From: a virus | Length of the DNA: 64,000 nucleotides | Virus record (IMG/VR): IMGVR_UViG_3300045988_066341 | Strand: one strand, 5' to 3' | Part shown: piece after piece, positions 1 through 64,000 of the stretch | Position numbering within the stretch: the stretch's first letter is position 1 | How the letters are laid out: every line of letters starts with the position of its first letter | Notes under the pieces: generated by a model | Databases searched by the model: none | Told to the model about the DNA's origin: nothing | What the model saw: the letters and a program-made list of their open reading frames with translations, nothing else | Made by a program: the position numbers and the translations under genes

Positions 1-108
1 TCCGGCAACGGTGCCCAGATAGGATCATCCGGCAACGGTGCCCAGATAGGATCATACGGCAACGGTGCCAAGATAGGATCATCCGGCAACGGTGCAAGGA
101 TAGACAGC
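1..108 (+). repeat. 27-nt tandem repeat, 4 copies, in frame inside a CDS
   Basis: Units lie at 1-27 and 28-54 (identical), 55-81 (2 mismatches) and 82-108 (degenerate). They translate to SGNGAQIGS x2, YGNGAKIGS and SGNGARIDS. Confidence 0.9.
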
Positions 109-327
109 ACAGGCGAAGGCTGTGTCATCATGTGCGCAGGTATTAACTCAGTAGCAAAAGCCTCAAAAGGATCATGGATAACACTATCCGAATGGTCTTA
201 TTCTGAGGGAAAACAAAGATATATCCCCATTTGTGTAAAAACGGAATTTGTTGATGGAGAAAAGATAAAAGCAGATACATATTACAGTCTGAAAGGGGGA
301 GTTTTTGTGGAATGGATTAATGATTAA
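1..327 (+). CDS. nonapeptide-repeat protein, C-terminal part (5' end outside window)
   Basis: Frame 1 is open from base 1 and is in frame with track ORF 130..327. Gly/Ser-rich 9-aa repeats are followed by a globular tail (GSWITLSEW...VDGEKIKADTYY). Confidence 0.6.
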   Translation, partial: SGNGAQIGSSGNGAQIGSYGNGAKIGSSGNGARIDSTGEGCVIMCAGINSVAKASKGSWITLSEWSYSEGKQRYIPICVKTEFVDGEKIKADTYYSLKGGVFVEWIND

Positions 328-342
328 GAGGAGGTGTTATAT

Positions 343-732
343 ATGAAATGGATGGTAATAAAAGGGGTTAGATATCCTAGTTCCGTGATATCAGCATTTG
401 CGGCATATAATATGGATAACCCCTTCTTGAAGGTCAGGATAAGAAACAAGTATCATATAGTGCCTTTTGATGATGTTAATAAGATGGCTAGTCAGATGGT
501 GTATTTAATGAACAACTATCCTGATTTCGTTCAGATAGGGAGATGGTGGATATCCAAGAAGGCGGTAATGTCTTGGGTTCCCAAGGGGCAGGCCGTGGAC
601 GGATCGGGCTGGGTTATATCCTTTACCCTGTCCTTTGGATTGGAGGGAGGGACGCAAATTAGGTTTGATAAAGAAGATGGATACCTAAGTGAGGTAGATA
701 GGCTGAATGAATTGTTTAATGTAATATTATGA
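343..732 (+). CDS. hypothetical protein (129 aa)
   Basis: Track ORF 334..732 starts on GTG. I moved the start to ATG 343, 8 nt after GAGGAGG (328-334). Confidence 0.6.
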   Translation: MKWMVIKGVRYPSSVISAFAAYNMDNPFLKVRIRNKYHIVPFDDVNKMASQMVYLMNNYPDFVQIGRWWISKKAVMSWVPKGQAVDGSGWVISFTLSFGLEGGTQIRFDKEDGYLSEVDRLNELFNVIL

Positions 733-733
733 T

Positions 734-913
734 ATGAAAAGCAAGAAAGATTATATAAGCATGCTTAACGCTCTTGGTAGTTCTTTGTCTAGGGAAGAAT
801 GGATGATAGGAGGCAAAGATAGATATACAGGTAGGGATAATTATGGAGTTATGTTGAAAAGATATGATCCTATAGCTTTTGAGGTAGGATATAGAGAATG
901 GAAGAAACAATGA
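734..913 (+). CDS. hypothetical small protein (59 aa, below ORF-track cutoff)
   Basis: Read by eye: ATG 734 to TGA 911-913 (MKSKKDYISMLNAL...YREWKKQ). It fills a gap that the track covers only with an antisense ORF. Confidence 0.4.
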   Translation: MKSKKDYISMLNALGSSLSREEWMIGGKDRYTGRDNYGVMLKRYDPIAFEVGYREWKKQ

Positions 914-1042
914 GTAATACTTAAATCGGGATTGTGGCGGTTCGTGAGAATAGCCACGATCATCCCTAAGCGTGAACATAAGGAGGTACGTATGTCATTC
1001 GATTGACGTTAGGGATCTAATTATATTAAAAAAGGAGGGATT

Positions 1043-1750
1043 ATGAAAAAGATTGTATTAAAACTGTATGAGTTTGATGAGCTGTCAAAAGACTCACAAG
1101 AAAGGATCATAGAGCGTGAGCACTGGAATGTAATGGAGCAATGTATGGATGCTTATGGCATAGACTATAAAAAGTCAATGAAAGCCTTTGAGGATATGAC
1201 AGATACTAGGGTTTATAATTGGGAAGTTGGATACGAGAGATATGATTTTAGTTATGAGTTTAAATACAAGGATCCTATTTACGAACATCCTACAGATTAT
1301 CATTGTGATATATATCCTGAGAATCTATGCGGTAAATTACTGTTCAGATATATCAACAACAATATTATGCCATATATTATCAAGGGCAAGTATTTCTCCA
1401 CGTCAGGTAAATATATTGATGGGAAATACAAATACAGGCACAAGTATAGTAGGGTGATGTTTGACTATGGAGATAATTGCCCATTGATAGGGATGTGTTA
1501 TGATTATTATCTCCTGAAACCTATAATTGATTATTACAATGTATGGTGTACTTATCCGGAGGATTTTTCTTTAGAGGATCTGATGAGACAATGTTATGAT
1601 AACTTCTTCAAGTCATGGCATGAGGAGTATGAGTATTGGGCTGACAATGAAGGCGCTATACGTGAAGAGCTTCATCATAATCAGTACGAAGATCAACTTT
1701 ATTATGAGAATGGGGATGTGTATGTTGGGCAATTAAATGAGATAGTATGA
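1043..1750 (+). CDS. hypothetical early protein (235 aa)
   Basis: ORF track. AGGAGGG lies 4 nt upstream. The N-terminal LYEFDELSKDSQERI and C-terminal YYENGD pattern recalls an uncharacterised phage/plasmid family. Confidence 0.7.
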   Translation: MKKIVLKLYEFDELSKDSQERIIEREHWNVMEQCMDAYGIDYKKSMKAFEDMTDTRVYNWEVGYERYDFSYEFKYKDPIYEHPTDYHCDIYPENLCGKLLFRYINNNIMPYIIKGKYFSTSGKYIDGKYKYRHKYSRVMFDYGDNCPLIGMCYDYYLLKPIIDYYNVWCTYPEDFSLEDLMRQCYDNFFKSWHEEYEYWADNEGAIREELHHNQYEDQLYYENGDVYVGQLNEIV

Positions 1751-2139
1751 AAACACAAGAAGAATATGCCCGTGAGATTGATGAGATCGTTAGCCGGGAT
1801 GTAGAAAGCCGCCAGAGTGATTGGCCCAATATTGACAAGAAAATATTTATGCTTCCAGAAAACAAGAACAAGGTATTTATTCTCGGAACCAGAAAGACCG
1901 GGTGTGATTTAATTGTACTGGATGGCACTAATTGCAATGAAGATAATATGGATCGTATTTTTGGATATCTTGGCAATAAAAACTTCTATGTATGTCAGCC
2001 GTTTGCTCTTTGGGAATCGTTTCAAGGAGTTAAGAAGGTAAATCCTTTGTATGCTTTCAAGGTGGCTACTGTTTATTTCAGAAATAAAGGGATGGTGCCA
2101 GTATTTGAAAATTCACATTGCAAATTGATGAAGTTATGA
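1747..2139 (+). CDS. hypothetical protein (130 aa)
   Basis: ORF track; ATGA overlap with the upstream gene. Confidence 0.65.
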   Translation: MKTQEEYAREIDEIVSRDVESRQSDWPNIDKKIFMLPENKNKVFILGTRKTGCDLIVLDGTNCNEDNMDRIFGYLGNKNFYVCQPFALWESFQGVKKVNPLYAFKVATVYFRNKGMVPVFENSHCKLMKL

Positions 2140-2372
2140 ATATAGAGATAATAAGATACAGGCTTCCAGTTTATTGGGCTTGCCCGTTAATCAATGATGA
2201 TTACACTGGATTAACGGATGAAGAATGTGAGGAAATCAAACACTTCTTGGAAGCAGCAGAAGGTTATCCGGTAGATGTAGATTGGGAAACACAAGGATTC
2301 TACCATTGTAATGACGTAGGAACACTCCCAGAAAAATGTGCGGATTTTATTTTTCACAAGTATAATGATTAA
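2136..2372 (+). CDS. hypothetical protein (78 aa)
   Basis: Track ORF 2118..2372 starts on TTG. I moved the start to ATG 2136, which makes an ATGA overlap with the upstream stop. Confidence 0.6.
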   Translation: MNIEIIRYRLPVYWACPLINDDYTGLTDEECEEIKHFLEAAEGYPVDVDWETQGFYHCNDVGTLPEKCADFIFHKYND

Positions 2373-2383
2373 ACTAAAATGAT

Positions 2384-3280
2384 ATGGAAACTGCAAACAA
2401 ACTAATTTATAAGCAAACAAATTATTTTAAAGAAGACGGAGAGGAATATAGAATAATAGTCACTGTATCTTTAGATGATGATTGTCATAACAATATATGT
2501 GACTGGGGCATAACGGCTGATATCAGACGAAAAAACAAATATGGACGATATGAGGAGTATATGGGAGGTTGCTGTCACGGTGAAATTGCGAAGTATGTTC
2601 CAGAATTGGCAAAATTCATACCATTACATTGCTATAACCATTATGGTGCTCCTATGTATCCGGTGGAAAATGGTACGTATTACATAAAGAATAGCGATAA
2701 GTCTGCAGCTATTGAATATTTACGTATATCAGACAAGGAATATTCCAAATTATCTGAAGCGGTAGACGATAAGATGTATTTCAAGTATCTGCTTTTCAAT
2801 CTTGGGATTGTGGATAGATGGAAAAGAGAATCAGACGAGCTTCTTGTTGAACTTGAAGACCTGTGTGGAAAGAAATGGGTTAATCCATATAAGCTGGAAG
2901 AAGAAAAGTTTACCCTAATACTAACAGACAAGGAACGATCTTTTATTGAAGAGCGCATTGAAGCTGGGTATTATTCCATAGAAAATATAGAAAAACGCCG
3001 GGAAGAGACTCATAACGCAAAGATGATGAAAGAGTGTGCCAAGATTTGTGAACTATATGACAAACAAATTAGAAAGGCAGAAGTTGGGAAGAAGATAATA
3101 CTCTGTGTGTTTGATCATGGATTATCTGTTGATAATGTAATATATTATAATCATACGAACACGTTAGTCTTTAACTGGTGTGACCATATAGAAAAAATCA
3201 CTAAAGAAAAGTTTGATGATTTCGTAAATAACGTAGATCGTTCCCGACTTCCGGAAGGAATTAAATTTGAGTTAAAGTAA
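2384..3280 (+). CDS. hypothetical protein (298 aa), Cys/His-rich N-terminal half
   Basis: ORF track; no assignable motif. Confidence 0.7.
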   Translation: METANKLIYKQTNYFKEDGEEYRIIVTVSLDDDCHNNICDWGITADIRRKNKYGRYEEYMGGCCHGEIAKYVPELAKFIPLHCYNHYGAPMYPVENGTYYIKNSDKSAAIEYLRISDKEYSKLSEAVDDKMYFKYLLFNLGIVDRWKRESDELLVELEDLCGKKWVNPYKLEEEKFTLILTDKERSFIEERIEAGYYSIENIEKRREETHNAKMMKECAKICELYDKQIRKAEVGKKIILCVFDHGLSVDNVIYYNHTNTLVFNWCDHIEKITKEKFDDFVNNVDRSRLPEGIKFELK

Positions 3281-3285
3281 TTTTT
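3278..3285 (+). promoter_or_regulatory. near-consensus Bacteroidota -7 box (TAATTTTT)
   Basis: The box is followed by AGTCTACACATAA and the 13-mer AATCACTATCAGA (3297-3309), 4 nt before ATG 3313. The extended motif resembles the boxes at 9693 and 31112. Confidence 0.35.
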
Positions 3286-3312
3286 AGTCTACACATAATC
3301 ACTATCAGAAAA

Positions 3313-3597
3313 ATGAACAAGATTATAGAAGATTACAAAAAGATAGTTGCCGGCAAAAACATCTGCTTTATGTCAAGAGGAGAATACGCTGATCCGAAAA
3401 TAGCGTACAAAGGTATCCTCATGAATTACTGGGATGTGTATGATTGTATGGATGAGGTAGAAGAACCGACAGATGATGATTGGTTAAACGCAGTAAGTAA
3501 TTTGTTTGACTCATATACATATGATGTTGAGAATACGGATGTTGATAAATTCAAGATGTCGGATGTAATGAACGTATATCGTATTATTAATCTGTAG
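3313..3597 (+). CDS. hypothetical protein (94 aa)
   Basis: ORF track; co-oriented and tightly packed with neighbours; no motif recognised. Confidence 0.6.
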   Translation: MNKIIEDYKKIVAGKNICFMSRGEYADPKIAYKGILMNYWDVYDCMDEVEEPTDDDWLNAVSNLFDSYTYDVENTDVDKFKMSDVMNVYRIINL

Positions 3598-3622
3598 TTG
3601 TATAACAAAAAAAAATATTGAT

Positions 3623-4684
3623 ATGAACAACTCTATGGTCGCTCACTTATGGGCAAATGAAAAGAAAGAATCCGGAAAAGGTAGTAATCTTTTCTTTGAA
3701 GGTAGAAGTATTTATTCTTATGGTTATCATTTTGAGGTTGGAAGAATCGTAAGAAATAAGTGTGGTGAAAAGGCGTATTTGCTTAACGATGAGTATTATT
3801 CTTCTTCTACCTGTAAACATCAACGTTGTGTTCGTAGTGCAATACCAACTGGTTCAAAGGTATTTTCTGTTGGATATAATATGTCTGATGATGGTAGCAT
3901 GGCTTTTATCACCAGTCGATTGGAGCTTATCAAAGAGGTTATCGAGAAATACAAGAAGGTCAGAACAAGCCTGTCTTATAGGGATGTTTGGGGAGTATTT
4001 AGAAGTCTAATGGATTATATTGAGTTCTTTAATATGGGTACTCCCGAGAGCCTTCTTAAAAAGAGCGCAAACAACTGGATTGGAACTAAACATGCGTTAT
4101 CTTATGAATCGGATAAGATTAAAAGTGAATATGTCCATGAGTTAAAGCGTGTGTTTGAGGTATTGCTAAATCATCAAGCGTTAGAAACTTTAGGGACGAC
4201 CAATGTGATAGTAGATGAGATTTGTGGTGAAGGAACGTGGGCTGGGTATGTGGCCAGATGTCAGAGATGGAAAGATAGTCAGGCGAAAAAAGAGGCTTTA
4301 ATTTTTGAAAAAAGAAGAAAAGAGAAAGAAGATCGCAAGAAAAAATTTGAAGAACAGATCGAGATGTGGAAGTCTGGCAAGATTCTGGAATTATATCTAC
4401 ATTATTATTTGGAGGATAACCAGCCTAACGTATGGCTTCGCATCAAGAATGGCATAATTGAGACTAGCAAGAATATCAAGATAGGACGAGCTGAGGCTGA
4501 GAGACTTTGGAAATTGATAAAGTTCTTCCATAATGGCAGTAAATTCCAACACGATATGGTATTGGATACAACCGGTCACAAATGGAAGATCAATAGCTAT
4601 AAGAATGATATATTGGTTGCTGGATGTCACAGGATCGCATATAGCGAGATGGAGGGTGTTGCGAGACAATTAGGATGGGATTAA
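3623..4684 (+). CDS. hypothetical protein (353 aa)
   Basis: ORF track. The N-terminal AHLWANE...NLFFEGRSIYSYGYHF pattern recalls an uncharacterised plasmid/phage early-gene family. Confidence 0.7.
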   Translation: MNNSMVAHLWANEKKESGKGSNLFFEGRSIYSYGYHFEVGRIVRNKCGEKAYLLNDEYYSSSTCKHQRCVRSAIPTGSKVFSVGYNMSDDGSMAFITSRLELIKEVIEKYKKVRTSLSYRDVWGVFRSLMDYIEFFNMGTPESLLKKSANNWIGTKHALSYESDKIKSEYVHELKRVFEVLLNHQALETLGTTNVIVDEICGEGTWAGYVARCQRWKDSQAKKEALIFEKRRKEKEDRKKKFEEQIEMWKSGKILELYLHYYLEDNQPNVWLRIKNGIIETSKNIKIGRAEAERLWKLIKFFHNGSKFQHDMVLDTTGHKWKINSYKNDILVAGCHRIAYSEMEGVARQLGWD

Positions 4685-4874
4685 ACAGATATCAACTAAC
4701 ATTTGAGAGCTATGACAATCACTATCAGATTTACGGGAGAAACATCCAAGATGTCATGGGTGGCGTTACCGGTGGAGCCGGCGTATATGGGTAGGCGGTC
4801 GGGGAAGACAAGGCGCAGCCCTTGCTCGTTGGCTTGGTTGAGTAATAAAATAACATATAAATACGTAAGAAAAT

Positions 4875-5207
4875 ATGAGTATTAAAGAAGGAGATATGGT
4901 ATCTATAAGACAGGATTTTATCAATCGATATAAAAATGTGCAAGAATCCATCATAAAGGCAATGGATAAGGCATTGGAGCGGGCAATAGGGAACAAGGTA
5001 ATAGATTTCGAGAAGTGTGAAGGCAATTATTTGGACGTCTATCCTCTTATTGGGGCGGTCTTACAGAAGGAGGTAAGGAGAGTACTTGGCGAAAATGTGA
5101 ATAAGAATATATGCCAGAGTATGAAAATAAAGGCGACCAAGTACAGAAATGATTACAGGGTATGGTTGGACTATGCCGGGGATTACAGAAACGAAAATAT
5201 AGAATAA
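4875..5207 (+). CDS. hypothetical protein (110 aa)
   Basis: ORF track; co-oriented; no motif recognised. Confidence 0.6.
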   Translation: MSIKEGDMVSIRQDFINRYKNVQESIIKAMDKALERAIGNKVIDFEKCEGNYLDVYPLIGAVLQKEVRRVLGENVNKNICQSMKIKATKYRNDYRVWLDYAGDYRNENIE

Positions 5208-5208
5208 C

Positions 5209-5661
5209 ATGAAATATCAAAATTTTATGTGCCCTTATGAGCTTGCGCTAAAGTTGCATGAGTTGGGTATAAATTCGGAGTCGGAATTTTATTTTGTGAA
5301 AGAGATGAAAGGAGGGGAAACCCAGATAGATTCAGTTGTGCAAAATACAATGAGGTATTCATATAGAAAAGAAGGCGACCTCATACCGGCTTATATGAGT
5401 CATGAACTTGGAGAGATACTACCAAGTATGATAAATGTCAGTAAATCAAAAATATGGGATGACTGGTTGCAGTTGACACAATATTTCCCGAATAAGGATA
5501 GCGAATATTACGAAACTGCCTATGTTCGATACGATGCTTACAATCCACAAACAGAAGTGTATAGTGGATTTGGAGATACAGAGGTAGAGTCGAGAGCGAT
5601 GCTACTTATTGATCTATTGGATAAAAAAGTATTGACATTAAGTGATTTAAACTTAAATTAG
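5209..5661 (+). CDS. hypothetical protein (150 aa)
   Basis: ORF track; starts 1 nt after the upstream stop. Confidence 0.6.
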   Translation: MKYQNFMCPYELALKLHELGINSESEFYFVKEMKGGETQIDSVVQNTMRYSYRKEGDLIPAYMSHELGEILPSMINVSKSKIWDDWLQLTQYFPNKDSEYYETAYVRYDAYNPQTEVYSGFGDTEVESRAMLLIDLLDKKVLTLSDLNLN

Positions 5662-5722
5662 ATTAGATGGGAAATCACTGAAATTAAATAGATATATAAT
5701 TACATTACCTAAATTAAATATT

Positions 5723-5929
5723 ATGAGCGATGATGAAATAATGAAAGCGGCTCAATTGATAGCCAACTCCTCAGCAGCCTTGATAGAGGCTATGGGGATG
5801 ATGAGCGAAAATATCGAGAGAGCTAATAAGGGCGAGTCTTTGGCTTATACTGAAGATCATTTCATGAAAGTGATTCAAGATAACGGGATAACGTATAACG
5901 ATGTAATACAAAGGGGTTGGAGATTATGA
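5723..5929 (+). CDS. hypothetical protein (68 aa)
   Basis: ORF track; co-oriented. Confidence 0.55.
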   Translation: MSDDEIMKAAQLIANSSAALIEAMGMMSENIERANKGESLAYTEDHFMKVIQDNGITYNDVIQRGWRL

Positions 5930-6291
5930 AAGACGTAGAAAGAGTAAACGTATTAAATAAAATGCTATTAAATGCGAACGTAGTAGCTTATGGAGCTATG
6001 GTTGATTTGATTAAAAGAACAGGGAGACTTGATCTTGATATGAATAGCGTAGGCCATATAGATGATTTTCCGGCTGAAATAAGGGTCTTTACCGATAATA
6101 GATTGATTTGTTTATCTATAACATCCGTGTATTTATCGGGAGAAGATAATTTGATGGTCGATGGATATGATGACGATAATGATAAAGTTGATGGGGTGAA
6201 TGTTTATTACGACCAGATAAGTGAGGTGGTATATCTGGCTAAAATCATATTAGAAGAAATGGAGGGAAAAGATCATGGAGAAAGCAGTTAA
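5926..6291 (+). CDS. hypothetical protein (121 aa)
   Basis: Track ORF 5917..6291 starts on TTG. I moved the start to ATG 5926 (ATGA overlap with the upstream stop). Confidence 0.55.
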   Translation: MKDVERVNVLNKMLLNANVVAYGAMVDLIKRTGRLDLDMNSVGHIDDFPAEIRVFTDNRLICLSITSVYLSGEDNLMVDGYDDDNDKVDGVNVYYDQISEVVYLAKIILEEMEGKDHGESS

Positions 6292-6457
6292 AACAGATAT
6301 GGAGTATAGGGAGATATTGGAGAAATCATTATCGGCTATTCAATATCTAAAGATACATGGATTCTCGACATACATGGAATCGGAGGGGATTGTAAATAGG
6401 ATAATGATGTTCAAGGATAAGAATGAGATGAGAGATCAAAAGATCAGATCAATTTAA
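6275..6457 (+). CDS. hypothetical protein (60 aa)
   Basis: ORF track; 17-nt overlap with the upstream gene. Confidence 0.45.
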   Translation: MEKAVKTDMEYREILEKSLSAIQYLKIHGFSTYMESEGIVNRIMMFKDKNEMRDQKIRSI

Positions 6458-6468
6458 TAGAACTAATT

Positions 6469-6780
6469 ATGACAGTAGAGTATAAGTGTATTGATGTTTA
6501 CAAGAAGCCGGAGAATCCAATGGAATGGTTGCCGTGTCCACGATGCGGCCTCCGGCCTCTGGTCTGGGAGTTCGATAACGGGAGATCCACGGCGTGCGGG
6601 TGCGGGACAAACTGCTATCATCATTGGAGCGTGCAGGCAGAAAGCATTATGTCAGTCATAAATAGGTCTGACAATGGTCATTCGGCTAAGGAGTACGACA
6701 TTGATGAGCTTAAAAATAACTGGAATCACTGGGTGAATACAGGAGAGATCCTGTTTACGCCAGGGAATGGGAAATGGTAA
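6469..6780 (+). CDS. zinc-ribbon protein, possibly Lar-like (restriction alleviation family)
   Basis: CPRCG-x16-CGCG Cys pattern near the N-terminus and a C-terminal NNWNHW motif. The family call is tentative. Confidence 0.5.
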   Translation: MTVEYKCIDVYKKPENPMEWLPCPRCGLRPLVWEFDNGRSTACGCGTNCYHHWSVQAESIMSVINRSDNGHSAKEYDIDELKNNWNHWVNTGEILFTPGNGKW

Positions 6781-6800
6781 TATAATTAATAATTTAAGAT

Positions 6801-7040
6801 ATGGATCATTATTTGGCTACAATTCAAACGATATTAGATAGATGTGAGAACGACAATACATCTCCTAGTATTAATGACATGGAGATAATAAAAATAAATC
6901 TATGTAGAATAATTCAGACTCGTTACGGAATAACTCAGTTATGGTTCATTCCGTTGATAGAAAGAATACAGAATGCTTGTTGTAAACATCACAATGACGT
7001 TGATATGTTATGGGAAGATTTTGTTAAAAAAAATGACTGA
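6801..7040 (+). CDS. hypothetical protein (79 aa)
   Basis: ORF track; co-oriented. Confidence 0.5.
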   Translation: MDHYLATIQTILDRCENDNTSPSINDMEIIKINLCRIIQTRYGITQLWFIPLIERIQNACCKHHNDVDMLWEDFVKKND

Positions 7041-7196
7041 ATAGGAGGGATAAATATGGATGTGATATAGTTGAGCCGGATTACATAAACATTGTGAGCG
7101 AAGGTATTATCAATGAGGATAATATAGTGGATGATGATATGATAGATCATGTGTTGAAATTAAAGGTTAAAATAGTAATATTAAACGAAGAATCAT

Positions 7197-7412
7197 ATGG
7201 GAGCTATAATAACCGTAATTGGATCGGGGTGGATATCATTAGATAATTCTCTACCGGAAGTACAGAAACCATGTTATTTTTTGGATAGAGAGAACATTTT
7301 TCGTGGGGTAATGGATGAGTCGGGTGATGTATATGAGATATTGGATAATGACATCAATGATGTTGTATATCATAGCAATATAGAGGATGGATATATAGTT
7401 TTTTGGAAATAG
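7197..7412 (+). CDS. hypothetical protein (71 aa), DUF551-like pattern
   Basis: ORF track. The GWISLDNSLPE...YFLD pattern resembles small phage DUF551-type proteins (tentative). Confidence 0.5.
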   Translation: MGAIITVIGSGWISLDNSLPEVQKPCYFLDRENIFRGVMDESGDVYEILDNDINDVVYHSNIEDGYIVFWK

Positions 7413-7431
7413 TAATTTAAGGAGGATATTT

Positions 7432-7710
7432 ATGGCGTATTTAGCAGTCAACAGAAACGGAGAGGAGCTTGTGTTTAATGATTGCCCTATTTATGATAGG
7501 GTAGAGGATACATGGAAAATACCTACACTTAGATGGGAACTTGTTTATGACGATCCACATGATCATAGCGCAGGTGTTCATGAGGATGAGGTAAGGGATG
7601 ATGACTATGGTGTAACATTACCCAACGGAACAATCGAGAGAATAATAGGTGATCCATTGACTTTGGCCAATGAACCAGTAGAAATTATAATATCAAAGAG
7701 TCATGAGTAA
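7432..7710 (+). CDS. hypothetical protein (92 aa), paralogue of 38254..38700 N-terminal half
   Basis: AAGGAGG lies 6 nt upstream. LAVNRNGEE...LPNGTIERIIG aligns with LAVNKNGDE...LPRGTIYKLAG. Confidence 0.6.
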   Translation: MAYLAVNRNGEELVFNDCPIYDRVEDTWKIPTLRWELVYDDPHDHSAGVHEDEVRDDDYGVTLPNGTIERIIGDPLTLANEPVEIIISKSHE

Positions 7711-7993
7711 AGAATATAAAGCGATAAAGAATTATATCCATAACGAGCTTGGTCTTACCAAGGAAGACATAATCAATGCAATTAGATCTGATATAAGACA
7801 ATATGTTGAGAGATGTATGCGTAATACTTACGGGGATGATAATAATCTAGAGCGATGGATTAAGGTTATGGTGGAGAATAAGCTTAAAGAAAGAGATTTT
7901 AATGTCATTCCAAGAATGGTAGAAAAAGTATTACAAGATAAGATGTTAAACAATATAGAGATTATTATAAGAAACAAAGACTTAAATGATTGA
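7703..7993 (+). CDS. hypothetical protein (96 aa)
   Basis: ORF track; overlap-coupled. Confidence 0.55.
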   Translation: MSKEYKAIKNYIHNELGLTKEDIINAIRSDIRQYVERCMRNTYGDDNNLERWIKVMVENKLKERDFNVIPRMVEKVLQDKMLNNIEIIIRNKDLND

Positions 7994-8492
7994 AAATATG
8001 GGAAATAAGGATATTTTAGATAAGGCAAGGATGAAGGGCATGAACCAAGGGATATGGCTGGCGGTTCAGGAGCTAGTCTATGCCGGGCGCTGGACGCAGG
8101 CCGCAGAGGAACTGGTGTCTTCTTGTGGATTGACCGAGGATGAATGTAGGAAGCTGCAAGAAGAAAGTGGATCATTCAATGATGAGATGCTTGAGTTTAT
8201 TGACATAATATTTGGGCATAAAGATATGATAAGTAAAGAAAATACTATACATATAAATATTAAGCATCATGAAGTAGGGGAAATCTTTAACTATAGAGTG
8301 GGTATGTCTGAAATGACACTGAAAGTAGTTAAGGCGAATGATGAATGTTCGGGATGTGTTTTTGAAAATAGTTTGTATAATTGTACAAGATCAAATTGCA
8401 TGGAATATGAAAGAGAGGATGGGGAAAGTATTAAATACATAATAGTTAATACAAATGAATGGAGAAAATATAATACCCAAGATAACGGATAA
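7986..8492 (+). CDS. hypothetical protein (168 aa), paralogue of 8748..9191
   Basis: Shares the GIWLAVQELV... N-domain and the C-terminal CxGCxF...C...C module with the 8748 ORF. Confidence 0.65.
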   Translation: MIENMGNKDILDKARMKGMNQGIWLAVQELVYAGRWTQAAEELVSSCGLTEDECRKLQEESGSFNDEMLEFIDIIFGHKDMISKENTIHINIKHHEVGEIFNYRVGMSEMTLKVVKANDECSGCVFENSLYNCTRSNCMEYEREDGESIKYIIVNTNEWRKYNTQDNG

Positions 8493-8499
8493 GCGTGGG

Positions 8500-8736
8500 A
8501 TGTCATGGAATCAACCTCATAGGAGGTACATAGAAATCGATGAAGAGTATGCCTTAATGACCAAACAAACCTTTGAGGGTCTTAGGGAATATTCATTGAC
8601 AATCCCATCAGGGAAATATGAAGGGAAGATGTGGAAGGCTAATAGAGGAGGTACATGGTATCTATATTGGTATGATCATGACGATAATCCGGAGATGATC
8701 AAAATAGAACGAAGAGAAATATTGTTACTTAATTAA
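8500..8736 (+). CDS. hypothetical protein (78 aa)
   Basis: The track ORF 8455..8736 overlaps the upstream gene by 38 nt. The in-frame ATG at 8500 avoids that overlap. Confidence 0.5.
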   Translation: MSWNQPHRRYIEIDEEYALMTKQTFEGLREYSLTIPSGKYEGKMWKANRGGTWYLYWYDHDDNPEMIKIERREILLLN

Positions 8737-8747
8737 TACAAAATAAT

Positions 8748-9191
8748 ATGAGAGATAGAGTGCAAGAGGCTAAGGAAGAAGGCATAAGACAAGGAATATG
8801 GTTATGCATACAAAGATTGGTACATATGGGGCAATACGATATGGCAAAATATTTTATAAAGTTATTCGGATTTGATAGAAATGAGTGTGAGATGCTATTG
8901 GACAAGAATGGTTCGGATGATAAAATGGAATCATTTATTATTCAGATGGTATTTAATAAAGACGATAAGATAATCTTGGATGATATAGGATATCATAAGA
9001 TAGGATCTATATTTAAATACAATATCGATTCGAAAGAAGTAGAACTGGAGGTGGTTGAATCCAGTGACGCTAGTTGTGAAGGATGCGCATTTAATAATAG
9101 TAAGAATTATTACTGTAAGGATACCCATTGTATTGATGTAGATAGGAAAGATGATATAGACGTTATATATAAAAAGGTAAAAAGATCATGA
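8748..9191 (+). CDS. hypothetical protein (147 aa), paralogue of 7986..8492
   Basis: See 7986..8492. Confidence 0.65.
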   Translation: MRDRVQEAKEEGIRQGIWLCIQRLVHMGQYDMAKYFIKLFGFDRNECEMLLDKNGSDDKMESFIIQMVFNKDDKIILDDIGYHKIGSIFKYNIDSKEVELEVVESSDASCEGCAFNNSKNYYCKDTHCIDVDRKDDIDVIYKKVKRS

Positions 9192-9604
9192 GTTTAATAG
9201 ATAAATTAGAGGATTTGGTGGTTAAGGTAGACACCGAATACCAAGAGAAGATGGAGGCGGTGATCCGGGAGATAGTCCCGGGGATGCCGGAAGGGAATGT
9301 ACGTCATGCCGCCGAGCTGATGTGCACGGACAGGATGGGGAATATGATGGACATAGATGTTTATATATTAAGGGAAGAAGATAGGCCTTATGAATGCCAT
9401 TATCTAAAGGATCTATTGGAAGATAGGGTAGCTAGAATAGATAAGATGCATGAGGATAAAAGTTACACATACAATATAGATGATAATTATTGGTGCGCTA
9501 CATGTGGTTCCCATTCTCATAAAAAGGATTCTGAGACAGGGTATTGCTGGCATTGCGATACGGTTAATTGGGTTAAAGAAGATGGAGCAGATGTTAGGGT
9601 ATAA
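9188..9604 (+). CDS. hypothetical protein with C-terminal zinc ribbon (138 aa)
   Basis: ATGA overlap with the upstream gene. C-terminal CATCG...CWHC. Confidence 0.6.
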   Translation: MSLIDKLEDLVVKVDTEYQEKMEAVIREIVPGMPEGNVRHAAELMCTDRMGNMMDIDVYILREEDRPYECHYLKDLLEDRVARIDKMHEDKSYTYNIDDNYWCATCGSHSHKKDSETGYCWHCDTVNWVKEDGADVRV

Positions 9605-9692
9605 TTACCAAAGAATAAATATGAATGATAGGAGAAAGGATAGTATTAACTATTAATAATGTTTATTTAATTTAATTCAAAAACAAAATGTC

Positions 9693-9700
9693 TACTTTTG
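9693..9700 (+). promoter_or_regulatory. Bacteroidota-type -7 box TACTTTTG
   Basis: Lies in a 118-nt AT-rich intergenic gap, 22 nt before ATG 9723. It is embedded in the palindrome GTCTAC-tttt-GTAGAC. The extended motif TACTTTTGTA..ACAT.AAAA is shared with 31112. Confidence 0.55.
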
Positions 9701-9722
9701 TAGACACATAAAAATTATATAT

Positions 9723-10001
9723 ATGGAAAAGAGTGAGTTTGTAAAGAAATTGGAGAAGATCATCGATATGGTTAAGACCGAAGATGATGGTTTCGAGTAT
9801 GGTGGCAAAGTCATTTTCTATAAAGAAGATGATAGTAACTATGAAGTCTCGGTAATGAACATTGAGATGAATTTGGAAGTAGAAGCCAATGTTATGGCTG
9901 GTATGGATGATATGGATTTTACCTGCCTTATGAGTGAGGTTTATAAACAAAAGGCGGCAAAGGCTATAATGATGGAGAAGGATGACGATGAAGACAATTA
10001 A
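9723..10001 (+). CDS. acidic small protein (92 aa)
   Basis: ORF track; very Asp/Glu-rich, with a C-terminal DDDEDN tail. Confidence 0.55.
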   Translation: MEKSEFVKKLEKIIDMVKTEDDGFEYGGKVIFYKEDDSNYEVSVMNIEMNLEVEANVMAGMDDMDFTCLMSEVYKQKAAKAIMMEKDDDEDN

Positions 10002-10665
10002 TGAGATGACCGATCAGGAGATATATGATCTTACTGACGAGCAGATAGATAGATTGATCATAACAAGATGCGCTAAGGAGGGTGTTAGGTTTGTGGACGA
10101 ACCTCCAGTTATGAAGACATACGACTACAAACCTATTTCTCCATCTAATTTCTTCTACCTTTTAGAAGGATTGAGCATAGCTGTTTTTAATCAGGATGAT
10201 GCTATTAAAATAGCTAAGTTCTTAAGTAAGTTTGATTTATACAAGACTACATACGATTTCACTATATCCAATGATAAGATATATAATAAGTTGGATATAA
10301 TCAATATCAAACATATTCCAATGTTTGATACGAAAGATGAGGAATCCTACAAATCTATAAAGGACAAGAATAATAAGATTGAGGAGGAGTATAAAGATCA
10401 GGTAGATAAATACAAGAAGGGTATAAAAAGAATGAGTGAAATCCATGCCGAGATCTGGTCGAAGGTAATCGATGTAAGAAATAAGATTGATCATATGAAT
10501 CATCTTAGATTCCTTTTTGTAAAGGAATATCTTCCGTTGGTGGATCACGACACGGACAAGGCTATGATATTTTTCAAGAAGGCTTATGATGTGGATGATG
10601 ATACGGAGAGATATATTCGTGAAGGAATAAAAGATTATCCTTTGTTTAACAATAATATAGATTAA
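9982..10665 (+). CDS. hypothetical protein (227 aa)
   Basis: ORF track; co-oriented. Confidence 0.6.
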   Translation: MTMKTINEMTDQEIYDLTDEQIDRLIITRCAKEGVRFVDEPPVMKTYDYKPISPSNFFYLLEGLSIAVFNQDDAIKIAKFLSKFDLYKTTYDFTISNDKIYNKLDIINIKHIPMFDTKDEESYKSIKDKNNKIEEEYKDQVDKYKKGIKRMSEIHAEIWSKVIDVRNKIDHMNHLRFLFVKEYLPLVDHDTDKAMIFFKKAYDVDDDTERYIREGIKDYPLFNNNID

Positions 10666-10666
10666 A

Positions 10667-11131
10667 ATGCACAATTGGTTTAAATGTACGGTTTCTTATG
10701 AGACCGATGCCGAGAATGGCATGAAGAAGAAGGTTAAGGAAGAATATTTAGTAGATGCTCTTTCTTATACCGAGTGTGAAGCTAGAATCATAGAGGAGAT
10801 GAAACCGTTTATCTCCGGTGAGTTTAGTGTTGATATCAAACGATTCCGGATAGCGGAATTATTCGCCATGGATGGAGACCGGTTCTATAAGGTCACGGCT
10901 GATTATATTACGATAGACGAGAAATCGGGCAATGAGAAACGCAAGGCGTTTAACTACATCGTTCGGGCCAATGACCTTGATCATGCCAAAAAGAATTTCG
11001 AGGAAGGCATGAAAGGAACCATATCAGATTTCGTTGTCACTTGTATCAAGGAAGAGAAGAAACTGATGGACTTCTACGAGTTTGATGGTAAGATCAGGAA
11101 TCCGGAGAAAAATGAGGATAGTAGGCAGTAA
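10667..11131 (+). CDS. DUF4494-like protein
   Basis: N-terminal WFKCTVSYETDAENGMKKKVKEEYLVDALSYTECEARIIEEMKPFISGEF matches my recollection of the Bacteroidota/virus DUF4494 family. Confidence 0.65.
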   Translation: MHNWFKCTVSYETDAENGMKKKVKEEYLVDALSYTECEARIIEEMKPFISGEFSVDIKRFRIAELFAMDGDRFYKVTADYITIDEKSGNEKRKAFNYIVRANDLDHAKKNFEEGMKGTISDFVVTCIKEEKKLMDFYEFDGKIRNPEKNEDSRQ

Positions 11132-11444
11132 AGCTAGCTACGAAACCACGTCGTCCATAGCCGAGAAGTTGATGGAGATAAGTAAAATGGAGGGTACGAT
11201 TTATCGTATCCTCACATTGTCTAACAAAACTTATCTAGCTTCTAAATTAGGATATAGCAGATCGGGGTTCTATAAGAAGATACAAAACAGGAGTTTTAAT
11301 ATCCGGGAACTAGCTCAGATATTCGATACGATCATCAACTTCAAGGATCAAGATTGGACTGAGGGTAAGATTAATAGGCTTAAGAGGTATAGGGCTATGA
11401 GCCTTATGGAGTTCAACAAAAGTTATAAAAAGAAAAAGGCATGA
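11112..11444 (+). CDS. hypothetical protein, possible HTH (110 aa)
   Basis: Track ORF 11082..11444, with an in-frame ATG at 11112. The segment LASKLGYSRSGFYKKIQNRSFNIRELAQIF looks like a helix-turn-helix. Confidence 0.45.
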   Translation: MRIVGSKASYETTSSIAEKLMEISKMEGTIYRILTLSNKTYLASKLGYSRSGFYKKIQNRSFNIRELAQIFDTIINFKDQDWTEGKINRLKRYRAMSLMEFNKSYKKKKA

Positions 11445-11941
11445 GAGGTAGGATGTTACCGTGTGAGAGATGCGGAAGGATGGTAACCATAAGGAGTAAG
11501 GGGTTGTGTCCCGCATGCAGAGCCAAGGAGCTACCACCAAAGGAAAGGGCGGCGATACGGGTGAAGGCCAAGCCAAAGGGGAAGAGCCTAGCCGTTTTCT
11601 TTGGCGCCCATGTGGCTAGATTGAGTATGACAAGGAGATCTGCTACCGGCGCATACATACCATGCCCGGGGGTAAGCAACATATGCCACTTATACCCTAA
11701 ACGGAAATATAAATCAGTTGCTGAGGATAATGATAACATTATCTACTTGACGGCTGATGAGCATACAAGATTCGATTATCTATTAGATACGATGGATTTC
11801 AGCCGGCTCTTGGACGAGTTTGGCAACGTATGGCTGTTGGCAGCCAGAAGGATGAGGGATCTCGCACCTAGAGTCGAGGAGGATGGTAAATTAAAAACCA
11901 GATTATTATCATGGATAGAAGAAAACAAAAATTACTTCTAG
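11441..11941 (+). CDS. zinc-ribbon protein with HNH-like motif
   Basis: N-terminal CERCG...CPAC, then CHLYPKRKY...NDNIIYLTADEH, which resembles an H-N-H arrangement. The call is tentative. Confidence 0.5.
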   Translation: MRGRMLPCERCGRMVTIRSKGLCPACRAKELPPKERAAIRVKAKPKGKSLAVFFGAHVARLSMTRRSATGAYIPCPGVSNICHLYPKRKYKSVAEDNDNIIYLTADEHTRFDYLLDTMDFSRLLDEFGNVWLLAARRMRDLAPRVEEDGKLKTRLLSWIEENKNYF

Positions 11942-13344
11942 CTCTTGGATACGAGGCTATAAGTGATACGATATATAAGAAAGGAATGGATATGGAAGTC
12001 ATAAGCGATCAAGAATCGTTTGATGATATGAGAGTCCGTTTATCCAAAAAACATCGTGTGGTTATCACGGATGATGGCATTGTAATAGAGTTTGTTCATA
12101 ATAAGCCAATGGACGAGAATGCGCCATCATATTATTGGCGATCATCATTACCAATATTAAGATCATATCATACAGATCCTAAATTTACCGCTTTCTTTGG
12201 CATATTAGACGTTTTGTCAACGATCCCAAAGAAAGATATGGTTGAGGAGGAAAAGCCTGTTGAGGAACCTAAAAACGAGCCTAATGAGGAGATGGAGGTT
12301 GAGTATGATCTGGAGACAGAGCAACAGTATTATGCCGCTGAATGGATAAAGGATATCCCGACACCTGTGTTATATAGAATGACTGTAGCCGGCAAACGTG
12401 TGTATTATGAGATGGATGTTGATGGGTATCCTATCATATACGATGGAGCCACTAACAATATCGCCAATGGGTATTGTGATACGTCCGGAGCCTTGGAGAA
12501 GTGGAAGAATGAGATGAGGCTCAAGGGTAAGGATCCTGATGAGTACGCTAACTACAGGGCTGATCTGGGTACTATCATGCATTATCTATTTGGGTTGTAT
12601 CTGACAGGGGTTAACATAAAGCTGATCCCGACATGGATCAGGAAGGTGGTCAAGGAAGCCAAGCTAAGAATAGACAAGTATAGGATGGAGCGGATATTAG
12701 TGGATAACATTGATGAACTGATAGAGGATCTGATATCATTTGCCATATTCTGCAAGGAAAGACATGTAAAACCTGTATTGATCGAAAAGATGTTGAGGTC
12801 AAGGAGATTGAAAGTAGCTTCTTCGGTGGACGCAGTGGTGGAGATGGATGGCGAGCCGGAGATGGTGGAGATAGAGGTCGAGACAGGAGAGTTCTATAAG
12901 ACGGGAGCCAAGAAAGGTCAGCCTAAGACGGAGAAAAAGAAGATAAAGAGATGCAGGAGGATATTCGCTATATTGGACTTCAAATCAAACAGGAAAGGCA
13001 ATTTCTATGACGAGTATGCTTTCCAACTTGAGTTATATAGAAGAATGATATTAGAGAACTATGGAAAGATATTGGAGATAGAGGAGATATATAACTTCGC
13101 TCCGGGTGATCCTACCGCAAAGACCAGCCAATATAAGTTGAAGAGACAGACTGACAACCCTATATTGAATATGGCTACCGTAGTATATCTTCAAGGAAAG
13201 TATAAGTTCGAGAAAACTAATTATACGGTTACATCAAGAATCGGATCCTTAGATATAGAAGGCGAGTTTGATGTTAATAAGTTGGTAAGGAAAGAGCCGC
13301 TGAGGGACTATATATATAGAGTCATGAATGAGAGGAGAGGGTGA
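11911..13344 (+). CDS. PD-(D/E)XK-family nuclease domain protein (477 aa)
   Basis: C-terminal half carries VDAVVEM ... ILDFKS ... QLELY (D / D-x-K / Q-x3-Y, as in RecB/Cas4-like nucleases). Confidence 0.6.
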   Translation: MDRRKQKLLLALGYEAISDTIYKKGMDMEVISDQESFDDMRVRLSKKHRVVITDDGIVIEFVHNKPMDENAPSYYWRSSLPILRSYHTDPKFTAFFGILDVLSTIPKKDMVEEEKPVEEPKNEPNEEMEVEYDLETEQQYYAAEWIKDIPTPVLYRMTVAGKRVYYEMDVDGYPIIYDGATNNIANGYCDTSGALEKWKNEMRLKGKDPDEYANYRADLGTIMHYLFGLYLTGVNIKLIPTWIRKVVKEAKLRIDKYRMERILVDNIDELIEDLISFAIFCKERHVKPVLIEKMLRSRRLKVASSVDAVVEMDGEPEMVEIEVETGEFYKTGAKKGQPKTEKKKIKRCRRIFAILDFKSNRKGNFYDEYAFQLELYRRMILENYGKILEIEEIYNFAPGDPTAKTSQYKLKRQTDNPILNMATVVYLQGKYKFEKTNYTVTSRIGSLDIEGEFDVNKLVRKEPLRDYIYRVMNERRG

Positions 13345-14303
13345 TGGAATTTAGGGAGTTCAATAAGAGCGTTCATCGGTATGAGCTGGATCATAGCAAA
13401 CCAAGGAGGAAGCTGACGTGCCCGCAATGCGGCAAGGATAAGTGTTTTACGCCGTACGTGGACGTAACCACCGGTCAGATCGTTGGAGAGCAGTTTGGGG
13501 TGTGTGATCATAAAAACAGGTGTGGTTATTTTAAATACCCTACAGGGAATGAGCTTAAAGACAACGACCTTTTTGTAGACTCAAATAAAGTATTAAGAAG
13601 ATACAGACCCCCGGTGGACCCGGATATAGCCAATTGTATTCCGGTGAGTAAGATGTTTGATACGCTTAATCCTTTCGAGACGTCGGATCTACAAGATTAT
13701 TTATCCAATATATTTGGGTCATATCATACCAACAAGGCGTTTAACCTCTATAAGGTAGGGATGATGAGGTTCGGGGATTGGGGTAAATGTTGCGTGTTCT
13801 GGCAACTTGACAAGAACTGGACGATCCGGACAGGTAAGATAATGGATTATGGACCTGATGGCAAGAGGGTGAAGATTCCTATGGATCATGTGTGCTGGGT
13901 TCATGTCATGAATGGTCAAGATTATTTATTGAGACAATGTTTGTTTGGTGAGTTTCTTGTCAACTTCTATCCTAAAGACGCTCCGGTGTATATAGTTGAA
14001 TCTGAGAAGACGGCGGTCATATGCAACATTGTATATCCGGATAGACTTTTCATGGCATGCGGAGGTATCCATATGCTGAAAAGAGAGATGATAGAGACAT
14101 TGGGGCGCAGGAGGATAGTGTTGTATCCTGACAAGGGATCGGCGTTTAACGAGTGGAAGAAGAAGGTGGATAGGGATATGAGGGGGATGAATATCGAGAT
14201 AAGTGATTTTCTTGAATCAAAGCCCAATATAAATGAGGGAATGGATATAGCTGATTATTTTATCATTAAACAAAACAATAATAACAATGGCAAAAGTAGT
14301 TGA
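13344..14303 (+). CDS. DNA primase-like protein (zinc finger + Toprim)
   Basis: N-terminal CPQCG-x27-CDHKNRC zinc-binding pattern. The C-terminal IVESEKTA ... LYPDKG pattern fits a Toprim Glu and acidic motif. The start was moved from GTG 13341 to ATG 13344. Confidence 0.65.
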   Translation: MEFREFNKSVHRYELDHSKPRRKLTCPQCGKDKCFTPYVDVTTGQIVGEQFGVCDHKNRCGYFKYPTGNELKDNDLFVDSNKVLRRYRPPVDPDIANCIPVSKMFDTLNPFETSDLQDYLSNIFGSYHTNKAFNLYKVGMMRFGDWGKCCVFWQLDKNWTIRTGKIMDYGPDGKRVKIPMDHVCWVHVMNGQDYLLRQCLFGEFLVNFYPKDAPVYIVESEKTAVICNIVYPDRLFMACGGIHMLKREMIETLGRRRIVLYPDKGSAFNEWKKKVDRDMRGMNIEISDFLESKPNINEGMDIADYFIIKQNNNNNGKSS

Positions 14304-14574
14304 TAATTACAAGGGATTCAAGGTGCTTGAAATAACAAGACAGGAGATGATGGATAAGTTTACCAGATATGGGTGCTTAGGTATTTGCGATATGTGTAAC
14401 AGACCTACGTCCGTGGGCTATTACGTGGCGGTAATCAATCAATGGATGTGCAAGGACTGTTACGATGATTTTATTAAATCAATTAACAGGTATGAGGAGG
14501 ATATGGAAATAGAAAGCAGGAATTTCAATAGATATTGCAGCTTATTTAATGTTGAAATAAAGGAAACAGAATGA
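14287..14574 (+). CDS. Cys-rich small protein (95 aa)
   Basis: ORF track; CDMC...CKDC pattern. Confidence 0.5.
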   Translation: MAKVVDNYKGFKVLEITRQEMMDKFTRYGCLGICDMCNRPTSVGYYVAVINQWMCKDCYDDFIKSINRYEEDMEIESRNFNRYCSLFNVEIKETE

Positions 14575-15128
14575 AAGAACTGTCTTTAGCTCAAAAAGCT
14601 ATGTTAAACGGATCTATATGCCCGTACTGTAAAACCCCATCCACTATAATAAATACGGTAGAGGGGAAGCAGGTTGGGTGCGAGAAGTGTGGAGCTTGGA
14701 TGAGATCCGATCCTTTTGGGAAGCCGATGGGGAGGCTGGCTAAGCCGGATCTTCTTAGGAGTATGGATATGGTAATGACTGAGATTAATATATTTGCGTA
14801 TAGGACAAAACGGGATGTGCAGGATATTTACAAAAGCCTATCTGGTGAATTGGATATACCAATAGAACATGTATCTCCATATAAGATGTCTTTGCCATCA
14901 CTGCTTAATACCATGAGATATATTGAAAAGTATAGCGATAATCATATACGGATATATGATAGAACCATGGTAAAGAAGGATTGCCCTAGGCACGGAGCGG
15001 TGGTGATCGGAAGCAACGCCTGCCACGGATGCCCGGAGTTCCTGTTCCATGTGGTAAACAACACGACCGATACGGTGGTGTGTGATATGGATATGAGTTA
15101 TGGAGATTGGATAAAGGAAAATAAATAA
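14571..15128 (+). CDS. zinc-ribbon protein (185 aa)
   Basis: ATGA overlap with the upstream gene. CPYC...CEKC and CPRH...CHGC patterns. Confidence 0.6.
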   Translation: MKELSLAQKAMLNGSICPYCKTPSTIINTVEGKQVGCEKCGAWMRSDPFGKPMGRLAKPDLLRSMDMVMTEINIFAYRTKRDVQDIYKSLSGELDIPIEHVSPYKMSLPSLLNTMRYIEKYSDNHIRIYDRTMVKKDCPRHGAVVIGSNACHGCPEFLFHVVNNTTDTVVCDMDMSYGDWIKENK

Positions 15129-15133
15129 ATTTG
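15126..15133 (+). promoter_or_regulatory. Bacteroidota-type -7 box TAAATTTG
   Basis: 25 nt upstream of ATG 15159, in a 30-nt gap. Confidence 0.4.
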
Positions 15134-15158
15134 ATAGATAATATTAATTGTATAAAAG

Positions 15159-15467
15159 ATGAAAGTAATTTTTATTCATAAGCCAACAGGATTTTATGTA
15201 GGAGGATCAGTATTTAACAAGACATGTGGTTTTTACAAATGTAGGGATAAGATGATAGAAAAAGGCATAAGCGAGGATAAGGCTAATATGCTGATTGATA
15301 TAATAGGTCCACACGTATGTGTGTGGGAGATAAAGGATGGAGACGATCCTTATGAGAGCATGAGAGATAGACTCGGGGATAAAGCCTCGTATCTGGATGG
15401 AGAGGATATTATCGTAGAGAATTATGATTATGATGAGGAGGACGAAGAGGATGGGGAAATCGACTGA
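15159..15467 (+). CDS. hypothetical protein with acidic tail (102 aa)
   Basis: ORF track; C-terminal YDYDEEDEEDGEID. Confidence 0.55.
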   Translation: MKVIFIHKPTGFYVGGSVFNKTCGFYKCRDKMIEKGISEDKANMLIDIIGPHVCVWEIKDGDDPYESMRDRLGDKASYLDGEDIIVENYDYDEEDEEDGEID

Positions 15468-15720
15468 ATATTATAGGACACATCCGGAAGCCAGAAAGAA
15501 GAAGGCTGAGACGGACAAGAAGATTAATGCTCGTCCTGAACAGAAAGCCAAGAGACGGGAGTTGGGTCGCAAGAACTACAAGACCGATAAGTTGAAGGGG
15601 AAGGCTTATCGGAAAGGGAAGGACCTATGCCATACGGCTAAGGGGTTAAGATATAAATCAAGATCAGCTAACAGAGGATCTAAATCCGATACGGCTGGCG
15701 ATAGAAACGCAAGAGGATGA
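15451..15720 (+). CDS. highly basic small protein (89 aa)
   Basis: Track ORF 15424..15720, with an in-frame ATG at 15451. Lys/Arg-rich throughout. Confidence 0.45.
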   Translation: MGKSTEYYRTHPEARKKKAETDKKINARPEQKAKRRELGRKNYKTDKLKGKAYRKGKDLCHTAKGLRYKSRSANRGSKSDTAGDRNARG

Positions 15721-16859
15721 GTGAGGATAGGATATGGAGGTCATCCAAGGAGATCATCATGGATGCCTATGAGAGGATAAGAAAGTATCAGTCGGGAGAG
15801 CTTCTCCCGGCTCGTACTGGATACGCTTATCTTGACAAGGCGTTACTGGGCGGGTTCTACCCACAACATGCGGTGGCTATAGGCGCTAGGCCCGGAGTTG
15901 GCAAATCTTATCTGGCGCAAAAAATCATGAGCAATGTGATGAATGTCAATATCAATCCACAGGCAGATGATTATGTATGGTTAAGATGTGAGTTTGAGAT
16001 GAACCCAGAAGATTTGATGTTACGTTCACTATCAAAAAAAATGGGGAAAGACATACAAGATATACTCCTTAACGAGATGTCAGAAGATGAGGTAAAAGAA
16101 ATGCAGAGATGCCTCAAGGAAGAGAACTCTAGCAGAATAACATACATCCCTAAACCATCAACCGTAGATGAGCTTCAAAACTTTCTATGGAATGAGTATA
16201 TGCCAATAAACAAGGATAAGAAAATGGTATTCGTGTCTATAGATCATACGGCTCTAGTACAAGGTTCAGGAGACGCCAAAAGAAATATCGACTCGTTGAT
16301 AACCATGTGTAATATCGCTAAAAGAACTTTTCCTAATATTTTCTTTCTTATAATATCCCAACTCAATCGTGATATCGAAGGACGGCGGGATCCAAAGGAT
16401 CATATGCCAAAGCAATCTGATTTTTATCAATCAGATACATTGGGACAGTTATGTACGGCTATGGTAGCGTTAAATATACCGAAAAGATACGGGTACTCCT
16501 CATACATGCAATTTCCGCAAGGATGGTATCCTAATCTGGAACGTTTTAAGAGCGAGTCAAGACGATCCTTCCGTGTGGATGGATTATTGTTCCATCATAT
16601 CGTAAAGGTCCGTCAAAGATCATTGGAGGAGATTGACGCTATACATGTAGATATCATGAAAGGATATGAGCGATATTATCCTGATGGAGGGGTGGTGCGC
16701 CAAGAAAGACCGGGAGGCTCGGATGCCCCTGTGGGTAGCGGCAAGCCGGACACGACTGTGGTGACGCTGCCGCCCCCGCCTCCCAGTATCCCGTTGGAGC
16801 AACAATATATACCGCCTAGTGATGATTTCAATATAGTACATGACGAAACACCTTATTGA
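15717..16859 (+). CDS. DnaB-like replicative helicase (RecA-type C-terminal domain) with Pro-rich tail
   Basis: Walker A GARPGVGKS, Walker B VFVSIDH, and the DnaB-type ISQLNRDIEGR motif. The tail reads LPPPPPSIP...DDFNIV. Confidence 0.8.
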   Translation: MSEDRIWRSSKEIIMDAYERIRKYQSGELLPARTGYAYLDKALLGGFYPQHAVAIGARPGVGKSYLAQKIMSNVMNVNINPQADDYVWLRCEFEMNPEDLMLRSLSKKMGKDIQDILLNEMSEDEVKEMQRCLKEENSSRITYIPKPSTVDELQNFLWNEYMPINKDKKMVFVSIDHTALVQGSGDAKRNIDSLITMCNIAKRTFPNIFFLIISQLNRDIEGRRDPKDHMPKQSDFYQSDTLGQLCTAMVALNIPKRYGYSSYMQFPQGWYPNLERFKSESRRSFRVDGLLFHHIVKVRQRSLEEIDAIHVDIMKGYERYYPDGGVVRQERPGGSDAPVGSGKPDTTVVTLPPPPPSIPLEQQYIPPSDDFNIVHDETPY

Positions 16860-17502
16860 CATGAGATTGAGACATAATTACCTGCTTGTAGTGATAAAGG
16901 TGCTGGAAATGTTCTTGAAGACCGTATTGTCGGTTGAGGATAAGATGGGGATAAAGGAAATTATATCCTCGTTGAAGGAAATGGCTAAATACAGCATCAG
17001 ATATATCATAAATCGGGAACGGGAAAAGGAGATCATGAGTATCTGTGATGAGGTATCCAATAAAGTACAGGAGTATAAAAGGATAAATGACAACTCAATG
17101 ATATTGGAATTGGAGAACCTAAAAAGGGAAGTTGTGGCGGTGGAGGATCTTCTTAGCTCATACAAGGGGGTTCTTGACGCCGAACTGGTGATAGCCGAGG
17201 ATGATATCAGAATCATACGGGACAAGATCGCTATAAGCCTGAGGGAGGACGGAACATGTAAGAGCATGACTGATGCTGATAAAAGGGCTAGGGTGGACGT
17301 AAGATACGAGAGGGCGTTAGAGGATTATCGAATCCTTCTAAGATGCGCCAATACGGTTAGGGCTAAGATGTCGGTTGTAGGGCATCTTAACCAATCTATA
17401 AATCAATCTATATCAGTTGGTAGAGTTGGTATGGCTAATGAATCTTATACAGTAAAACAGTATGAAAAAGGGAAAGAGATTATCGAAAGCAGACGCCCTT
17501 AG
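16840..17502 (+). CDS. hypothetical coiled-coil protein (220 aa)
   Basis: ORF track; the start is uncertain. Confidence 0.5.
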   Translation: MTKHLIDMRLRHNYLLVVIKVLEMFLKTVLSVEDKMGIKEIISSLKEMAKYSIRYIINREREKEIMSICDEVSNKVQEYKRINDNSMILELENLKREVVAVEDLLSSYKGVLDAELVIAEDDIRIIRDKIAISLREDGTCKSMTDADKRARVDVRYERALEDYRILLRCANTVRAKMSVVGHLNQSINQSISVGRVGMANESYTVKQYEKGKEIIESRRP

Positions 17503-17800
17503 GGTGTTGAGAAGAGCTTACGATCTAATAAAGAATGATAATTATACATTTATGTGCAGAGCAATAGAAAAGGCAGCGGTTGAATTATCACTTGCTGAAA
17601 GATCATGTGTGGCGTGTTATCTTATACCAGAACTGAAGATGTTCAAACCTGTAAACAGAAAAAATGGAGATTTTTGGTTTCATTCATCAAAGAAAAACAT
17701 AAGGTTACATATAATAGATACGCTAATAGATATATATAACGGAAATGATCATCCCGATATAGTCGAGAGGGTAGCCAGAAAGATAAGGTCAATATTTTAA
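17462..17800 (+). CDS. hypothetical protein (112 aa)
   Basis: ORF track; 41-nt overlap with the upstream gene. Confidence 0.5.
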   Translation: MKKGKRLSKADALRVLRRAYDLIKNDNYTFMCRAIEKAAVELSLAERSCVACYLIPELKMFKPVNRKNGDFWFHSSKKNIRLHIIDTLIDIYNGNDHPDIVERVARKIRSIF

Positions 17801-17811
17801 CTCATTAGTTT

Positions 17812-18510
17812 ATGTATATAAATTTTGAACAGATGATGACATCAGGGTTAACGATGTCTGATGTCGGGTATCTTTTGATGATCCGGCAGAAAGAGGAGAT
17901 GGCTAGCGTCATTCCAAAGGAGAAAATAGATAGTTATAAAGCATCTGGTTATATCGAGCTTCAGAAGAATGGGAAGTGGAAGATAACGCCAAGGGGAGGG
18001 TCGCTGCTGATGCTGATAGAGACACCCGGCCTGACACCGGAGGTCGAGGGGATCCGGGACCGTATCGTTGGGGTATATAACGATATGGGTAAGGATACAG
18101 GAGCTATCAAGGAGGTAGAGAAACGGCTCGTATGGTTCGTGGCTAATACCAACTTCAAGGAAGAACCTATAGTAAGAGCCGTAATATCCCACATAGATCT
18201 TAAACGTGAGTATACGATGAGATTGGATAACTTGATCTGGAAACCATCAAATGTGTATAGCGTGCATATGAGTTTATCGGAATCAACGTTATTCGATACG
18301 ATCATAAAAATGTATGGCATGACGTCTGACTTGTATCTTAGGGAGAACAAGGACAAGGAGCTGGCATGGTTGTTCGCCATAAGCCGGCTTCCGGATCCCC
18401 CAAAGAGAATGGATAAGGAATACGCTATCACAGGCGATGTTAAGATGGATATCGAAAGGATATCGGATATAAAAAAAGAATTAGGTAGAAGATTGAAAAT
18501 GTCAATTTAA
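17812..18510 (+). CDS. hypothetical protein (232 aa)
   Basis: ORF track; co-oriented. Confidence 0.6.
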   Translation: MYINFEQMMTSGLTMSDVGYLLMIRQKEEMASVIPKEKIDSYKASGYIELQKNGKWKITPRGGSLLMLIETPGLTPEVEGIRDRIVGVYNDMGKDTGAIKEVEKRLVWFVANTNFKEEPIVRAVISHIDLKREYTMRLDNLIWKPSNVYSVHMSLSESTLFDTIIKMYGMTSDLYLRENKDKELAWLFAISRLPDPPKRMDKEYAITGDVKMDIERISDIKKELGRRLKMSI

Positions 18511-18511
18511 C

Positions 18512-18796
18512 ATGGAAAGAAAAGAAATTGAAAAAGTAGTCAAGGAAGTGATCTTTGAGAAGATGGGTGAATTTACGGGTTTTAATCATGCTGCCGAGAT
18601 CGATAACGAGGATGGGCTAGCGACTGACATGGCTATGGATTCCTTTGACTACGCAGAGGTGGTGATGGAAATAGAGAAAAGGATGGGTATATCTATACCT
18701 GATGAGACACTAAACATCAAACCTTATACTAAACTTACGGTAGGGGAATTTATGGATATATTATATAATTATCTAAATAATCATGGAGAGAGATAA
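18512..18796 (+). CDS. acyl carrier protein-like protein (Ser retained)
   Basis: LATDMAMDSFDYAEVVMEIEKRMGISIPDE aligns with the ACP helix II region [27 protein letters not shown]. Ser44 is the codon TCC at 18641-18643. Confidence 0.75.
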   Translation: MERKEIEKVVKEVIFEKMGEFTGFNHAAEIDNEDGLATDMAMDSFDYAEVVMEIEKRMGISIPDETLNIKPYTKLTVGEFMDILYNYLNNHGER

Positions 18797-19067
18797 AATA
18801 TTGAAACTAGCCAGAAAAGAGATATTTGAAAAAATGCATAAGTTCAATTACATTAATAATATAGAGGTAATTGATGATGTAAAAGAAGATAGTAATTTAT
18901 CATCTGATCTGGCTATGGATCCATTTGATTTATTAGAGGTGTTGATGGATATTGAAGAGAAGATTGGTATAAGGATATCGGATGATGTCTTCGGTGATAA
19001 ACCTGTTGATGAACTAACTGTAGGGATTTTTGCGGATATGTTGTATGATTGGTTTAAGAGTAAGTGA
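18783..19067 (+). CDS. acyl carrier protein-like paralogue lacking the phosphopantetheine Ser
   Basis: SSDLAMDPFDLLEVLMDIEEKIGIRISDD. Pro (CCA 18921-18923) replaces the Ser. The gene overlaps the upstream ACP-like gene by 14 nt. Confidence 0.7.
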   Translation: MERDKILKLARKEIFEKMHKFNYINNIEVIDDVKEDSNLSSDLAMDPFDLLEVLMDIEEKIGIRISDDVFGDKPVDELTVGIFADMLYDWFKSK

Positions 19068-19091
19068 TGGACTTTGGATATGATGATTGGG

Positions 19092-19114
19092 AAGAGGGGT
19101 TAGAAACCCCTCTT
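19092..19114 (+). other. perfect 10-bp inverted repeat (AAGAGGGGTT aga AACCCCTCTT)
   Basis: Read directly from the sequence. It lies after the second ACP-like gene. No U-tract follows, so it is not a canonical terminator. Confidence 0.7.
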
Positions 19115-19151
19115 GTCGATGATTGTGATGACGATCATGAGGAGGAAGAAT

Positions 19152-19574
19152 ATGATTTCAGTTAAGGAGTTAAGGCCTGGCAATCTTGTAAAAGACAAAG
19201 CTGGCGATATATGGAGAGTAGGGTGCGTTACCGGTATGCGTAATGAAAGTGGATCATTAATCCTTGAACGTGAGGTTGATGATGGGATAATGAAATGGTA
19301 TTCAGGGGAAGATGATATCATGCCTATTGAGATAGACGATAACCTTCTTGACGCTATCGGTTTCAAGAGTGACAAGAATAGGGACGTATATCGTGGACAC
19401 GGGATGACCATGGAGGTTTTTGGCGACGAGTATTATCTCGGACTTAGGGATATGGAGGATGACCTGAGCGAGCTTATCCAGATAAGGTATTTGCATAACC
19501 TACAGAATATTTCGATGGATTTATATGAGCGTGACATAAATACGGAGAGGCTTTATGATCGTTCCGGAGAATAA
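19152..19574 (+). CDS. hypothetical protein (140 aa)
   Basis: The track ORF 19113..19574 starts inside the hairpin. The in-frame ATG at 19152 is preceded by AGGAGGAAGAAT. Confidence 0.55.
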   Translation: MISVKELRPGNLVKDKAGDIWRVGCVTGMRNESGSLILEREVDDGIMKWYSGEDDIMPIEIDDNLLDAIGFKSDKNRDVYRGHGMTMEVFGDEYYLGLRDMEDDLSELIQIRYLHNLQNISMDLYERDINTERLYDRSGE

Positions 19575-20580
19575 CTTGCTATGTAAGACCATAGGCGGTG
19601 AGAAGGTGCTTGCCGCATCCTACTCACAGATAGACACGTTTGTCCAATGTCCGTATAAGTGGTATAAGACTTACGTGGAGGGTCACAGATCCACGGAGAA
19701 GCACGAGGCTACGTCATATGGTACGGTTATCCACCAGACAATGGAGTATTTCTTCAAGAACGGATGTAGACCTTCTTATGAGGATATGAGTAAGGCTTTC
19801 AATTACTATGCGGATATAGAGAAGATTCCTTTTGATAGCGTAAAATCCCAGATCGAGTCTATGCAACATGCGGCTAGGTTAATAAGATGGATTGTGGGGT
19901 TGTTTGAGAAGGATGCCGCTGGCAATTATAAGAAGACGTGGTCCGATCTTACGCCAATGGAGAAGGTGATCCGGGGGTCGAGACCGGCCGGCGTGGAGGA
20001 GGGCTTCGTCCTGCCCTATAAGCTGCCCAAGCCCCTTACCTTGGATGGCGTGACGTACGATAAGGTACATATCATAGGATCGGTGGACTGGCGTGGAGAG
20101 TATAAGACAAAAGACAGGATAGCTATGTATACGATAGACTGGAAGTCCGGGAGAAAGTTATTCGATGAGGATAAGCTGCTTCACAATCTCCAGCATCCGA
20201 TATACGCCTTTTACATACTCAGAAAATATAAGGTATTGCCGGATATGTGCAGCTATTTCTTTACCCGCATGCTGGACAATCAGAACGTGAAGGTAGATAA
20301 GGAGAAAGTAGAGAGATCGGTCAAGGAACTTAACGATATTCTCCTTGACATGTATGATTTCGAGACAAATAAAATAGATAGCTATCAAGCTCACGTTTGG
20401 GACGACGCCAAACAGGGGTATAAGTACGAGAAGCGCTACCTCATGGGACGCCAGCCGGCCTGCCTTGAACCCCGCCCCAAGCCCTTGTGTTTTTGGTGCG
20501 ATTTCTCGATCCACAAACAAGGGACATGCAGGTACTCATCGGATTGGGATGATTCAAAAAGAAAGAATAAAAAAGATTAA
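19555..20580 (+). CDS. Cas4/RecB-like PD-(D/E)XK exonuclease with four-Cys pattern
   Basis: N-terminal VQCPYKWY. Core motifs are SVDW...IDWKSG...QHPIYAFY. C-terminal CFWCDFSIHKQGTC. Confidence 0.75.
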   Translation: MIVPENNLLCKTIGGEKVLAASYSQIDTFVQCPYKWYKTYVEGHRSTEKHEATSYGTVIHQTMEYFFKNGCRPSYEDMSKAFNYYADIEKIPFDSVKSQIESMQHAARLIRWIVGLFEKDAAGNYKKTWSDLTPMEKVIRGSRPAGVEEGFVLPYKLPKPLTLDGVTYDKVHIIGSVDWRGEYKTKDRIAMYTIDWKSGRKLFDEDKLLHNLQHPIYAFYILRKYKVLPDMCSYFFTRMLDNQNVKVDKEKVERSVKELNDILLDMYDFETNKIDSYQAHVWDDAKQGYKYEKRYLMGRQPACLEPRPKPLCFWCDFSIHKQGTCRYSSDWDDSKRKNKKD

Positions 20581-20590
20581 CTTTATTAAA

Positions 20591-20614
20591 AAGCCTAGGT
20601 AAATATCTAGGCTT
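20591..20614 (+). terminator. hairpin AAGCCTAG-gtaaatat-CTAGGCTT after the nuclease gene
   Basis: 8-bp stem 11 nt after the stop, followed by TAATTA. The U-tract is weak. Confidence 0.45.
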
Positions 20615-20618
20615 TAAT

Positions 20619-20626
20619 TATATTTG
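20619..20626 (+). promoter_or_regulatory. Bacteroidota-type -7 box TATATTTG
   Basis: Immediately after the hairpin and 13 nt before ATG 20640 (19 nt before ATG 20646). Confidence 0.5.
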
Positions 20627-20639
20627 TGTCAATAAATAA

Positions 20640-21236
20640 ATGATTATGGATAAAAACGAAAGAGAAAAACAGGTATTGGATCTTCTGATGTCTAGAAAGG
20701 ATATCAGGAAATTGGTAGAGAAATCAAATGAATGTTATTCTAAAATGGATTTCGTTGGCGCCATGAAATGCCGGCAGGAGATAAAGGATATCGTAGACCG
20801 GGAATCGAAGATCATGTTGACAAAAAGCGAGTCTTTGGTGAGTTTGATGAACAACGCTGATAATGAATATAAATTCAATATGCTGGTATGGCTACATTCC
20901 ATGATGTGTATGGCAGATGTGTTTAACGGGATATTGGAGGATTTCAAGGATGGGGTAAGGAAAGCCAATGGCAACTCTAAGTTCGTTAAATTCGATAATC
21001 TGGATCGGTTGATGACGGAATGCAAGAAGGAGATTGATTACCTAATGAAAGGTACAAGTAAATCGTTTCAGATATCTTTCGCCGTAAGAAGCGATGAGTT
21101 AAGGGAGATGATAGAGAATATGGTTGGAGACAATATCCGAGAAGGGTATGACATATTCAAGGAAGAGGCTAAGATGACCAAAGAGACAGACAGGAGCAAG
21201 ATAGAGGAATTTAATAAAAGGCTGGACCATGAGTAA
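20640..21236 (+). CDS. hypothetical protein (198 aa)
   Basis: ORF track. Confidence 0.6.
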   Translation: MIMDKNEREKQVLDLLMSRKDIRKLVEKSNECYSKMDFVGAMKCRQEIKDIVDRESKIMLTKSESLVSLMNNADNEYKFNMLVWLHSMMCMADVFNGILEDFKDGVRKANGNSKFVKFDNLDRLMTECKKEIDYLMKGTSKSFQISFAVRSDELREMIENMVGDNIREGYDIFKEEAKMTKETDRSKIEEFNKRLDHE

Positions 21237-21408
21237 ATTTGATGTAAAGATAGGTGATATAGTTCATACCCAGATAGGGATAGGAGAGGTGATAGCCATA
21301 AGCAAGACCAAAAAGACTTTGATGGTAAAAATGGACGATGGCCGGGAATGTGCGATAAGACTAGAGTACGTGAAAGACGTTTTTGATAACTACAGAGATG
21401 ACATATAA
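21229..21408 (+). CDS. hypothetical small protein (59 aa, below ORF-track cutoff)
   Basis: Read by eye: MSKFDVKIGDIVHTQIGIGEVIAIS... It overlaps both neighbours at stop/start and fills an otherwise empty 146-nt gap. Confidence 0.45.
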   Translation: MSKFDVKIGDIVHTQIGIGEVIAISKTKKTLMVKMDDGRECAIRLEYVKDVFDNYRDDI

Positions 21409-22858
21409 ATTAAGGCCATATCAAGAGGAGTGTGTTAAAAGTATCTCCGATTACATAAACTCTGATAGACATGATCCGGTATTGATCATAGGTCCTGTAG
21501 GTTGCGGTAAGTCACTTCTGATAGCAGAAGCGGCTAGATTGATGGGAGATAAGACGCTGATTTTACAACCATCAAAAGAATTGCTGCAACAGAACCACGA
21601 CAAGATAACGTCGTATGGCATACCGGCTACCATCTACTCCGCTTCCTGTGGCAAGAAAGAGCTATCTAACATGATATATGCCACGTTAGGATCTATCAAG
21701 AAAGTTGTTGGTCAGCTTAAGGAGATGGGAATCAGAAACGTATTGATAGATGAGGCTCATGCCGGATACAGTCCTGAGGATGGCAGTGAGTTCATGACAT
21801 TCATGAATGAGCTGAAGCCGAGAAAGGTGATAGGGTTTACAGCCACGCCATGTAGACTTAAAAACATGTCGATAGGACAGACATCATATTCCCAACTTAA
21901 TTTCATCACTCGTATGAGACCGGTGTATTTCAAGAATCTGATTCACGTGATACAGGTAGAGGAGATGATAAGGCAAGGATTTTGGACGCCTCTTAAGTAT
22001 GAGACATGGGATTTCAATGGAGATGCCCTTAAACTCAATTCTAACGGCTCCGAATATACGGCTGAGTCTATTAGTGAGGCGGTGAGAAAAAATGGCTTAA
22101 ACAACCTTATTTTGCGTCGATTGATGGTATTAAAAGACGTATGTAGATCTATACTGGTGTTTATGGATTCTGTTGAGAGCTGCAATACTGCCGCCGAATG
22201 GATGAACGCCAAGATATGTGCCGGCATGGCGGAGGTGGTTCACGGAGGCACGCCAAAGAAGCAGCGGGAGGCTATAGTTGAGAGGTTCAAGTCGGGTAAG
22301 ACGAAGGTAGTGTTCAACTATTCCGCCCTCGGTACGGGATTCGATCATCCGGGTCTGGACTGCGTGATAGTAGGAAGACCGACATTTTCGTTCTCTTCGT
22401 TTTATCAGTGGCTTGGCAGGGCGGTCAGGATAAAGGACGGTAAAGGCAGCGCATTAGTCGTTGATTGTTGCAACAACTCGTCAAGGTTCGGCGATATAAG
22501 GAAACTTAGTATAGAGAACTACAAAGGATATGGATGGGGGATGTTTATCGGCGATAGACTAATTACCAATATCCCGATGGGAGATAAGGTAACGAAAACG
22601 GATCTGGATATCAAAGCCGCCAAGAAAGACCGAAGGAGGGGGCTGGCGCAGGGCATTACCGCCTCCCCTGTACCCGGGAGGCCGGATCATCCCCTTGGCT
22701 CTACGGTAATAACATTCGGGAAATATTGTGGGTGGATGTTGCATTCGATCCCAGTATCGTACCTCAAATTCATAAACGAGACATTTGACCGGGATAATGA
22801 TAGGAACAAGGATATAAAAGAATACATAGATTTTTTAATCAAAAACAACAGATTATGA
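21398..22858 (+). CDS. SF2 DEAH-box helicase with C-terminal DUF3820-like tail
   Basis: Motifs are LRPYQ, GPVGCGKS, LIDEAH, TATP and QWLGRAVR. The tail FGKYCGWMLHSIPVSYLKFI resembles DUF3820. The start was moved from TTG 21383 to ATG 21398. Confidence 0.85.
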   Translation: MTYKLRPYQEECVKSISDYINSDRHDPVLIIGPVGCGKSLLIAEAARLMGDKTLILQPSKELLQQNHDKITSYGIPATIYSASCGKKELSNMIYATLGSIKKVVGQLKEMGIRNVLIDEAHAGYSPEDGSEFMTFMNELKPRKVIGFTATPCRLKNMSIGQTSYSQLNFITRMRPVYFKNLIHVIQVEEMIRQGFWTPLKYETWDFNGDALKLNSNGSEYTAESISEAVRKNGLNNLILRRLMVLKDVCRSILVFMDSVESCNTAAEWMNAKICAGMAEVVHGGTPKKQREAIVERFKSGKTKVVFNYSALGTGFDHPGLDCVIVGRPTFSFSSFYQWLGRAVRIKDGKGSALVVDCCNNSSRFGDIRKLSIENYKGYGWGMFIGDRLITNIPMGDKVTKTDLDIKAAKKDRRRGLAQGITASPVPGRPDHPLGSTVITFGKYCGWMLHSIPVSYLKFINETFDRDNDRNKDIKEYIDFLIKNNRL

Positions 22859-23721
22859 CAGGATGTATATATCATGAGGCTGATCTTGACGGAGTAATGT
22901 CAGCGGCTATAGTAAAAAAGTATCTCAAAGGGGACATTGATCTTCTTCCTTACAATTACGGCAAGGAAATACCTGACGTGAATAAATATGATAAGGTGTT
23001 TGTAGTTGACGTGTCATTTGGAAACAGAACAAGATTCCTTTTCGATGAGTGGAAAGAGAAAGGTATAGATGTCGTATGGATAGACCATCATAAGACCGCC
23101 ATAGACGATATGAGGGATTACGAGGTAAAGGGCAAGAGGCGTATCGGGGCGGCGGCCTGTGAGCTTACGTGGGAATATCTTTTCGATGACATCAAAACTC
23201 CTAATGTGGTAGAATTATTGAGTGCTTATGATGTATGGGATCACGACCGGTTCGAGTGGAGTGATGTCATGGCGTTCCAGTACGGGATGAGGGGATATTG
23301 CGGTCTTGATGTAAACATTGTTAAGGATGTACTAGATAAAGCCGATAACAACTTAGTGAATGATATGATAAATAACGGGGAGGCTATAATAGAGTATATA
23401 GTAGAGAAAAACAGAGGGGAGATGAATATGTTCTCATTCGAGGCAGATATATTTGGATACAAGGCGATATGTATGAATACTACGGAGTTTAACTCCACCA
23501 CATTCGAGTCCATGTACGATCCTAGAAAACATGATTTGATGATGCCATTTTGCTGGAACGGCAGATTCTTCAGATGCTCGTTCTATACCACCAAGGAGGA
23601 GGTGGATGTCTCGGCGCTGGCACGCAAGGTCAACCCCGGCGGCGGCGGTCATAAGGCGGCGGCAGGCTTCCAGCTTAGCGCAGAGGATATGATGGAGTTC
23701 CTAAAGACAAAGAAAATGTGA
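22855..23721 (+). CDS. DHH/DHHA1-family phosphoesterase (RecJ/NrnA-like)
   Basis: Motifs are YHEADLDG, VVDVS, WIDHHKT and the C-terminal GGGHKAAAGF. ATGA-coupled to the helicase gene. Confidence 0.85.
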   Translation: MTGCIYHEADLDGVMSAAIVKKYLKGDIDLLPYNYGKEIPDVNKYDKVFVVDVSFGNRTRFLFDEWKEKGIDVVWIDHHKTAIDDMRDYEVKGKRRIGAAACELTWEYLFDDIKTPNVVELLSAYDVWDHDRFEWSDVMAFQYGMRGYCGLDVNIVKDVLDKADNNLVNDMINNGEAIIEYIVEKNRGEMNMFSFEADIFGYKAICMNTTEFNSTTFESMYDPRKHDLMMPFCWNGRFFRCSFYTTKEEVDVSALARKVNPGGGGHKAAAGFQLSAEDMMEFLKTKKM

Positions 23722-23722
23722 T

Positions 23723-24091
23723 ATGATATGGGTCTTGCTTAGTATGGCAGTGATTATGTTATCCATAGCTGTAATGGTGAAAGGTTGGGATGATTTACAT
23801 GAAGGTATGTTCCACGGAGGATTAATTATGATAGCTATAGGAATAATATCAATATCTGCATCAATATTTTATATGAATGAAGGAAATATTAAAAATATGG
23901 AGAATATGAAAAACGTATATAAGTTCAAAAAACTTAGCAAAATGAAGCTAGACGATTACGGCTTCGGTTTATTCGAGTACAATGGCGTTCTTTATTTCAA
24001 GGAGGCAGATGAAGGGAGATGCTTTGATGTAAGGAGCGGGAATGAGGCTATTATCGGAAAAGATAAGATTATAATGACCTTGGAGGATTGA
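23723..24091 (+). CDS. membrane protein (two N-terminal hydrophobic helices)
   Basis: Hydrophobic segments IWVLLSMAVIMLSIAVMV and GGLIMIAIGIISISASIFY. Confidence 0.55.
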   Translation: MIWVLLSMAVIMLSIAVMVKGWDDLHEGMFHGGLIMIAIGIISISASIFYMNEGNIKNMENMKNVYKFKKLSKMKLDDYGFGLFEYNGVLYFKEADEGRCFDVRSGNEAIIGKDKIIMTLED

Positions 24092-24315
24092 TTATGAGAA
24101 AGCTTGACGACACCAATAGGACAAGAAAGAGAAGCGTGCGGCACTCGTGGGTAAAAGCAGGTCCGGGGATCCAACGCTGCGCTATTTGTGGGATCACGAA
24201 GCGAAGTGAGTATATAGACGGGAAGACCGTTCATTGCGTGCATCTATCATCTGGTGAGCTTTACTCTATGACAGGTGAGACGCCAGAATGCAGGGATCTT
24301 AGTGAATTTTATTAA
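24088..24315 (+). CDS. small zinc-ribbon-like protein (75 aa)
   Basis: ORF track; CAICG...HCVH pattern. Confidence 0.5.
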   Translation: MIMRKLDDTNRTRKRSVRHSWVKAGPGIQRCAICGITKRSEYIDGKTVHCVHLSSGELYSMTGETPECRDLSEFY

Positions 24316-24331
24316 TCTAAATTACGAAAAT

Positions 24332-24637
24332 ATGACATGGTATAATACTTACGAGGAGATAAAAGCCAAATATCCGGATACTGTTTTTGAGGAATATTGG
24401 TTGGTAGAAGAAGATGTCGCTAAATTAATGGGGCATGAACCTATTATAAAAGGATGGACTATAATCAAAAATGATCCTAATATAGATAGCAACATTATAT
24501 CTAGTAACAAATCAAATATCAATGCTATTGAAGCCGATAAAAATGAGGGCGATGAGCGCAATATATTGTTGCATATTGGGATATTATCCCCATTTAATGA
24601 TGATCCAGTAATAATAATAAAACAAAAAGGAGTTTAA
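24332..24637 (+). CDS. hypothetical protein (101 aa)
   Basis: The track ORF 24275..24637 overlaps the upstream gene. The in-frame ATG at 24332 does not. Confidence 0.5.
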   Translation: MTWYNTYEEIKAKYPDTVFEEYWLVEEDVAKLMGHEPIIKGWTIIKNDPNIDSNIISSNKSNINAIEADKNEGDERNILLHIGILSPFNDDPVIIIKQKGV

Positions 24638-24638
24638 A

Positions 24639-25271
24639 ATGAAGGAGGAATTTTATAAGTATCAAAAGGTGGTCTATGATGGCGATGTGTTTGAGGTAGT
24701 TGAGACCGCTGATAAAAGTGGAAGAATGAGAATCAGACTATGGTCGGATGAAGTAGATGAGATTATTTGGGTTGATGAGGAGATGGTCGTATCATTAGGT
24801 AGAGCTATTAAGTTAAAACTTATTAATGAGGAAAAGGTAGACAATGTAAACGCTTACGATCTTTCCCGTTTCAATAATATTAATAGTGCATCCATCATTA
24901 AAGCCCACCAAGAGGAGGTAGCCAGGGCATGTAAGACTGCCGTAGGGAAAGACGGTAGCGGGAAGGACGACCGGGCCGACGGTAAACTCCGGTGGGATCT
25001 CCTTCCTTTGGCTGAGATAGAGGACATCGTGAGGGTATATACGGAAGGTGCCAAGAAGTACGCTGATAACTCATGGCAGGATATACCTGATGGGTTCAAT
25101 CGTTATCTAGGTGCACTCATGAGACACTTGGTCGCTTATACGAAAGGGGAGAGATATGATAAGGAGGGATTCATGCATCTATCCGCCGTATGCTGGAATG
25201 CCATAGCGTTATTATATTACGATAAACATAACAAAGGGCTTATAGAATGGAAGAGTCAGGAAAAAGAGTAA
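24639..25271 (+). CDS. protein with DUF5664-like (dATP/dGTP diphosphohydrolase N-terminal-like) domain
   Basis: GKLRWDLLPLAEIEDIVRVYTEGAKKYADNSWQ...LMRHLVAY...HLSAVCWNAIALLYY matches my recollection of that phage domain. Confidence 0.6.
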   Translation: MKEEFYKYQKVVYDGDVFEVVETADKSGRMRIRLWSDEVDEIIWVDEEMVVSLGRAIKLKLINEEKVDNVNAYDLSRFNNINSASIIKAHQEEVARACKTAVGKDGSGKDDRADGKLRWDLLPLAEIEDIVRVYTEGAKKYADNSWQDIPDGFNRYLGALMRHLVAYTKGERYDKEGFMHLSAVCWNAIALLYYDKHNKGLIEWKSQEKE

Positions 25272-25582
25272 AAAGAGTAGTAGATGAGGGATTAAGAGCT
25301 ATCGACAAAAGAACGGGTAAATACGTTAATGTAATCAAGCGCACTATTGATGATAGCCTATTCCCGATAGTTAAGTATCTCAGTTACAGTTATAATGAAT
25401 TAAATTATGATTATGTAAAGAATCTGAATTTTGATGTAAACGTAAATTGGGAGCAGCGTAGATATCAGATTGTTAAGGATTTATTATCTAACAATTTCGA
25501 TGGGAGAAAGATGAGTATAGATGAGGTAGATAACGCTATATTTACAGCGGATTTAATTATTAACAGATTAAAAACTATTTAA
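25247..25582 (+). CDS. hypothetical protein (111 aa)
   Basis: ORF track. Confidence 0.5.
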   Translation: MEESGKRVKRVVDEGLRAIDKRTGKYVNVIKRTIDDSLFPIVKYLSYSYNELNYDYVKNLNFDVNVNWEQRRYQIVKDLLSNNFDGRKMSIDEVDNAIFTADLIINRLKTI

Positions 25583-25583
25583 A

Positions 25584-25859
25584 ATGGTAAGAATCGATTT
25601 CTTTACGAAGAAAGACGCTGAATACAGCGACTACATGCGATATATTATCGCCAACACATTACAGGAGTATGAGGGTGAGGTTACGTTGAACCAGATCCCG
25701 GAGAACAAGGCCACGGAGGAGGAAATATCCAAGTACGGTATAGAGGTATACCCTACTATTATCATCAGTGGAGATAATATGGATGGCTTTAACAAACTTG
25801 AGGGGATGGCCAGAAAGGCTGATCTTATTAACGTCATGTCATTATACGATAAGAAATAG
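25584..25859 (+). CDS. glutaredoxin/thioredoxin-fold-like protein without CxxC
   Basis: IDFFTKKDAEYSD occupies the position where CPxC is expected. The VYPTIIISG cis-Pro region is retained. Confidence 0.45.
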   Translation: MVRIDFFTKKDAEYSDYMRYIIANTLQEYEGEVTLNQIPENKATEEEISKYGIEVYPTIIISGDNMDGFNKLEGMARKADLINVMSLYDKK

Positions 25860-25863
25860 GCTC

Positions 25864-27009
25864 ATGACGCTAAGGGATAAATATTTTGGCTGGAAGGATA
25901 TATTCTTTAGCAGGTTCGTGCATTGCGATAATGAAGAAAACGACCAACCACAGGGGAGTAATATACCTCTAGCCAAAATAAACTTCGATAACAAGACAGG
26001 ATATGTGGAGGACGGGACTATTAATATAGCCGAGCTTCTTCAATATCTTTGGATAAATAATAAGGTCTATGGGTGTGAATATGCGCCCATAGATATATCT
26101 TCCGCCTTGCAAACATTGATCAGATTGACCGAGAACGCTAAACATATGTTTGAGGATCAACCGGGTGTATATGACATGATCCCATATAGAGGGTTTTTTC
26201 TTAGAGATGATTTTTCATCCGGGAAAGATTATTCACTTGATTTGGATAAAATAGTGAGCGGGATGGGAGGATGGTATGGGGAGGATGAGGATCCATGCTA
26301 CTCGATGTTCGTCAGCCAAGATCAGATATGGAACTTGAACCCGATATTGAAGGTATTAGCTGATGAAGGATCTATTCTAGCCAAAGAACTTGGGTATGAT
26401 ATGAACTCATATGTCAGCGACAATGGATATACGATATACAACCCCTACCTCTCGTGGATCAATCATTACTATCATTATTGCCCGACATTTAACGAGGATA
26501 AATTAAAGCCTTGGGATAGAGTAGAGGATAGGAAAAATAAGTTCAAGATGACGGATAAGGTCAAGAGAGGTGCCAATAATTGGTACTATTCAGGCGGGAC
26601 TATATCTTGCGTAGATAGCTTCTTAGGGAAGAAATACAGGAAGAATCTCCGAACCTTTATCTATCGTGGAATAGTATTCTTCCTTGACCGGATATGGCAT
26701 ACGCCTTTATTTGAGAGGATGGGCGTGAAAATGAAATACAACGCTTATTATTGTTATGCCGCTACTTCCGGGATATGGTATGATAATGGATTCAAGGAAA
26801 GACTAGCCAAGAGGTTTAACAAGTCGCTGGGCGGCGACGGGGAACTGTTCGGGGCTAACCTAGCCTGCATGGTATGTGACCGTAAGGATATCGATTGGGA
26901 AGCGCTTCGTCTTTGGCTTGACAAATACGATGATCCTACTGATAAGGGCATGGTGAATAGCCCTATTCAATTCATGTATTTATATTTATATTACACTTTT
27001 AACAAATAA
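25864..27009 (+). CDS. hypothetical protein (381 aa)
   Basis: The track ORF 25768..27009 overlaps the upstream gene. The in-frame ATG at 25864 follows the upstream stop. Confidence 0.6.
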   Translation: MTLRDKYFGWKDIFFSRFVHCDNEENDQPQGSNIPLAKINFDNKTGYVEDGTINIAELLQYLWINNKVYGCEYAPIDISSALQTLIRLTENAKHMFEDQPGVYDMIPYRGFFLRDDFSSGKDYSLDLDKIVSGMGGWYGEDEDPCYSMFVSQDQIWNLNPILKVLADEGSILAKELGYDMNSYVSDNGYTIYNPYLSWINHYYHYCPTFNEDKLKPWDRVEDRKNKFKMTDKVKRGANNWYYSGGTISCVDSFLGKKYRKNLRTFIYRGIVFFLDRIWHTPLFERMGVKMKYNAYYCYAATSGIWYDNGFKERLAKRFNKSLGGDGELFGANLACMVCDRKDIDWEALRLWLDKYDDPTDKGMVNSPIQFMYLYLYYTFNK

Positions 27010-27015
27010 TTTGAA

Positions 27016-27348
27016 ATGAAGAAGATAAATGACTGGGTTATAAAAACATTTGGGTTGAGAGGTTCATGGAGCTGGGCTAAGAAACAGATGTTAAATGGAG
27101 CTATCATTAAACGTAAGGCTACTACAGGGACATACAAAATAGCTATTGATGATGACAAGAATAGGTTACTTGTAGCCACATGGGATCATCTAGATCAAAG
27201 TCCTGTATGGGAAAGGTGCCCACATAGTTTATTAGATGAAGATGCGGTTGATTATTTTGTCACAGCTCATAAGGAATTATCATATGGAGGCATAAAGATC
27301 AGGATGAAAGATGAATTTAATTGTAACGATAAAATATCGAAAGTATGA
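27016..27348 (+). CDS. hypothetical protein (110 aa), weak DUF2829-like pattern
   Basis: SWSWAKKQMLNGAIIKR ... LLDEDAVDYFV loosely resembles the DUF2829 termini. The call is tentative. Confidence 0.5.
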   Translation: MKKINDWVIKTFGLRGSWSWAKKQMLNGAIIKRKATTGTYKIAIDDDKNRLLVATWDHLDQSPVWERCPHSLLDEDAVDYFVTAHKELSYGGIKIRMKDEFNCNDKISKV

Positions 27349-27584
27349 AAAAGATTACTGATAAAGACGTAGAGCGCCTTAAAGCCGGGAAGAAGATAAC
27401 AAAAGGATTTATCCATATGCAATTAGATGATAAGGGAAGATTGAACTTGTGGAGTGATATCAACATAACTGACAATTATAGAAGTCTTAAGATAGACGCT
27501 AACAAATTGTTTGATCATGGGATTCTTTCAGAGGGATATGATAAATTGAGAGTTATAAATATAGGACAACAGGGACGAAGGTAA
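27345..27584 (+). CDS. hypothetical protein (79 aa)
   Basis: ATGA overlap with the upstream gene. Confidence 0.5.
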   Translation: MKKITDKDVERLKAGKKITKGFIHMQLDDKGRLNLWSDINITDNYRSLKIDANKLFDHGILSEGYDKLRVINIGQQGRR

Positions 27585-27784
27585 TGAAAGTGCATATTAT
27601 TAATCATCGCTGCGGTGACGATGAAATAGAAGTTAAAAATGGCATACGAGTTTTTGATTGGGTTGGGAATGAGTTTATTATCAATCTAAATAATTTTGGG
27701 GAACTGGAAATAAATGGATTGAATGAAGGTTTATGCATTATACCTCAATACGGGAACCAAATTGTCATAAAGAAACAGATTTAA
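27584..27784 (+). CDS. hypothetical protein (66 aa)
   Basis: 1-nt overlap with the upstream stop. Confidence 0.45.
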   Translation: MKVHIINHRCGDDEIEVKNGIRVFDWVGNEFIINLNNFGELEINGLNEGLCIIPQYGNQIVIKKQI

Positions 27785-27854
27785 AGCAACGCATGACGCT
27801 ATGGACTGGGAATTTAAGATTGAAAACATTGAATCATAATTTAATTTAATAGAC

Positions 27855-28130
27855 ATGGAGACTAAAATATGCAAGAAATGTGGTAAAGAATTACCAGTAG
27901 ATAAATTCTATAAGAACAAATCACAAAAGGATGGGTTTGGATACTACTGTAAGGATTGTGTAAATGCCTACAAATCGTCCAAAAAAGCCAATGCAGATGG
28001 GGGGGGTAAATTAACGAAAGTGTTTACCAATCCAGATCTAGCAAAATTCAAACCTAGAGAACTTATCGAAGAACTAAAAGCTAGAGGTTACAAAGGCACG
28101 CTCACCTATGAGCAGGTAATAACATTATAA
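27855..28130 (+). CDS. zinc-ribbon protein (91 aa) containing a G8 tract
   Basis: CKKCG...CKDC at the N-terminus. The C-terminal FKPRELIEELKARGYKG motif is common in small phage proteins. G8 lies at 27999-28006 (DGGG). Confidence 0.6.
   Translation: METKICKKCGKELPVDKFYKNKSQKDGFGYYCKDCVNAYKSSKKANADGGGKLTKVFTNPDLAKFKPRELIEELKARGYKGTLTYEQVITL
27999..28006 (+). repeat. G8 homopolymer inside a CDS
   Basis: Counted directly: gatGGGGGGGGtaaa. Confidence 0.95.
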
Positions 28131-28143
28131 TATAATTTAAAAG

Positions 28144-28539
28144 ATGGCAAAGAAACAGTTAAAAATCCCGTTTAAAGACGGGAGACCATGTAAATGGGTT
28201 AAGGATGTTCATGATGAGGAACGCGATAATTATGAGTTCGAGGAATGTCTTGAGATACACGGATTCGTTCGTGGATGCTCTTCGGCTGTAATGATATTAA
28301 GACCGGCAAATGATCATGGAAAGGATTTCAATTATGTCAATAGTATCTATTATCAAGTGTTCTTGACGGATAGCAAGGAGATAATACAAAATATGATGCA
28401 TGGGATCATATACGGGAAATGGACTTTTGTTAAGAGGGGAGAAAATTTTGGTATAAAATTGGTTAAGGTCTTACCTAAGATACATAAAATATCCCTTGAT
28501 ATGATCGCAAAGGATATTTTTAGGTCTGAGAATAAATGA
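28144..28539 (+). CDS. hypothetical protein (131 aa)
   Basis: ORF track. Confidence 0.55.
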   Translation: MAKKQLKIPFKDGRPCKWVKDVHDEERDNYEFEECLEIHGFVRGCSSAVMILRPANDHGKDFNYVNSIYYQVFLTDSKEIIQNMMHGIIYGKWTFVKRGENFGIKLVKVLPKIHKISLDMIAKDIFRSENK

Positions 28540-29561
28540 ACAATATGAAAGTATTATCATTATTTGATGGGATATCATGTGGATATCTAGCATTACAAAG
28601 AGCCGGTATACCTATTGGGACTTACTATGCCTCAGAGATAGACAAGACATGCATAAAGGTAAGTCAAAAACATTTTCCTAATATTATTCAATTAGGGGAT
28701 GTTAATAACTGGAGAACATGGGATATCCCTTGGAAAGACATAGATCTGGTCATGGGAGGGTTCTGTTGCCAGAGCTTCTCTAGCTCAGGTAAGGGTAAAG
28801 GATTCATGGACGCTCGTGGAAGGCTTTTCTTTTGCTTCTCGGACATCGTAAAGCATTTAAGGAAGGAGACCAAAGGTAAGGTCCTGTTCTTGGGCGAGAA
28901 CGTCCGGATGCGGGATGAGCACCGCTGGGTGATTACCGAGGAGCTTGGCGTGGAGCCGGTGGAGATCGATAGCGCCTTGGTCTCGGCACAGACCCGGCAT
29001 CGTCTTTATTGGTGCAATTGGTCGGTAGAAATGCCGAAAGACAAGCATATATCATTGGATGATATTTTAGAGCATGACAAGGGATGGAATCCGGGAGCCA
29101 TAAGAGGAAGATATATAGGAGTCATTGTCGGTAGAAGGATAGGAGAGGACGGGCATCGAAAGGATTATGACAAGAACGTGAAAATAACGCAATGTTTGGA
29201 GGTAAGAAGAGATAAAAATACTGTTTCTATTAAGAAAAGTAATTGCCTGACAACAGTCATGAAAGATAACGTGATATCATCGTTGCCTCCCGAAAGATAT
29301 CCTAATGCCTTTGACATGAAAGACAAATTCAGATACCTGACCCCGGTGGAGATGTGTAGGCTACAGACATTGCCGGATGATTACCTTGACGGGATAGCCC
29401 CAAATACGGCCATGTCTTTAGCGGGTAACGGATGGACAGTGGATGTGATAGCCCATTTGCTAAGAAGCATCGAACGTAAGCAGATAAATGATATTGTAAA
29501 GGAATTTCGCAAAATTACTGATGAGCTTATGTTCGGGTCATTAGAAACGGATATAATGTGA
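28536..29561 (+). CDS. DNA (cytosine-5)-methyltransferase
   Basis: Motif I LSLFDGISCG, motif IV GGFCCQSFS, motif VI ENV, RYLTPVEMCRLQTLPDDY, and motif X GNGWTVDV. Confidence 0.9.
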   Translation: MNNMKVLSLFDGISCGYLALQRAGIPIGTYYASEIDKTCIKVSQKHFPNIIQLGDVNNWRTWDIPWKDIDLVMGGFCCQSFSSSGKGKGFMDARGRLFFCFSDIVKHLRKETKGKVLFLGENVRMRDEHRWVITEELGVEPVEIDSALVSAQTRHRLYWCNWSVEMPKDKHISLDDILEHDKGWNPGAIRGRYIGVIVGRRIGEDGHRKDYDKNVKITQCLEVRRDKNTVSIKKSNCLTTVMKDNVISSLPPERYPNAFDMKDKFRYLTPVEMCRLQTLPDDYLDGIAPNTAMSLAGNGWTVDVIAHLLRSIERKQINDIVKEFRKITDELMFGSLETDIM

Positions 29562-29585
29562 CATGTGAAGGTAAACACGAGCAAA

Positions 29586-29813
29586 ATGAGACCATACGGA
29601 AGAATCAAGACAGTTAAGGGATCTTTATGGAAAAAGGATATACATCCACCGAAAGGGCACAAGAATTGGTGGGATGACATATGCGATCCTGTACCTAGAA
29701 GTACTATGAAGCTTAAATTTAAAACAGAGTTAAGAGATGATTATAAACAAGAAATGGTCAATGCCGAACAGCGAGACATTCAGCATAAAACCGATAAGGG
29801 AACTTATAGATAA
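29586..29813 (+). CDS. possible basic small protein (75 aa)
   Basis: Track ORF 29565..29813 starts on GTG, with an in-frame ATG at 29586. It overlaps the next methyltransferase gene by 77 nt, so it is doubtful. Confidence 0.3.
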   Translation: MRPYGRIKTVKGSLWKKDIHPPKGHKNWWDDICDPVPRSTMKLKFKTELRDDYKQEMVNAEQRDIQHKTDKGTYR

Positions 29814-30249
29814 ATATCGAGAAGAGGGGATGGTTATAGTGGATCCATTCGCCAGAAACAGCGATATAGGGACGATCACCAACGATCTTGATCCTGATAC
29901 TAGGGCTATGTATCATAAGGACGCCACGGACTTCCTGCGTGGTCTTAGCGATAATATAGCTGATATGGTGTTGTATGATCCACCATATTCCCCGAGACAG
30001 GTATCCGAGTCATATAAAAAGCTTGGAGGTACTGTTGATATGCAAACAACGCAATCTAGTTATTGGGCTATGCAGAAGAAGGAGATAGCTAGGATCACCA
30101 AGAAAGGAGGGGTGGTCATTACCTGCGCGTGGAACTCCGGCGGTATAGGGGCCGGGCTTGGCTTCGAGCAGCAGGAGATTCTTCTTGTGGCCCATGGGGG
30201 ATGGCATAATGATACGATAGTTACAGTAGAAAGGAAAATGAAATTATGA
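29737..30249 (+). CDS. small DNA methyltransferase with DPPY motif (N6-adenine or N4-cytosine type)
   Basis: KWSMPNSETF N-terminus, IVDPFARNS (motif I-like) and VLYDPPYSPRQ (motif IV). Confidence 0.7.
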   Translation: MIINKKWSMPNSETFSIKPIRELIDKYREEGMVIVDPFARNSDIGTITNDLDPDTRAMYHKDATDFLRGLSDNIADMVLYDPPYSPRQVSESYKKLGGTVDMQTTQSSYWAMQKKEIARITKKGGVVITCAWNSGGIGAGLGFEQQEILLVAHGGWHNDTIVTVERKMKL

Positions 30250-30665
30250 AGGAACGGATTTTTACCACAAAAGAACAGGGGAGGGTGTTGGTCGAGGCCG
30301 GCCTTCCTATCTCCACCGCCATCGGTTTCAGAGACAAGTATCTGGATCAATTACATTCTATGGAGGATGACGCTGGTCGTATAGGACTGATCGAGGCCGT
30401 TACCCCGGATATATCCAACCCTGTTTGGGATGTAGGGACGTTACTGAATTTGCTCCCATATGAGATAGAGGGTTGTACATTAGAATGTTATAAGCTAAAA
30501 CATGCATGGTCTGTAGCGTATAGAGACATAGACGAGATCCCTATATATTGGAGTAGCGAGAGACTTCTTATAGATACATTATTTTCACTGATAATAACAT
30601 TATTAAAAAATGGATTATATGAGTATAAAACAAACAGCAAGAATAAGGTACAAAACGGAGGATAA
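30246..30665 (+). CDS. hypothetical protein (139 aa)
   Basis: ATGA overlap with the upstream gene. Confidence 0.55.
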   Translation: MKERIFTTKEQGRVLVEAGLPISTAIGFRDKYLDQLHSMEDDAGRIGLIEAVTPDISNPVWDVGTLLNLLPYEIEGCTLECYKLKHAWSVAYRDIDEIPIYWSSERLLIDTLFSLIITLLKNGLYEYKTNSKNKVQNGG

Positions 30666-30825
30666 TCCTCCTATGGAAGGTGTTCCTCTTTTAGGATACA
30701 ACAAAAAATATAGCTGTCCGTGGGAAGTAATGTACAAGAGAGGGGATAAGTACTACACCTGCATGAAGTATGATGCTGAATTTGAAACATATCCACCGGA
30801 AGAATATGAATATTTATATCCATGA
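30619..30825 (+). CDS. hypothetical protein (68 aa), tandem paralogue 1
   Basis: MSIKQTARIRYKTEDNPPMEGVPLLGY...EEYEYLYP. Start chosen by analogy with the paralogue. Confidence 0.55.
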   Translation: MSIKQTARIRYKTEDNPPMEGVPLLGYNKKYSCPWEVMYKRGDKYYTCMKYDAEFETYPPEEYEYLYP

Positions 30826-30829
30826 AAAT

Positions 30830-31030
30830 ATGAAACAAGTAACAAGAATAAGATACAAAACAGAGGATAATCCGCCTATGGCTAATGTCCCTCTTATAGG
30901 ATACAGTTTGGAATACGACTGCAAGGTAGCGTTAGTATACAGAAAGGGGGATAACTATTACACCAATATGGAGTGCGATGTTGAATATAAGACGTCTTCT
31001 CCAGATGAGTACGAATACGTATATCCGTGA
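30830..31030 (+). CDS. hypothetical protein (66 aa), tandem paralogue 2
   Basis: MKQVTRIRYKTEDNPPMANVPLIGY...DEYEYVYP. The in-frame ATG at 30830 lies just after the upstream stop. Confidence 0.55.
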   Translation: MKQVTRIRYKTEDNPPMANVPLIGYSLEYDCKVALVYRKGDNYYTNMECDVEYKTSSPDEYEYVYP

Positions 31031-31111
31031 TAACCAGAAGGAATATATTTTCATTTAAGCATGATTAATATTATTTTTATATTATTCATGCTTTTATTTT
31101 TGTTTAAATCT

Positions 31112-31119
31112 TACTTTTG
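31112..31119 (+). promoter_or_regulatory. Bacteroidota-type -7 box TACTTTTG
   Basis: 25 nt before ATG 31145. A second box, TATTTTTG, lies at 31095-31102. The downstream GTATCAACATTAAAA resembles the 9693 promoter context. Confidence 0.5.
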
Positions 31120-31144
31120 TATCAACATTAAAAACCAGATTATT

Positions 31145-31648
31145 ATGGATGAAAACAAACAAAAAGTCAATGAACTTACGATGAGGACATTGGGTTCTCA
31201 TTATGGCGGATATACCTATGTAAAGGTAAAAAATCGTGAAACTTATGTAACGATAGATTGGAAGTTGTTGAGGGCTATAGAAAAAGGAGAGGTGGAGATA
31301 GACAACGAGAAATACCATCTATCCGGAATAGAGTACGTAGCTAAAAGATGTCAGGACATGTTTTACGTTGGTCGTGATATTTATTATTTCAAGGGTATGG
31401 GAGAAAGAGGAATAACCAATCTTCTTAGAAACGCTATAGATGATTTGCTAGATACCATAAGCAGCAGGGAGACTTATCGTAGCGCAGAGCACAGGGTGTA
31501 CGCCCAAATGAATAAACTTACGGAAGCGGGAGCCATGATCAGCTTGGCTATAGAATTACTAACATCTAATATCCGTCATAGTTATGGAGAAATTAATTTT
31601 GAACGATATCCAAGACCTGTGGAGGTGGAGGGAGAAGATAAACATTGA
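31145..31648 (+). CDS. hypothetical protein (167 aa)
   Basis: The track ORF 31061..31648 begins in the AT-rich promoter region. The in-frame ATG at 31145 was chosen. Confidence 0.55.
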   Translation: MDENKQKVNELTMRTLGSHYGGYTYVKVKNRETYVTIDWKLLRAIEKGEVEIDNEKYHLSGIEYVAKRCQDMFYVGRDIYYFKGMGERGITNLLRNAIDDLLDTISSRETYRSAEHRVYAQMNKLTEAGAMISLAIELLTSNIRHSYGEINFERYPRPVEVEGEDKH

Positions 31649-31793
31649 TGACTTCAAAGAGGATCCTATGGCTGAGGATATGCCATTATATTTCCCGTGC
31701 GCCGTCGTATGGCATGTGAATTGGGGTGAGCATGACGCTGATAATTATATATGTTATGGATTTGTTTATGTAGCAGAAATATTAGGGATATGA
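31584..31793 (+). CDS. possible small protein (69 aa, or 41 aa from ATG 31668)
   Basis: ORF track; overlaps the upstream gene by 65 nt; the start is uncertain. Confidence 0.3.
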   Translation: MEKLILNDIQDLWRWREKINIDDFKEDPMAEDMPLYFPCAVVWHVNWGEHDADNYICYGFVYVAEILGI

Positions 31794-32185
31794 ACATTAA
31801 AAAACAGATAATTCTTGACGATAAAGACTATGAGCGATTAGTGCACGATGCTAATCTCAGTAATGATGAGATAAAAAGCAAAATCGCCAGCGCTCTAACC
31901 ACTGATATGGTATTTAGTTTCGATTTTGATGTAAACAAAAAAGTTACGGGGAATACGAGGATCGAAAGCGCCACCTATAATCTAGGATATAATGAATATG
32001 ATAATATCGTAAGGGCTAGAGACGAGAATATTCACCATGCTGTTTATACAGCTATATATGATTATCTTGAGAAAATAAAGAGAGATAATAATGAGCTAAG
32101 CGCAAAAGATTGGATATTATTCACATCTATAATCTTATCTATTTTCGCAATGGGATTTGCAGGTGGATGGTTGGTATTTAATTGA
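31790..32185 (+). CDS. hypothetical protein with C-terminal transmembrane helix (131 aa)
   Basis: The in-frame ATG at 31790 makes an ATGA overlap with the upstream stop. C-terminal WILFTSIILSIFAMGFAGGWLVF. Confidence 0.5.
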   Translation: MNIKKQIILDDKDYERLVHDANLSNDEIKSKIASALTTDMVFSFDFDVNKKVTGNTRIESATYNLGYNEYDNIVRARDENIHHAVYTAIYDYLEKIKRDNNELSAKDWILFTSIILSIFAMGFAGGWLVFN

Positions 32186-32192
32186 TTAAATC

Positions 32193-32564
32193 ATGGGTAA
32201 TTTAAAAGACATACAAGATATAACCGGTCTTACGTCAGAAGCTATATTCAATATACGTAAACCTGTTGATTATATGTGCAGTGATATAGATAGCCATATA
32301 AAAGATATCAGGACACAATGTGATTATATTATGGATGGGGATGAGGAGGATGTTAAATACTATTCAAAATCAATCAAATCAGACGTAGATTCTTATTTCG
32401 AGGATATACGGTCAAAGGTCGAGAATCTCCGTGATTGGGGAGAGCAGTGGAAAGTACTGGCTAAAGACCTGTTTAATAAGCTGCTGGAAATAGATAGCGA
32501 TAATACTATAGACAGCTATCTGTCTTATAAGGCATTGAATAAAATCAGGGAACATTTAAAATAA
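32193..32564 (+). CDS. hypothetical protein (123 aa)
   Basis: ORF track. Confidence 0.55.
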   Translation: MGNLKDIQDITGLTSEAIFNIRKPVDYMCSDIDSHIKDIRTQCDYIMDGDEEDVKYYSKSIKSDVDSYFEDIRSKVENLRDWGEQWKVLAKDLFNKLLEIDSDNTIDSYLSYKALNKIREHLK

Positions 32565-32574
32565 AATTATAAAC

Positions 32575-32790
32575 ATGAATAAAAGAAAAATCAAAAAAAG
32601 ACTCCATTTAAATAATAAAGAATTTCAAACCTTATTTCGTTCAGGCAAGAAATACTTTAGATATGCGATAAATAATCTATGTCTTGCTTTTGGATGTTCT
32701 TCATTAGAATATTGGATATACTTCTTTGAAGGTAAAAGAGTTGATGGGAGTATATATTATAAAAGCATTTCACGACTAGTTCTTAGATAA
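32575..32790 (+). CDS. hypothetical basic protein (71 aa)
   Basis: ORF track. Confidence 0.45.
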   Translation: MNKRKIKKRLHLNNKEFQTLFRSGKKYFRYAINNLCLAFGCSSLEYWIYFFEGKRVDGSIYYKSISRLVLR

Positions 32791-32815
32791 TGATAAATTA
32801 ACAAAATAAATAGAC

Positions 32816-33400
32816 ATGAGCAAATTACTATTTTTTGATTTAGAGACAACCGGGGTTAAGTTCTGGAGAAACGGGATACACCAAATAGGAGGGATCGTGG
32901 ATATCGACGGGCAGGAGGCCGAGAGGTTTGACATTCGCCTAGCCCCGAACCCTGCCGCCACGATAGAGCAAGAGGCGCTGGACGTGGCTGGCGTTACCTT
33001 GGAGCAGATACAGTCGTATCAACCTATGGAAGAAGGGTACAGGCAGTTAGTTGGTATATTATCCAAATACGTGAATAAGTTCGACAAGAGGGATAAAATG
33101 TATTTAGTGGGGTATAACAACGCTGGATTCGATAACAACTTCCTACGGGCTTTATTCCAGCAATGTGGGGATAAGTATTTCGGATCATGGTTCTATCCTA
33201 ACTGTATGGATGTATATGTTATGGTGACACCGTTCCTGATGGGTGTAAGAAACGATATGGAGAACTTTAAGTTGATGACCGTAGCCAGAACTATGGGTAT
33301 TGAGATCGACGAGAATAAGCTTCATGACGCCACTTACGATATTGAGCTGACTAGGGATATTTTCTATCGTATAATTGGCAAAATGGACATTAAGCTATGA
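32816..33400 (+). CDS. DEDDh 3'-5' exonuclease (DnaQ/RNase T-like)
   Basis: Exo I FFDLETTG, Exo II LVGYNNAGFDNNFL and Exo III HDATYDIELT. Confidence 0.85.
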   Translation: MSKLLFFDLETTGVKFWRNGIHQIGGIVDIDGQEAERFDIRLAPNPAATIEQEALDVAGVTLEQIQSYQPMEEGYRQLVGILSKYVNKFDKRDKMYLVGYNNAGFDNNFLRALFQQCGDKYFGSWFYPNCMDVYVMVTPFLMGVRNDMENFKLMTVARTMGIEIDENKLHDATYDIELTRDIFYRIIGKMDIKL

Positions 33401-33510
33401 GGGACATTTTAGAGGCGATGCATGATTACCCGGATGAGGCGCTTGGGTTGTGTTTCTTTTTGATAGTGATTGTCTGGTTGTTGTCAGGTATATTCGAGAA
33501 AAATGGATGA
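33397..33510 (+). CDS. possible 37-aa membrane peptide (below ORF-track cutoff)
   Basis: Read by eye: MRDILEAMHDYPDEALGLCFFLIVIVWLLSGIFEKNG. ATGA overlap upstream, and its stop overlaps the next start. Confidence 0.3.
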   Translation: MRDILEAMHDYPDEALGLCFFLIVIVWLLSGIFEKNG

Positions 33511-33733
33511 TAAGATTAATGAGATACTGGATCTCCTGAGATCTCAGAACGAGATGATTAAGGATATCCACGATTATGTGAAAGAAGTTACCAGCGAGAA
33601 ATATATAGGGGAGTATAGAATGACCAGCTTCTCTATCAACTTGGCCGCTGATATACTTACCGAAGCCATTAGCCCTAAGATAAAAGGGATGATGGTGGAT
33701 TTATTAAGGAAACAGGGATGGAAAACCGAATGA
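33503..33733 (+). CDS. hypothetical protein (76 aa)
   Basis: Track ORF 33470..33733, with an in-frame ATG at 33503. Confidence 0.45.
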   Translation: MDDKINEILDLLRSQNEMIKDIHDYVKEVTSEKYIGEYRMTSFSINLAADILTEAISPKIKGMMVDLLRKQGWKTE

Positions 33734-33736
33734 GAC

Positions 33737-34192
33737 ATGGGAACATATGAGAAGAAGGTAAATCAGTTAAAAGATTTGATGGTAAGGAAATACAAATCGG
33801 CTTACAACAAATCCAAGGAAATGGACATAGATATAAGCTCGATGACATATCTTCCAGAACCGGACGTATTCAATGTTATGTACACTGAGCATATGTCCGT
33901 TATTCTTGATCGGGTTAATAAGATCATAGATGATAACAAGGATAAGCTTAAGAATCCGACTTGTTCTACATGCGTACATCTGCATGATAATGATTGGGCG
34001 AAAAGATACGGGAAGGTATGTTGCTCTATTTGGCAAGTGTGCGACCATTATATAAACCCTAATAGAAAATATAATAGGGAGCAAAAGACTTATGCGAGAC
34101 GGCCAAGCAATAAGGCTTGTCCTAATTATGAGTATGGTGATGATAATTTTGAAAACAGAAGAAGATGTATAAAAGAAAAGAATACCCAATAA
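33737..34192 (+). CDS. Cys-rich protein (151 aa)
   Basis: ORF track; CSTC...CCSIWQVC pattern. Confidence 0.55.
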   Translation: MGTYEKKVNQLKDLMVRKYKSAYNKSKEMDIDISSMTYLPEPDVFNVMYTEHMSVILDRVNKIIDDNKDKLKNPTCSTCVHLHDNDWAKRYGKVCCSIWQVCDHYINPNRKYNREQKTYARRPSNKACPNYEYGDDNFENRRRCIKEKNTQ

Positions 34193-34677
34193 AGAGCTAT
34201 GTGCCGATGCGCACCAACAAGGATAGGACGTGTATCTGCTGTGGCGATACGATCCCAGCCGGCAGCAGCAGGATGATACCTAGACACGCTAAGGCAAATC
34301 ACGGTCTATGTTTCCCGTGCTTCAGGAAATGGAGAGATACCGGAGGAGATCTTAAGCTTATGAACAACCCAGGAGATGCGAAGAAAGAATATGTCATACA
34401 TATGTCTAATATCCTGAAAGGGAATTGTGATATAATAAAAGGTCGAAAGCTTTACGTGGCTTTTAAAAAGGCGATAAACGGCGGAAAGAAGATCGTTATC
34501 AAATTTGACACTGATCAACCGATATCTATGTCAACAAGAGTCATGAATCCTTCATTCGGGGAGATTATGGATGAGTACGGCAAGGACATATTCCAAGGTA
34601 ATCTCAAACTGGTAGATGTCCCAAAAGGAGTTAAAGACTTGATAGTTAGCTATATAGAAAAATATCGTAAATTATGA
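34165..34677 (+). CDS. zinc-ribbon protein (170 aa)
   Basis: CICCG...CFPC pattern. Confidence 0.55.
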   Translation: MYKRKEYPIKSYVPMRTNKDRTCICCGDTIPAGSSRMIPRHAKANHGLCFPCFRKWRDTGGDLKLMNNPGDAKKEYVIHMSNILKGNCDIIKGRKLYVAFKKAINGGKKIVIKFDTDQPISMSTRVMNPSFGEIMDEYGKDIFQGNLKLVDVPKGVKDLIVSYIEKYRKL

Positions 34678-34829
34678 ACTTCAAGACATTTATATTCATG
34701 ATCCTGACATTCAGGAGAGTAGATCCTATACCTAGGAATATAGGTCTTATGTTAAGTACAACGTTCTGGATATCTATAGTATGGATAATATCCAACTTTA
34801 CTATATTGATAATGAGATTAATAAAATAG
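34674..34829 (+). CDS. possible 51-aa two-helix membrane peptide (below ORF-track cutoff)
   Basis: Read by eye: MNFKTFIFMILTF...LMLSTTFWISIVWIISNFTILIM... ATGA overlap upstream; it ends 5 nt before ATG 34835. Confidence 0.3.
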   Translation: MNFKTFIFMILTFRRVDPIPRNIGLMLSTTFWISIVWIISNFTILIMRLIK

Positions 34830-34834
34830 ACAAG

Positions 34835-35275
34835 ATGAAACAAGGAGACGTGATATACAAGAATGGTGTGGAGCTGCTTGTGGTATTAAGCTACGACCAT
34901 AATGAACCATGTAAGGGTTGCTTCTTCTACGAGGATAAGGCGTGCGGATCAGAAAGACTGATAAAATGCTGGGATTGTAAAAAGGAATATATATTCACGG
35001 CTATACGTAAATATAATACGACTGAACTGTGCGGAATAGTAAAAAGATATGAGGAGACGTATAAGATAATACTTAAAACAATCAAGAAGATTGAGAAAGA
35101 ATGTCAAAAATATGTTATCTGGGATACTGTGCATGTGATGTTGAAAGATGATGGAGAGCTTATTATAAAAGCCTTATCCAAGGATAAGTCCGTGCTTTTA
35201 AATGATTTCATTATATACATCAACAATAATGGGAGTATAGACGAAGAGGACTATGATCTATTATTAACTAAATAA
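34835..35275 (+). CDS. hypothetical protein (146 aa) with CxGCxF module
   Basis: Track ORF 34781..35275, with an in-frame ATG at 34835. GDVIYKNGVELLVVL...CKGCFFYEDKAC resembles the C-domains of the 7986 and 8748 ORFs. Confidence 0.55.
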   Translation: MKQGDVIYKNGVELLVVLSYDHNEPCKGCFFYEDKACGSERLIKCWDCKKEYIFTAIRKYNTTELCGIVKRYEETYKIILKTIKKIEKECQKYVIWDTVHVMLKDDGELIIKALSKDKSVLLNDFIIYINNNGSIDEEDYDLLLTK

Positions 35276-35287
35276 TTGATAGTACAA

Positions 35288-35680
35288 ATGGACAAATCAA
35301 ACAAAATAGAGAATCTAGCAAACAAGTATGTTGAAAGGCATATAAGAGATAGACATCTAAGCGATGATACGATAAAAGAAATAAAAATAGCTTATATTAT
35401 GATTATAAAAGATTTTATAGCTATTGTCGATAAATCTACATCAATGAATGAAGATGATATAATATACGTCGTTAACAACATATCATCAATATTATATGAA
35501 CCTGTAGAAATCTCTAATACCGATAAAAAAATATTGGAGATAGGGATAGCGCTAGGCCTAAAGAGCGCCATATCATGTATATTTGGTTCATTATTAAAAG
35601 ATGATTGCAATATAAAAGATGAGATAATTGATATATCTAAACATATAAAAGAAAAATTAATATCAGATAATCATGGATAA
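35288..35680 (+). CDS. hypothetical protein (130 aa)
   Basis: Track ORF 35276..35680 starts on TTG, with an in-frame ATG at 35288. Confidence 0.5.
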   Translation: MDKSNKIENLANKYVERHIRDRHLSDDTIKEIKIAYIMIIKDFIAIVDKSTSMNEDDIIYVVNNISSILYEPVEISNTDKKILEIGIALGLKSAISCIFGSLLKDDCNIKDEIIDISKHIKEKLISDNHG

Positions 35681-36116
35681 TAAACAACTTTATAAAATAA
35701 CGTTGACAAGGGAGCAGCTAATGCTGATATCCCAATGCGTGGAAGACATCAGTAGATTCGCCGCTGGCGACATGGACCTACAACATACGACAGATACGTT
35801 GATAAATGATATGGATGGAGCGGAAACGCTGGGGATAAGAAGCTTTATAGTCAATAACTCACGAGCGATAAGAAGAAGACTGTTCCCTGATCTTGGGGAT
35901 TATGAGCATATAGGATATGATGGGGGTAGTAAGGATAAGATAAATAGGAAGAGACTTATCGGTAACACCTACCAGATATATAGGTCGATATTACATCAGT
36001 TGGCCATTGACGAGAACTGGAATAACGTGTATAGCGGTATTACGTTACCTTCAGGTGATATGGGAACAATTAAAGTGGAGAGGGTTGATGATGAACGGGA
36101 AAGTAAGGGCGTTTAA
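35673..36116 (+). CDS. hypothetical protein (147 aa)
   Basis: ORF track. Confidence 0.55.
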   Translation: MDNKQLYKITLTREQLMLISQCVEDISRFAAGDMDLQHTTDTLINDMDGAETLGIRSFIVNNSRAIRRRLFPDLGDYEHIGYDGGSKDKINRKRLIGNTYQIYRSILHQLAIDENWNNVYSGITLPSGDMGTIKVERVDDERESKGV

Positions 36117-36864
36117 CGGGGATATGGGTATGGCGATGTCCGTATTCAAGGATATGGTAGGGAAGGTAAGATTTGTTTTTGCCGACCCTCCTTATAAGAT
36201 AACCCAGGCAAGATACGACAAGGAGGGATTTGATTATAAGGCGATGTGGGAGGTAATCCAAAAAATGCTGTGTCCGTACGGGGTGGTAGCCGTCACCTGT
36301 TCCCTCACGGCGGCGGTCGAGATCATGAGGGTCGCCCCAGCGGGATGGTACCGGTACGACCTTGTTTGGCATAAGACTACCCCTACCGGTTTTCTTAACG
36401 CCAAGAAAGCTCCATTAAGAAATCATGAGTTGATACTTATCTTCTCACCTATGCCACTTGGGAAGCATACATATAACCCTCAAAAGACTTATGGTCACGC
36501 AAGGAAAGTATCCAAAGCCTCCAGCAAAGTAAGATGCAAGGAAACGGAGCTATATGGCAAAGCTGGTCTAACTACATACGATAGCACGGAGAGATATCCG
36601 CTATCGGTCATGACGTTCAAGACAGACAAGCAGAAATCGGCCATCCATCCCAACCAGAAGCCGGTGGAGTTATTAAGACACCTGATACGGACATATACGA
36701 ATCCGGGGGATACGGTAATGGATCCGGTAGCAGGAAGCGGAACGACAGGTATAGTGGCTTACGAGGAGGGAAGGGACTGCCTGCTTATGGAGATAGACCG
36801 TCAATTCTTTAATGAGATGATAAACAGATTTAATAACAATAACATTAAAACAGATAGAATATGA
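36088..36864 (+). CDS. beta-class N6-adenine/N4-cytosine DNA methyltransferase
   Basis: FADPPY (motif IV) precedes HPNQKPVELLRHLI and VMDPVAGSGTTG (motif I). The start is set at ATGATG 36088 rather than the track start 36007. Confidence 0.9.
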   Translation: MMNGKVRAFNGDMGMAMSVFKDMVGKVRFVFADPPYKITQARYDKEGFDYKAMWEVIQKMLCPYGVVAVTCSLTAAVEIMRVAPAGWYRYDLVWHKTTPTGFLNAKKAPLRNHELILIFSPMPLGKHTYNPQKTYGHARKVSKASSKVRCKETELYGKAGLTTYDSTERYPLSVMTFKTDKQKSAIHPNQKPVELLRHLIRTYTNPGDTVMDPVAGSGTTGIVAYEEGRDCLLMEIDRQFFNEMINRFNNNNIKTDRI

Positions 36865-37232
36865 ATAAGATTGAAGAACTGGAAAATAAGTTGAAGGAAG
36901 AAAGAAGCAAGATGCAGGCTAATCTAAAAGAGAACTATAAATGGGTTGTTGGGAAATACGTCAAATTCGATGAATCTTCTATAATGAGAATAGATAATCT
37001 ACGTTATATTCCTATAAATACCATAGAAGATTATTACAAAAATGAGCTGGATCCAAATGACGCTATTTACGTAGATGGCCTTCTGACTCATTATAATGTA
37101 GAGGACAATTATTATTCTTTGGCAAAACATAAAAACATACAGATAAAGATAAGAAATATAATAGAGCCTGATGATGAATTTGAGAATCTGGTAGAACGGT
37201 TGTTTAATGATGCAAAAAAGAACTTGCTATGA
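36861..37232 (+). CDS. hypothetical protein (123 aa)
   Basis: ATGA overlap with the upstream gene. Confidence 0.55.
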   Translation: MNKIEELENKLKEERSKMQANLKENYKWVVGKYVKFDESSIMRIDNLRYIPINTIEDYYKNELDPNDAIYVDGLLTHYNVEDNYYSLAKHKNIQIKIRNIIEPDDEFENLVERLFNDAKKNLL

Positions 37233-37507
37233 GCCTGTTTGTATGCGCTAAATGCGGTTGTGTCGATAATACCGCCACGTCTAGTTACTGGATGTTGACA
37301 AACGAGTATATGGTGGACAAATTCGAGTATGCCAAGGAACTACAGCCGTACAAGGGCATGGGGCTGTGCAGCGAATGCGGGAGGCTGGCTACCAGCCCTG
37401 ACGGCCGTGATGTCGTGGTGCCCGGAAAATGGCACGGGAAGTTCCCGAAGAAGAAAGCTACCGAAGAGCAGATGAAGAAAGTAGGACACAAAAATTTAAT
37501 AAGATAA
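37229..37507 (+). CDS. zinc-ribbon protein (92 aa)
   Basis: ATGA overlap with the upstream gene. CAKCG...CSECG pattern. Confidence 0.55.
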   Translation: MSLFVCAKCGCVDNTATSSYWMLTNEYMVDKFEYAKELQPYKGMGLCSECGRLATSPDGRDVVVPGKWHGKFPKKKATEEQMKKVGHKNLIR

Positions 37508-37518
37508 ATAAAGAGAAT

Positions 37519-37869
37519 ATGGCAATAATAGGAATAGATTTCGATGGGACATGCGTGACAGACTTATTCCCTTATGTAGGAGACAATATCGGAGCCGCTA
37601 GCGTATTGAGGAAACTAGCTGATAAGAATCTTCTGATATTATATACGGTAAGAGATGGTAAATATCTACAGGATGCCGTGGACTGGTTTAAATATAATCA
37701 TATCAATCTGTATTCGGTAAACTACAATCCTGAGCCAGTATCATCATCACCAAAATTGTATTGTGATTATTATATAGATGATAGGAATATCGGCACGCCA
37801 CTTACGGATAAAGGATATGTTGATTGGAATAAGATGTTGGAGCTATTAAGGCAAAAGAACTTATTATGA
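37519..37869 (+). CDS. small HAD-superfamily-like phosphatase (116 aa)
   Basis: MAIIGIDFDGTCV (DxDxT motif I) and LILYTVRDG. The in-frame ATG at 37519 was preferred over the track start 37429. Confidence 0.6.
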   Translation: MAIIGIDFDGTCVTDLFPYVGDNIGAASVLRKLADKNLLILYTVRDGKYLQDAVDWFKYNHINLYSVNYNPEPVSSSPKLYCDYYIDDRNIGTPLTDKGYVDWNKMLELLRQKNLL

Positions 37870-37972
37870 AGATAATAAAAATGAATATCAAAAGATATAA
37901 GGAGATTATAAGAAAAAAGGATATACTAACACGAGCCTTATCAGAGGCTCATAAATTAAACAAATCAATAAT

Positions 37973-38239
37973 ATGGGAATGAAATATTATACTGAAGCGG
38001 GAGTCGAATGCACCCCAGAAGAATGTAAGCTGATTGACTCATTAAATAGATTAGCGAAGAAATGGGAGAAGGACGGCAAACGTCTTTGGTTGTATTCCGC
38101 TAGTGGAGTTCTTACCGTTATGATGCATGGTGATAGGGAAGATAACCCTATACCTGAGATGCTTCCTAACGCAGGGACAAATCCAGATAATATTATAACT
38201 ACAATATTAGGAATAGGTAATGATGGAGGAGATTGGTAA
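37973..38239 (+). CDS. hypothetical protein (88 aa)
   Basis: ORF track. Confidence 0.5.
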   Translation: MGMKYYTEAGVECTPEECKLIDSLNRLAKKWEKDGKRLWLYSASGVLTVMMHGDREDNPIPEMLPNAGTNPDNIITTILGIGNDGGDW

Positions 38240-38253
38240 GCAAATTATAATTC

Positions 38254-38700
38254 ATGAAAATAGGAGAACAGACAATAGTATTTTTAGCCGTGAACAAAAA
38301 CGGTGACGAGGTTATTCTTAACAACGCCCCCGCTCGGCAAGGAGAGATATGGACGGACGAGAGGTCAGCGCACGACGAGGAATATTTCTCTGTCGAGGAT
38401 CACAATTCAGCGATCGTACTTCCAAGAGGTACAATCTATAAGTTAGCAGGTAGGCACCTGACGTGGGAGGATGACCCTATATCTCTTAAATCATTCACTG
38501 AGGAACGCCCTCATATAGATATTGAGCTTTGCAAAAAGGAATTTTTCTTATTAGATGAAGAACTGGAAAGTTTTAAAGAATTTTTGAATGATTCTACAAA
38601 AAACATCTATCATTCTATTGATGGAGTAAAAATTGTCAAATCAGAAAATGGGGGACTTTGCGGAGTAGGCAGAATACCTCATCGTCTAAGAACTTTATAA
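38254..38700 (+). CDS. hypothetical two-module protein (148 aa)
   Basis: The N-half is paralogous to 7432..7710. The C-half (EELESFKEFLNDSTKN) is similar to the N-terminus of 38711..38935 (DELAQFDEFLNDPKRT). Confidence 0.55.
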   Translation: MKIGEQTIVFLAVNKNGDEVILNNAPARQGEIWTDERSAHDEEYFSVEDHNSAIVLPRGTIYKLAGRHLTWEDDPISLKSFTEERPHIDIELCKKEFFLLDEELESFKEFLNDSTKNIYHSIDGVKIVKSENGGLCGVGRIPHRLRTL

Positions 38701-38710
38701 AATTACAAAT

Positions 38711-38935
38711 ATGAAGACAGCAAAAGATTATCAACAAGAGTTTAGATTAAAGGATGATGAGTTAGCTCAATTCGATGAGTTCTTAAATGATCCTAAACGT
38801 ACATGCTTCCATGGAAAAGAATATTTAATATATAAAGATCCTGATCCAGAAGGGAGTTTTATAATAGTTGGTGTTAATTTCAGGATATTACCAACCGGAA
38901 CTCCTATAGTTACAAAAGATGGATCTGTAATTTAA
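38711..38935 (+). CDS. hypothetical protein (74 aa)
   Basis: ORF track; see 38254..38700. Confidence 0.5.
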   Translation: MKTAKDYQQEFRLKDDELAQFDEFLNDPKRTCFHGKEYLIYKDPDPEGSFIIVGVNFRILPTGTPIVTKDGSVI

Positions 38936-38965
38936 TGATGGGTAATTATATAATAAATTATATTT

Positions 38966-39139
38966 ATGAAAAGTAATAAGAAACAAAAAGAACTGGAAGA
39001 AAGGTTAGCTTATTTAATAGATAAACCTTTCTTAACGAAAGAGGAACATGATGAGATGGTAAGAATTGGCAATGAGTTGCCAAAGTCTCCTCCTACTACG
39101 CTCTCTTTTAATATTCGCCTTGATAAAATGGCTAAATAA
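38966..39139 (+). CDS. possible small protein (57 aa, below ORF-track cutoff)
   Basis: Read by eye: MKSNKKQKELEERLAYLIDKPFLTKEEHDEMVRIG... It fills a 229-nt gap. Confidence 0.35.
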   Translation: MKSNKKQKELEERLAYLIDKPFLTKEEHDEMVRIGNELPKSPPTTLSFNIRLDKMAK

Positions 39140-39164
39140 TCACATATCATTTAAATTTTGAATC

Positions 39165-39688
39165 ATGAAAAAGTGTAAATTGTTAATAACAGATTTAGAC
39201 GGGACACTGATTGAGACAGTGTCAGGGGATACATTCCCTAAAGGTATATGGGATATGAAAATAAAACTCGACGTGTTTGAGGCTATCAAAAATTACGCTC
39301 CTGATGACATCCTAATCATATCAAATCAGGGAGGTATAGAAAAGGCTTCGTGGACAAAGAGATGTTTGAATATAAATTCGATTACATATCAAATGCCTTG
39401 GAAGATTATACAGATGTATCCGTAAGTGCTTATTACTGCGAAAGCAATAATAAACGCAACATCAATAGGAAGCCAAATATAGGGATGATAAAAGAGTATA
39501 TGGATTTCATAGAATACATGAATAACGATGAAGATGAGGAAGAAAAGATCGTATACGATACTATCTTGATGATTGGGGATGCTTCCGGGAAAGAAGGACA
39601 GTTCTCCGACTCCGATAAGAAGACGGCGGAAAACTTCGGGTGTGAGTATATGGATGTGGATGATTTTGTGGATAAATATAAAGACTGA
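39165..39688 (+). CDS. HAD-family phosphatase (GmhB / polynucleotide 3'-phosphatase-like) interrupted by a -1 frame change at 39340-39346
   Basis: Track ORFs 39165..39425 carry motif I ITDLDGTL and motif II ISNQGG. Track ORF 39350..39688 carries RKPN and MIGDASGKEGQFSDSD. The frames join as ...SNQGGIEK/GFVDKEMFEYKF... at gaAAAAGg. Confidence 0.7.
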
Positions 39689-39700
39689 TAACGAAAATAA

Positions 39701-39730
39701 GAAGGATAGGGTGATGATCTCCTATCCTTC
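39701..39730 (+). terminator. 10-bp hairpin GAAGGATAGG-n10-CCTATCCTTC closing the plus-strand block
   Basis: Lies 12 nt after the last plus-strand stop and is followed by TATTATTAT. Confidence 0.55.
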
Positions 39731-39875
39731 TATTATTATGTAAATCCATTTTTGGATTACATTAAGCATCAATAGTATAACTATTTATTTATACTCATCT
39801 TTCTTTCCTTGTTATCAAACATTCCATGCAAAATACAGTTATCATATATACAATTGTTGATCTTCCCTCAGTAGG

Positions 39876-39899
39876 GTTTTTACCATTTTGGGTAAAAAC
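39876..39899. terminator. 9-bp hairpin GTTTTTACC-attttg-GGTAAAAAC in the convergence zone
   Basis: Lies about 50 nt downstream of the minus-strand 2,414-aa gene stop. A/T-tracts inside the stem could serve either orientation. Confidence 0.4.
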
Positions 39900-39950
39900 T
39901 TTATAATCAATATCTTTAATGAACCTATTATCACCAGTAAGCGCTCTCAG

Positions 39951-42900
39951 CTATCTTCCTCTATCAAAATACCAATTAGCGTCCTCCCCAGACTCATCCT
40001 TATTCCTGCCTCCTAAGAAGAATCCCATCGTCATGCCGTTGGTCATCAACCAGTAGTCGGATGTCTGTTTAATATCCCTAGCCGTCTTGATATTATACCA
40101 TTGCTTACCAAACGAGAACTTCATGAGCTGCCTCCATAGCTTGCTCTCGCCCTTATACACGCCGGTCTGGACGGTAGCGAACGGATCCCAGTTCCGAGGA
40201 TCGGTAAGATCACCCAACTTACGGGCCGTAACCAGCGGGTCTTGTAACATGTCTATAGCGTTAAGCTCCATGAACGGGGATGCCTGGGAAGCGATCTCAT
40301 TGATCGTCCTAAACCCTATATAGGTAATGAACTGCCCGAACCAGCTATCCTCATTATCCTCCCTATATCCCATCAAAGCCCGTCCTATAGCCATCATCGT
40401 GGCGAATACCGCCATATTGATAATCGATCTCTTGATATTGATCTGCTCGTAGGGGGTAAGCTTATCATACTCTTCCTTAAGCACGTCATATGCCTCCCCC
40501 ATCCTGCCCTCGGACATCGATCCATAGACATTACCGGCCAGTCTCCATAACGTTCTCATATATCCTTCCTCAAACTGGTTGGTTTGGAAATTGAAACCGG
40601 CTTTCTTATACGCCCGCTGCACGGCCAATATAAACCATCCACGATGAGGCAGAACCATGTTAAGGATAGCGTTCCGGCTAGCCCCCACCCGGTTCTGCTC
40701 GTTCAAGGCGCCGTCGCAGATCTGCACCATGCTCCTGACCCTACTGGACAAAGTAGGTATGTATCTGTCTATAATATCCTTGTTAGCCTCATTCTTAGCC
40801 ACAATCTTTCCGTCCTTGACATCTACCATGTTCCACATAGAATAATCCCTTAAACGCTCCCAATCGCGTTTAGCCTCGTTAGCGGACATATTTCTGTCTT
40901 TCATCATCATCTCCTTGAAATTGGAGTATGACCAAAACTGACCCTCGTATAGGCGGGTATCATCCATGACCGATATAATGACCTGCGGATCCAACGGGGA
41001 GTTAAGAACCTCCATCATCTTAAACGGCAGGTCCCGGAATAAGGTTCTCCAGATTTTGTTATACGCTGCCGATCGTACACGGTTACGGACATTGAACACG
41101 CCTAGAGCCTCTCCAACGACATATAGCTTGTTGGTGCGGTTTATATCCCCGATCTCCGACACGTACGTACTTAACTGCTTCTGGGCTTCCCCATAGGCGT
41201 ATTTCATGGAGTCCTTGCTTATATACTGCCCTACCATACCCTCCAAAAGGAAGTTGGCCTGCCCGGTAAGGGCGCCGGTAGCCGCGACGAACGGGGAGAA
41301 GCCTAAGTTGGATCTGGATACGAATTTGGTAAACATAAGAGCCAGCTTATTAAGATCGACCTTATAATTACCTATATTCCATTCTGCCCGCTTATTATTT
41401 ATCCTAACATCATAGATACTGGCGTTAACCCAGTCCTGAAACATTCTATAGGCGTGAGTGGCCTCTGGGTTCTTACCGCCGTCGTATTGCGTCTCCAGCA
41501 TCATGTTCCTGTATCCCATGACATCATCCAAGGCCGCCCTCTTATACTTGTAAGAGGTCGCTTGTAAGGATAACATGGAATAGGAGTAGGCGAAGTCATG
41601 GGACACGTCATCGGCGTTCTCCAACTTACTAAGATAGTATTTGGGGATCATACGATATTTGTTATCGTTCTCATCAAGCCCTCCTAGGTCTTGTCCCTGA
41701 CCATGTATAGGGTCATCCACCCTCTCGCCAACGATATCACGTACGGCGTTGCCGATAGCCGCCTTCGGGTCAACCCCGGCCTGCACCATCCTCTCCACGC
41801 CGCCCTTGGATATTTGTGGTATCTGGTAGATATTCCTAAACCGCTCATCATAATCCTCCATAGCCTTACGGCTTATGTTAAGCAGCTCCTTCCTCATCTC
41901 CCACTTATCCTTATTGATCGTAGCTTCCTCCCCCTCGTTGGTAATACCGTATTTCTTGAAGAAAGCCTCGTTCTTGTACTTATCGAACCTAGGCGTATGA
42001 TATCCATAACCCAGATCGGGATTATAATTAGGATTACGAAAAGAACTCTCGGCGTCAGCCTCATCAAGCCACTGGTTATTGATCGTCAGATCGATCATAT
42101 TAATATCAAACCCGAAACGGGATACGCTCTCTTCCTTAGATATACCATTTTCTATGGCATCAAAGAACTCGGATACCTTATACGTACCGTTATTTATCTT
42201 CCTGACAAAGCCAGAATACCCCTTGGGAGAGTATCTCCTCATATAAGGATACAGCCGGGTCCTGGCGTACTCGACAAGGATCTTATCAGCCTTACCCATC
42301 GCTATGTCGTTAGCTAGCTTATTATTGAAGTCAGGACCGTATTTCCTTCTCAAAAACGATACCTCCACGGTCGTCCATGACGGATTCTTCCTAGATAGCT
42401 TAGCGGCCATCCTATCCACCTGACTCCGGGAGCGGGCAGACATATGTCCCTTGGCGAATTTAATCTCATCCATACCCTTGTCGTATACCATGGCATCCCT
42501 TAAAGCGTTACGGTAAGAATCCGTGACTCCACTCTCCACCGTATCAGGCATATCCATCTCAATAGCCTCAGCGGAAGCGGCGGCGTTAATAACGCTCTTA
42601 GCCTCAGCCAGACGATCATATAACTCGTTTATCTTTCTTAATGAGGCGGATCCACGTAACCTATCGAAATCATATTCCCCGTATCTCGTGCTATCCCGGT
42701 ACTGGATAAGCAAAGGCCTTAGCTGGTCATTGATCTCGTTTATTGTCGCCATCGCCTCCTCTACCTTCTCTATCCTTGATGATGATACAGATTGCTCCGT
42801 GATCTTATCAACCAGATTCTCGTAATAATCACCCTCCTCGGATCCCCACATATCCTTGGAGAAGCCAAGATGACCGCCAGCTAGCAGGAACTCAAACGCA

Positions 42901-45900
42901 GCCTTGCCGCCCTCGGACCGCTCTATCCCACGAAGTATCTCCTTGAACTCGGCGGAAGCCTTACGACCCTCGTTGGTATTCCCGAACTCCTCGGCCCACG
43001 CCTCGTCCCATGCCTTGATCTCCTCGGACATCATCAGAGCCTCGGATCCCTCTTCCTTTGGTGTCCCATCGGAATACCACTCGCTCTTGGCTATAGCCCT
43101 ATCACGAAGGATATCCAGATAAGATCTCCATGCTATAGGATCGGATTGGAATGCCGACCAATCCACTTTCCCGTCTTTCACGAATTTATCCATAGCCACA
43201 TATCTACTCCTGCGGATACGGGACATGAAATCGGATGTAGCTTGTGATACCCTGCGACCCAGCCTTTCCTCTACCTTCTTGTTCACATTCTCGATCTTAT
43301 CGTAATAAGCCTGCACCATAGGTTTCTCACGATTCTCATCCAACCACCTATTTATCGCATCGAGATATCGTTGCTGATCCTCGAATGTCATGGCCGAGAT
43401 ATCAAAATTCTGGATACTTGGCTTGAATATATGACTGACCTCCTTTGTAATAGGTTTATCACCATCATATCCTATGATATCATCACGAGTCTTGACCTTA
43501 AGCCCCTTATCAGATAAAAGCATGTCGACAAGTTGCTTCTCGGTCTTACCCGTAACCTTTTTAAGATCATATATATCAATAATAGCTTTCGCCTGCTCTG
43601 TCCGATACAGTAAATCGTATTTGGCGAAATCACGGGACGAGTCAAGGTAATCCGAGTTCTTCCCATTTATCTTCTGTATAAGATCCTCATTATCCTTTAT
43701 CCCCCATCCACGCTCTTTCATCATCTTCGTCATCTTATTGATATTAGCCACGCCCTCAACATGAGCGTCGTTATAAGCCTTGGCAAGACGTTGCCCTAAC
43801 ATGCCTAAGATAGCGTTCCCGCTATGTTCTAACGTCCCGAAAAACCGGGACATGACATTGATATCCTTATGGATGTTATCTATCAACTTCTTTATCCCAT
43901 TCCAATATCTTTCCGGGATATTAAACATCCGGAGCTGTCCATCCAGCCAATCCTCGTTACGATCGCTACGAAGGGCGTTTATATCAGACATAGATGTCTC
44001 AGCCATCCGCAATATATCATCCATATCCTCTACCATGCCAACCTTGTTGTTGCCATAATAATCCGCCGCCTGATTATTGACGAATCCACGAAGGTTCCTG
44101 ATTAACGGTACTATCTCCCCATATACGTTATCGATAACCTGTATCGTCTCATAATCCAATCCTTTTCCGCTCTTACGTAGGCTACTGGCAACCGTAACCA
44201 AATACTCCACCTCAGCCTTGGCGGTCGCTATGACACTCTTGGTGGATAACAGGTTGTTGTTTTTATTAAGCTCACCCCCGACTTGTCTCACCTTCTCGCC
44301 TATATCACGAAGAAGGGAGATACTCTCACCGATCCTCTGGCTTTGGCTTGATCTCATCCTCTGCAATCTAGTATACAGCCTTTCTAATGACCTGCCATTC
44401 TTGATCAGCTTATTAGCCACGTCAATGTCCGATAACGAGTACATGAGATGATCGCTATCCTTTAGCAGAAGCACGTCAAAGGCGCTTGGATCATCAGCTA
44501 ACGCCGACTCCTTTATCCTGTCAAGTACCTTATTCAAATCCGATCTTTGGCTGGAGAAGAAATTACGTATAGCTCGTACCATCCTGCCAAACAAGGAGAG
44601 CTGGGCGTCCTCGGACGAGGCCAGATCCTCCACCGCCTGTTCCATGCCCGGTACGAACCGCTGGGCCAACGTCTTACCTAGGATCTCCCGCTTCACCATC
44701 CGATCCAGTTCCTCCCCTTGGTATTCCTTCCCATACACCTCATAGTAACGACCGGCGAATTGATTCCATAATGGCGTGTCGACAACAGAGTCCAGAACCT
44801 CGTCAATCTCCTGCTGATTACGATAAGTATCGATCAAGAAGTGAGCCACCTCCTCATTAAGATCCTCTACCGTAGCTCCCTCAGCCAGGGCAATAACCCC
44901 ATTAGCCATATCGGATAAGGCCCTAGCCGAAGGCTCGACACCATTACGCATCTTATACTTATCCATATATTCGGACATACCCATCACACGGATACCTAAC
45001 GTGGATAAGATGTTGGTGATATCAGTCCTGTTCTGAAGATCCTCCGCCTTCTCATTCTCAATAACCCCACGGACATTACTTCCGTACAAGGCGTTATCCT
45101 CCATCATCAACGACAAGGCTAGCTCCATGAACCCATCATACTTATTATTAAGCTCCTCAAACTTACCTTGCCTTAACATGCCCTTTATCTCCGATCTGCT
45201 TACCGTAACCTTCTCCCCTGATGTCGTGATAAGATCAAGATCGTTATTTACCTCCGTATCAAAACCGATGGAGCCTAATACGTTCATCTCAGAAGACATA
45301 CTACCAAACCTGTTCCTTAGTCTAGACAAGGCGTCCATAGCGTTATAGATCTTAAGACCATCAGAGTTGCCGGCTCCGGTAAGATAATACCTATCCCCTA
45401 ACCTTATACGCTCCCCGCTCAACAGACCTTTCTTGATAAGGTAATTGACAAACCCTCCACGAGTGCTTATATTAGAGCCTGAGCTGATACCAAGGACCGG
45501 TATGAATGACTCGCTGTTGTTAAGGGTTATGGAGGACGAGCCAAAGGAGATATCAGCCGTACCGGACGGGACGTCACTCTCCTCGACACTGCCGGCCAAG
45601 AACCCGGCCTCGATCCGCCCGCCGGACGAGCCTTTTATGACGTTGGCGTAAGAGTCGTGTATCTTGCCGTCATCCGATCTAAAGAACAACCTGGGCTCCC
45701 CGCTATCATAAGCAAGGAGATTGTTTATCTGGTTCATGGGCTTACTAAGCTCCTTATCCACCTCCGATAACCTATCCCTTGACCTAGTGAGAAGCGTACG
45801 CATATCCGTATCATTCATCTTAATATCGAGACCCATGGAACGAAGGGCGTCACGGATAAACGACACTATCTTATCCCATAAGCTGGAGTCCGGATTGGAT

Positions 45901-47195
45901 TCGGCAAAGGTAGCCATAAACTCCTCGGCGGCTATAATCTGATTGCCATATCGGTCTAAATAAGACCGCTGGTCAGCCTCGTCCATCGAATCGAATATCT
46001 TCCTCATCGTATCATCAAAACGATTACCAAGAAGATCTCTAAGCCCTTTATGCGCAACTACCTCATGCAAGATAGTTCTCTCCAAATCCTGCTCATCCTC
46101 TATATTGTCAGCTACGATAGTGATGGTATCGGTATCCGTGTCATACCATCCCTTGCTCTTGGACATCATATCGGCGTAATCATGATCACTTACCTCACTT
46201 CTTATATCGTCAATCGAAACGATATTCACCGTAGTACCTAATTTAGCGAGACCAGATACTTTCTCCGACATACCGGCCTTTACCTCGCTTACGTCCCTGA
46301 ATCTCAAATCCCCAGGTCTCTTCCTTGTCACGACGACGGCCGTCATGCCAGACGCCATTCCGCTGTTGCCGGGATTCGCAGTCTCCACCTCGAACATACC
46401 CCCAAGCTCACGCTCGACATATTCTTTAAGCGACGACCTCGTGAACCCTTTTTGATAGGCCCTGATATTCCCCTTTGAATCAGTGACAAGTATCTCCGAC
46501 GGATCGTCAAGCTCTATTTTCTGCTTTTGTGCGGACACGCCCTTAGCGTCACGGACATTTATGAACAACTTGCCTCCGACCTTCAATTTGTCAGCCATTG
46601 ATTTAAGTACGTCGGATCTCCAATCATCAGGGATCACGTTCAATACAGCGTTGCTGATTATGTAATCATACTTCTTGTCTATATCCTCGTACCTCAAATA
46701 CGTGGGAGGGACCCTTTTGGATGACGGGTAAGGCTCGACATCATCGACATCCATCCCCATATCACGTAACGCCCGCGTGCCAACGCCAAGACCTGACGAG
46801 GCGTCCAATATAGATTTACCCTCCATACCTTCGTTGGATATAAAATCACCGATCCTCTTATACGTGTTCACGGTAGACGTGATCTGCGTGGAATGCTGAC
46901 CGGTAGAAGTGGTCTGGCCGCTAAGCCACGTGGGATATTCCTCGAACAGCCGTGACGACGTCCTAAACCTAAGGGATGACCTTAATCCCTCTTTCTTGGC
47001 GTTAGACACCCAATCCCCGAACCTGGACCTGAACTTATCGTTATACGTGGCCATATAAGCCTCGGCGGCCTTATCAAGGTCACTCACGGCGGCTATACCC
47101 GATATCTTATCGAACAAGGTAGATACCTCGCCGGAAGGGGTCAAGACACGGGTTATCTTACCCTCCTTATTCCTTTTAATTACGCAACTCGACAT
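39951..47195 (-). CDS. 2,414-aa multidomain (polyvalent-type) late protein with embedded class I SAM-methyltransferase fold
   Basis: Uninterrupted ORF. The start is set at ATG 47195 (MSSCVIKRNKEG), 16 nt downstream of a -7 box. The methyltransferase motifs are ILDASSGLGVG, DVDDVEP, DYIISNAVLNVI and LKVGGKLFINV. Hydrophobic helices lie near the C-terminus. Confidence 0.9.
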   Translation of the reverse strand: MSSCVIKRNKEGKITRVLTPSGEVSTLFDKISGIAAVSDLDKAAEAYMATYNDKFRSRFGDWVSNAKKEGLRSSLRFRTSSRLFEEYPTWLSGQTTSTGQHSTQITSTVNTYKRIGDFISNEGMEGKSILDASSGLGVGTRALRDMGMDVDDVEPYPSSKRVPPTYLRYEDIDKKYDYIISNAVLNVIPDDWRSDVLKSMADKLKVGGKLFINVRDAKGVSAQKQKIELDDPSEILVTDSKGNIRAYQKGFTRSSLKEYVERELGGMFEVETANPGNSGMASGMTAVVVTRKRPGDLRFRDVSEVKAGMSEKVSGLAKLGTTVNIVSIDDIRSEVSDHDYADMMSKSKGWYDTDTDTITIVADNIEDEQDLERTILHEVVAHKGLRDLLGNRFDDTMRKIFDSMDEADQRSYLDRYGNQIIAAEEFMATFAESNPDSSLWDKIVSFIRDALRSMGLDIKMNDTDMRTLLTRSRDRLSEVDKELSKPMNQINNLLAYDSGEPRLFFRSDDGKIHDSYANVIKGSSGGRIEAGFLAGSVEESDVPSGTADISFGSSSITLNNSESFIPVLGISSGSNISTRGGFVNYLIKKGLLSGERIRLGDRYYLTGAGNSDGLKIYNAMDALSRLRNRFGSMSSEMNVLGSIGFDTEVNNDLDLITTSGEKVTVSRSEIKGMLRQGKFEELNNKYDGFMELALSLMMEDNALYGSNVRGVIENEKAEDLQNRTDITNILSTLGIRVMGMSEYMDKYKMRNGVEPSARALSDMANGVIALAEGATVEDLNEEVAHFLIDTYRNQQEIDEVLDSVVDTPLWNQFAGRYYEVYGKEYQGEELDRMVKREILGKTLAQRFVPGMEQAVEDLASSEDAQLSLFGRMVRAIRNFFSSQRSDLNKVLDRIKESALADDPSAFDVLLLKDSDHLMYSLSDIDVANKLIKNGRSLERLYTRLQRMRSSQSQRIGESISLLRDIGEKVRQVGGELNKNNNLLSTKSVIATAKAEVEYLVTVASSLRKSGKGLDYETIQVIDNVYGEIVPLIRNLRGFVNNQAADYYGNNKVGMVEDMDDILRMAETSMSDINALRSDRNEDWLDGQLRMFNIPERYWNGIKKLIDNIHKDINVMSRFFGTLEHSGNAILGMLGQRLAKAYNDAHVEGVANINKMTKMMKERGWGIKDNEDLIQKINGKNSDYLDSSRDFAKYDLLYRTEQAKAIIDIYDLKKVTGKTEKQLVDMLLSDKGLKVKTRDDIIGYDGDKPITKEVSHIFKPSIQNFDISAMTFEDQQRYLDAINRWLDENREKPMVQAYYDKIENVNKKVEERLGRRVSQATSDFMSRIRRSRYVAMDKFVKDGKVDWSAFQSDPIAWRSYLDILRDRAIAKSEWYSDGTPKEEGSEALMMSEEIKAWDEAWAEEFGNTNEGRKASAEFKEILRGIERSEGGKAAFEFLLAGGHLGFSKDMWGSEEGDYYENLVDKITEQSVSSSRIEKVEEAMATINEINDQLRPLLIQYRDSTRYGEYDFDRLRGSASLRKINELYDRLAEAKSVINAAASAEAIEMDMPDTVESGVTDSYRNALRDAMVYDKGMDEIKFAKGHMSARSRSQVDRMAAKLSRKNPSWTTVEVSFLRRKYGPDFNNKLANDIAMGKADKILVEYARTRLYPYMRRYSPKGYSGFVRKINNGTYKVSEFFDAIENGISKEESVSRFGFDINMIDLTINNQWLDEADAESSFRNPNYNPDLGYGYHTPRFDKYKNEAFFKKYGITNEGEEATINKDKWEMRKELLNISRKAMEDYDERFRNIYQIPQISKGGVERMVQAGVDPKAAIGNAVRDIVGERVDDPIHGQGQDLGGLDENDNKYRMIPKYYLSKLENADDVSHDFAYSYSMLSLQATSYKYKRAALDDVMGYRNMMLETQYDGGKNPEATHAYRMFQDWVNASIYDVRINNKRAEWNIGNYKVDLNKLALMFTKFVSRSNLGFSPFVAATGALTGQANFLLEGMVGQYISKDSMKYAYGEAQKQLSTYVSEIGDINRTNKLYVVGEALGVFNVRNRVRSAAYNKIWRTLFRDLPFKMMEVLNSPLDPQVIISVMDDTRLYEGQFWSYSNFKEMMMKDRNMSANEAKRDWERLRDYSMWNMVDVKDGKIVAKNEANKDIIDRYIPTLSSRVRSMVQICDGALNEQNRVGASRNAILNMVLPHRGWFILAVQRAYKKAGFNFQTNQFEEGYMRTLWRLAGNVYGSMSEGRMGEAYDVLKEEYDKLTPYEQINIKRSIINMAVFATMMAIGRALMGYREDNEDSWFGQFITYIGFRTINEIASQASPFMELNAIDMLQDPLVTARKLGDLTDPRNWDPFATVQTGVYKGESKLWRQLMKFSFGKQWYNIKTARDIKQTSDYWLMTNGMTMGFFLGGRNKDESGEDANWYFDRGR
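46323..46865 (-). other. SAM-dependent methyltransferase-like domain inside the giant ORF (track residues ~125-305)
   Basis: Motif I LDxxxGxG with downstream acidic residues and motif II/III-like strands. No DPPY-type motif was seen, so the substrate is unknown. Confidence 0.65.
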
Positions 47196-47211
47196 AACTT
47201 CATGTTTTTGA

Positions 47212-47219
47212 CAAAGATA
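47212..47219 (-). promoter_or_regulatory. -7 box TATCTTTG for the 2,414-aa gene
   Basis: Reverse complement of caaagata. It is followed by TCAAAAAC and lies 16 nt from ATG 47195. Confidence 0.6.
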
Positions 47220-47220
47220 A

Positions 47221-47250
47221 ACAAAAAGCCCCCACAAAAGAGCGGGGGCT
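47221..47250 (-). terminator. intrinsic terminator AGCCCCC-n10-GGGGGCT + UUUUUGUUU
   Basis: 7-bp GC stem (47227-47250) followed on the minus strand by a T-run. It lies directly after the DUF2829-like gene. Confidence 0.7.
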
Positions 47251-47273
47251 AATATCCAAACGCGAGAAGATGA

Positions 47274-47597
47274 TCATAATATCATCCAATCGGTAGCCAG
47301 CATATCAGTCTGAGATGCTAACCAGCCATTTACGATAGTATCATCAGCGGCTTTCATACACAAATAAGCCGTGAACTTGATCTTGTCCGTTTCCGAGTCA
47401 CCATAATTATTAGCAACCCATTTCTTTACTGCATCAGGTAAGGATTTAACCTTATTCACGACCATGTCTGTAGACAAACAGTCTTCAGGACGCTGAAAAA
47501 TAAACATCCCTTTTCCATTCCATCCCTCACGGCAAGCCAACTCTCCTTTCTTCACAGCCTCAATAGCCTCTCCAAATGTCAATCCTTTATCATTCAT
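47274..47597 (-). CDS. DUF2829-family protein (Tad2-like candidate)
   Basis: [34 protein letters not shown] ... [18 protein letters not shown] fits the DUF2829 N- and C-terminal signatures. The start is set at ATG 47597, 22 nt after the -7 box. Confidence 0.7.
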
Positions 47598-47619
47598 GAT
47601 TGTAATTATTTTAATTAAA

Positions 47620-47627
47620 CAAATATA
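47620..47627 (-). promoter_or_regulatory. -7 box TATATTTG in the 44-nt spacer before the DUF2829-like gene
   Basis: Reverse complement of caaatata. Confidence 0.45.
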
Positions 47628-47641
47628 GGTAAAAATAATCA

Positions 47642-48415
47642 TTATTCTTCAACTTTCCCTAACACGACATCCGATATACATCTGGCACACCATCCTACCA
47701 TATAAGCTATAGGCTCTTGATTGTCAGCATGAAACTTGATCCCTAACTCGCTAAGAATATCCATAGAGACATGAAACGCCTCGTGAGAGATCATAGACGG
47801 ATCAACATCCTTGTCATCTATCCACACGACAACCAGTTCCCCGTATTTACCGGTATCCTTAAATCTCACCATAGGGAAAGTAGTCATGGATGGCTCCGAT
47901 CCCACCTCCATCTCAATCTCAATCTCAGAGTCATCCCTTGTCGTAAACCTGTCTATAACATCCTTTGGCTCGCACCCTTTCATCACGAACAAGCTCCTCG
48001 GATATATCTTAGGATCAAACTCATATACTATTTTATCCATTTTCTTTTCACCATTCTTTCTAATATTATGTTTCCCAAAAATAGGATCACGTGGATCCTT
48101 TTTTGGATTATAACTAAACACCTTATCAGTTAATTCTTTAAGTTGATTATTCATCTCCATAAGTCTTATAAAACGATCATTCGTATATGCCTTAAACTCA
48201 TAAACAGGCAACCCGGAAGAGCTGGATATCTCAGCGGAAGGGGATACGACTATAAAATCCCCATCATTAATAATTATGTGCTTATTATCACGCTCCACGG
48301 AATAATATCCATTTCTTTCTGTAACAGATATACCAAAACGTTCTATAGCCTTATTGATATTCACAATATCATATGAATGAAATTTGAATACCTCCGTATT
48401 TAAAGAATATATCAT
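47642..48415 (-). CDS. protein with C-terminal HExxH zincin-like motif (257 aa)
   Basis: HEAFH is encoded at 47771-47785 and is followed by ...IKFHADNQE. The N-terminal half is unassigned. Confidence 0.6.
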
Positions 48416-48690
48416 AACTCTCTTAATTTCCCTATAACCTCAAAACACATCTTACACTCAATCCTACGATACAACTGCCTTACGCCATCTATCGTAGTCC
48501 AATAACGACCACCCTCACGGTGTAGGAACTCGCTCATAACTTTAGTGTCAGCCACATCATGTAAATCATATGAACTGAAACATAACTTACATATATCGTC
48601 AAGATCAAAATAAGTAACCTTATTATACGATATACAACGGATTTGTCCTCCATCAGGAATCTGAACATCGAAAACATCTATCTTCTCCAT
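48412..48690 (-). CDS. hypothetical protein (92 aa), possibly Bro-N/KilA-N-like
   Basis: First gene of the cassette, ATGA-coupled to the next gene. The ...KVTYFDLDDICKL... pattern is only suggestive. Confidence 0.5.
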   Translation of the reverse strand: MEKIDVFDVQIPDGGQIRCISYNKVTYFDLDDICKLCFSSYDLHDVADTKVMSEFLHREGGRYWTTIDGVRQLYRRIECKMCFEVIGKLREL

Positions 48691-48780
48691 ATTAAAAATA
48701 GAGGGATACCGATCCCATCACAGACCTGTATCCCCTTATAATAAATTAGCGACGAAAAGCATGGTGATGGACATGCGCCA
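48691..48780 (-). promoter_or_regulatory. structured 5' leader (hairpin 1 with loop UCCAUCAC; terminator-like hairpin 2 with loop containing GUGAUGG)
   Basis: Hairpin 1 lies at 48759-48776 and hairpin 2 at 48703-48734. UCUAUUUUUAAU then runs directly into AUG 48690. Confidence 0.6.
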
Positions 48781-48811
48781 CAAATGTAATTACAAAATTC
48801 GTAAAAACAAA
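48781..48811 (-). promoter_or_regulatory. promoter: -33 TTTG (48808-48811), 19-nt spacer, -7 TACATTTG (48781-48788)
   Basis: Matches the Bacteroides consensus in both sequence and spacing. Confidence 0.65.
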
Positions 48812-48814
48812 ATA

Positions 48815-49132
48815 TCAAGGGCAATCACCCGTGCATTCGCATGGAGCATCGCTTTTCAAAACCCCATATACCCGATTGTCGCTAGTCAGCCATCGTTTGC
48901 CGTCGCTCGTGATATAAGCCTGCCGGCATCCCTCCTGATTCACCGTGAGCGTCTTCTTAACACCTTTTGGAGTTGTTATCTCCAGCTCAAGAGTCCGATC
49001 AAGACCGTTGTTCATCACCGAGCCAAAGGAAACGGGGGCGCTTCCGGCCCCGGACCCCGGACTGACGGTAAGAGGCTGGTCCGTTACCTCGCCTACCCCG
49101 TCCTTCCAATTAATATTCAAATCATTAGCCAT
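48815..49132 (-). CDS. Ig/BACON-like small protein (105 aa)
   Basis: LTVSPGSGAGSAPVSFGSVMNNGLDRTLELEITTPKGVKKTLTVNQEG resembles the distal half of BACON-type beta-sandwich domains. Confidence 0.55.
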   Translation of the reverse strand: MANDLNINWKDGVGEVTDQPLTVSPGSGAGSAPVSFGSVMNNGLDRTLELEITTPKGVKKTLTVNQEGCRQAYITSDGKRWLTSDNRVYGVLKSDAPCECTGDCP

Positions 49133-49156
49133 AGTTGTATTATTTTTGTTCTATTG

Positions 49157-49164
49157 CAAAGATA
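49157..49164 (-). promoter_or_regulatory. -7 box TATCTTTG for the 105-aa gene
   Basis: Reverse complement of caaagata, 24 nt before ATG 49132. Confidence 0.55.
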
Positions 49165-49166
49165 GC

Positions 49167-49205
49167 AAAACAAATAAACCCCAACCGGCTTTAGTCGATC
49201 GGGGT
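49167..49205 (-). terminator. hairpin ACCCC...GGGGT followed by UUAUUUGUUUUG
   Basis: Imperfect stem at 49178-49205, followed by a T-rich run on the minus strand. Confidence 0.4.
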
Positions 49206-49228
49206 CTGAGTAAGCGAAAAGAAACTGA

Positions 49229-49888
49229 TTATCGTCCCATCATTCTCAATACGGTTCTAGCCGCAGCTTGCGCCCATGTCCAGCTGTCATTAGATGTTAC
49301 GTTAACCGTCTGTTGAGTACCATTTACATCCAAGTTAATAGTCTCCTTGTCAAGCTCGATAGTAGAGTCCCCAGCGGCTTGCGTTACCGTCACGTTAGCT
49401 GTCTGGCCACCAGCGGCAGTTACTTTCAATGTAGCTGTCAGTTCCTCGATCGTGACGTTGGCCGGTACGTCCGAGATCGTGATGCTCCAAACGAACTCGC
49501 CAGCGGCTCCGGGATCGTCGGCGATAATCGCTCCGTTAGCCGTAGTCTTTCCAGCCGCCGTGTAGTTAGCAGGGAGTCGTAACGTAAGCCCGTTCTCCTC
49601 AGCCGGCGTGACCGCGAACGTAAGCTTAGTACTGTTAGACTTACCGGTGATGGTAACATTACCACCTGTCTTTTGTACGGAAGCGTTAGGGCTGTCTGAT
49701 CTTACCACCTCAGCAGCCGCTGCCTGATTAACTACCAACGCCTTCTTAGCCCCGCCGTTCGTGGTGACCGTAAGGTTGATAGTGCGTTGAAGACGACCGG
49801 TGTGTTTATCACCGGAGAAATTAACCGCCTGATCTCCTGATCCTGATACCGGGTCTACGGTTACGAAACCGAATTTTTGTGATGCCAT
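49229..49888 (-). CDS. Ig/BACON-like repeat protein (219 aa), probable virion surface or decoration protein
   Basis: N-terminal VDPVSGSGDQAVNFSGDKHTGRLQRTINLTVTTNGGAKKALVVNQ parallels the 105-aa protein. C-terminal ...VNVTSNDSWTW. Ala/Thr/Val-rich beta-type composition. Confidence 0.6.
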   Translation of the reverse strand: MASQKFGFVTVDPVSGSGDQAVNFSGDKHTGRLQRTINLTVTTNGGAKKALVVNQAAAAEVVRSDSPNASVQKTGGNVTITGKSNSTKLTFAVTPAEENGLTLRLPANYTAAGKTTANGAIIADDPGAAGEFVWSITISDVPANVTIEELTATLKVTAAGGQTANVTVTQAAGDSTIELDKETINLDVNGTQQTVNVTSNDSWTWAQAAARTVLRMMGR

Positions 49889-49923
49889 ACTTAAATATAT
49901 TTATAAATGTCCTTTTATTATGC

Positions 49924-49931
49924 CAAAAATA
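49924..49931 (-). promoter_or_regulatory. -7 box TATTTTTG for the 219-aa gene
   Basis: Reverse complement of caaaaata. A TTTA element lies 19 nt upstream, 4 nt after the C9 tract. Confidence 0.5.
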
Positions 49932-49958
49932 ACTTATATAATGTTAGCCATAAAATAT

Positions 49959-49967
49959 GGGGGGGGG
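49959..49967 (-). repeat. C9 (plus-strand G9) homopolymer just upstream of the promoter
   Basis: Counted directly: atatGGGGGGGGGatagata. Confidence 0.95.
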
Positions 49968-49983
49968 ATAGATAGCACTACGA

Positions 49984-51027
49984 CTACACCCGCTCCACGT
50001 ACAGACCTATTAAATCCTGTAGATTATGGCTGAGAGGAGTTCCGCTATCCCTAGTACACTTATACACATCAGCGTTCTGGATGTAATATTTATCCTTGAA
50101 TATCTCCATTGGAGGGAAATACGGGATAGGATCCCCTATGGTCCCGGCATGCTCCTTATCAATGACCTTGTATAAGGAAGCCGTATTTAGTCCGGGTTCC
50201 CATTCCTTTGATAATGTATGTTGTTGAATAACCTCATAAAGGATATCCGTATCGTCCTTCACCACCCTGAGACAGAATCCGGCATCCACCGACAACCCGA
50301 ACTCCGCCCCTTCTTGTCCCCATATAGGGAATAGGACCTTAACATCCAATTTATCGTTAGAGGATAAGGATAAGTCTTTATTATTAACCACCATTCTAGA
50401 AAATTTTACAGCCACCTTCTGAGGATCAGAGGCGTCCTTCTCCTTCGCCTGTTGCTGGACGTATGCTGTGGTGACACTTATCTTGTCTGGATATCCGGAT
50501 TGGACATCAATAGCCCTTACCTGCTCTACGGTAGTGGCTAGATTGATCTGCTTTTGCTTGTCCCCTAACGCCGACATAAGATCATTATCATACTTATCCA
50601 TCATCCCGATCAAGATCTTGCCTTCCGTTATATCGAATTCCAGACCCATGATCGTTATCTTGCCAGCTATAGCCCCATCAGGCAAGGCGTTACGTCTATC
50701 ATGTTCAGGAATATAGATATTCTGATCATCCAAGAAGAACTCATATAGATTTCCGGTCTCATAAGTTCTTATCTCCTCGTATTTAACTGATTTCTCCTCA
50801 TTAAGAAGCCTTGACTCATCCAGCTTAGCCTCGATAATCTCCTTGACAGTAGCTTTAGGATTAGCCTCCTTGAACGCCAGTTGCTCCTCCACAAGCTCTA
50901 TCCATGGGGCGGGAATACCTTTGGAGTAATCATCATAACTATAGCCCTTGGCGTAATTATCGTCAAGAGGCTCATCTTGAACCAACATCTTGGGATATAT
51001 CTCCCTGTTTATATATGTAAAACTCAT
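49984..51027 (-). CDS. tail-fibre-associated protein (347 aa) with C-terminal carbohydrate-binding-like motif
   Basis: Lies 6 nt downstream of the tail fibre gene. ...LYEVIQQHTLSKEWEPGLNTASLYKVI... and ...DVYKCTRDSG... resemble the motif pair seen at the C-termini of many phage fibre accessory proteins. Confidence 0.55.
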   Translation of the reverse strand: MSFTYINREIYPKMLVQDEPLDDNYAKGYSYDDYSKGIPAPWIELVEEQLAFKEANPKATVKEIIEAKLDESRLLNEEKSVKYEEIRTYETGNLYEFFLDDQNIYIPEHDRRNALPDGAIAGKITIMGLEFDITEGKILIGMMDKYDNDLMSALGDKQKQINLATTVEQVRAIDVQSGYPDKISVTTAYVQQQAKEKDASDPQKVAVKFSRMVVNNKDLSLSSNDKLDVKVLFPIWGQEGAEFGLSVDAGFCLRVVKDDTDILYEVIQQHTLSKEWEPGLNTASLYKVIDKEHAGTIGDPIPYFPPMEIFKDKYYIQNADVYKCTRDSGTPLSHNLQDLIGLYVERV

Positions 51028-51033
51028 AGCTTA

Positions 51034-53058
51034 TTAATCTTGTTCTTTAACGGCGATGCTATACTTGCCTGAAGCGTAACACCAGATATTTATCTCGAAA
51101 GGCTTGTTAGCCGTAGTGGTTATAGAAGTTCCGCTCATGCTGACATAATCCCCGGAATTAGGTATCGCTTGGGTGAAAGCCGCTGAGGGTACACACCTGA
51201 TCATCAGCTCCTCCCCTACCTGCATCCCTGACTGCACGGATAGGGTGGTAGCGGCTGATAACGTAGCCGTGATACTTCTCTTGCTAATAGGCAGGTTAGC
51301 TAATGTCGTGACCGTATTAACTCCTATAAGCCTGTTCATGGTCTTCTTGTCAGCCGCCGCCATCAACCCGTTAGTAGACTCGTTGGCTACGGCGTATGTC
51401 GTGTTAGGAGGTGTAGCCCAAGTGCCATCTCCACGCATGAAACTGGATGTGCTTCCATTAAGCTGTCTCAATAAGCCGTTAGCTGTAGTAGAGGCTAATC
51501 CGTATGTGGTATTGGTAGGCACTACCCACGTTCCATCACCACGAAGAAAAGATGCCTGCTTGCCAGCGGCTGGGGCCGGTACCAATCCCGCAGCACCAGC
51601 CGCCGAGGCCGTAGCCGCCTTCATATTGGCGTAGGTAGTATTCGTATCCTTATAATAGGGGATACCACCGACAATAGGACAAGCCGTATATCCAGAGGCG
51701 TTTGTCACGGTACTGCCGTTCTTGACCAATCCTGTGGACCCGTTAGCTCCTACAACACCATACGTTGTATTAGTATCCGTCCAAGGCACGTTAACATACA
51801 TCTTACCACTACTATCCAGCTCTACCGGATAATTCTTACCGTTCTCAGTATATCCGATCATCACCAATCCTAATGTCGTGGTATTGGCCTTGGCGTATGT
51901 GGTATTTGTCGGAACCACCCACGTACCATCGCCACGGAGGAAAGAGGTTTGCTTGCCGGCAGTCGGAGCGGGTACCAATCCCGCCGATCCTGCGGCTGAG
52001 GACGTCGCTCCACCCATGTTGCTATATGTGGTATTAGGAGGGGTTTGCCATGTCCCGTCACCACGAAGATACTTGGCTTGCGCTCCGGCGGCAGGTGCGG
52101 GGACCAAACCTGCCTTTCCCGCCGCTGAGGCAGAAGCGGCTCCCATATTGGTGTATGTCGTGTTGGTATCCGTCCACGGAACATTCACATACATCTTACC
52201 ATTTCCGTCAAGAGCTACCGGATAATTCTTCCCATTAGCTGAGTACCCGATCTTAACAAGACCCAGATTATCGCTCGTGGCCTGTGAGTATGTAGTGTTA
52301 TTGTCAGTCCAAGGGACATTGACGTACATCTTGCCATTAGCCAAGAGCACAGCGTAGTTCTTTCCATTAGAAGCATAGCCGATCTTAACCAATCCTAAGG
52401 TGTCGGCCGTGGCTTCATTATACGTTGTGTTATTATCCGTCCATGGAACGTTGACGTAAGCGTTGCCGAACGAATCCAGTTGCACCTTATAGTTCTTCCC
52501 GGAAGTCGTATATCCCACCTTAATACCGCCAAGAACGGTAGCGGAGGACGTGGGAGGTGTGAAGGTACTTGGTTTGCCCGTAACCCCTGACCAAGGCACG
52601 GAGGAAGCCTGACTGGCCGTGTAAGGCTCATACCCATCCTCACTGTTTAATTTAGACTCGTCTTTTATCAGATACATCTTACCTGTAGACGTGACCTTTA
52701 CCGTATCACCACTTTGAGCCGTAGCGGTGGTAAGGGCGAATCTAGCCGTATCATTAGCTACCACGACCAATCTCTCCAAAGCCGCCTTAGGTAACCTATC
52801 TATGCTGATGGTTCCGGACGCGATCTTAGAGGCATCAAAATTGGCCAATGTCGTGGAGATAGTTACGTTGTCTCCGAAGTCCGATGAGACACTACCGGTA
52901 ACAGCCCCGGACAGCGCTATGGTCCTAGCCGCCTGTAATTTCGTGGCGGTAGGGGCATTATCCGTCTTAAGAGCATATTTGGTAAGATCAATATCATTAG
53001 CCTTATCCAAAAGCTGCTCTATCTGCTTACCATTGTATTTACCTTGAAAATCTTCCAT
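51034..53058 (-). CDS. tail fibre protein (674 aa) with nine NTTY-terminated repeats
   Basis: Repeats of two types: GLVKIGY..NGKNY.V.LD..GKMYVNVPWTD.NTTY and AGLVPAPAAGKQ.SFLRGDGTW..P.NTTY. Confidence 0.85.
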   Translation of the reverse strand: MEDFQGKYNGKQIEQLLDKANDIDLTKYALKTDNAPTATKLQAARTIALSGAVTGSVSSDFGDNVTISTTLANFDASKIASGTISIDRLPKAALERLVVVANDTARFALTTATAQSGDTVKVTSTGKMYLIKDESKLNSEDGYEPYTASQASSVPWSGVTGKPSTFTPPTSSATVLGGIKVGYTTSGKNYKVQLDSFGNAYVNVPWTDNNTTYNEATADTLGLVKIGYASNGKNYAVLLANGKMYVNVPWTDNNTTYSQATSDNLGLVKIGYSANGKNYPVALDGNGKMYVNVPWTDTNTTYTNMGAASASAAGKAGLVPAPAAGAQAKYLRGDGTWQTPPNTTYSNMGGATSSAAGSAGLVPAPTAGKQTSFLRGDGTWVVPTNTTYAKANTTTLGLVMIGYTENGKNYPVELDSSGKMYVNVPWTDTNTTYGVVGANGSTGLVKNGSTVTNASGYTACPIVGGIPYYKDTNTTYANMKAATASAAGAAGLVPAPAAGKQASFLRGDGTWVVPTNTTYGLASTTANGLLRQLNGSTSSFMRGDGTWATPPNTTYAVANESTNGLMAAADKKTMNRLIGVNTVTTLANLPISKRSITATLSAATTLSVQSGMQVGEELMIRCVPSAAFTQAIPNSGDYVSMSGTSITTTANKPFEINIWCYASGKYSIAVKEQD
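51394..52545 (-). repeat. in-frame repeat region of the tail fibre gene (residues 172-555)
   Basis: Nine units ending in NTTY. The GC-rich repetitive DNA explains the many spurious ORFs in other frames. Confidence 0.8.
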
Positions 53059-53077
53059 ATCAAACTTATTTTTTGCT

Positions 53078-53085
53078 CAAATATA
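53078..53085 (-). promoter_or_regulatory. -7 box TATATTTG for the tail fibre gene
   Basis: Reverse complement of caaatata, 19 nt before ATG 53058. Confidence 0.55.
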
Positions 53086-53113
53086 GTTATATACATAAAT
53101 ACCAAGAAATCGA

Positions 53114-53122
53114 GGGGGGGGG
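53114..53122 (-). repeat. C9 (plus-strand G9) homopolymer just upstream of the tail fibre promoter
   Basis: Counted directly: tcgaGGGGGGGGGagatac. Confidence 0.95.
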
Positions 53123-53137
53123 AGATACGGGTAAGTG

Positions 53138-53467
53138 TCAGAAACTGCCGTCCCCGTGCAGGAATCCGCTACGGAATATAATAGCCTTGTCTTTAAGTTT
53201 CTGGACAGACTCCCATTCCCATTCACCCTCACAAGGCTTAACGACATACTTATTCCCCCATGTCTTAAACTTCCTCTCTATAACAAACATCTCTGGGTCT
53301 TTTAAGACATGGAAGATACTTCCAACAGGGAAATACTTATCAGTTCTCAATATAACTCGATGATGTCTCTCGTCATATTCAGGATCGCCTACGATACGTG
53401 CCTTATAAAACTGGAAATCATTTAACGTCTGATCCACTGGCTCTATCCAATAATACCCCTTACCCAT
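53138..53467 (-). CDS. hypothetical protein (109 aa)
   Basis: ORF track; has its own promoter and a long leader. Confidence 0.55.
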   Translation of the reverse strand: MGKGYYWIEPVDQTLNDFQFYKARIVGDPEYDERHHRVILRTDKYFPVGSIFHVLKDPEMFVIERKFKTWGNKYVVKPCEGEWEWESVQKLKDKAIIFRSGFLHGDGSF

Positions 53468-53612
53468 TGCAGTTTGTATTTAATTATCTATATTTGCGGT
53501 GTAGTAACTCATAATGTTTTAAGTGATTTTCAACCAAAGGGGAAGGGTGTCCGTGAGGATGCCTTTTTTCATTCCCGCCCACCCTTCCTATGAACAAAAG
53601 ATCTACCTCGAA

Positions 53613-53620
53613 CAAATGTA
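53613..53620 (-). promoter_or_regulatory. -7 box TACATTTG, about 145 nt upstream of ATG 53467
   Basis: Reverse complement of caaatgta. The leader contains the 9-bp inverted repeat 53541-53549 / 53580-53588. Confidence 0.4.
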
Positions 53621-53640
53621 ATCATAATAAGGCTACGATC

Positions 53641-53679
53641 AAAAAGAAACCCTATCGGTATTCTATTGCCGACAGGGTT
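53641..53679 (-). terminator. intrinsic terminator AACCCUGUCGG-n10-CCGAUAGGGUU + UCUUUUU
   Basis: 11-bp stem with one mismatch (53648-53679) followed by a T-run on the minus strand. It lies 20 nt after the stop at 53699. Confidence 0.7.
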
Positions 53680-53698
53680 CTCCAACGTTGTATCAAAC

Positions 53699-53992
53699 CT
53701 AAATCATATCACTCCATTTGATTGTGTCACCGACGAAGCACCGCACCGCCAGATACCTTACGAACGCCGTCCCTTCCGGGGCGTCAGGGTCTTCCAGATA
53801 AGCCAAGACAGCCTTGACTATTTTCTGGTCGCAATCCAATACCTTAGGAAAGTAGTCGCTATAGAACATAGCGAACAGATATTGGATATCTCCCCAAGTG
53901 GCGTTATCAGGTTTCTTAGCCCCGCATTTATCGAACATCTGCTTAGCGTCCTCCATCGTCCATCTTCTCTTGGATCCGTCGGCGTTAAGCAT
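53699..53992 (-). CDS. C-terminal part of a gene interrupted by an in-frame TGA (97 aa from ATG 53992; reading frame open back to 54085)
   Basis: Same frame as 54086..54454. The 31 codons between the TGA and ATG 53992 carry no start codon and read GADADDPDYKRYIDTHGYHFSKELAREAADK. Confidence 0.55.
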   Translation of the reverse strand: MLNADGSKRRWTMEDAKQMFDKCGAKKPDNATWGDIQYLFAMFYSDYFPKVLDCDQKIVKAVLAYLEDPDAPEGTAFVRYLAVRCFVGDTIKWSDMI

Positions 53993-54085
53993 CTTGTCAG
54001 CGGCTTCCCTAGCCAGCTCCTTGGAAAAGTGATATCCATGGGTGTCTATATACCGCTTATAATCCGGATCATCGGCGTCTGCTCC

Positions 54086-54454
54086 TCAGTAATAACGACT
54101 CCTGCGTCCCCTGCGCATATACGGTTCAGTACCTTCGTACTCGTCACGGATGCCGCGCTCACCGAACCATCCCCTGCGATACATCTCGTCCTCGCGTTCA
54201 TGGAGTCTCTCACGTTTCTCAAGCTCACGCTCGTCACGTTCCAGCTCCCTCTCGCGTCTTTCAAGATCACGCTCACGGCGTTCTAGCTCATCCATTCTGC
54301 CGTCATGCTCCTTGCCATAGTGGTCGTATATTCCACCACCATAACCCATGTAAGTCCCATCCGAACGTCTGCTACGTCCACGGCCGCCTCTACGATCGTA
54401 GATCTCATCATCGTAGTCCTCATCGTGGCCGCCGCCTAAATCTATAACTCTCAT
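54086..54454 (-). CDS. Arg/Gly/Tyr- and ER-repeat-rich protein (122 aa), probably the N-terminal part of the same gene
   Basis: RRERDLERRERELERDERELEKRER and GYGGGIYDHYG low-complexity segments. It ends at TGA 54086-54088. Confidence 0.55.
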   Translation of the reverse strand: MRVIDLGGGHDEDYDDEIYDRRGGRGRSRRSDGTYMGYGGGIYDHYGKEHDGRMDELERRERDLERRERELERDERELEKRERLHEREDEMYRRGWFGERGIRDEYEGTEPYMRRGRRSRYY

Positions 54455-54455
54455 C

Positions 54456-54989
54456 TTAACCTAATTTTTTAATTAACAACTCTTTTAGCTCATCGAAAGA
54501 GGATCCCATCCTATCGACTTTCTCCTCAAGATTCTTGATCTTCCGGTCTTGATCCTTAGTCTGCTTAAAAGCCGGATTGATTTCCTCAAGGATCGAATCA
54601 CAAGCCTCTAGCGTCCTCCTATGCTTATCGATACTATCGAGAATATCGGAGCTGGTTCTCTTAGCGGCGTTAAGCTGGTTCATGATCGGATCGACCGAGC
54701 AGGCCAAAGTTATGTTATTGGACATAGCGACATCCCTGCTCTCCGGTACGACATAGGTCATGGAAGACCCGTTTATCTCCACGGTAAGATCTATCACCCT
54801 ATCCTGTAGTTGCTGATATTGCCCCATCTGACCCATCTGGGGTTGCTGGAACCTAGGCTCGGACACGTTGACCACATTCCCCATCCTGAATACCGGAACA
54901 TCGGACGTATCCAGCGTATATACTTGAAATCCTTTCTTTAAGTCTCTAAACATATCTCGATTTTTAAGCGGGAGGGAATACCCTCCCAT
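54456..54989 (-). CDS. hypothetical protein (177 aa), C-terminal coiled coil
   Basis: ORF track; 1-nt gap to the downstream gene. Confidence 0.6.
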   Translation of the reverse strand: MGGYSLPLKNRDMFRDLKKGFQVYTLDTSDVPVFRMGNVVNVSEPRFQQPQMGQMGQYQQLQDRVIDLTVEINGSSMTYVVPESRDVAMSNNITLACSVDPIMNQLNAAKRTSSDILDSIDKHRRTLEACDSILEEINPAFKQTKDQDRKIKNLEEKVDRMGSSFDELKELLIKKLG

Positions 54990-55006
54990 TAGACATCCAA
55001 TCTAAC

Positions 55007-55423
55007 CTATTCCTCATCAACAGTCGTCTCCGACGCCGAGGCGGAAGTTGTAGGCACACAGCAATCCATGAGCCTCAATACACCCCTTACCTTGTTGAAA
55101 TAAACAAGGCGTTCGGTGTTGTTAACCATAGCCGCTCCGGTCACAGCCACGTTGATCGGATTCACCACAGCCACGCCGGTTACCGGGCAGCATGTGTCAT
55201 CACCTACCGTGGATACGGTGCTGTTCGCTGGGACAGCTATCTGTACTGGCAATGTCTCGCCTGTTGTCGGAACCACCTGCCGGATTTTCAGCAGCAGAAG
55301 GCCCTCGCATGGCAAGGACAGCCATATCCTTGGGTTGATACCGAAGATGGTGTTGGTAGTAGTCACTACCACGTTCTTCGTGACCAACTCATAAAGAGAC
55401 CCTATTTTAGAAACACAAGCCAT
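55007..55423 (-). CDS. hypothetical beta-rich protein (138 aa)
   Basis: ORF track; Val/Thr-rich with paired Cys residues (CC twice). Confidence 0.6.
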   Translation of the reverse strand: MACVSKIGSLYELVTKNVVVTTTNTIFGINPRIWLSLPCEGLLLLKIRQVVPTTGETLPVQIAVPANSTVSTVGDDTCCPVTGVAVVNPINVAVTGAAMVNNTERLVYFNKVRGVLRLMDCCVPTTSASASETTVDEE

Positions 55424-55446
55424 AATAGCCTCCTTCCTTTATAGAG

Positions 55447-56454
55447 TTAAATAGCGGCGTTTCCGTTGTTGCAGCATCCATTGTTGCACCCACATCCGTA
55501 ATTACCTCCATAAAATGCTTGACCCCATCCATAAGTCTGGTAAGGAGAGCATGAAGGATAAGCCGGCACAGGGGTAGGTCTCAACTGGTTGATCAAATTC
55601 TGAGTCTGTTGCTGAGTCAACGCGGAGGCTTGGTAAGCCGACCTTTCATCACGCAACTGATTGATCGTATTCTGCATCTCACGCATTTCCAATTGACAGA
55701 ATTTATCATTAATCAAGGTTGTTTGAGCATCAATCTTAGCGCTCAAGATATTGAACCGACTCGTGGCTTGCTCACGATTGTTCGTCAATCCTTGATTAAT
55801 AGTGTTTTGTAACGTGTTAGTCTGATTCAATGTCTCAAGACGATTCTCATAACCTTGATTGTTGATCATCTGCTGAGTCTGGCAAGTGCTTTGGTTGATC
55901 AAAGAACTCAAATTGCAGCAGCAAGAGCTAATTTGATTACCGATCTCACAACCTTGTTGCTGTACGGCGTTAATAACAGCCTGAGAGGTCATACCTACCT
56001 GACCAGCTACCTTATCGATAGCGCCTTGTACGTTACAGATAGCGCTTTGCAATTGAGTGGTAGTACAGTTCAAGGCGTTAGCGATCTGATCGATAGCGCT
56101 TCTGTTACCTTGGATAGCCTGCATCAGTAACTCACGACCATAGTCGTTATTCAATTGAGCTGGAAGACCATTAGCGCAACACTCATTACCATTGCCAAAA
56201 CCATTGCCAAAGCCACGGCCACCCCATAACCAGAACAGGACGATGATCCACAACCACCAACCGTTAGCCCCGCCGAAACCGTCTTGGTTGTTACGACCGT
56301 TCATCAAAGCCGCTACCAAGTTCGGATCCATCTTATTTCCGCCTATTAAGTTGGCGAACATCCCCGGAATCATAGATAATAAACCGTTAGTGGCGCTTCC
56401 ACTACCGGAACCCATACCGTCTAACAAAACGATTTTGTCTCCACTTGTACCCAT
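55447..56454 (-). CDS. Cys/Gln/Asn-rich protein with Trp-rich membrane helix (335 aa)
   Basis: GSGSGS, then GWWLWIIVLFWLWGG, a long Q/N-rich helical region with scattered Cys, and a C-terminal CGCNNGCCNNGNAAI. Confidence 0.65.
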   Translation of the reverse strand: MGTSGDKIVLLDGMGSGSGSATNGLLSMIPGMFANLIGGNKMDPNLVAALMNGRNNQDGFGGANGWWLWIIVLFWLWGGRGFGNGFGNGNECCANGLPAQLNNDYGRELLMQAIQGNRSAIDQIANALNCTTTQLQSAICNVQGAIDKVAGQVGMTSQAVINAVQQQGCEIGNQISSCCCNLSSLINQSTCQTQQMINNQGYENRLETLNQTNTLQNTINQGLTNNREQATSRFNILSAKIDAQTTLINDKFCQLEMREMQNTINQLRDERSAYQASALTQQQTQNLINQLRPTPVPAYPSCSPYQTYGWGQAFYGGNYGCGCNNGCCNNGNAAI

Positions 56455-56600
56455 GTCTATTTATTTTTGAATTAATAATAACCCCACCTGATGGCGGGCG
56501 TTACAAAGTTCAAAAATTAACAGCCCTAAAATCGTGATATGTGTCATCATCAAAGTACGTCATGTCTTGTAAATGGGATTAATAAGAACCGATACAAGAC

Positions 56601-56635
56601 AAAAAAATCCGGAGCGTATCACTACGACCCGGATT
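56601..56635 (-). terminator. intrinsic terminator AAUCCGG-n16-CCGGAUU + U-run
   Basis: 7-bp stem (56606-56635). The plus-strand A7 run at 56601-56607 gives the U-tract on the minus strand. Confidence 0.7.
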
Positions 56636-56670
56636 CATCACAAATCTATAAAATCCAATGTTTCAATGCT

Positions 56671-56693
56671 CGAAAGAAAACGTCTCACGACGT
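56671..56693 (-). terminator. weak hairpin ACGUC-gtga-GACGU + UUUCUUUCG right after the 745-aa gene
   Basis: 5-bp stem at 56680-56693. Confidence 0.35.
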
Positions 56694-56703
56694 CAAAGAG
56701 AGA

Positions 56704-58941
56704 TTAACTACACGAAAAATCTCGCATCAACTTATTTGTATTAGCAGTGTATTCATTAACTATCTTACTGGATGAGGGATTATCCTCTATCCTTGACAGG
56801 CGGTTATCGTCACTCCTTACCGTAACGTCACCCATCCTTCGTACCATGTTTTCTTGATATGATGATGGATCGGAGTATATAAGATCATCAACGAACCTGT
56901 ATATCGCACCATCAACCGTCTCACCTACCTTCTCATATAAGCCGGATTGGAATGACACGAAATCATCATACCTCTCACGAGCCAAGAACGAACCGTCCGG
57001 TCTCGCCTCGACGCCGCCGTTGACCTCCCGGAGCAGGCCCGGATTCCTTTGGTACAGATACCTGTAAAACCCGACATCCATCATCCTGTCCTGACTATCC
57101 AGATAGAAAAGGTTTCTCATGCTACTGTCACCGGACTCGATAGCCACGTCAAACAGAAGATCCCTTACCTGACCTTCCGGCAACGACATCTCCATGCTTT
57201 TTAACGTACCTCTGTCATGGTGGTTCAAAGATACGTTATAAAATCCATTAAAATCAAGGAAACGTAAGACATTATTATATAAATCCGATTTTTTTAACCT
57301 TTCCTTGATCTGGATCTTCCTCAACGAGGTACAGGATTTGATAAAATCCCGATCCTTTCCCTGCCTAGCCTCGTATCTCCTGAACTCCCGATCAATATCG
57401 ACATCATCCATCTCAGGAGTCACGGGATGTTGGTATATTAATCTGGTAAGGATCATGTTCTCTGTATTCGAGGATGAGATGTTGGACATAACTAGCTTCT
57501 TTATGTTATCCTTGACCACGCCAATATCGGAACGGGAAGCCCCGGCGGGGACCACGCCAGCCGGCAAGTACGAGGACCGCTCTATCCCGATATTGGCCAA
57601 CATCTCATAGGCCTGATCGGTGTCGGTTATCGGGGCTGTGTTATGGTACGTATTCCTACCCATATACAACATGCTCCTATCATACATATCGGAAGGGGAT
57701 GTATTCCCGGACCTTACATACACCATCCTATCCCCAGTAGAATAAGTATCCTGAACCTCGTATATCGGGTTCCCTTTTCCTGTTATCCTATCAAGATCGG
57801 AGATAAAGCTATCGTATACCGAATTGCCGGCCTGTATGGAAGACAACATGACATCCAGCGACGCCATAAGATCACGGATATCCTCCGGTCTGGATATAAT
57901 CATCTCATCGCTGATCGCCTCGCTTATATCCACACCCATGTCGGCAAGATCCATGGCTATGTCATGCAGACGTCCGGCAACGTCCTTGATGTCCTTAAAA
58001 TCATCCATATCGATTATCTCCCCAACCTTATCCCTTAGACCCTTCATATCCTTAGGCATACTGATATACGGTGTGGTACTATTGAAGTACGAGTCGGTAA
58101 TCGTATTTCCGTCCTGACTCCGAACCTCCATACGGGTCATATTACGATACGTGTCATACATCCGATCTGCGTAATCCTGATCCTCCTGATACCAGAGTGC
58201 CAAGGAAGGGTATGGGATGGAGGCGAAAGCCTGATCGAACTCCCGGCGGTCGCTGATACCGCCTACCGCCCTCATGATCGTATCCCTTACCTCTATTGGA
58301 TTCAAGCCCCTTCTCTTTCCTAACGAGTCATATGTATCCTCATATATCATATAATCATCACCAAGACCTGACTCGGAGGACAGGAAATACATATCCTTCT
58401 CATTAAGATTCCCCTCAGACATAAAATCGACAATCCTCCTCATCATATCCCTTACCCGCTCATACTCCGATCGGTTAGTCATGATATTATCAATCTCATC
58501 AGCGTCATACATCCCAGATCGCTCAAGATTGTACCTATTGAGGAATATATCACCGCCGGAAAGGAAGTTAGATACGATCATATCATTAAGATCATTGATA
58601 TTATCAACACCCAAGGAAGTAAGAGTATTATTAATATCCTTAACCTCATCAGCCATGAAATTGCCGGCGAAATAGTTCTTCCGCTTGATAAAGGACATGA
58701 CATCATCATACCTAGGTTCCCCATTACTATCCAGATCATATTCTGATGGCATGGACATCCAGTCGCCAAAGAAGGACACGAAGTCGGGGGAGTAGGCCGT
58801 ACCCCAGACCGATAAGGCCTGCTTCTGGTCGCCCAGCACCTCCATCGCCCTTTGGTATAATCCGGATGGTTGGTCGTTCGGGGCAAGGACATTATCTATC
58901 CCACCCTCCTTATTTTTTATAACATAACAAGATCGTCCCAT
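56704..58941 (-). CDS. 745-aa late protein sharing the N-terminal module of the 2,414-aa protein
   Basis: The start is set at ATG 58941 (MGRSCYVIKNKEGG...), 18 nt after a -7 box. About 65 aa align with the N-terminus of the giant protein (SC.IK.NKEG.I..VL.P.......L; A....TY...F.S.FGDW). Confidence 0.85.
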   Translation of the reverse strand: MGRSCYVIKNKEGGIDNVLAPNDQPSGLYQRAMEVLGDQKQALSVWGTAYSPDFVSFFGDWMSMPSEYDLDSNGEPRYDDVMSFIKRKNYFAGNFMADEVKDINNTLTSLGVDNINDLNDMIVSNFLSGGDIFLNRYNLERSGMYDADEIDNIMTNRSEYERVRDMMRRIVDFMSEGNLNEKDMYFLSSESGLGDDYMIYEDTYDSLGKRRGLNPIEVRDTIMRAVGGISDRREFDQAFASIPYPSLALWYQEDQDYADRMYDTYRNMTRMEVRSQDGNTITDSYFNSTTPYISMPKDMKGLRDKVGEIIDMDDFKDIKDVAGRLHDIAMDLADMGVDISEAISDEMIISRPEDIRDLMASLDVMLSSIQAGNSVYDSFISDLDRITGKGNPIYEVQDTYSTGDRMVYVRSGNTSPSDMYDRSMLYMGRNTYHNTAPITDTDQAYEMLANIGIERSSYLPAGVVPAGASRSDIGVVKDNIKKLVMSNISSSNTENMILTRLIYQHPVTPEMDDVDIDREFRRYEARQGKDRDFIKSCTSLRKIQIKERLKKSDLYNNVLRFLDFNGFYNVSLNHHDRGTLKSMEMSLPEGQVRDLLFDVAIESGDSSMRNLFYLDSQDRMMDVGFYRYLYQRNPGLLREVNGGVEARPDGSFLARERYDDFVSFQSGLYEKVGETVDGAIYRFVDDLIYSDPSSYQENMVRRMGDVTVRSDDNRLSRIEDNPSSSKIVNEYTANTNKLMRDFSCS

Positions 58942-58959
58942 TACTAAATCGTTTTGACA

Positions 58960-58967
58960 CAAAGATA
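58960..58967 (-). promoter_or_regulatory. -7 box TATCTTTG for the 745-aa gene
   Basis: Reverse complement of caaagata, followed by TGTCAAAAC. Confidence 0.6.
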
Positions 58968-58999
58968 GAAAATCCCGCCTACTCTCACGAGCGGACGGG
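58968..58999 (-). terminator. bulged GC hairpin CCCGUCCGC-n..-GGCGGG + AUUUUC directly upstream of the -7 box
   Basis: 6-bp stem with one bulge (58974-58999). The hairpin / T-run / TATCTTTG layout matches 47212-47250. Confidence 0.4.
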
Positions 59000-59114
59000 A
59001 CACCAAAATAACAACATAATAACAAACCTTATGTTTCTCCGAAAAGTGCAAATCTTTTTGCCGATCCTCACGAACAGGCAAAAGCTCAATCCTAAATTAC
59101 AAAAAAAATGGAAT

Positions 59115-59963
59115 TTATCGTTTAGCGAAAATATCTTTATCTGATCTATTCAGAACCCTGCCTTTCAATTCCAAGAACCTAGGCATCCATTCTTTAGATA
59201 TCTTAGACACGATCCACTGAAATCCCTTAGGAGTCACATAGACAGTATTAGTGCCGTAGAACTCGTCATCATTACGATATCTGTAACGAGCATAACCGCT
59301 GTCTATCATCCTTTGGGAAAGCAACCACCTCTTACCGGTCTTAGCGAAGAACTTCTTATCCTCAAGCAATATTCGAAGATTCTTCTCCGCTATATCATAT
59401 CCATGAGCCTCTAGCTTTTCCCGAACCTCTCTGATCAACATATCTGTCTCTTGGGCTATTTCGGCTGTCTTAGCAAACTCAACCATAGGAGCCTGTTCTT
59501 TGATGATGTTATCAGATATCCTTTTAGCCTCTAATGCAAGCTTAGCTTCTTTTTCAGCCCTTTCTCTAGCTTCCACCTCATCAGCATACATCCGTAAAGC
59601 CTCCGAATAGCTAGATGGTATTTTATTTATCACTTTATGAAAAACATCCCTGTAAACATTAAATACAGATCTAACCTTTCTAGCTATAAAATACTCCATA
59701 CAAGATATAGAAATCATATAAACATTTACAGGTCTTCCTACTGTCGTATTTTCGCCATTTGTGGCTAAAATCTCATAATCAATACCTTGCATAAACTGAT
59801 CACTACTTACTAAAGCTCTAACAGCTTTCTCCTTAGCCGAATAAACCAATGGCCATACATCATCTAAATTAACAGGGAATTTATCACCAAGTTTACTTAG
59901 ATTTAAAACCTTTTCAAAATACGATCTGATAGATAAGTCATCACTCAAAACAATATTACACAT
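59115..59963 (-). CDS. phage antirepressor (AntA/AntB-like N-domain + KilAC domain)
   Basis: The N-domain reads FPVNLDDVWPLV...FMQGIDYE...YFIARKV. The C-domain reads APMVEFAKTAE...IREVREKLEAHGY...VYVTPKGFQWI. The start is set at ATG 59963. Confidence 0.75.
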   Translation of the reverse strand: MCNIVLSDDLSIRSYFEKVLNLSKLGDKFPVNLDDVWPLVYSAKEKAVRALVSSDQFMQGIDYEILATNGENTTVGRPVNVYMISISCMEYFIARKVRSVFNVYRDVFHKVINKIPSSYSEALRMYADEVEARERAEKEAKLALEAKRISDNIIKEQAPMVEFAKTAEIAQETDMLIREVREKLEAHGYDIAEKNLRILLEDKKFFAKTGKRWLLSQRMIDSGYARYRYRNDDEFYGTNTVYVTPKGFQWIVSKISKEWMPRFLELKGRVLNRSDKDIFAKR

Positions 59964-60076
59964 AATACAAAACAACAAGGGCCGTTGGCGTCCGTTATTC
60001 CACCAATAGCCCTCATCTATCGCCTACGCCTAGGCGAGTTAATATCTTCTTATGGCCCAATAACGGATGGACACCG
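59964..60076 (-). promoter_or_regulatory. structured ~105-nt 5' leader of the antirepressor gene
   Basis: 9-bp long-range complementarity between 59991-59999 and 60059-60067. GGGCC/GGCCC at 59979-59983 / 60054-60058 is in a crossing arrangement. The palindrome CGCCTAGGCG lies at 60027-60036, and a U-rich tract precedes the AUG. Confidence 0.45.
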
Positions 60077-60107
60077 CAAATATAAGACCTTATTTTGAAA
60101 CTACAAA
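60077..60107 (-). promoter_or_regulatory. promoter: -33 TTTG (60104-60107), 19-nt spacer, -7 TATATTTG (60077-60084)
   Basis: Consensus sequence and spacing. It is followed by CGGTGTCCATC, as in the other two cassette promoters. Confidence 0.65.
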
Positions 60108-60138
60108 CAAACAGGAGATATTTTTACAAAAAATGTAA

Positions 60139-60738
60139 TCAGCCATATTCCTCTGTCATATATAAAGCGTAGCTATACCTATCCTCTATCATCTCCACCA
60201 CCTTCTTGATATCAGATAAAGTTAGTTTCTTTATCTCCATATTCCTACTATCCATCCTGACAAAAGAGTTCTTGAACTCCTGCTCGGTTATAGCATCCAA
60301 CCTAAATAGATTGTATTTTATAAGCAACTGGCTTACGTCAAATATCAGGATATTAAGATCAATATCATCCTTCAACTCATCAAGAAGATCACGCATCATG
60401 GCTTCGATAGCATCAGTATCAAGCTCCAGTTTCTCGGCTTCCTTCATCAACTTCTTGATAATACCATTGTGCTCGATTATGATGTTAGCATTATCATCAT
60501 CGGTAGGTAAAAGGATATCCATCGTACATTTTATACCAACCTTATCACTAAGTCTTTTATTGAACTCAGTCATATAATCAAAAGCCTGATCCCTACTTAA
60601 TGAGTATGTATGATCAAGCAACTGCTTTTGTCTGACCTTGACAAAATAGTTACTGGTGTATAACATCATCAAGACCTTCACTCGCTGGATGCGTAGGTCT
60701 TGCATGATCTTCCGATGTAAAAAAGAATCTAGTTGCAT
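60139..60738 (-). CDS. hypothetical protein (199 aa)
   Basis: The track ORF 60139..60786 (TTG start) begins inside the GC-rich leader hairpin. The in-frame ATG at 60738 follows the U-rich tract. Confidence 0.6.
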   Translation of the reverse strand: MQLDSFLHRKIMQDLRIQRVKVLMMLYTSNYFVKVRQKQLLDHTYSLSRDQAFDYMTEFNKRLSDKVGIKCTMDILLPTDDDNANIIIEHNGIIKKLMKEAEKLELDTDAIEAMMRDLLDELKDDIDLNILIFDVSQLLIKYNLFRLDAITEQEFKNSFVRMDSRNMEIKKLTLSDIKKVVEMIEDRYSYALYMTEEYG

Positions 60739-60826
60739 AATATAAAGAGTCCCCACCGGGGCCATCACACACCCGACAGGGACCAACTTTTAAATATCTT
60801 ACTCGTCAGGTGATGGACTGACGCCG
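60739..60826 (-). promoter_or_regulatory. structured 5' leader (hairpin 1 with loop UCCAUCAC; terminator-like hairpin 2 with loop containing GUGAUGG)
   Basis: Hairpin 1 lies at 60804-60823 and hairpin 2 at 60749-60783. UCUUUAUAUU then runs into AUG 60738. Confidence 0.6.
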
Positions 60827-60834
60827 CAAAGATA
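60827..60834 (-). promoter_or_regulatory. -7 box TATCTTTG for the 199-aa gene cassette
   Basis: Reverse complement of caaagata. A CTTG element lies 20 nt upstream. Confidence 0.55.
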
Positions 60835-60850
60835 AGTCAAGATATTTTAT

Positions 60851-63800
60851 TTAGCAAGGATTTTCCGCCTCATTTTCTCCGGATACTACGTTACCGTCGG
60901 AAACCAAAGACTTGTCCTCGGCCGCCTTCGTAGGCGAGGCGAACTCCGATGGCAGATCCGGCAGGTTAGGGAACGAGACTTCCGTCTCCTCCTTGGATAC
61001 CTTGTTCTCCTTGATACTCATCCTAAACTTAGGAGCTATGAAAGGATCGTTGTTAAGATCGATGTTGATCGTAACGTCATTCATCAAAATATCCTCCTTA
61101 GTTCTGGAATCACCTATCCATCCTCTTACGTCAGCGGTCATAGGCATCCTGCTAGCCGCTTCCTTGACAGCTTTAAGCCGGTTCTTGATAACATCCACGT
61201 CTCCCGCCAGCGGAATCATATATGTCTTATTATCCAACCCTGATCTGGCTATAGCGTTATTAAGATCCATTATATCATCAATACTTACGCCTCCGCCTAG
61301 ACCCTCCGTAATCCTATCAGCCATCGATCCGATCATGGATGAGAATGACGATATATCCTGATTTTTCAATCTTACGGGGTACAGGTAATTTCTTCCATTT
61401 CCTGTCTTTATAGCTACGACCGGGATACGTGAATCTTTATAGTCACCATACTTGTCCCTGACGATAGCCGTACAGAACGGGAATATATTATACTTAATAT
61501 CATCCCTCATCGTAACCTCCCCATTCTCTATATATCCTACGCTCTCGACTTTACCAACCGTCTCGTTGGTAAAATCATTCTCGGATACCATCAACGTACC
61601 ATTATCATCACTTACGCTAAAATTAGGTCTTCCCGGCAAAACACTGGTAACTGTACCTACGAACGGTATATCAATCTCGCCAGTAACAGATCCTATATTA
61701 TCCCTATATAACTCAAAGGCCCTACTCCTTAAATCAGCGTTACTTCCTTTTGAATCCGGGTCATTGGCTTTCAGTACCGAGACGAAATTGCCGTCGCTAT
61801 CCACGATCTTAATAACCATATTATCAACCAGCTCTCGGTAAGCCGACTTAGTCTCATCAGAATTAGGGTCAACGGCGTTAAGACTATTGTATTTATCATA
61901 CAGTCCCTTGGTGTATGGATCTGACATATCCATCTTAAACCTTACCATATCACCCTTGCGGAGGCTAGCCGCTGCTTCCTGATTCACCGACTCGTTGTTA
62001 GATCCAAACGTATCACCCGTATAATAAGGGACAATAGATCCATCCTGCCCCTTGCGATACACCATGAACCAGATGGAGGTCGACAAGGCGGTTTGCCGCC
62101 CCAATATGACACCGGTAGCGTTCTCGAAAGCCTGAGCGTCATCCTCGCTAATCATCCATCTTGAGTGGTTATCTGACTCTATAACAGTAAATATGTCGGT
62201 TCCGTTGGTGAAATCCATCACCCTTCCATTATCAGTATCAGTGGCATCAGATCTTTTAAGCCCAAGACTGTCCATAAACCTGTCAAGTCTCATTCCGCCA
62301 ACCTCATAATACATGACCCCACCGATCTCTCTCTTCTGGGCCATCAACACCACCGGGTTCTGGGCGGCGTTAACTTCCGTCCTGCCGGTGGATGTCCCGG
62401 GTTCGCTCTCTGTGAGGACATCACCCATAGGTATGGATTTATCGTAATCCTTGACAGCTATACTTCCATTATCATACAACCTCATCCATTCCACGAATTG
62501 AAGAAGAGGATCATCAGAATAGTTATTGATAATATCAATAGCCTCATTAAGCTTATCCTGATCAACCTCATTGCCATTGTCAGCCTCATTCATAAGATCG
62601 TTATAGGTCTTTATAGCCTCCTTAACCTGATCCTGATCAAGACCATTAATATTCATATCTATGATATCATCAATATTATCCTTAATATTATCTGATACAT
62701 TATCATTGATCTTTAATCTATCTATCATTGACTTAGCCCTATTTATCCTAGCTATAGGATTATCGCCAAATCCTTTTACAAGATTATTAATACGATCCTT
62801 ATTGTTATCATATATCTGCTTTTCCCTAGGAGATAAAATATCCTCATTACCGTTCCAGATCTTTATGGCTATATCATTGGCTCTATCATCTGAAGGATTT
62901 ATAATATCCTCATCATCAGGAACCCTCTCAACTATATTACTTTCATCAGCCTTAATCTCATTCTCCATAGATCTGGCTATCATATGATTATATGTCTTGA
63001 ACATAAATGCCTCATCCTCTCCTATAAGACCATCTTGGTAAGCCTTGTCTATGGCTTGATCATTAGCGTAAAGGGCGTTTGCTTCAGGATTATCAGTATT
63101 CCTGAAATCATACTTGCTATCATCCTCCTCATAAGTCTTACCCCATGCGTTCGACAATATCTTCATGAACCCGCGCTCCTGCGCCCGGATGAATCTTCTG
63201 TCACGCATACGACGAAGAGACTCGTTTATATTCTTATAAGCCACAAGATTATGACGATACTCGCTAAGCAACGCCATGGCCTCTTTATGATTATCGACCC
63301 CACGGGTAGACACGGCATTCTCAAAATCAACTATAGTCTCATAAGCCGCCATAAGATCTGAGACGCTAATCTTAGAATCATTATCATTTAAAGATAACTT
63401 AGATATATCCACATCTGAATTAATCAACGTGCTTAACTTTCTCTCCAAGGCAATTCTTTCTTCCGTCAATTTAAGAAGCCTATCATTCTCCTCAGCCAAC
63501 TTAGTCTTATCAGACTCAATTGCTTCCTTCGATGCAACCTTTTGTTGAGTATTTAAAATATTCCTCTCCATCTTCCGTATATCATTCGTCAGCTTCCGGA
63601 GTTTTTCGAGAGCCTTGCTTGAATCAGGATTAAGATGAGAGTATATATCAAGGGCATCACCTATACCCGTCTTATATATCCTGTTTAACTGATTGGTGAT
63701 ATCATTCAAATTATCCTTAGCCTCAATACCGTTATATACCATATTGGAGATATAGGCGTTAAAAGACCTGTTCGGGATACCCTCAGTAAGTGAGTCGGCG

Positions 63801-64000
63801 AATCTGTTGGCCATGGTAAAATTATCCACCTTCTTATTAAACTCGTTGACAAGATCGGCTTTATACTCATTAACCTGCTCATCCGTCATATTCATATCGG
63901 ACGCTATATCGCTATTAGGTATAGATTCGACTACCGTCCTGAAATTCTCCTTGGTATCATCCAACATCCCCATCTCCGAATCATAACGGAGACGATTGAA
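60851..64000 (-). CDS. large late protein, more than 1,049 aa (5' end outside window)
   Basis: The frame stays open from the track ATG 63973 to the window edge (FNRLRYDSE upstream). Coiled-coil and Asp/Asn-rich N-terminal part; no motif recognised. Confidence 0.85.
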   Translation of the reverse strand, partial: FNRLRYDSEMGMLDDTKENFRTVVESIPNSDIASDMNMTDEQVNEYKADLVNEFNKKVDNFTMANRFADSLTEGIPNRSFNAYISNMVYNGIEAKDNLNDITNQLNRIYKTGIGDALDIYSHLNPDSSKALEKLRKLTNDIRKMERNILNTQQKVASKEAIESDKTKLAEENDRLLKLTEERIALERKLSTLINSDVDISKLSLNDNDSKISVSDLMAAYETIVDFENAVSTRGVDNHKEAMALLSEYRHNLVAYKNINESLRRMRDRRFIRAQERGFMKILSNAWGKTYEEDDSKYDFRNTDNPEANALYANDQAIDKAYQDGLIGEDEAFMFKTYNHMIARSMENEIKADESNIVERVPDDEDIINPSDDRANDIAIKIWNGNEDILSPREKQIYDNNKDRINNLVKGFGDNPIARINRAKSMIDRLKINDNVSDNIKDNIDDIIDMNINGLDQDQVKEAIKTYNDLMNEADNGNEVDQDKLNEAIDIINNYSDDPLLQFVEWMRLYDNGSIAVKDYDKSIPMGDVLTESEPGTSTGRTEVNAAQNPVVLMAQKREIGGVMYYEVGGMRLDRFMDSLGLKRSDATDTDNGRVMDFTNGTDIFTVIESDNHSRWMISEDDAQAFENATGVILGRQTALSTSIWFMVYRKGQDGSIVPYYTGDTFGSNNESVNQEAAASLRKGDMVRFKMDMSDPYTKGLYDKYNSLNAVDPNSDETKSAYRELVDNMVIKIVDSDGNFVSVLKANDPDSKGSNADLRSRAFELYRDNIGSVTGEIDIPFVGTVTSVLPGRPNFSVSDDNGTLMVSENDFTNETVGKVESVGYIENGEVTMRDDIKYNIFPFCTAIVRDKYGDYKDSRIPVVAIKTGNGRNYLYPVRLKNQDISSFSSMIGSMADRITEGLGGGVSIDDIMDLNNAIARSGLDNKTYMIPLAGDVDVIKNRLKAVKEAASRMPMTADVRGWIGDSRTKEDILMNDVTINIDLNNDPFIAPKFRMSIKENKVSKEETEVSFPNLPDLPSEFASPTKAAEDKSLVSDGNVVSGENEAENPC

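Follow-up and report, generated by a model that had tools for sequence, protein, structure and literature searches.

A portable two-hairpin leader module with complementary loops in common human-gut phages

Results

Leaders in the window and the genes behind them

We have analysed a stretch of viral DNA of 64,000 nucleotides (the window, by which we mean the whole of this stretch) in which three minus-strand leaders, T1 (48811-48688), T2 (60857-60736) and T3 (60107-59961), stand between a promoter and a start codon. T1 leads into a cassette of three ORFs, one of them Tad2-like, T2 into an ORF of unknown function and T3 into an Ant/KilAC gene (Table 1). All three have the same layout, a Bacteroidota-type -33/-7 promoter followed by hairpin 1, an AU-rich spacer, a GC-rich hairpin 2, a U-rich tract and the AUG, and the module measures about 90-125 nt from promoter to start codon. 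Hairpin 1 consists of 5 bp and an 8-nt loop in T1-T3, its first base lies at or within 1 nt of the predicted +1, and the distance from the -7 box to loop 1 is exactly 9 nt in each of them. Hairpin 2 follows at a distance of 20-45 nt, and the U-rich tract ends 0-3 nt before the AUG, always with an A at -3. The stop codon of a 1040-aa ORF upstream of T2 (60853-60851) lies inside the T2 promoter region.

An earlier note, made before any search, had described two such leaders, so that its number had to be corrected to three, T3 having been missed. Its coordinates and sequences were all correct, and two further claims held: that an identical 8-nt loop 1 sits on differing, co-varying stems in T1 and T2, and that a U-rich tract and then the AUG (48690 and 60738) follow hairpin 2.

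Table 1. Positions of the leader elements, with the genes behind them and the loop pairs
Feature	Position	Strand	Remarks
T1 -33 element, TTTG	48808-48811	minus	conservation across contigs starts exactly here
T1 -7 box, TACATTTG	48781-48788	minus	Bacteroidota sigma-A type, 19 nt past the -33 TTTG
T1 hairpin 1, GCAUG[UCCAUCAC]CAUGC	48759-48776	minus	loop 1 at 48771-48764
T1 AU-rich spacer, UUUUCGUCGCUAAUUUAUUAUAA	48736-48758	minus	almost invariant in about 120 copies
T1 hairpin 2, (GGGGAUAC.GGUCU[GUGAUG]GGAUC.GUAUCCCU)	48702-48735	minus	GUGAUGG (48721-48715) complements loop 1
T1 U-rich tract, UCUAUUUUUAAU	48691-48702	minus	abuts AUG 48690-48688
T1 cassette	47227-48690	minus	three ORFs and an intrinsic terminator (47250-47227)
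T1 cassette ORF, 92 aa	48690-48412	minus	
T1 cassette ORF, 257 aa	48415-47642	minus	
T1 cassette ORF, Tad2-like, 122 aa	47642-47274	minus	PF11195, E=1.5e-22
T2 promoter	60827-60857	minus	TTG 60857-60855, 20-nt spacer, -7 box TATCTTTG 60834-60827
T2 hairpin 1, (C)GUCAG[UCCAUCAC]CUGAC(G)	60804-60823	minus	loop 1 at 60817-60810; predicted +1 G60822
T2 hairpin 2	60749-60783	minus	12-bp stem with three G.U pairs; GUGAUGG (60768-60762) complements loop 1
T2 U-rich tract and gene	60139-60748	minus	tract 60748-60739, AUG 60738, 199-aa ORF of unknown function
T3 promoter	60077-60107	minus	-33 TTTG 60107-60104, 19-nt spacer, -7 box TATATTTG 60084-60077
T3 hairpin 1, GUCCA[UCCGUUAU]UGGGC	60055-60072	minus	predicted +1 G60072; loop 1 at 60067-60060
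T3 extra middle hairpin, UCGCCUA[GGCG]UAGGCGA	60020-60037	minus	unchanged in 16 aligned variants
T3 hairpin 2	59977-60014	minus	apical loop GAAUAACGGA contains AUAACGGA (59998-59991), exact 8-nt complement of loop 1
T3 U-rich tract and gene	59115-59978	minus	tract 59978-59964, probable AUG 59963, Ant/KilAC antirepressor-like gene (PF03374, E=5.7e-11)
Terminator-like hairpin after T3 gene	58991-58974	minus	
T1/T2 loop pair			CCAUCAC/GUGAUGG
T3a loop pair			UCCGUUAU/AUAACGGA
T3b loop pair, related contigs			UCCGUUGC/GUAACGGA
T4 loop pair, distant phage csAssE-Sib			AUCCCAC/GUGGGAU

Recurrence of the leader as a portable module

The module, of about 125 nt, was found repeatedly, on several hundred viral contigs, and the T1 and T2 versions each recur nearly unchanged on more than 100. 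Its conservation spans the -33 box to the AUG, and the downstream genes are swappable. The flanks upstream of the T1 TTTG vary (tgatat, catggt, aactgc, tttggt and others) and all variants are identical from TTTG onward; the T1 U-rich tract is retained or even longer in variants with other downstream genes. In about 20-25% of the T2 copies (164 listed) TTCG replaces TTTG in the -7 box. The 199-aa protein linked to T2 is near-identical on more than 800 contigs, and when it was used in a protein search for distant genomes all 120 listed matches were at least 98% identical.

By inspecting the regions upstream of ant genes we located a fourth type, T4, in csAssE-Sib, a distant phage with a helicase of 52% identity. 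Its leader shares the layout of the others and likewise stands before an antirepressor gene; it has a U8 tract, a fold z-score of -3.7 and a hairpin 1 loop of 7 nt, as against 8 nt in T1-T3, and leaders of this type number 109 copies. A promoter-anchored descriptor run on csAssE-Sib missed the real T4 leader and returned only noise. In a scan of genome contigs nearly all matches were due to chance and only two were true copies, L430 and L340, from which the host could not be assigned; the label of L340 (4.4 kb), Vibrio olivae, probably reflects contamination. Megablast of the cassettes against GenBank phages yielded only three unannotated faecal fragments.

The genes behind the leaders had been regarded as accessory cassettes, and this description needs correction: T1 and T2 usually each precede one conserved gene and only sometimes an alternative one, and T3 and T4 stand before a swappable antirepressor slot in which genes have been exchanged. 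The types that we found behind the leaders are Ant, KilA-N, Bro-N and T5orf172, which are related to repression, and the Tad2-like gene of T1. We conclude that the leader is a portable module which extends from the promoter to the start codon and is read as RNA of the sense strand.

Loop 1 and the apex of hairpin 2 remain complementary

In all four leader types loop 1 is complementary, over 7-8 nt, to the apex of hairpin 2, which lies 25-35 nt upstream of the AUG in T1-T3. A complementarity of 7 nt had been claimed for T1 and T2, where it held, and it extends to T3 and T4 with different loops. Both hairpins are predicted by RNAfold in T1 and in T2 (leader fold z-scores of -2.7 and -2.8, respectively). 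Hairpin 1 alone is weak (-2.8 to -5.1 kcal/mol), the loop-loop duplexes amount to -8.5 to -10.6 kcal/mol, and a nested alternative fold is 9-10 kcal/mol worse than the two-hairpin fold. Pairing between the loops is possible only on top of both hairpins, as a kissing or pseudoknot contact.

Comparison of the types showed changes on both sides in four of the five pairs of hairpin 1 and, between T1/T2 and T3, in three of the eight pairs of the loop-loop helix (C-G to U-A twice, A-U to G-C). In the cross-type alignment 94.6% of cells were paired, and none of 500 shuffles reached the observed score. Within T3 the figure was 99.4%, with seven pairs changed on both sides; in the stem of T3 hairpin 2 this was so for 5 of 14 pairs of the T3 alignment. 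One further loop-loop pair is altered on both sides between T3a and T3b (U-A to C-G), and the csAssE-Sib leader has a new loop pair which is still complementary. The T3b of contig L100 differs from T3a at 12 positions, all of which fall within hairpins 1 and 2, the 40 spacer columns being free of differences, and since this contig was found through its T2 element it had not been selected for its T3. A natural combination of the T3a loop 1 with the T3b loop 2 occurs in L461. Variants of the 3' arm of T1 hairpin 2 still pair in the aligned copies.

Some of the evidence is less informative. The independent lineages are few, comprising four loop specificities. Among single-copy variants of T1-T3 about half keep the pairing, by wobble, and about half disrupt it, and these say nothing either way; tolerated C-to-U changes in loop 1 (10) outnumber G-to-A changes in loop 2 (3), which is at most suggestive. 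A search for further stem types carrying the T1/T2 loops (next pair C-G or G-C) gave only random matches and a wobble variant of T1 hairpin 1, L174, in which U-A became U.G. A covariance model built from 16 T3 sequences matched T3 only, and not T1, T2 or T4, so the deep homology of the types rests on the layout and on the motif AAGAUAUU, which the spacers of T2, T3 and T4 have in common, rather than on a model score.

Could the pattern have arisen by chance? The bare loop 8-mer is not rare, occurring seven times in the window against 2.5 expected, and its other copies lie inside plus-strand ORFs without a hairpin, so that the signal comes from the architecture rather than from the word. When both strands (128 kb) were scanned for the architecture, an MFE-based scan gave two chance matches, AT-rich and on the plus strand, and a stem-based scan gave three, all inside ORFs; only the T1-T3 leaders of the window are flanked by a -7 box on one side and a start codon on the other. 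The small number of these matches, the recurrence on contigs and the fact that T3 and T4 keep the layout with new complementary loops make it more than a chance pattern. The central proposal of the earlier note, a functional RNA in which loop 1 pairs with loop 2 of a terminator-shaped hairpin, is supported, because the loop complementarity is kept and covaries in homologues, which had been set beforehand as the test. That the leaders are structured RNAs of the sense strand whose loops make a kissing contact is well supported, the physical contact itself being inferred from sequence alone.

RNA or DNA, and pairing or protein recognition

A DNA-level element, such as operator half-sites, sites of recombination for cassette exchange or hairpin/cruciform DNA, would account for the loop complements forming an inverted repeat (about 49-70 bp apart in T1-T3), for modules flanking swappable genes and for the variant L521, in which foreign sequence is inserted at the hairpin 2 apex. 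This reading is all but excluded, however, since the structure is specific to one strand owing to its G.U pairs, the sense strand folding 6-16 kcal/mol better than the antisense, and the stems flanking each supposed half-site covary. The geometry is also unlike that of an integron attC, a single long and imperfect R''-L''/L'-R' hairpin, and among the ORFs that were scanned there was no recombinase gene adjoining the cassettes. An integron attC as such was rejected, there being two separate hairpins with complementary loops and no integrase near the cassettes among the scanned ORFs, and so were DNA hairpin promoters of the N4 type, for which the geometry does not fit, the promoter present being of the host type.

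We also considered antitermination that depends on a protein, at a site of the nut or Q type, where a factor of the phage or the host would bind hairpin 1 or the kissing complex and modify RNA polymerase, which would then read through hairpin 2. The lambda N/nut and P_R'-t_R' (6S RNA)/Q systems have this layout of a promoter-proximal hairpin and then a terminator, and the several copies per genome with shared loops would suit it. Nevertheless it seems very unlikely to us: the loop sequences differ between paralogues yet remain mutually complementary, which points to RNA-RNA pairing and not to a fixed recognition sequence for a protein, and the part of the window's proteome that was scanned revealed no gene resembling N, Q or NusG.

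Predicted transcription start and termination

In Bacteroidota promoters the -7 box occupies positions -12 to -5 (PMC9723704) and is described as centred at -7 (PMC7366714). By these rules the predicted +1 falls on the first base of the stem, which for T1 is G48776 (or C48777), and hairpin 1 would be included in the RNA. This speaks against the possibility, raised beforehand, that transcription might start downstream of hairpin 1, although both the +1 and termination are inferred from consensus rules of other Bacteroidota and there are no transcript data.

Hairpin 2 of T1 was scored as terminator-like in a terminator scan and resembles the real terminators of the window; the same scan did not score hairpin 2 of T2 or T3 as a terminator. 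T3, T4 and many T1/T2 variants have tracts of U5-U9, with U7-U9 in many variants, and the U tract of the window's T2, UCUUUAUAUU, is weak as a terminator tail. The intrinsic-terminator geometry that had been ascribed to hairpin 2 held for T1 and is weak in T2.

It is possible, though rather unlikely, that the leader is instead a stabilising, translation-organising 5' UTR without termination. The 5'-terminal hairpin and the kissing contact would give it a compact, RNase-resistant structure, and hairpin 2 would leave the U/A-rich stretch behind it unpaired, as a ribosome landing site for Bacteroidota initiation without a Shine-Dalgarno sequence. Stem-loops at the 5' end are known to shield bacterial mRNAs from decay, and this reading is favoured by the position of hairpin 1 at the predicted +1, with 0-1 unpaired nt before it, by the AUG lying so close after the U-rich tract with its A at -3, and by the T2 tract being a poor terminator tail. 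However, it gives no reason why the partner of loop 1 should be the apex of a terminator-shaped hairpin, it leaves the lengthening to U7-U9 in many variants unexplained, and hairpin 1 is weak on its own.

Discussion

The folded leader RNA with kissing loops described here has not been described previously, and it is carried by some very common human-gut phages. The leader is probably a built-in gate on antirepressor and anti-defence genes. Three functions had been suggested earlier, an attenuator, an antitermination element and a translational switch, and in the absence of transcript or regulatory data the evidence from the leaders does not choose among them. We favour the tuning of read-through at a terminator within the leader, a reading which could as easily prove wrong as right, since function is inferred and neither transcript ends nor regulatory effects are at hand. 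According to this model, hairpin 2 and the U tract would form an intrinsic terminator within the leader, so that host RNA polymerase starting from the cassette promoter would mostly produce a short leader RNA unless the terminator were bypassed. Loop 1 would pair with the apical sequence of hairpin 2 as soon as this sequence emerges, while the 3' arm has yet to be transcribed, and the resulting bulky structure, tethered to the nascent terminator, would set the read-through into the downstream gene. The genes regulated in this way would be the antirepressor-like ones (T3, T4), the Tad2-like anti-defence cassette (T1) and that of the unknown 199-aa protein (T2).

Does the kissing contact promote termination or prevent it? 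Its direction is at present a guess, one possibility among others, and the role of a factor acting in trans is likewise undetermined. The contact is made at the apex and does not compete with the terminator stem, so the leader is not a classical antiterminator, and a competing antiterminator helix was not found, the nested alternative being the unfavourable one given above. Moreover, hairpin 1 would also be present in transcripts reading in from the upstream gene, and thus the element alone cannot tell the two apart.

Could the leader rather be a small-RNA gene? In that case a terminated leader of about 85-115 nt would act in trans through its loops or conserved spacer, for example against sibling leaders of its own phage or of one that co-infects the cell, and so determine immunity or incompatibility at the RNA level, and the downstream gene would be expressed by read-through only. 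The P1/P7 c4 and P4 CI leader RNAs act in this manner on the ant or alpha operon. The layout of promoter, 5' hairpin, AU-rich linker and terminator is canonical for an sRNA, several loop specificities exist, the T3a/T3b changes cluster in the pairing elements and leave the spacer untouched, and three of the four spacers share a motif. Even so we consider it unlikely: both complementary partners are in the same molecule, which would leave the loops already paired in cis; nothing in the window stood out as a convincing target in trans, the other copies of GTGATGGA being inside ORFs; and the Rfam C4 family gave no match.

A bolder reading, also unlikely, is that the loops constitute an RNA specificity code, terminated leaders kissing nascent leaders with matching loops in trans, the targets being sibling cassettes (T1 and T2 with one code, T3 with another) or leaders of co-infecting relatives. 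If it were true, RNA immunity or incompatibility groups (CCAUCAC, UCCGUUAU, UCCGUUGC and AUCCCAC) would time antirepressor and anti-defence genes, and the clustering of the T3a/T3b differences in pairing elements would represent diversifying selection for new specificities.

Three other candidates were tried and rejected. Leader-peptide attenuation would require a leader ORF, which exists only in T1 (MSITMLFVANLL, from AUG 48774), T2 and T3 having no leader AUG. Mimicry of the 16S rRNA 3' end by the AUCACC of loop 1 is absent from T3 and T4, and pairing of loop 1 with the start codon (AUGGA) is feasible only in T1.

To return to the gate on downstream genes, control at the level of RNA is almost uncharted in Bacteroidota phages, and the motif fronts genes that handle host immunity (Tad2-like) and repression (Ant, KilA-N, Bro-N, T5orf172). 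The carrier phages are extremely common in human gut data, as the abundance of the T2-linked protein shows. The at least four naturally "orthogonal" loop pairs offer a ready set of mutants and compensatory variants for experiments and, if the tuning of termination is true, the leader would be a compact part for controlling gene expression in Bacteroides.

Comparison with known systems

No Rfam 15 family, C4 antisense RNA, riboswitches and known leaders included, was found in the whole window at gathering thresholds, and none at E<=10 in the 300-nt stretches around T1 and T2. The earlier note did not recognise the leader as a known riboswitch or put-type element. The P1/P7 c4 and P4 CI RNAs, of the Rfam C4 antisense RNA family, are phage leader RNAs which control the ant or alpha operon. 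As in these, a short leader sequence is complementary to a downstream sequence of the same transcript, a pairing that would limit the expression of an antirepressor or early operon, variants show matched changes, and T3 and T4 stand before antirepressor-type genes; the criterion of matched leader-target variation is fulfilled by the four loop pairs, which are complementary and have changed on either side. Unlike c4 and CI, our leaders have no covariance-model match, both partners are hairpin loops, the host is a member of the Bacteroidota, and the sequence targeted lies at the hairpin 2 apex, instead of being a ribosome-binding site (c4) or seqA/seqC (CI). The c4 and CI RNAs are excised by processing; the kissing-loop leaders are not known to carry processing signals.

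The HK022 put RNAs are cis-acting, protein-independent antiterminators of about 70 nt with two adjacent stem-loops, which act on their own polymerase. Our leaders resemble them in having two hairpins directly after the promoter and more than one copy per genome. However, the put stems are adjacent and not known to kiss, whereas our hairpins are well separated, with a terminator-shaped hairpin 2 that abuts the start codon. A lambda nut site consists of boxA and a 15-nt boxB hairpin with a GNRA-like pentaloop, bound by N protein; the hairpin 1 loops of our leaders, 8 nt in T1-T3 and 7 nt in T4, are variable in sequence, and an N-like protein was not seen in the scanned ORFs. Nor are the criteria of ANTAR substrates met, these being two short hairpins, the second overlapping a terminator, whose hexaloops have a conserved A1 and G4; our loops, of 8 nt and 6-10 nt, are mutually complementary rather than alike.

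The T4-type PeSL cassettes consist of an early promoter and a stem-loop bounding variable accessory genes, and can mediate gene swapping. Behind T3 and T4, too, conserved promoter-hairpin modules lie beside exchanged genes, but PeSLs carry a single stem-loop, for which loop-loop pairing has not been reported, and our promoters are of the Bacteroidota type, these bacteria having neither Shine-Dalgarno-led initiation nor sigma-70 promoters. In "tug-of-war" antitermination a stable RNA structure beside an intrinsic terminator suppresses termination without sequence overlap (Bushhouse, Fu and Lucks, bioRxiv 10.64898/2026.06.17.733018). There the structure is immediately upstream and stabilised by a ligand, whereas here the upstream hairpin would be brought in by the loop-loop helix and no ligand pocket is apparent. 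The intrinsic-terminator criterion of a GC-rich hairpin and then a U-rich tract is met by T1, T3, T4 and many T1/T2 variants, and only weakly by the T2 of the window.

In the kissing loops of plasmid antisense control and attenuation (ColE1 RNA I/II, R1 CopA/CopT and the countertranscripts of pT181 and pIP501) fully complementary loop helices of 6-8 nt set specificity. The kissing-loop criterion of at least 6 contiguous Watson-Crick nt kept in evolution is met in all four leader types, the physical formation being inferred. As in the plasmids, complementary loop helices evolve by matched changes, and in pT181 and pIP501 formation of a leader terminator depends on this contact, as it may here; the plasmid loops act in trans between transcripts of opposite strands, whereas ours lie on one sense transcript. 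The leader is a good candidate for a new Rfam family.

Anatomy of the leaders

The earlier note had described two minus-strand leaders, T1 and T2, each with a promoter-proximal hairpin (hairpin 1) and a GC-rich, terminator-like hairpin (hairpin 2) whose loops are complementary. Every one of its coordinates held when the minus strand was re-read, and RNAfold predicted both hairpins in both leaders (z-scores -2.7 and -2.8). Its count of two was incomplete: a listing of all TAnnTTTG boxes brought out a third, T3, which lies after the 199-aa gene and before the Ant/KilAC gene, and the loop of its hairpin 2, GAAUAACGGA, includes AUAACGGA, the exact complement of its own loop 1. When T1 and T2 were aligned, the blocks common to both were TTTGNGGCG...GTCCATCACC and GGTNTGTGATGGNNNCGGT. 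The loop-1 8-mer is itself not rare (7 copies observed, 2.5 expected), and its remaining copies lie in plus-strand ORFs without hairpins.

Features of the leaders T1, T2 and T3 of the window (minus-strand reading) and of T4 of phage csAssE-Sib
Leader	Feature	Position	Strand	Sequence or remark
T1	-33 TTTG	48811-48808	(-)	
T1	-7 box	48788-48781	(-)	TACATTTG
T1	hairpin 1	48776-48759	(-)	GCAUG[UCCAUCAC]CAUGC
T1	spacer	between hairpins 1 and 2	(-)	AU-rich, 23 nt
T1	hairpin 2	48735-48702	(-)	carries GUGAUGG, 48721-48715
T1	tract, then AUG	AUG at 48690	(-)	UCUAUUUUUAAU
T2	-7 box	60834-60827	(-)	TATCTTTG
T2	hairpin 1	60823-60804	(-)	(C)GUCAG[UCCAUCAC]CUGAC(G)
T2	hairpin 2	60783-60749	(-)	carries GUGAUGG, 60768-60762
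T2	tract, then AUG	AUG at 60738	(-)	UCUUUAUAUU
T3	-33 TTTG	60107-60104	(-)	
T3	-7 box	60084-60077	(-)	TATATTTG
T3	hairpin 1	60072-60055	(-)	GUCCA[UCCGUUAU]UGGGC
T3	extra small hairpin	60037-60020	(-)	
T3	hairpin 2	60014-59977	(-)	10-nt loop GAAUAACGGA
T3	tract, then AUG	AUG at 59963	(-)	UUGUUGUUUUGUAUU
T4	-7 box			TATCTTTG
T4	hairpin 1			long, 7-nt loop AUCCCAC
T4	spacer			includes AAAGAUAUUUUUGG, similar to UAAGAUAUUUAAAAG (T2) and AGAAGAUAUUAAC (T3)
T4	hairpin 2			long, 10-nt loop UAGUGGGAUC carrying GUGGGAU
T4	tract, then AUG			U8

In T1, T2 and T3 the 8-nt loop starts exactly 9 nt after the -7 box. This box spans -12 to -5 in Flavobacterium (PMC9723704) and is described as 'centred at -7' in B. 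thetaiotaomicron (PMC7366714); from the loop spacing and these published positions we predict that +1 is the G which opens the 5-bp stem, within 1 nt. Since the predicted +1 is the first G of the stem, hairpin 1 would be the 5'-terminal hairpin of the RNA, an inference made without measured start sites. T1 also contains a 12-codon ORF (MSITMLFVANLL; 48774-48736, minus strand) which starts 2 nt past the predicted +1, crosses hairpin 1 and stops at a UAA just before hairpin 2, whereas the T2 and T3 leaders contain no AUG.

The window comes from a tailed phage of the human gut. Among named phages the 151-kb csAssE-Sib is closest to it (helicase identity 52%), with Cellulophaga phage phi4:1 next. 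In csAssE-Sib (OR575929.1) the same layout, T4, is found upstream of the antirepressor gene at 95605 (positions 45476-45607 of the retrieved segment L456). Its leader fold has a z-score of -3.7 and it represents a fourth loop specificity (n=109 contigs). A simpler leader precedes the 'ring protein' gene of this phage (58035-58088; L456 8035-8088): the -7 box TATCTTTG is followed directly by the hairpin GGAGGUCAGG-UUUGUUU-CCUGUCCUCC, then U8 and AUG, so that the predicted transcript opens directly with a terminator-shaped hairpin. For the ant gene at 57049, too, a hairpin stands at the 5' terminus, and no second one follows. Also annotated in the csAssE-Sib record, among its structural genes (regions 45751-46326 of segment L455 and 8986-15413 of L456), are a diversity-generating retroelement (VR/TR and reverse transcriptase), two TnpB genes, a Ro60-related protein and several tRNAs; the part of the window that was scanned showed none of them.

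Maintenance of the loop pairing

The loops of T1/T2 and those of T3 can be aligned without a shift in register. Loop 1 (UCCAUCAC in T1/T2, UCCGUUAU in T3) differs at positions 4, 6 and 8, and all three differences (3/3) are compensated in loop 2, which reads GUGAUGG(G/C) in T1/T2 and AUAACGGA in T3. When hairpin 1 and the loop-2 octamer of 10 distinct variants were concatenated and aligned, 94.6% of the cells were paired, with both-sided changes at 4 of the 5 pairs in the stem and at 3 of the 8 between the loops; none of 500 shuffles and no slid register came near the observed result. We then consider IMG/VR scans anchored on the spacers, which left the loops free to vary. They returned at least ~120 copies of T1, at least 164 of T2 and, in a complete listing, 105 of T3. 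Twelve of the T3 copies form a sub-type, T3b (hairpin 1 GUCUA[UCCGUUGC]UAGAC, loop 2 GUAACGGA), distinct from the window type, T3a. T3b adds a both-sided change in the loop-loop helix (U-A to C-G); in addition, a C-G pair of the hairpin 1 stem becomes U-A, and the stem of hairpin 2 has more both-sided changes. In an alignment of 16 distinct T3 sequences, paired cells amounted to 99.4% and 7 pairs had changed on both sides, which none of 500 shuffles equalled. The T3b copy on contig L100 came to light by way of the T2 element of that contig, without selection on T3 itself. Its 12 differences from the nearest T3a are confined to hairpins 1 and 2, which make up 56 columns, and the 40 intervening columns are identical; for this clustering our own arithmetic, (56/96)^12, gives ~0.0015.

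A natural T3 recombinant (L461, IMGVR_UViG_3300045988_095946) joins a T3b hairpin 1 (loop UCCGUUGC) to a T3a hairpin 2 (loop AUAACGGA), keeping 6 Watson-Crick pairs and 1 G.U pair between the loops with a terminal mismatch, and could be used as a naturally available 'mismatched' control. A single large gut data set supplied most of the contigs, and independent lineages are few (four loop codes in two phage groups). A covariance model built from T3 did not reach T1, T2 or T4. The comparisons establish the anatomy of the leaders and show that three helices have been maintained in evolution: hairpin 1, hairpin 2 and the one between the loops. It had been claimed in the earlier note that the leaders are functional RNAs, a claim that would fail if homologues lost the loop complementarity; the loops are complementary and covary in T3, T3b and T4, and the structure and loop pairing are thus supported by the maintained helices, while function is still an inference.

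Cassettes and portability

Plus-strand replication genes occupy 1-39.7 kb of the window and are followed by minus-strand virion genes, among them BACON-domain proteins and a 2428-aa virion protein. Downstream of T1 lie a 92-aa ORF, a 257-aa ORF and a Tad2-like ORF (PF11195), and the unit closes at a strong terminator (47250-47227). The products of the first two had no Pfam match. The last gene (47274-47642, minus strand; E=1.5e-22) encodes a protein which could be an anti-Thoeris sponge. The T2 cassette is a 199-aa ORF of unknown function (60139-60738, minus strand), which gene callers usually extend to 208 aa, from a start inside hairpin 2 that lies 9 codons further upstream. Databases contain >2000 near-identical relatives of its product, and individual sequence clusters are represented on 600-800 contigs of up to 161 kb, which makes this phage lineage extremely common in data from the human gut.

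The supposition that these are autonomous promoter-to-terminator units within the structural gene block held. Conservation of T1 begins exactly at the -33 TTTG, irrespective of the upstream sequence, and that of the modules stops at the AUG or inside the 3' arm of hairpin 2; where another arm has taken its place, the pairing within the stem is preserved or improved, and so is the U tract. T1 occasionally precedes a 103-aa ORF in place of the 92-aa ORF, T3 precedes KilA-N+ANT, Bro-N+ANT, unknown-domain+ANT or T5orf172/MUG113 proteins, and the genes behind T4 have at least 4 different N-termini. Among 120 genome-contig matches, the only true T1/T2 copies were L340 and L430. The former (NZ_JBHMEP010000029.1) is a 4.4-kb contig labelled 'Vibrio olivae' with a T2 leader typical of gut phages, and it probably reflects contamination of the assembly. 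One T2 copy (L521, IMGVR_UViG_3300029856_000001, 1300-1750) has lost both loop-pairing partners together: hairpin 1 is precisely deleted (TTTGCG/ACGAG junction) and beyond GUGAUGG, at the apex of hairpin 2, the sequence gives way to foreign DNA. An ORF (MTMKTEMKVLLYIKRS...) lies some 300 nt downstream of that, with an N-terminus that is integrase-like by appearance only, without a domain scan. Elsewhere in the window, the gap between the 773-aa and 335-aa genes (56600-56648, minus strand) holds a -7-like box, TAGATTTG, and within a few bases a hairpin AAUCCGG...CCGGAUU and U7, another promoter-like box overlapping a terminator-like hairpin.

Folding energies and possible function

With the RNA folded from the predicted +1, hairpin 1 is weak on its own, at -2.8 to -5.1 kcal/mol, whereas hairpin 2 is strong; the loop-loop duplex contributes -8.5 to -10.6 kcal/mol. 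Forcing the loop-loop helix as a nested pairing gives a structure 9-10 kcal/mol worse than the two-hairpin fold, and the contact is therefore sensible only if both hairpins are kept and joined by a tertiary or pseudoknot interaction. Could the pairing act at the level of DNA instead? In each of the four types the sense strand folds better than the antisense by 6-16 kcal/mol, a difference due to 3-8 G.U pairs. Among rare variants, loop-1 C-to-U changes, which leave U.G, outnumber loop-2 G-to-A changes, which break the pair, by 10 to 3, an excess that is only suggestive. We regard a DNA-level role as unlikely and think it very likely that the element is a real structured RNA.

What might this RNA do? 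Hairpin 2 with its U tract resembles the real terminators of this phage and lies wholly within the transcript, for which reason we expect it to terminate a fraction of the polymerases from the cassette promoter, although 3' ends are unmeasured. While the 3' arm of hairpin 2 is still to be transcribed, loop 1 could already catch the apex sequence, which would leave a structure tethered to the nascent terminator. A recent preprint reports that terminator-adjacent structures compete for the RNA exit channel and thereby suppress termination (Bushhouse, Fu and Lucks, bioRxiv 10.64898/2026.06.17.733018). On the strength of this early capture and the preprint we favour the view that the loop-loop contact tunes read-through of the leader, an inference which could as easily prove wrong as right. 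The same three helices might instead belong to a UTR that stabilises the message or organises its translation, to a short RNA acting in trans, or to a site for a protein-dependent antiterminator; each remains possible and none is excluded.

Comparison with known systems

No match to the leaders was found in Rfam 15. The author of the earlier note did not recognise a known riboswitch or put-type element. We place the leaders, by inferred function, among cis-regulatory structured leaders or attenuators but outside any described family, because the defining features of each known system are either unmet or beyond what sequence evidence can reach. Precedents include the put RNAs of HK022, plasmid kissing-loop attenuators and the PeSL cassettes of T4. 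The leader RNAs c4 of P1/P7 and CI of P4 pair with downstream sequences of their own operons and so restrain ant or early genes, and these are the closest functional precedents for the leaders described here.
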